A stretch of 32,000 nt of DNA from Candidatus Saccharimonadota bacterium. GTDB taxonomy: Bacteria > Pseudomonadota > Gammaproteobacteria > Enterobacterales > Enterobacteriaceae. The stretch lies in assembly GCA_015134435.1 (NCBI GenBank), contig CP043989.1, forward strand, positions 30,001 through 62,000. Direction: 5' to 3'. A program made the translations under genes and the position numbers. Shown one piece after another: positions 1 to 32,000 of the stretch. Under the pieces are notes generated by a model. That model saw only the letters and a list, made by a program, of their open reading frames with translations, searched no databases and had not been told where the DNA came from. The stretch's first letter is position 1; each line of letters starts with the position of its first letter.

Positions 1-1
1 A

Positions 2-1540
2 ACTTATGGAAATATAATAGATTTTTTAATGCGTTTTAATCATATAAATTTTTTAGATAGTATAAAAGAATTATGTAATATTAATTGTTTAGATTTTAAA
101 TTTAATTATTTAAATTATAATAAAAAGTTATATGATAATAAAAATTATTATTTAAAATTAATTTTAAAAATTTGTAATATTTATCATAATTCTTTATTAT
201 TTGATAAAGAATCTTTTTTTGTTAAAAATATATTATTTAATAGAGGTATTAATATTAAATTAATAAAATTTTTTTTAATTGGTTATTCTTCTAAAAAAAT
301 AATAAATAAAATAAATTATTATTTTAATAAAAATGAAATTAAATTTTTTATTAAATTAGGTATTTTAAAAAAAAAATCAAATAAAATTTATGATAGTTTA
401 TATAATCGTATTATATTTCCTATATATGATATTTATAATAGAATTATAGCTTTTAGTGGTCGTACGATTTATAAAAATTATAAATATAAGTATATTAATA
501 TTAAAAAAAATTTATATTTTAATAAAAAATATTGTTTATATGGTTTTAATTATATTAGAAAAAAAAATTTAAAATTAAATAAAATATTAATAGTAGAAGG
601 TTATTTTGATGTAATAACTTTAAATAAATATGGTATATATTATGTAGTTGGTTTATTAGGATCTCATATATGTATTAAACAAATTATTTTTTTATATAAT
701 TATACTAATAAAATTATTTTTTGTTATGATGGAGATGAATCTGGTTTAATATCTACTAAAAAAACATTATTTTTAATGTTAAAATATATTAATTTAAATA
801 AAAAATTATATTTTATTTTTTTACCTTCAAATTATGATCCTGATTTATTTATTAGAGAAAATGGAATTTTAAATTTTAAAAATAAGATTAATAAAGCTAA
901 ATCATTGTATGATATATTATGTTATTGTATATTAAAAAAAAATTGTTTTTCTTATGAAAATAAAATTTTTTTTGTAAATAAATTTTTATCTTTTATTAAT
1001 AAAATAAATTCTCCTTTAATAAAATTATTTTTATATAATAAATTATATAAAAAAGTTGGATTAAATCAAAATAAAATTATTAGTATAATAAAAAATTTTT
1101 ATAATAATAAAATATTTATTAAAAATAATAATATTTTTCGTTATTTAATAAGTATATTATTAAAATATACTTATTTATCTAATTATATAAATATAAATGA
1201 TAAAATATTTAATTTAATATATATATATAATTTATCTTTATTTTTAAAAATTGTTAATATATGTTTATTTAATAATAATATATCTATATTAGGTATTATG
1301 AATTATTTTAATAATAATAGAATAAAATTTTATATAGAATATTTATATATAAATAATTTTATATATATAAAAAAAAATAATGAAAAATTTGTTTTTTTTA
1401 ATATTTTAAATAAATTAAAAATTTTTTTAATTAATAAAAAAATAAATTTTTATTATTCAAAGTATTCTATATCTAAATGAAATATAAAAAGAAAAAAAAA
1501 AATATGAAATTTAATTAAATTAAAAAATTTTATTTTATAA
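2..1540 (+). CDS. dnaG: DNA primase DnaG, 5'-truncated by the window edge
   Basis: The frame is open from nt 2. TYGNIIDFLMRFNHINFLDSIKEL aligns with the segment after the primase zinc finger (E. coli ...GNAIDFLMNYDKLEFVETVEEL). TOPRIM motifs ILIVEGYFDV and CYDGDESG follow. The ORF-track end at 1480 is a TGA; read as Trp, the frame continues to TAA at 1538-1540. The 3' end is therefore 1480 or 1540 depending on the code. rpoD lies immediately downstream, as in the rpsU-dnaG-rpoD operon. Confidence 0.88.
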
Positions 1541-1665
1541 TTTTTTTAAAAAATTATAATTATTTTAAATTATAATTTAAATAAATATTTATTATAAATA
1601 ATAAATTTATAATATAATATAAATATATTAATATTTAATTAAAATTAATAATTTATAAAATTTAT

Positions 1666-3144
1666 ATGATTAAAATGAATAAAATAAATTTATTAACTAG
1701 AAAAGATGAAATAAATATAGCTAAACGTATTGAAAAAAATATTTATAATACTCAATTTTATTTAGCTAAATTATTTAAATCTATATATTTTTTTTTAAAT
1801 CAATATTATTTAGTAAAAAAAGGTAAATTACGTTTATCTGATTTAATAATAGGATTTACTGATTATGATTTGAATTATTATATTAATAATAATATTAAAA
1901 AAAAAAAAAATAATAAAAATTTATATATAAATTTTATAAATTTCAGTATTATTGAAAAAAAATTTAATTATTTAATTTTTCAATATAATATATTAAAAAA
2001 ATTTATTAAAAAATATACTATAAATCATCCTTATACAATATATGAATGAAATAAATTGATAAAATTGTTTATGAAATTTAAATTATCTCCTAAACAATTT
2101 AATTATTTATTATATAAAATTAATAATATTATTAATTTAATAAATATTAAAGAAAAAGAAATTTTTAATTTATGTATAAATTATTGTTTTATTTCTAAAA
2201 AAAAATTTTATAAAAATTATTTTAATTATGGTACTAATCCTATATGATTAAAAAAAATATTTAATAATAATAAAATATTTTTTAAAAAATTTAAAAAAAT
2301 TAAAAAAAAGTTAAAAAAAAAATTAAAATATTTGTTTTTAATAGAAAAAAAATTTGGATTAAGTATATATAATATAAAAAAAATTAGTAAAAATTTAATA
2401 AATAATGAATTAAAAATTAAATTAGCTAAAAAAGAAATGGTTGAAGCTAATTTAAGATTAGTTATTTCTATTGCAAAAAAATATACAAATAGAGGTTTAC
2501 AATTTTTAGATTTAATCCAAGAAGGAAATATTGGATTAATGAAAGCTGTTGATAAATTTGAATATAAAAGAGGTTATAAATTTTCTACTTATGCAACTTG
2601 ATGAATACGTCAAGCTATTACTAGATCTATTGCTGATCAAGCTCGTACTATTAGAATTCCTGTTCATATGATTGAAACAATAAATAAATTAAATAGAATA
2701 TCTAGACAAATTTTACAAGAAATTGGTCGTGAACCTACACCTGAAGAATTATCTAATTATATGTCTATTTCAAAAGAAAAAATTAGAAAAATATTGAAAA
2801 TAGCAAAAGAACCTATTTCAATGGAAACACCAATTGGTGAAGATGAAGATTTACATTTAAGTGATTTTATAGAAGATTCTTCTTTAAAATTACCTTTAGA
2901 ATCTGCTACTTCTGAAAATTTAAAATTTATAACTAATATTGTATTATCTAGTCTTACTCCAAGAGAAGCTAAAGTTTTAAGAATGCGTTTTGGTATTGAT
3001 ATGAATAGTGATCATACATTAGAAGAAGTTGGTAAACAATTTGATGTTACTAGAGAAAGAATAAGACAAATAGAAGCTAAAGCTTTACGTAAATTACGTC
3101 ACCCTAGTAGATCTGATTTATTACGTAGTTTTTTAGAAGATTAA
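1666..3144 (+). CDS. rpoD: RNA polymerase primary sigma factor (sigma-70 family)
   Basis: Four ORF-track pieces (1666, 2056, 2332, 2668) share one frame and are separated only by TGA. The joined sequence reads [61 protein letters not shown], with WW encoded by TGA TGA at 2599-2604. Region 4 ([15 protein letters not shown]...[30 protein letters not shown]) is intact. The N-terminus [15 protein letters not shown] matches region 1.2. Confidence 0.97.
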
Positions 3145-3188
3145 TTTTTTATTTTGTAGTTATAAAATTTTATTGATATAATATAAAT

Positions 3189-3752
3189 ATGAATATATTA
3201 GAATATATAAATAAATTAAATATTAAAAAAAAAATGGAATCATGTTTAAATAATTTTAAAAAAAATATAAATAAATTTAATATTAATTTTTTAGATTCTA
3301 GCATTATTTCAAATTTGTTAATAAATTATTATAATAAAAAAATTTTTTTATATAAATTATCTAAAATATCTATAGAAAAAAAAAATTGTTTTAGAATTTG
3401 TTTATTTGATAAAACTATTAAAAATATAGTTAAAAAATCTATTTTATCTTTAAATTTAAATTTAAATATAAATGAAGATAAAGATGATATATTAATTTTT
3501 ATTCCTCCATTAACAGAGGAAAAAAGATATTATTTTATTAAATTATTAAAAAAAGAATTTGAATTATCAAAAATTTCTATTAGAAATGTAAGAAAATATT
3601 TTAAAAATAAAATTAAATTATTAATTAAAAATATTAATATTAGTAAAGATGAAGAAAATAAATTAAATTTTTTATTACAAAAAATTACTAATTTATATAT
3701 AAATAATTTAAATATTTTATTTTTAAAAAAAAAAGATTTTTTAAAAAAATAA
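3189..3752 (+). CDS. frr: ribosome recycling factor
   Basis: The product is 187 aa, against about 185 aa for Frr. Motifs PPLTEEKR, IRNVRK and ISKDEE align with E. coli PPLTEERRKDL, VRNVRRD and ISEDDD. Confidence 0.9.
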   Translation: MNILEYINKLNIKKKMESCLNNFKKNINKFNINFLDSSIISNLLINYYNKKIFLYKLSKISIEKKNCFRICLFDKTIKNIVKKSILSLNLNLNINEDKDDILIFIPPLTEEKRYYFIKLLKKEFELSKISIRNVRKYFKNKIKLLIKNINISKDEENKLNFLLQKITNLYINNLNILFLKKKDFLKK

Positions 3753-4195
3753 AATTATTTTATTTATTTTTTTAATATTATTTAATAAATTAATAAAAAT
3801 TATAAATATTTATTATAAATTTTTTATATTTATTATAAAAATTTAATATTATTTAATAATATTATTTTATTTTTTTATTATAAATAATTTAAAAATATTA
3901 ATTTATATATAATATATATTTTTTATTATAAAAATTATTAATATATTAATTAAAATGTTTTAATTAATATTTAAAATAATAATTTTCAATAAATATTTAA
4001 TAAATAAATATATTTTTTAAAAAATTAATAAATAAAATTATATATTTAAAAATTTTTATTATAATTATTATTAAATTTTTTAAATATATTATTTTATTAA
4101 TATAATAAAATATTTAAAAATATATTTTAATTAATTATTTTTATTTTATTATATATAATAAAAAAAATTAATTTTTTTATAAACATGATTAATAA

Positions 4196-6604
4196 ATGAA
4201 AAAGATTTTTATAGTATTGTTTTTATTTTTAATTTATTCTAATTCTTTTGCTAATAAGATTTATAAATTAAAAAATATTATTTTTAATATTAAAAATAAT
4301 AATATTAATTCTTATTATTATAAAAATATATTAAAAAAAAAATTTGGAAATTATATATATATAAATGATTTATATAAAATTAAAAAATTTTTATATAAAT
4401 TAAATCATTTTAGTTATATAAATTTTTTAAATTTAAAAAATAATAAAATATTATTTATATTAAAATATAAATATATAATTAATAACATATTAATAAAAGG
4501 TAATAAAATATTTAATAATAATAAAATATTTTTTTTTTTAAATAAATTTAAAATTAATTATTTTAATTTTTTAAATAATTTTAATATATTTAAATTTAAA
4601 ATTTATTTAATTAATAAATATAAAAAAATAGGTAAATATAATGTTAAAATAAATTTTTTTAAAATTAATTTAAATAATAATAAATGTTTATTAAAATTAG
4701 TAATAAAAGAAAATAATTTTTTTAAATTAAATAATATTTATATATTAGGTAATAATAGTATTAAAAATAATATTATTTTATCATTAATTTATAATAATAA
4801 TTTTATATTAAATTTTTTATTTTCAAATAATTTTTTATATAATAAATTTTTAAAAAAAATAAATAATTTAAAATATTATTATTTTATTAATGGATATTTA
4901 GATTTTTATATTAAAAATATAAAAATTAAAATTTGTAAAAATAATATATTAAATATTTTTATAAATTTATTTGAAGGTGAAAAATATAAAATATATGATA
5001 TTATATTTAAAACTAATATTTTAAATAATAATGAAATATTAAATAAAATAAAAAAAAAATATTTTAAAAAAAATATATATTTTAATTATAAAATAATAAA
5101 AAAAATTATTTATAATATTAATATTTTTTTTAATAAAAAAGGTTATATTAATTTAAATTTTAATATAAAATATAAAAAAATTAATAAAAATAAAATTATT
5201 TTTTTTATAAATATAATTTTTGAAAAAAAATTTTATATTAATAAAATTTTATTTAAAGGTAATAAAAAAATTAAATATATTTTTTTAAGAAAAAAAATTC
5301 CTATTTTAGATGGTGAATTATATAATATATATTTAATTAAAAAAGGTTTATTAAATTTAAAAAATACTAATTTTTTTTCTTTAGTAAAATTTAAAAAAAA
5401 AATAATTAATGATAATAAAGTTAATATTATTTATAAAATTATAGAAAATAAAAATAATAATATTTTTAATTTTAATATTGGATATGGAGAAAAAAATAAT
5501 ATATATTATAATATTTTATTATCTAAAAAAAATATTTTTATTAATAATAGTTTATTAAAAATAAAAAATTTAAATAATAAATTTGGTAAATTTTTAAATA
5601 TTTCTTTTATTTATCCAATTAATAAAAATAATTTAATATATTTTAAACATAAAATTTTATTAAATAATTTATTATATGATAATTTTAATGATTATGGATA
5701 TTTAAATTTAAATTATAATTTAGAAAATAGTTTAATATTTTTAATTAATAAAAATTTTAAATATAAATTAGGTTTAAATTATAACTATAATTATTTATAT
5801 AATATAAAATCAAAATTATCATATATAAAGTATTTTAATTTTATTAAAAATAAATATAATTTAAATTCTTTAAATAATAAATTTTTTGTAAATGATTTTT
5901 TTTTAATAAATAATTTAATTTTTAATAAATTAGATAATAAAATTTTTCCTACTTTTGGTTATTATTTAAATTTATATAGTAAATATACTTTATTTAATTT
6001 AAATAATAATTATTATAAAATATATTTTTCTTTTTTAAATTATATTCCTTTAAATAAAAATAAAGAATGGATATTATCTATTTTTAATAATATAAATTAT
6101 ATTAATAAATTAAATAATAAAAAATTACCTTTTTATGAATATTTTAATTTATTTAATAATATTTTTTTAAGAGGTTTTAATTATAAAAATATTGGTTTTA
6201 AAGAAATATTTATAAATTCTAAAAATTATAAATGTAAAAAAAAACAAAAAATATGTTTATTAAATAATTTTTTTAATAATAATTTTATGTTATTTAATAA
6301 TATAGATATTATTATTCCAAATAAATATTTTTTTAATAATTATTATTCTAAATATATTCGTTTATCTATTTTTTTAGATACTGGAATTTTAATTAATAAT
6401 AATATAAAAAATATTTTTAAAAAATATAAAAATAAATTTTTAAATTTTAATAATAATAAAAATATGATAAAATTATCTATTGGTAGTTCTTTAAAAATTA
6501 TAACTCCTATAGGATTATTAAATTTTTCATTTGGATTACCTATAAAATATATTAATAATAATGAAATAGATTATTTTAAATTTAATATTAGTAATTTAAT
6601 ATAA
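4196..6604 (+). CDS. bamA: outer membrane protein assembly factor BamA (Omp85 family), highly diverged
   Basis: The product is 802 aa, against about 810 aa in E. coli. It has a signal-peptide-like N-terminus (MKKIFIVLFLFLIYSNSFA) and repeated POTRA-like 'I.I.GN' segments (ILIKGNKIF, IYILGNNSI, ILFKGNKKI). The C-terminal FKFNISNLI resembles the BamA terminus FQFNIGKTW. It sits between frr and dnaE, as in the conserved proteobacterial cluster. Confidence 0.8.
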   Translation: MKKIFIVLFLFLIYSNSFANKIYKLKNIIFNIKNNNINSYYYKNILKKKFGNYIYINDLYKIKKFLYKLNHFSYINFLNLKNNKILFILKYKYIINNILIKGNKIFNNNKIFFFLNKFKINYFNFLNNFNIFKFKIYLINKYKKIGKYNVKINFFKINLNNNKCLLKLVIKENNFFKLNNIYILGNNSIKNNIILSLIYNNNFILNFLFSNNFLYNKFLKKINNLKYYYFINGYLDFYIKNIKIKICKNNILNIFINLFEGEKYKIYDIIFKTNILNNNEILNKIKKKYFKKNIYFNYKIIKKIIYNINIFFNKKGYINLNFNIKYKKINKNKIIFFINIIFEKKFYINKILFKGNKKIKYIFLRKKIPILDGELYNIYLIKKGLLNLKNTNFFSLVKFKKKIINDNKVNIIYKIIENKNNNIFNFNIGYGEKNNIYYNILLSKKNIFINNSLLKIKNLNNKFGKFLNISFIYPINKNNLIYFKHKILLNNLLYDNFNDYGYLNLNYNLENSLIFLINKNFKYKLGLNYNYNYLYNIKSKLSYIKYFNFIKNKYNLNSLNNKFFVNDFFLINNLIFNKLDNKIFPTFGYYLNLYSKYTLFNLNNNYYKIYFSFLNYIPLNKNKEWILSIFNNINYINKLNNKKLPFYEYFNLFNNIFLRGFNYKNIGFKEIFINSKNYKCKKKQKICLLNNFFNNNFMLFNNIDIIIPNKYFFNNYYSKYIRLSIFLDTGILINNNIKNIFKKYKNKFLNFNNNKNMIKLSIGSSLKIITPIGLLNFSFGLPIKYINNNEIDYFKFNISNLI

Positions 6605-6755
6605 TTATTTTATTATTTAAAAAAATTTTATTATAAATTTTATTAAAAAATTTATATTAATAATAAATATTTATATTAATAAAAAATTGAAATAAATAAA
6701 ATAAATAATTTTTTAAATAAATATTTATTTAAATAAAATTAATTAAAAAATATTT

Positions 6756-9700
6756 ATGATTTATCCTAAATTTATACATCTTAATGTTCATAGTGATTAT
6801 TCTATAAAAGATAGTATATGTAAAATAGATAATATTTTAAAAAAAGCTTATAAATTTAATATGCCTTCTATAGCTTTAACAGATTATTTTAATTTATCTG
6901 GAATTATTAAATTTTATAAAAAATCTTTATTTTATGGAATAAAACCTATATTTGGTTGTGATATAGCAATATATTATAAAAATATAAATAGTATAAATTA
7001 TTCTACTTTATTAATAATTAATAAAGTAGGTTATTATAATTTAATAAAATTAATTTCTATTGCTCATAAAAATTATAATAATTTTAATTTTTTATATATT
7101 GATTATAATTTATTATGTAAATTTAATGATGGTTTAATTTTATTATATTCTTTAAATTATTATTGTTATAATAATAAAAAATTTTTTTTTTATAATTTAA
7201 TTGATGTTAATAAACATATTTTATTTTTAAAAAAATATTTTTGTGAAAATTTATATTTACAAGTATTTCGTTTAAATCATAAAAATCAACATTTATACTT
7301 TAAAGATGTTTTATTATGTTCTAAAAATAATAATATTGATTTAGTTGCTACTAATAAAATTTTATTTTTAAAAAAAAAAGATTTTTATATAAATAAAATT
7401 CATTCTTCTATATATTATGGATGTAAATTAAAAAAAATTAATAATTTTATAAATTATACAAATCAATATTATTTTAAATCTCAAAATAAAATGTTTAATT
7501 TATTTTCTGATTTATCTATTTCTTTATTTAATACTATAAAAATTTCTTTTATGTGTAATTTTTTAATTAAAAAAAAAAAAATAATTTTACCTAGTTTTCC
7601 ATATAAATATAATTATTCATCTAATGATTATTTAAAAAAAATGGTTTTTATTGGTTTAAAAAAAAGAATGAATTTTAAAAATAATAATTTATTAAAAAAT
7701 AAATATTTATTACGTATAAATAAAGAATTAAATATAATATTTAAATTAAATATTTCAGATTATTTTTTAATAGTAATGGAATTTGTAAAATGATCTAAAA
7801 ATAATAAAATTTATGTTGGTCCAGGTAGAGGATCGGGTGCTGGATCTTTAGTAGTTTTTTTATTATATATAAGTGATGTTGATCCTATAAAATTTGGTTT
7901 AATTTTTGAAAGATTTTTAAATCTTGAAAGACAATCTATGCCTGATCTTGATATTGATTTTTGTATGAATAGAAGAGATGAAGTATTTATTCATTTAGAA
8001 AAAATATATGGAAATAATTCTTTAGCTCAAATTGTTACTTTTAATACTATGACAGCTAAATCTGTTTTAAGAGATGTTGGTAGGGTTTTAGGTTATCAAT
8101 ATCATTTTGTAGATTATTTAGCTAAATTAATACCTTCTGATGTAAATATTACTTTTAAAAAAGCTCTTATTTTAGAAAATAAATTAAATAATTTATATAA
8201 ATCTAATAAAGATATTAAATATTTAATTGATATTTCTTCTAAATTAGAAGGTGTAATTAAAGGTATAGGTAAACATGCTGGAGGAATAATAATATCTCCT
8301 AAATTAATAGATGATTTTTGTGCTACTTATTATGATAAAGATACAAATAAAATAATTACTCAATTTGATAAAGATGATATAAAATATATTGGTTTAGTAA
8401 AATTTGATTTATTAGGTTTAAGAACTTTAACTATTATAAATAATACTATTAACATAATAAATAATAATAAATATTTTAATAGTAATTTTAATATAAATAA
8501 AATATCTTTAAATAATAAAAAAAGTTTTGATTTATTAAAAAAATCTAAAACTATAGGTGTTTTTCAATTAGAATCAATTGGAATGAGGAAATTAATTAAA
8601 AAATTAAAACCAAATAATTTTAATGATATAGTATCTTTATTAGCATTATTTAGACCAGGTCCATTACAATCAGGAATGGTTGATAATTTTATTAATCGTA
8701 AAAATGGTAAAGAATGTATATATTATCCAGATAAAAAATGAGAACATAAATTATTAATTCCTGTATTAAAATATACTTATGGAATAATATTATATCAAGA
8801 ACAAGTAATGAAAATAGCTCAAATTTTAGCTAATTATAGTTTAGAAAAAGCTGACGAATTAAGAATAGCTATTACTAAAAAAAATCATAAAAAAATGAAA
8901 GTTCATAAAAAAATATTTAAAAATGGAGCTATTTTATTAGGTATAAATGGTGATTTTTCTTTAAAAATTTTCTCTTTAATGGAAAAATTTGCTAATTATG
9001 GTTTTAATAAATCTCATTCTGTATCTTATTCATTATTAGCATATCAAACTTTATGATTAAAATCTAATTTTACTGCTGAATTTTTAGTATCTATTATGAA
9101 TGCTGATATAGATAATATTAAAAAAATAATTTTAATTATAAATGAAGCTAAACAATTTGGTATAAAAATAATTTATCCTAATATTAATTTAAGTTTATAT
9201 AATTTTTATGTTAATAAAAATAAAGAAATAATATATGGTTTAGGTGCTATAAAAGGAATAGGAAAAAGTTCTATAGAACATATTATTAATATTCGTAATA
9301 AATATGGATTATTTAAAGATTATGTTAATTTTTGTAAATTAATATATAATAAAAAAATTACTAAATTAGTTTTAGAAAAATTAATTTTTTCAGGTTCTTT
9401 AGATATTTTTAAAATAAATAGATGTATATTATTTAATTATGTTAAAAAAATATTATATATTTTTAAAAATAAAAATAATAATTTAAATTTTATTCAATTA
9501 TCTTTATTTAAAAATAAAAAATCTTTAGATAATTTTATTTATAAAGATATGAAAAAATGTTCTAATTTATTAAATAAAGAAAATATATTAAATAAAGAAA
9601 AAGAATCATTAGGATTTTATTTAACTGATCATCCAATAAATAAATATATTAATTTTGTTAAAAATAAAGTTAATTTTTTTTTTATAAAAGATTTATTTTT

Positions 9701-9968
9701 TTTAAAAACAAATAATTTAATTAATATATTTGGGTTAATTACTAATATTAAATTTATATTAACTAAAAATAAAAATAATATTTGTATATTAAATTTAGAT
9801 GATAATACTAATAATATAGATGTATTAATTTTTAAAAATATATATATAAAATATTCTTCTATTATTGATATTTATAATATTATATTTTTAAGTGGTTATT
9901 TAAAATATGATAATAATAATTATAATAATATTTTTTTATGTAATACTATTAAATTAATAAAAAAATAA
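6756..9968 (+). CDS. dnaE: DNA polymerase III alpha subunit
   Basis: Four ORF-track pieces share one frame and are joined by TGA at 7791-7793, 8739-8741 and 9054-9056. The joins read [36 protein letters not shown] and [14 protein letters not shown], each matching E. coli DnaE with Trp at the TGA. The N-terminal PHP motif HLNVHSDYS is present. Confidence 0.97.
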
Positions 9969-9980
9969 ATTTTTTATTAT

Positions 9981-9985
9981 AAGGA
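9981..9985 (+). promoter_or_regulatory. Shine-Dalgarno-like AAGGA upstream of rpmB
   Basis: AAGGA lies 9 nt upstream of the rpmB ATG (9995). It is one of very few G-containing motifs in the spacer. Confidence 0.4.
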
Positions 9986-9994
9986 ATTTAATTT

Positions 9995-10222
9995 ATGTCT
10001 AAATTTTGTTTTATTACAAAAAAAAAACCTTTATTTGGTTATAAAAGATCTTATTCTATGAATAAATCAAAAAGAAAATTTTTACCTAATTTACATAATC
10101 ATCGTTTTTGAATATCTAGTAAAAAAAAATTTATAAAACTTAAATTAACTTGTAAAGCTATTAGAATTATAAATAAAATTGGGATAGAAAAAGTATTAAA
10201 AAAATATAAAAAATTTATATAA
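9995..10222 (+). CDS. rpmB: 50S ribosomal protein L28
   Basis: Not in the ORF track because of an internal TGA. The translation is MSKFCFITKKKPLFGYKRSYSMNKSKRKFLPNLHNHRFWISSKKKF... E. coli has [46 protein letters not shown]. The stop is TAA at 10220-10222. Confidence 0.95.
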
Positions 10223-10263
10223 TTTTTTTTTAATACATATTTTAATTTTAAAAATATAAAAAA

Positions 10264-10434
10264 ATGACTAAAAATAAAAGAATTAATATAAAATTATTAT
10301 CTTCTTCTGGAAGTGGACATTTTTATACTTCTACTAAAAATATAATTAATACTAAAAAAAAAATAAAATTAAAAAAATATGATCCAATAAAAAAAAAACA
10401 TTTTATTTATAATGAAATAAAAATAAATAAATAA
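10264..10434 (+). CDS. rpmG: 50S ribosomal protein L33
   Basis: The translation MTKNKRINIKLLSSSGSGHFYTSTKNIINTKKKIKLKKYDPIKKKHFIYNEIKINK aligns with E. coli [26 protein letters not shown]...[22 protein letters not shown]. It follows rpmB as in the rpmBG operon. Confidence 0.95.
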   Translation: MTKNKRINIKLLSSSGSGHFYTSTKNIINTKKKIKLKKYDPIKKKHFIYNEIKINK

Positions 10435-10470
10435 AATTAAAAATTTTAATTTTTTATTTAAATATTTTAT

Positions 10471-10501
10471 AATATATACATATATATTATATGTATATAT
10501 T
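10471..10501. terminator. possible bidirectional hairpin between convergent rpmG and the peroxiredoxin gene
   Basis: AATATATACATAT (10471-10483) is the reverse complement of ATATGTATATATT (10489-10501), with a 5-nt loop. The stem has 13 bp, only one of them a G-C pair. It overlaps the stop codon of the minus-strand gene. AT palindromes are common by chance at this composition. Confidence 0.3.
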
Positions 10502-11096
10502 ATATTTTTTTATAATTTTTTTTTAAAAAATTACAAATACTTTTATGTGTTTCTTTTATTCCTTCTTTTTTTTTATTTCATTGAGCAGGACATATCATTT
10601 TAGTTTCTTTATTAAAATTTATTGCATCTATTATTCTTAATATTTCATCTATATTTCTTCCTATTTGTAAATCATTTGTTGATTGATATCTTATTATTTT
10701 ATTGCAATCTATTATAATAGTAGTTCTTAAATATATTGATAAATTTTTATTTTTTAATTTATATATTTTTTGTATTTTTTTTTCTATATCTGATAATATA
10801 TTAAATTTTATTGATCCTATTCCTCCTTTATTTATTGGAGTTTTTTTTCATGCTAAATGTGTATAAATAGAATCTATTGATATTCCTATTATTTTTGTAT
10901 TTCTTTTTTTAAATTTATTATATCTGTTATTTATAGCTAATATTTCTGATGGACATATATATGTAAAATCTAAAGGTCAAAAAAATAATAATATATTTTT
11001 ATTTTTTGTATTTTTATATAAATTAAAATCTATAATTTCATTATATTTATTTATTGCTTTTGTTATAAAATTTGGTGTTTTGCATGTTACTAACAT
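10500..11096 (-). CDS. ahpC: typical 2-Cys peroxiredoxin (AhpC/Tsa family)
   Basis: Not in the ORF track because of three internal TGA codons. The reverse-strand translation (198 aa) contains ILLFFWPLDFTYICPSEI (peroxidatic Cys motif; W = TGA, complement of 10977-10979). It also contains THLAW, IGRNIDEILRIIDAINF and MICPAQW (resolving Cys motif). The start ATG is the complement of 11094-11096 and the stop TAA the complement of 10500-10502. Confidence 0.9.
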
Positions 11097-11177
11097 TTTT
11101 TTATCCTATTATTTTATATTTATATAATGTATATTATAATATATATTATATAAATTTTTAATTATTTATATTATTAA

Positions 11178-12167
11178 ATGAATAAAAATAATATTATTAT
11201 TTACAGTTGATTTAAAAAAAATTATATTAAACTTATAAATATTTATAATTATTTTAGTTTTAAAAATAAAAATTTTATAATTACATATTCATGTAATTTA
11301 AATATAGATTTATTAATATTTAAATGAATAAAATGAATTTTTTGTTTAAATAAAAAAAAATATAATTTATGTAATAAATGTTTTAATTGTATTTTATTTA
11401 AAAAAAAAATATATTTAAATTATTATTATATAAATGATGATAATTTTAATATAAATTATATTAAAAATATATATAAAAATTTATTAAGTAATATTAATTT
11501 TAATATTTATAAAATAGTTTATTTTTCTAATTTTTTATTTAATAATATTTATATAAATAATTATTTATTAAAAATTTTAGAACAATATAATATTAATTTT
11601 TTTTTTATATTTAGTTGTTTAGATAATATTATTATTCCTAATACTATATTAAGTAGATTATTTTTTATAAAAATTAAATTTCCTAAAGAAAAAAAAATAT
11701 TTAATTTATTAATTAATAAAAAATGTATTAAAAAATTTAATAAAAATGTTATTTTATCATTTATTAGATTAAATAATAATTCTTTAATTGATACTTATAA
11801 ATGAATTAAAAATAATTTTTATATAAAAAAATATCTTATAAAATTAATATTAAATTTAAATAAATTAAATATTAATAAAATAGTAAAAATATTAAATAAT
11901 AATAAATTAGAAGTTAATTTATATATATTAATTACTATATTTTTAGATTTTATTAAATATAAATATAATATTAAAAAATATTTATATAATTTAGATATAT
12001 ATTTTTTTTTAAAAAAAAAAAAAAATTTTTTTGATATTAATAAAATTTATTTTATTTTAAATAAATTAATTTTTTGTTTAAGTAATATTAAAAAAATTTT
12101 AAATATAAATAAAAAAATTTTATTATATGATTTAGTTAATTTTTTATTAATAAATTTAAATTTTTAA
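11178..12167 (+). CDS. holB: DNA polymerase III delta-prime subunit
   Basis: Not in the ORF track because of internal TGAs, e.g. 11208-11210. The 329-aa translation has YSWFKKNYIKLIN (E. coli YPWLRPDFEKLVA) and the Cys cluster CLNKKKYNLCNKCFNC (E. coli CQQPQGHKSCGHCRGC). It also has NYLLKILEQ (NALLKTLEEP) and TILSRLFFIKIKFP (TLRSRCRLHYLAPP). The stop is TAA at 12165-12167. Confidence 0.8.
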
Positions 12168-12246
12168 TTTTTTTTAATATAAAAAAATATTATTTTTTAT
12201 ATTAAATTAATTAAATTTTATTTTTTTATTATTTTTTATAATTTTT

Positions 12247-12315
<69 letters not shown>

Positions 12316-12511
12316 TTTATTTTATTATATTTTTTATTATTATTTATATTTAAAATGAATATATTAAATATATTATTTTAGATATAAGATTATAAGTGTT
12401 GTGTTTAAAATATATATTATTTTTTTTAAATAAATTAAAATAATATTTAAATAAATATAAAAATAATTTATTTTTCATGATATATTATATATTATATATT
12501 ATAATAAAGTC

Positions 12512-12593
12512 ACGGAAGTGGCGAAATTGGTAAACGCACTAGAATTAGAATCTAGTACTTAATTGTATACGAGTTCAAATCTCGTCTTCCGTA
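12512..12593 (+). tRNA. tRNA-Leu (anticodon UAG), type II with long variable arm
   Basis: Manual fold: acceptor ACGGAAG/CTTCCGT, D-arm GCG-AAATTGGTAAA-CGC, anticodon stem CTAGA/TCTAG, loop ATTAGAA (anticodon TAG). The variable arm is 13 nt (TAC..GTA stem), the T-arm is ACGAG-TTCAAAT-CTCGT and the discriminator is A. No CCA is encoded. Confidence 0.9.
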
Positions 12594-12599
12594 TTTTTT

Positions 12600-12670
12600 T
12601 GGGGTATAGCCAAGTGGTAAGGCATCGGGTTTTGATCTCGAGATCCCAGGTTCAAATCCTGGTACCCCTG
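12600..12670 (+). tRNA. tRNA-Gln (anticodon UUG)
   Basis: The sequence closely parallels E. coli tRNA-Gln (TGGGGTA..GCCAAG.GGTAAGGC...). The anticodon stem is TCGGG/CTCGA and the loop is TTTTGAT (anticodon TTG). The T-arm is CCAGG-TTCAAAT-CCTGG, the 3' acceptor is TACCCCT and the discriminator is G. Position 1:72 would be U:U. The exact 5' end is uncertain by 1 nt. No CCA is encoded. Confidence 0.85.
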
Positions 12671-12675
12671 TAAAA

Positions 12676-12749
12676 GGCTATGTAGCTTAGTTGGCTAAAG
12701 CACAGCATTCATAACGCTGAGATCATAGGTTCAATTCCTATCATAGCTA
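12676..12749 (+). tRNA. tRNA with anticodon CAU, most like elongator tRNA-Met (tRNA-Ile2 not excluded)
   Basis: GGCTATGTAGCTTAGTTGGCTAAAGCAC... parallels E. coli elongator tRNA-Met (GGCTACGTAGCTCAGTTGGTTAGAGCAC...). The anticodon loop is TTCATAA and the T-arm is ATAGG-TTCAATT-CCTAT. Position 1:72 is a G:U wobble and 31:39 is an A:C mismatch. No CCA is encoded. Confidence 0.8.
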
Positions 12750-12778
12750 TAATATTTAATTATATTTATTTTAATTTT

Positions 12779-14110
12779 ATGTATAAAAAAATATATATAA
12801 AAACTTGAGGATGTCAAATGAATAAATATGATTCTAATAAAATTGTTTCATATTTATTATCTTCATCAAAAAAATATCATTTAGTGAATTCTTTATTAAA
12901 TTCTGATATAATAATTTTAAATACTTGTTCTGTTAGAAAAAAAGCAGAAGATAAATTATTTAATTATTTAAATATTATAAAAAAAATAAAACAAATAAAA
13001 AATAAATTAATTGTTATATTATGTGGTTGTGTAGCTACTAAAGAAAAAGAAAAATTATTTAATAAATTTAATATTATTGATATAATATGTGGTACTCAAA
13101 ATATTAAAAATATTCCTTTATTAATAAAAAAATTTATTAAAAATAAAAAAAAAATATTAAATATTAAATTTATTAATAAAATTAAAAAAAATGTTAATTT
13201 TATTAATAATAAAAATAATTTTATATATAATACATTTATTACTATTATGGAAGGATGTAATAAATTTTGTTCTTATTGTATAGTACCTTATACAAGAGGA
13301 AAACAAATAAGTAGATTACCTGAAGATATTATTTCTGAAATAAATTATTTAGTATCAAAAGGTATATGTGAAATTAATTTATTAGGACAAAATGTTAATT
13401 CTTATTGTAGTTATTTATCAAATAAAAAAAAATGTAATTTTTCATATTTATTAAATTTAATATCTGAAATTAATGGAATAAAAAGAATAAAATTTACTAG
13501 TAGTCATCCTATAAATTTTACAAAAGATATTTTTTTATGTTATAAAAATATTTCTAAAATAGTTGATTATTTACATTTACCTGTACAATCTGGTTCTGAT
13601 AGAATTTTAAATATTATGAGAAGAAATTATAATATAGATTATTATAAAAATATTATATATAAATTATTAGATATTAGACCAAATATTTTATTTGGTTCAG
13701 ATTTTATAGTTGGTTTTCCTTCTGAAAATAAATATGATTTTAAATTAACTTTAAATTTAATAAAAGAAATTAAATTTGATAATAGTTATGTTTTTATATA
13801 TTCTCCTAGAGAAAAAACAAAAGCATTTTATATGAAAGATGATATTTCAATATTAGAAAAAAAAAAAAGATTATATAAAATTCAAAAATTATTAAATAAA
13901 AATTATATTTATTGAAGTAAAAAAATGGTAAATTCTATACAAAAAATTTTAGTAGAAGGTTATACAAAAAGAAATAATTATTATTATGGTCGTTGTTTTA
14001 ATAATAAAATTGTTTATTTTAAAAATAATGAAAATAATTTAATAGGTAAAATAATAAATATTAAAATAATTAATAATAAAAAAAATTTATTGTATGGAAT
14101 AATATTATAA
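12779..14110 (+). CDS. miaB: tRNA-i6A37 methylthiotransferase (radical SAM)
   Basis: The true start is upstream of ORF-track 12818: ATG at 12779 gives MYKKIYIKTWGCQMNKYDS (E. coli KLHIKTWGCQMNEYDS; W = TGA at 12806-12808). The radical-SAM motif MEGCNKFCSYCIVPYTRG is present. TGA at 13913-13915 joins to ORF 13925 in the same frame, reading IYWSKKMVNSIQKILVEG against E. coli MAWSRRMLGTTQRILVEG. Confidence 0.95.
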
Positions 14111-14120
14111 TATATAATTT

Positions 14121-14813
14121 ATGTTAAATAATATAAAAAAAAATAGTTATAATTTTTTTTTAAAAACTAAATTTAGTTTTATTAAACCTAAAAATAAAAT
14201 ACAGAATTTATATATAAATAATATTTTAAATAAAATTATAACTTTTGCTGTAGGTGTTTCTGGTACAGGAAAAACTTATTTAGCTACAGTTGCAGCTATT
14301 AATTTTTTTAAAAAAAGAAAAATAAATAAAATTATTTTAGTTAGACCTATTGTTGAAGCAGGAGAAAAATTAGGGTATTTACCTGGAAATTTTAATCAAA
14401 AAATAGATCCTTATTTATCACCTATATATGATATATTATTTGAAATTTTAGGTCCTAATTTTTATAAAAAATATATATATAATAATATTATAGAGATTGT
14501 TCCTTTAGCATATATGAGAGGAAGAACTTTTAATAATTGTTTTATAATTTTAGATGAAGCTCAAAATACTACTATTTCTCAAATGAAAATGTTTTTAACT
14601 CGTTTAGGTTTTAATTCTAAAGTAGTTATAAATGGTGATATATCTCAAATAGATTTACCTAAGAAAATTAATTCTGGATTAAAAAATGCTATAAAAGTAT
14701 GTAAAAATTTGAATGATATTGGTATTGTATATTTTAAAGTTAATGATATCATGCGTTCTAATATTGTTAGTAATATAATTAAAGCATATAATAAATATGA
14801 AAATTTAAAATAA
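14121..14813 (+). CDS. ybeZ: PhoH-like ATPase (YbeZ), reduced to the core NTPase domain
   Basis: A Walker A motif (GVSGTGKTYLA) is followed by LVRPIVEAGEKLGYLPG and ILDEAQNTT, as in PhoH/YbeZ. It sits between miaB and ybeY, as in the conserved operon. The product is 230 aa, shorter than E. coli YbeZ. Confidence 0.9.
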   Translation: MLNNIKKNSYNFFLKTKFSFIKPKNKIQNLYINNILNKIITFAVGVSGTGKTYLATVAAINFFKKRKINKIILVRPIVEAGEKLGYLPGNFNQKIDPYLSPIYDILFEILGPNFYKKYIYNNIIEIVPLAYMRGRTFNNCFIILDEAQNTTISQMKMFLTRLGFNSKVVINGDISQIDLPKKINSGLKNAIKVCKNLNDIGIVYFKVNDIMRSNIVSNIIKAYNKYENLK

Positions 14814-14822
14814 ATTATATTT

Positions 14823-15281
14823 ATGATTAAAAAATTAAATTTAAATTTATTTTTTTTTTGTAATAATTTTTTTTTATTACCAAAAAAATATTTTTTTTAT
14901 AAAATTTTTAAAAATATGTATTCATTTTTTAATATAAAAAAAAATGTATGTATTGTTATGTTAAATTCTAAAAAAATGATTTTTTTTAATAAAAAATATA
15001 GATATATAAATTCTAATACTGATATTTTATCTTTTTCTTATAATTGAAATATTAATAATAATTTATTAGGAGATATTATATTATGTCCATATGAAATATA
15101 TAAAAAATCTAAATTAAATAAAATTAATTATTTTTTTTATTTTTCTTATCTTTTAATACATGGTTTATTACATTTATTAAATTTTAATCATAAAAAATAT
15201 ATTGATTATAAAATTATGTTTATGTATGAGAAATTTTTTTTTGAAAATATTTGAAAAAAAAAATTAAATTTTTTAAATTAA
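14823..15281 (+). CDS. ybeY: endoribonuclease YbeY (rRNA maturation)
   Basis: ORF-track 14823..15047 ends at a TGA. Read through (TGAs at 15045-15047 and 15252-15254) it gives TDILSFSYNW...LLGDIILCP...LLIHGLLHLLNFNH. That sequence carries the YbeY zinc motif H-G-x-L-H-L-x-G-x-x-H. The stop is TAA at 15279-15281. Confidence 0.88.
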
Positions 15282-15693
15282 ATATATTTATATTATTTTA
15301 TTTTTTTTATTTATATTTTAAATATAAATTTAATTAATATTTTTTTATAAATTATAAAAATATTTTATATTTTAAATATTTATAAATTTTTTAAATATTT
15401 TAAATTTATTATTAAATTAATATTTTATTAATTTAATATATTTATAGATATAAATATAAAAATTTTAATAATTTTAAATTTATTTTTATAAATATATTAA
15501 AAAATTTTAAATTATTATTTTATAAGTATTGTTTAAAAAATTATTTTAATATATTATATATAATATATTAATTTAATTTTTTAATATTATAATATTAATT
15601 ATATTTTATTAATTTTTTATTAAAAATTATTTATTTTTTATTGTTTAAATATTTTAATAAATTTATTATTAACAATTTTATTTATAAATATTA

Positions 15694-16044
15694 ATGAATA
15701 ATTATTTAAAAAAAATAAATTTATATTTTTTTGATATATTTTTTTTATTTATATTTAATTTTTTTTTATATAAATATAATTTTATTTTTTTATTTTTTTT
15801 AAAAAAAATTTTTTTTTGTTTATTTTTTTATTTATTAAAAAATTATTTTTTTTTAAAAAATTTAATTATTTTTTTTAAAAAATCAAAATTAGAAATTTTA
15901 AAAATTATTTGACCTTCTTTTTATGAAGTAAATAAAAATATTTTTATAATTTATTTATTTAGTTTTTTTATATCAATTATTATTTTTTTAATTGATAAAA
16001 TTATATTTAATATATTTTTTTTTATTAATAATTTATATTTTTAA
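15694..16044 (+). CDS. secE: preprotein translocase subunit SecE
   Basis: The product is a hydrophobic low-complexity protein. Reading through TGA at 15910-15912 gives EILKIIWPSFYEVNKNIFIIYLFSFFISIII, which matches the SecE signature (E. coli VRWPTRQETLHTTLIVAAV). It lies directly upstream of nusG, as in secE-nusG. The start codon choice is uncertain. Confidence 0.75.
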
Positions 16045-16061
16045 AAAAATAAAAAAAAATT

Positions 16062-16610
16062 ATGAATATTAAAAAAAAATTATGATATGTTATTCAAGTA
16101 TTTTCTAATTTTGAAGATAAAATTATAAAATCTTTAAAAGATTATATAAAATTATATAAATTAGAAAAAGATTTTGGTGAAATTTTACTTCCTACTGAAG
16201 AAATTATTGAAATAAAAAATGGTATAAGAAAAAAAAGTAAAAAAAAATTTTTTCCAGGTTATTTTTTAATTCATATGATTATGAATAATAAAAATTGATA
16301 TTTGATTCGTAATATTCCTAAAATAGTTGGTTTTATTGGAGGTGAATTAGGTAATCCTTTTCCAATAAGTAATAGAGAAATAAAAATTATAAAAAATAAA
16401 TTAAATGAAATTAGTGGTAAACCTAGACCTAAAATATTATTTGAATATGGTGAATTAGTAAGAATTAATAATGGTCCTTTTTGTGATTTTAGTGGTACAG
16501 TTGAAAAAATTGATTATGATAAAAATCGTTTAAAAGTTTCTGTTTTAATATTTGGAAGATCTACTCCTGTGGAATTAGATTTTTCTCAAGTAGAAAAAAA
16601 TAATTATTAA
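16062..16610 (+). CDS. nusG: transcription termination/antitermination factor NusG
   Basis: ATG at 16062 gives [20 protein letters not shown] (E. coli KKRWYVVQAFSGFEGR; W = TGA at 16083-16085). [34 protein letters not shown] joins the ORF-track 16302 fragment in frame. The C-terminal KOW region [24 protein letters not shown] is nearly identical to E. coli. Confidence 0.96.
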
Positions 16611-16626
16611 TTTATAATAAAATAAT

Positions 16627-17055
16627 ATGTCTAAAAAAAATATATATATAAAATTACAAGTTTTATCTGGAATGGCTAATCCTAGTCCTCCTGTTGGACC
16701 TATTTTAGGTCAAAGGGGAATAAATATTATGCAATTTTGTAAATTATTTAATAAAAAAACTTCTAATTTACAAAAAGGTATTCCTATACCAGTTATTATA
16801 AAAATAAATTCTGATCGTAGTTTTACTTTTGTTACTAAAAGTCCTACAGTTTCATATTTAATTAAAAAATATGCTTCTATAAATTTTGGTTCTAAAAAAC
16901 CTGGTAATAATATTGTTGGTTATATAAAAGAATCTGATATTTTAAATATAGCTAAAATTAAAATTTGTGATACAAATAGTTGTGATATAAATTCTGTTTA
17001 TAAATCAATTGTTGGTACTGCTATATCTATGGGTGTTAAAATTAAAAATAAATAA
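16627..17055 (+). CDS. rplK: 50S ribosomal protein L11
   Basis: The product is 142 aa. IKLQVLSGMANPSPPVGPILGQRGINIMQFCKLFN matches the L11 N-terminal domain. The gene sits in the rplKAJL order. Confidence 0.97.
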   Translation: MSKKNIYIKLQVLSGMANPSPPVGPILGQRGINIMQFCKLFNKKTSNLQKGIPIPVIIKINSDRSFTFVTKSPTVSYLIKKYASINFGSKKPGNNIVGYIKESDILNIAKIKICDTNSCDINSVYKSIVGTAISMGVKIKNK

Positions 17056-17063
17056 TAATAATT

Positions 17064-17717
17064 ATGAAATATATTAAAAATAATAAATTAAAAAATAAAA
17101 TTATAAAAATATTTGATAAAATTAAAAAAAAGTCTAAAAATAAATTTAATGAATCTATAGATATTGCTATAAATTTAAATTTAAATAATAAAAGTAATGA
17201 GAATATTTATGGTACTATATTATTTCCTTATTCATTAAATATAAAAAAAAAAATAGTTGTATTTACTAATAAATCTAATTTTAAAATTGCTTATGATTCT
17301 GGAGCTTTTTTTGTAGGTAATAATGATTTATTTAATAAAATTAAAAATAATGAAATAAAATATGATTTAGTTATTTGTACTCCAGATTTAATTAATTTAG
17401 TTAGTAAATTAGGTTATATATTAGGTCCTAAAGGATTAATGCCTAATTTAAAATTTAATACTATTACTAATAATATAAAAAAAACAATATTTGAATTTAT
17501 AAAAGGTAAAAAAATATATAAAACTGATAAATATGGAATTATACATTTATCTATAGGTAAAATAAACTTTTCTAATAAAAAATTATTATGTAATTTTTTT
17601 TATTTAATAGATTTACTTTTATTACATAAATTTAATTATATGAAAAATATTTCTTTTATAGATAAAATTAGTTTATCTAGTACTATGGGTAATAGTTATT
17701 TTATTAATTTTAATTAA
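17064..17717 (+). CDS. rplA: 50S ribosomal protein L1
   Basis: The product is 217 aa. It contains FNESIDIAINLN and LGPKGLMPN, typical of L1. It lies between rplK and rplJ. Confidence 0.9.
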   Translation: MKYIKNNKLKNKIIKIFDKIKKKSKNKFNESIDIAINLNLNNKSNENIYGTILFPYSLNIKKKIVVFTNKSNFKIAYDSGAFFVGNNDLFNKIKNNEIKYDLVICTPDLINLVSKLGYILGPKGLMPNLKFNTITNNIKKTIFEFIKGKKIYKTDKYGIIHLSIGKINFSNKKLLCNFFYLIDLLLLHKFNYMKNISFIDKISLSSTMGNSYFINFN

Positions 17718-17736
17718 ATAGTATTTAAAGGTTAAA

Positions 17737-18237
17737 ATGTCATTAAGTTTAAAAAGTAAAAAAAAATATATTTTAAATATGAAATATAAAATAAATAAAT
17801 GTTTATCTATATTAATTATAAAATTTAATAAATTAAAATCAAATGATTTAGTTTTTTTACGTAAAAATAGTAATAAAAAAGGTTTTTTTATATCTGTAAT
17901 ACATAATAAATTATTTTATATTATTTTAAATAAATTAAAATTAAATTTTTTTAAAAATAAAATTGTTGGTTCTACATTAATATTTTATTCTATAAATTCT
18001 TATAGTTATCCATCAGTAATTTTTGAAAAATTTTTTAATAAATATAAAAATAAAATTAAATTAAATTATGTTATTATTAATAAAAAATTAGTTAATTACA
18101 ATATACATAAAAAAATATCTTTATTATATAATATTAAAAAATCTTTAGAATATTTAATTTTTTATATAAAAAATATTTCTATAATTAAATTTTTACGTGT
18201 TTTATTAATTATTAAAAAAAATAAAATTAAAATTTAA
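17737..18237 (+). CDS. rplJ: 50S ribosomal protein L10 (highly diverged)
   Basis: The call rests on size (166 aa) and position between rplA and rplL. Sequence similarity is weak because of the extreme composition. Confidence 0.75.
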   Translation: MSLSLKSKKKYILNMKYKINKCLSILIIKFNKLKSNDLVFLRKNSNKKGFFISVIHNKLFYIILNKLKLNFFKNKIVGSTLIFYSINSYSYPSVIFEKFFNKYKNKIKLNYVIINKKLVNYNIHKKISLLYNIKKSLEYLIFYIKNISIIKFLRVLLIIKKNKIKI

Positions 18238-18245
18238 GGTAATTT

Positions 18246-18617
18246 ATGAAAATAAGTAATAAAGAAATTTTAAATAAAATATCATCTATGTCATTAATTG
18301 AAATTGTAGAATTAATTGATTTAATAGAAAAAAAATTTGGAATAAGTTCTAAAAATTATGAATTAAATAATATTGATAATAAAAATAAAATTGATAAAAT
18401 TAAAAAAAAAGAATTTGATTTATTTTTAGATTCTATAGGTGATAATAAAATTGCAGTTATTAAAATAATACGTAATTTTTTAAATTTAGGTTTAAAAGAA
18501 GCGAAAGATTTAGTAGAATCATTTCCTGTTTTAATAAAAAATAAAATTCAAAAAAAAGATGTAGATTTATTAAAGAAATCTTTAGAAGAAGTTGGTGCTA
18601 AAGTTACTATAAAATAA
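18246..18617 (+). CDS. rplL: 50S ribosomal protein L7/L12
   Basis: The product is 123 aa. The C-terminal domain KIAVIKIIRNFLNLGLKEAKDLVES...LEEVGAKVTIK matches L7/L12. Confidence 0.95.
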   Translation: MKISNKEILNKISSMSLIEIVELIDLIEKKFGISSKNYELNNIDNKNKIDKIKKKEFDLFLDSIGDNKIAVIKIIRNFLNLGLKEAKDLVESFPVLIKNKIQKKDVDLLKKSLEEVGAKVTIK

Positions 18618-18646
18618 TTATTATTATAAATTAGGTAAACAATTAT

Positions 18647-22663
<4,017 letters not shown>

Positions 22664-22707
22664 TAATATTATTTTTTTAATTATATTTATTATAAATTTT
22701 ATTTTTT

Positions 22708-22712
22708 AGGAA
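22708..22712 (+). promoter_or_regulatory. Shine-Dalgarno-like AGGAA upstream of rpoC
   Basis: AGGAA lies 9 nt upstream of the GTG start at 22722. An in-frame TAG at 22707-22709 closes the frame just upstream. Confidence 0.4.
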
Positions 22713-22721
22713 TATTTATTT

Positions 22722-26924
<4,203 letters not shown>

Positions 26925-26949
26925 AAATATTATTTAATAAAAATTTTAT

Positions 26950-27951
26950 ATGATTAAAAAAAATATTTTTAGTGCTATACAACCTACAGGTAATTTAACT
27001 ATTGGTCATTATATTGGTGTTTTAAAAATTTGAATAAAAAAACAATATAAATATAATTGTTTTTTTTGTATTGCTGATTTGCATTCTTGAATTAGTATAA
27101 AAAATAAAAAAAAAATTAAAAATTATATTTATAGTTTATTATCTATAATGTTATCTATTGGAATAAATCCTAAAAAATGTAATATTTTTTTACAATCTGA
27201 TATTATAGAACATATAAAACTTTATTGATTATTAAATTGTTATACTTATGTTGGTGAATTAAATCGTATGACACAATTTAAAAATAAAATTAAAAATAAA
27301 AATTTTAAAATAAATTGTGGATTATTAAATTATCCAATATTAATGTCTTCTGATATATTATTATATAATACAAATTATGTACCTATTGGATATGATCAAA
27401 TTCAACATATAGAATTAACTAAAATTATTGCTAATAGAATAAATAAATTATATAATAAAAATATATTTACTATACCAAATTATATTATATCAAAATATGG
27501 TTCTAAAATAATGTCTTTATGTAATCCAAATAAAAAAATGTCTAAATCTGATATTAATAAAAATAATGTTATTTATTTATTAGATAAATTTAATGATATA
27601 AAATATAAAATAATTAATTCTTTAACTGATTCTCAATTTCCTTCTAAAATATTATATGATAAAATAAAAAAACCTGGTATATCTAATTTATTAGTTATAT
27701 TTTCTAATATAAAAAATATTTCTATTAATAAATTAGAAAAAAAATTTTTAAATATATCATATAAAAATTTTAAAAATATTTTTATAAATGAATTAAATAA
27801 TTTTTTATATAATATACAAAAAAAATATTTTTATTTTATAAAAAAAAAAAAATTATTAAAAAAAATTTTATTAAAAGGAAAATTAAAAGTAAAAAAAATA
27901 GCAAAAAAAAATATAAATTATATTTATAATTGTATTGGTATTATTAAATAA
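26950..27951 (+). CDS. trpS: tryptophan--tRNA ligase
   Basis: ATG at 26950 gives [28 protein letters not shown]... (E. coli [22 protein letters not shown]). [19 protein letters not shown] joins the ORF-track 27268 piece in frame. The KMSKS motif is present. Several internal TGA codons occur. Confidence 0.96.
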
Positions 27952-27965
27952 TTATTAATTGTAAT

Positions 27966-28615
27966 TTATCATATAATTGGTTTTTTTTTATTTTTAATTA
28001 AAAAATCATTAGTTTTTTTAAAATGATTACAGTTTAAAAAACTTTTTTTAAAAGATAAATTAGATGGATGAGAAGATATTAAAATTAAATGTTTTTTTTT
28101 ATTAATTAAATGAAATTTTTTTTTAGCATAATTACCTCATAATAAAAATACAATATTATTATTATATTTATTTATATATTTTATTATATTATTTGTAAAT
28201 ATTTCTCATCCTATATTTTTATGTGATAATTTTTTTTTATATTCTACAGTTAATATACTATTTAATAATAATACACCTTGTTTAGTTCAATTTATTAAAT
28301 ATCCATTTTTAGGAATTATAAAATTTTTATATTCATTTTTTATTTCTCTATATATATTTTTTATTGATGAAGTATTTTTAATATTAGGTAATAAAGAAAA
28401 AGAAAGTCCATGAGATTGATTTTTATTACAATAAGGATCTTGTCCTAAAATTACTACTTTAATATTTTTAAATTTTGTTAATTTAAAAGCTTCAAATATT
28501 TTTTTTTTTTTGGATATATTATTTTTTTTTTATATTCTTTATTTAAAAATTTTTTAATTTTTATAAAATATTTTTTTTTTTTTTCAATTTTTATAATTTT
28601 TTTTCAATTTATCAT
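27966..28615 (-). CDS. ung: uracil-DNA glycosylase, interrupted by a frame change in a poly(A) tract (intact only with slippage; otherwise a pseudogene)
   Basis: Not in the ORF track. The frame below 28529 encodes IFEAFKLTKFKNIKVVILGQDPY...HGLSF...GVLLLN...VFLLWG...SSHPSNLS...FLNCNHF, ending TGA TAA (stop is the complement of 27966-27968). The N-terminal 35 codons (MINWKKIIKIEKKKKYFIKIKKFLNKEYKKKIIYP, ATG is the complement of 28613-28615) are in a different frame. They match the E. coli Ung N-terminus (...LTW...PYFLNTL...TIYPPQKDVFNAF). The frames meet in a run of 13 T (plus strand 28499-28511). The total length is 650 nt, not a multiple of 3. Confidence 0.8.
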
Positions 28616-29469
28616 TTTTTATTTTTTTTTATATGTATATATAATTTTATTTTTTTTTTATAATTAAAATATTTTTTTATATCTTTTTTTGATAAATAAC
28701 TTATATATTTTATTTTATTTCCTGATTTTCCTATTATTATATTATAATGTTGTTTTTTTTTTATATTTATATTACAAAATATTATTTTTTTATTTTTTAA
28801 ATTAATTATTTTTTTTATTTTTATTGATATTGAATATGGTATTTCATCTCCTGTAAATTTAAAAAATTTTTCTCTTATTATTTCTTTAATTATAAATTTT
28901 GAATTATGTATTGTTTTTATTTTTTTTTTAAAATAATGTTGTGATTTTATTAAAAAATTATTTATTATATTTTGTAAATATTTTATATATTTTTTTTTTT
29001 TTATACAAATTGGTATAATATTTTTATGTTTTATATTATTTTTTATTTTTTTTATTAAAGGTAATATATTTTTTTTATTTTTTATTTTATCTATTTTATT
29101 TATTAATATAATTATAGGAATTTTTATAAAATTTATTTTATTTATTATTTTTTTTTCATAAAAAAAAATATTTTTTTCTATTAATATTATTATTAAATTT
29201 ATTTTTTTTTTAATATTTATATATTTTTTTAAAATATTATTTATATTATATAATAATTTTTTAAATTTTATATAATTATTTATTCCAGGAGTGTCAATAT
29301 ATATATATTGATTATTTTTTATTGTATTTATACCTATTATATATTTTTTAGTAGTATTTTTTTTTTTTGATGTAATAGATATTTTTTTATTAATTAATTT
29401 ATTAAATAAAGTAGATTTTCCTACATTTGATTTACCAATTATAGCAATATAAATACATTTTTTATGCAT
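28609..29469 (-). CDS. era: GTPase Era
   Basis: G1 (GKSNVGKST), G3 (DTPG) and G4 (NKID) motifs are present, with a KH-like C-terminal part. The gene follows rnc as in the rnc-era operon. The ORF-track end at 28612 is a TGA, followed immediately by TAA (complement of 28609-28611). Confidence 0.9.
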
Positions 29470-29470
29470 T

Positions 29471-30148
29471 TTAAATTAAACCCAAATTTATTAATATATT
29501 TTTTGCTGCTATTTGTTCAGCATTTTTTTTATTATAACTTATTCCTTTACTAATTTTATTAAAATTTTTTATTTTACAATATATAGTAAATATTTGTTTA
29601 TGATCTTTTCCTTTAGTTTTACCTAAATAATATTTAGGTAAAGGTAATTTTATTTTTTGTAAATATTCTTGTAATATAGTTTTATAATCTTTAAAATTAT
29701 ATTTTTTATTTAAAATTTGATTTTTAAAAAATAAATATTTTATTATTTTTTCTATAATTTTTATATTTTTGCTATCTATAAATATTGCTCCTATTATAGC
29801 TTCTAATGTATTTGCTAATATTGATTTTTTATATATTTTTTTATTATTTTTAATTTCACCATTTCCAAGTAATATATATTTATATAATTTAATTTTAATT
29901 GCTATTTTAAATAAATTTTTTTTATTTACTAATTTAGATCTTATCCTTGTCATTGTACCTTCTTGAAAATTATAAAATTTTTTATATATTTTATTTGTAA
30001 TAATAAAATTTAATATTGAATCTCCTAAAAATTCTAATCTTTCATTATGATTATTATTATAACTTCTATGTGTTAAAGATAAAATTAATATTTTTTTATT
30101 AATAAATTTATATTTAATTTTTTTTTCTAAAAAATGTATTTTAATCAT
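29471..30148 (-). CDS. rnc: ribonuclease III
   Basis: The product is 225 aa. The RNase III signature ERLEFLGDSILNFII is present, and a C-terminal dsRBD ends in ...KNAEQIAAKNIL. The stop is a genuine TAA, 1 nt before the era start. Confidence 0.95.
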   Translation of the reverse strand: MIKIHFLEKKIKYKFINKKILILSLTHRSYNNNHNERLEFLGDSILNFIITNKIYKKFYNFQEGTMTRIRSKLVNKKNLFKIAIKIKLYKYILLGNGEIKNNKKIYKKSILANTLEAIIGAIFIDSKNIKIIEKIIKYLFFKNQILNKKYNFKDYKTILQEYLQKIKLPLPKYYLGKTKGKDHKQIFTIYCKIKNFNKISKGISYNKKNAEQIAAKNILINLGLI

Positions 30149-30155
30149 AAAATTT

Positions 30156-31040
30156 TTAAATAATTTTACCTATTCTATTAAATCTTATTCCAGTTGGAAA
30201 AAAATTTTCTTGTTTTTTTATACTTATTAATATATATTCAGCTTTACCTATAATTAAATTTTTATTTATAAATCCTAAATATCTACTATCTTCACTATTA
30301 TCTCTATAATCTCCCATAACAAAATACATATTTTTAGGTATAATTCATATTTTTTTTTTATTTTTTTTTATATTTTTATTTTTATATAAAGTTAATAATA
30401 TTTTATGATTATTATTTTGAATATATTCTATTTTTTCTATTAAAAAAATAATTTTTGAAAATATTTTTTTATTTAATTTAATAAAATTAATATTATTAAT
30501 ATTTCAAAAATTTTCATATATATTATTATTAATAATATATATTTCTTCTATTAATTTACTTAATAATATATTTTTATATTTAACTATATTTTTTTTATTA
30601 TATTTTTTTTTAATATTATTATATTTATATATATATATTTTTTTATTTTTTTTATTATATATAATTTTATCGTTAGGTAATCCAATTATACGTTTTATAT
30701 AATTTATATTTTTATTTTTTGGATATTTAAATACAATTATATCTCCATATTTTGGTTTATTTATATTTATTATATTTTTATTATTAAATGGATTTTTTAT
30801 ATTATATTTTATTTTATTTACTAAAATTATATCTCCAATTAATAATGTTGGTAACATAGAAGCTGATGGTATTTGAAAAGATTCATATATAAATAATTTA
30901 ATTATAGATATAAATATTAATGTAATTAAAATTTTTTTAAATTTTATAAAATATATATTTTTTTTATTTTTTTTTTTAATATTAAATTTTATTATTAATA
31001 AATTTATTAATATAAATATAAATATTATTTTATTATACAT
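30156..31040 (-). CDS. lepB: signal peptidase I
   Basis: ORF-track 30504..31040 carries the N-terminal TM segment and the catalytic Ser region (IPSASMLPTLLIGDIILVNK, then GDIIVFKYP, YIKRIIGLPND). It ends at a TGA. Read through, it continues to WIIPKNMYFVMGDYRDNSEDSRYLGFINKNLIIGKA...FPTGIRFNRIGKII, matching the E. coli LepB C-terminus. The stop is TAA (complement of 30156-30158). Confidence 0.93.
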
Positions 31041-31058
31041 ATATATAATTTTTTATTT

Positions 31059-32000
31059 CTAAAATTTTATTTTTAATATTTTAAAATATATTTTTGGTGA
31101 TATTAAAATATTTCCTCTTTTTTTTAATTTTTTTTTACCTTTTTTTTGTTTATTTAATAATTTTTTTTTTCTTGTAATATCTCCTCCATAACATTTTGAA
31201 ATAACATTTTTTCTAAAAGATTTAATTGTAGATGAAGAAATTATTTTATTATTACATTTTGATTGTATTTTTATTTCAAATTGTTGTTTTTTAATATTAT
31301 TTTTTAAAATATTAATTATATTTTCGCTATATTTTTTAATATCTTTTTTATTTAATAATACTGAAAAACCTTCTAATTTATTATTATTTATTAAAATTTC
31401 TAATAAATTAATATTTGATTTTTTATATTTTTTAAATTTATATTCAAATGACGCATATCCTTGGGAAATAGATTTAATAATATTATTAAAATTTGTTATT
31501 ATTTCATATGTTGGTAATTCATATTTTAAATAAACATTATTATTATAATATAATATTTTTTTTTGTACACCTCTTTTATTTAAACATAATTTAATTATTT
31601 TACTTAAAAATATTTGAGGTGTTATTATATTACATATTGATATAGGTTCTTGTATTTCTTTTATATTGTTTTTTAATGGCAATTTATTTGGATTTTCTAT
31701 ATATAATATTTTTTTTTTTTTTGTAATAACTTTATAAATTACATTAGGAGATGTTATTATTATATTTAAATTATATTCTTTTTTTAATCTTTCTTTTATT
31801 ATTTCTATATGTAAAATTCCTAAAAATCCACATCTAAATCCATTTCCTAATAAATATGAATTTTCTGGTTTAAATGTAAAAGAATAATCATTTAAACTTA
31901 ATTTTTCTATTGATTTTTTAAAATATATAAAATTTTTATTATTTTCAGGATATAAACTAGCATATATTTTAGATTTTGTTTTTTTAAATTTTGGTATTTC
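31059..32000 (-). CDS. lepA: elongation factor 4 (LepA), 5'-truncated by the window edge
   Basis: The minus-strand frame is open from 32000. It reads ...YASLYPENN...[59 protein letters not shown]... This matches E. coli LepA ([25 protein letters not shown]). The C-terminal [24 protein letters not shown] motif is present. The stop is TAG (complement of 31059-31061). Confidence 0.95.
   Translation of the reverse strand, partial: [313 protein letters not shown]

Follow-up and report, generated by a model that had tools for sequence, protein, structure and literature searches.

In the window, a 32,000-nucleotide stretch of bacterial DNA, the uracil-DNA glycosylase gene ung is divided between two reading frames that meet in a run of 13 A (mRNA sense), and the addition of a single A to this run (A14) creates a PKKKK-IFEAF junction within a complete, 216-aa family-1 uracil-DNA glycosylase. 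Alignment with relatives identifies A14 as the ancestral register of the tract, and the integrity of the remaining gene excludes a long-standing pseudogene. We tentatively favor a frameshift that is present in the DNA but is bypassed, at some rate, by slippage.

Host genome and two-frame anatomy of ung

The window has a GC content of 13.7% and uses genetic code 4 (TGA = Trp). TGA occurs at conserved Trp positions, and the window must therefore be read with this code, which is needed for Ung residues W4, W110, W137, W160, and W216 as well as for the neighboring genes. Under table 11, trpS appears as three ORFs (26950-27033, 27148-27228, and 27268-27951) that code 4 joins into one ORF of 333 aa. 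The DNA matches Candidatus Stammera capleta, a gut symbiont of tortoise beetles whose genomes are annotated with code 4, and most likely comes from the strain of the beetle Acromis sparsa.

A protein search returned ∼36 relatives of Ung with 60-84% identity and lengths of 215-221 aa, nearly all on NCBI contigs of 240-313 kb. The three closest (CP144769, CP144768, and CP144815) are gammaproteobacterial and have the synteny of the window, lepA-lepB-rnc-era-ung on one strand and trpS-rpoC on the opposite one. Zinderia and Nasuia, which code 4 and a GC content of ∼13.5% would also have suggested, were rejected as sources on the strength of these gammaproteobacterial, syntenic relatives. A single NCBI contig of 212,704 bp carries six window proteins, the 45-aa fragment of Ung among them; the exact era product is on this contig. 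In the collections searched, the window proteins occur in this NCBI record only, and a search for a Logan assembly of the strain found none. Table S2 of bioRxiv 10.1101/2023.12.12.571295 credits the A. sparsa strain with 216,430 bp and one plasmid, the smallest genome of the clade, with 13.9% GC, the clade minimum, and with 0 pseudogenes; it also lists 201 CDS versus 222-317 in the other strains, indicating that this strain is actively losing genes. The column headed “AT Content (%)” in that table evidently contains GC%. In the deposited genome the truncated 45-aa ung product stands as a called gene, and no pseudogene is listed, so the ung lesion is unannotated; the supplement of the Stammera paper mentions neither ung nor uracil. 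Elsewhere in the window, the ORF at 3129-3752 (+) encodes ribosome recycling factor (PF01765, E = 4e-33), and the ORF at 15688-16044 (+), directly upstream of nusG and with no Pfam match, could be secE by position.

The elements of the ung locus are as follows.

27966-28499, minus strand: ung 3′ segment, one base back, IFEAFKL...GQDPY...GLSFS...LLLN...LLWG...HPSNLS...PIIW, with its stop TAA at 27966-27968 (code-4 translation, Pfam)
28478-28480, minus strand: TAA ending the ung ATG frame after 45 aa (translation)
28499-28511, minus strand: run of 13 A in the mRNA sense (T13 on the plus strand) in which the frames overlap, one base under an in-frame 14 (sequence and DNA alignment)
28499-28615, minus strand: 5′ part of ung, read in the ATG frame: codons 1-35 (MINWKK...KKKIIYP) followed by four AAA Lys codons; MINWK matches the closest Stammera Ung N-termini
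28530-28532, minus strand: TAA closing the ung catalytic frame upstream, with no canonical start between this TAA and GQDPY (translation)
28571-28584, minus strand: in-frame A14 tract (G + A14, E-KKKK-Y) in the ung N-terminal segment, with the same length in three relatives
28609-29469, minus strand: era, directly upstream of ung; its code-4 end, ...KKNKK-W(TGA)-TAA, overlaps the ung ATG (ATGATAA) (translation)

The ung start codon is the ATG at 28615-28613. Its frame opens with MINWKKIIKIEKKKKYFIKIKKFLNKEYKKKIIYP and runs for 35 codons to a Pro (CCA) whose A is the first base of the 13-A run (28511-28499). Past this Pro the frame reads KKKKYLKLLN and stops at TAA 28480-28478, giving the 45-aa product MINWKKIIKIEKKKKYFIKIKKFLNKEYKKKIIYPKKKKYLKLLN. 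The catalytic frame lies one base back, is closed upstream by TAA 28532-28530, and is then open to TAA 27968-27966; in code-4 translation it encodes ..KKKKIFEAFKLTKFKNIKVVILGQDPY..GLSFS..LLLN..LLWG..HPSNLS..PIIW, with zero ATG, GTG, or TTG codons ahead of GQDPY and zero Met codons throughout. As deposited, codons 1-39 and codons 40-216 thus lie in different frames rather than in one uninterrupted ORF. The coordinates of the initial annotation (a 13-nt T run at 28499-28511, an ATG complementary to 28613-28615, and both TAAs) all proved correct; its ∼45-aa product ending at the complement of 28478-28480 is 45 aa, its account of a catalytic frame closed at 28530-28532 with no ATG, GTG, or TTG before GQDPY was borne out, and the motifs that it placed one frame back (GQDPY, GLSF, LLLN, LLWG, and HPS) are all present in code-4 translation. 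The two long A runs of ung make up 27 of 651 nt, or ∼4% of the gene, and a frame break that falls in one of them has therefore not been placed at random.

We rejected a separately translated C-terminal fragment, since this frame is devoid of Met codons and has none of ATG, GTG, or TTG ahead of GQDPY, and since such a fragment would also drop the conserved first 39 residues of Ung. Starts at ATA or ATT, formally permitted in table 4, have no support here.

Both the C-terminus of era and the extent to which era overlaps ung (28609-28615, minus strand, in the window) differ across four genomes, with a 29-nt overlap in relative L081 and none in L083. The A14 tract at 28571-28584 keeps its length in the window and three relatives although ∼7% of nearby positions differ, and so stable a 14-A run in slippage-prone genomes is curious.

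The repaired, full-length protein reads ..IIYPKKKKIFEAF.. across the junction, where its Lys-rich segment is IIYPKKKKIFEAFK; the 45-aa product ends instead in YLKLLN. The repaired Ung scores 280.9 bits against the NCBIfam equivalog NF003589 (cutoff 223) and 252.4 bits against TIGR00628 (cutoff 185.75), aligns with PDB 2jhq over residues 2-216 (E = 5e-65), and shows no gap at the junction relative to the human UNG structure. The 3′ segment matches the Pfam UDG family (E = 1e-17), and a Pfam search with the 45-aa product gave no family match. Residues Q59, D60, P61, Y62, F73, S74, N119, H183, P184, and S185, invariant in 40 sequences, are kept in the window, as is L187; the 5′ segment likewise retains the invariant E11, Y16, I33, and P35.

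Tract register, constraint, and other homopolymers

Across an alignment of 40 Ung sequences, P35 and I40 never vary and always enclose exactly four residues (PKKNK, PKKKN, and the like), and this fixed spacing identifies A14 as the ancestral register. The initial annotation had proposed repair to either 14 or 11 A. Both lengths restore the frame, but only A14 fits the register of the relatives; we rejected A11 because it removes a residue from a segment without length variation in the 40 sequences. The DNA of the three closest relatives reads CCT AAA AAA AAT AAA AT(A/T) TTT, whereas the window reads CC + A13 + TATTTG, so that both interrupting T bases are missing and the tract is one base short. 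This single indel falls within an uninterrupted run of at least 9 A, and the 216 codons contain no further gap or stop. Comparison of the tract between relatives, which had been put forward as a check, places the window one base short; the frameshift is absent from all of the ∼36 relatives examined, including the three closest with their T-interrupted tracts, and is not conserved across species. At least 35 relatives carry ung intact (215-218 aa), in one frame, and with the same four-residue spacing; such retention in at least 35 Stammera-size genomes shows that ung is kept under selection across the clade.

Lengthening of A tracts is widespread in the window lineage. Interrupting G or T bases have been replaced by A in era, trpS, rpoC, and lepA, with all frames kept, and the tracts at era 28990-29002 and 29357-29368, trpS 27840-27852, rpoC 26573-26584, and lepA 31709-31722 are longer than in relatives L081, L083, and L085. 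Over the same 8 kb of coding sequence, the window has 32 runs of at least 9 nt and 15.0% GC, compared with 21-26 runs and 15.8-16.7% GC in the relatives. This strain hence shows a general trend to tract fusion, and its ung tract is newly formed. The mutational path does not discriminate between lengths by parsimony, since both alternatives need two events: one T deletion plus one T>A for a real frameshift, or two T>A changes for a true A14.

We estimated constraint by the Nei-Gojobori method under code 4 with least-squares terminal branches, comparing the window with L081, L083, and L085. On the window branch, ung has a dN of 0.063, a dS of 0.128, and an omega of 0.50, with neighboring genes on the same branch at 0.15-0.56; absolute omega is unreliable at this composition, and hence only between-gene comparisons were used. 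The ratio of ung dN to neighbor dN is 1.03 in the window and 0.44-1.11 in genomes with an intact ung. Nucleotide changes unique to the window number 37 in ung, compared with 15-36 in the relatives; their distribution over codon positions (12/7/18) shows that the third-position bias persists, and they occur at 0.068 per nt upstream of the break and 0.055 per nt downstream. In an ORF this rich in Lys and Ile, approximately 9-10% of neutral substitutions make a stop, and 29 neutral downstream changes would leave the 177-codon frame open ∼6% of the time. With respect to deviation at columns conserved in at least 90% of other Stammera Ung sequences, the window ranks 24th of 37, below most intact relatives, and 46 of 46 invariant residues are present.

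The signs of an eroding pseudogene (multiple disruptions, loss of conserved residues, and an omega near 1) were not found in ung, which has a single 1-nt defect. Its undamaged state and neighbor-like substitution pattern exclude an old pseudogene. A real frameshift would have to be very recent or else tolerated. The constraint on ung mostly reflects the time before the frameshift, so that present function is not demonstrable from it.

Terminal-branch omega is higher in the window lineage than in most relatives for era (0.56), lepB (0.54), and trpS (0.56), rough estimates at this composition, and the increase fits stronger drift in the smallest genome.

The window contains 91 A/T runs of at least 9 nt. 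Eleven runs of at least 12 nt lie inside ORFs, and among these the ung junction alone breaks frame. In addition to the A14 tract of ung, the in-frame tracts are as follows.

1897-1910: rpoD, long A tract, in frame
7569-7581: dnaE, 13-nt tract, in frame
12011-12025: holB, long tract, in frame
26573-26584: rpoC, 12-mer, in frame
27840-27852: trpS, in frame
28990-29002: era, in frame
29357-29368: era, second tract, 12-mer, in frame
31709-31722: lepA, 14-nt tract, in frame
miaB: 12-mer, in frame

The in-frame tracts listed at the outset (rpoD, holB, trpS, era, and ung 28571-28584) were correctly assigned, and the census adds dnaE, lepA, and three 12-mers. The accompanying claim that homopolymers are not generally miscalled holds insofar as 10 of the 10 other tracts of at least 12 nt are in frame, but this number bounds the per-tract error rate only below ∼25%.

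The census also shows that the essential genes rpoD, dnaE, holB, rpoC, and lepA carry in-frame tracts of A12-A15. At published slippage rates, a sizeable fraction of the transcripts of these genes would be frameshifted, which implies either that faulty transcripts are well tolerated or that the RNA polymerase is less prone to slip.

Explanations for the 13-A tract

Our preferred reading, offered tentatively, is that the deposited A. sparsa-strain genome truly has 13 A and that ung is frameshifted in the DNA but leaky; both the DNA length of 13 and a useful enzyme yield from slippage are what we infer. AT-biased substitutions would have erased the interrupting T bases still seen in relatives, after which a single base would have been lost, either by a slip from A14 to A13 or by deletion of an interrupting T. 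RNA polymerase would slip backward on the T13 template so that some ung transcripts gain one A, and ribosomes might, additionally or instead, slip by −1 on A-AAA-AAA. A transcript with +1A and a ribosomal −1 shift would lead to the identical 216-aa Ung at a lowered dosage, and unslipped messages would yield the 45-aa dead-end peptide.

The single broken tract among the 11 sits in ung, the least essential gene of the window, a placement that random miscalls would not favor and that counts for a real frameshift. Furthermore, Stammera assemblies were curated by read mapping against local errors following established protocols. The leaky reading is also supported by the completeness of the +1A product, by the retention of ung across the clade, by the undamaged, constrained state of both halves of the gene, and by the ongoing gene loss of the strain. 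For long poly(A) runs in Buchnera and Blochmannia, PMC5009743 gives 12-50% frame-corrected transcripts, and a figure of ∼30% full-length among transcripts of frameshifted genes is cited in PMC3017870; the initial annotation's statement that poly(A) slippage rescues genes in AT-rich endosymbionts finds its precedents here. Single-base insertion by backward slippage is the dominant transcription error at A/T runs in Buchnera, and its rate climbs steeply with run length (PMC5574713). An insertion of one A is the type of transcription error needed to restore the window ung. Ribosomes, too, slide on iterated AAA or poly(A) (PMC4363877).

Several observations count against the leaky frameshift. Genome-wide data from Buchnera contain zero transcripts with a slippage-restored reading frame (PMC5574713), the count of 13 versus 14 comes from one short-read assembly of PCR-amplified libraries, and each ung transcript crosses the in-frame A14 tract 60 nt upstream, itself a source of out-of-frame messages. 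Moreover, the frameshift is not common to any relative examined, so that conservation, the strongest published argument for selection-maintained slippage, is missing.

A homopolymer miscall is possible, although on balance we doubt it. The true tract would then be A14 and ung an ordinary intact gene, the missing base being the outcome of PCR stutter or sequencing error and of the consensus choice. An A14 tract gives back the exact ancestral spacing in a gene that is otherwise flawless, that shows relaxed constraint in none of our tests, and that is kept in essentially all other Stammera genomes. The genome was assembled as a metagenome with MEGAHIT from Illumina 2×150 reads of PCR-based libraries. 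Length errors at A/T runs of 13-14 nt are common in PCR-based short reads and are biased toward contraction, and the loose bound on the per-tract error (<∼25%), drawn from only ten other tracts, accommodates such an event. Against a miscall, all ten of those runs of at least 12 nt, A14 and A15 included, are in frame, and the affected tract lies in the window's most dispensable gene, as a random error would do about once in 11 cases.

We regard a very recent, true pseudogene as unlikely. Here the 1-nt loss would be real, slippage products would be too rare to matter, and ung would be effectively dead with no time for decay. The gene is missing from several of the smallest symbiont genomes, and the A. 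sparsa strain has the smallest genome and the fewest genes of its clade (216 kb, 201 CDS). A lineage-specific frameshift and the Buchnera transcriptome without restored frames (PMC5574713) fit this explanation as well, and the clade-lowest GC of 13.9% is, speculatively, compatible with weak uracil repair. However, with an open ORF only ∼6% likely under 29 neutral downstream changes, ung must have been inactivated very late on the branch. A 13-A tract is also physically expected to slip at appreciable rates, which makes complete silence of ung unlikely.

These explanations correspond to the three named by the initial annotation (slippage rescue, early pseudogene, and sequencing error); that set was the right one, and our tests narrow it without settling it.

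A stronger form of the leaky frameshift, in which the 13-A state is real and selection-maintained and ung is expressed only via slippage, throttling uracil excision, is distinctly improbable. If true, ung would be the first gene reported to depend on slippage in an extracellular insect symbiont that uses code 4, and the lowered Ung dosage would be tied to the clade-lowest GC of the strain. Finally, a programmed −1 ribosomal frameshift resembling that of dnaX and setting a ratio of 45-aa and 216-aa products has a perfect slippery heptamer (A-AAA-AAA) inside the tract in its favor, but is very unlikely indeed, close to negligible, given the lack of stimulatory RNA structure (99 nt downstream fold at −8.2 kcal/mol versus a shuffle mean of −9.9, z = +0.69) and of conservation (the two-frame arrangement is absent in relatives, which have Ung in one frame), together with a 45-aa product without a family match.

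Significance and comparison with known systems

If the 13-A count is real, a DNA-repair gene has been caught at the very first step of its loss, or it depends on slippage for expression, in the smallest known Stammera genome and in a strain listed with zero pseudogenes. Poly(A) slippage as described in Buchnera and Blochmannia would then extend to another clade of symbionts, one that has reassigned a stop codon. The case of ung bears on the mutual reinforcement of AT bias, tract lengthening, and repair loss. If the tract is a miscall, the consequence is an annotation correction only: the 45-aa CDS is spurious, and ung is missing from the deposited genome. The searchable literature holds no paper linking Stammera with poly(A) frameshifts.

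As a family-1 UDG (PF03167, TIGR00628), the repaired product is colinear with the E. coli, V. cholerae, and human UNG proteins and has the catalytic Asp of GQDPY, the Phe of GL(A/S)FS, the Asn of LLLN, and the His and Leu of HPSxLS. Unlike an ordinary member of the family, ung as deposited occupies two frames with no single ORF.

The dnaX gene undergoes a programmed frameshift at A-AAA-AAG. Like dnaX and the lysine-encoding poly(A) on which ribosomes slide (PMC4363877), the window ung presents an iterated AAA slippery site, here one at which a −1 shift gives the same protein as +1A. Unlike dnaX, it has neither downstream structure nor conservation, and any slip would be adventitious rather than programmed.

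In the standard model cited in PMC3017870 and PMC5574713, inactivation of genes by homopolymer indels is the first step of genome erosion in obligate symbionts. The window ung resembles it in that, in the lineage with the strongest AT bias and the heaviest gene loss, a newly lengthened A run has changed by 1 nt within a repair gene that is not essential. In contrast to that model, the window ung has no secondary damage; if this is erosion, it has been caught at the first event.

The closest parallels are the poly(A) frameshifts of Buchnera and Blochmannia (Tamas et al. 2008 via PMC5009743; Blochmannia vafer, PMC3017870). They, too, occur in extremely AT-rich, vertically transmitted insect symbionts and consist of a 1-nt indel in an uninterrupted A run of at least 9-12 nt within a gene that is otherwise intact and free of rate acceleration, and a 1-nt change of the tract in the mRNA restores the frame. 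The window ung differs in that its frameshift is not conserved among the relatives compared and is read from one assembly, and in that the host here is a code-4, extracellular gut symbiont (Stammera) and the gene is ung. With these differences of host and gene, the window ung is a further case of the well-documented poly(A)-tract frameshift in a constrained gene of an AT-rich insect symbiont.
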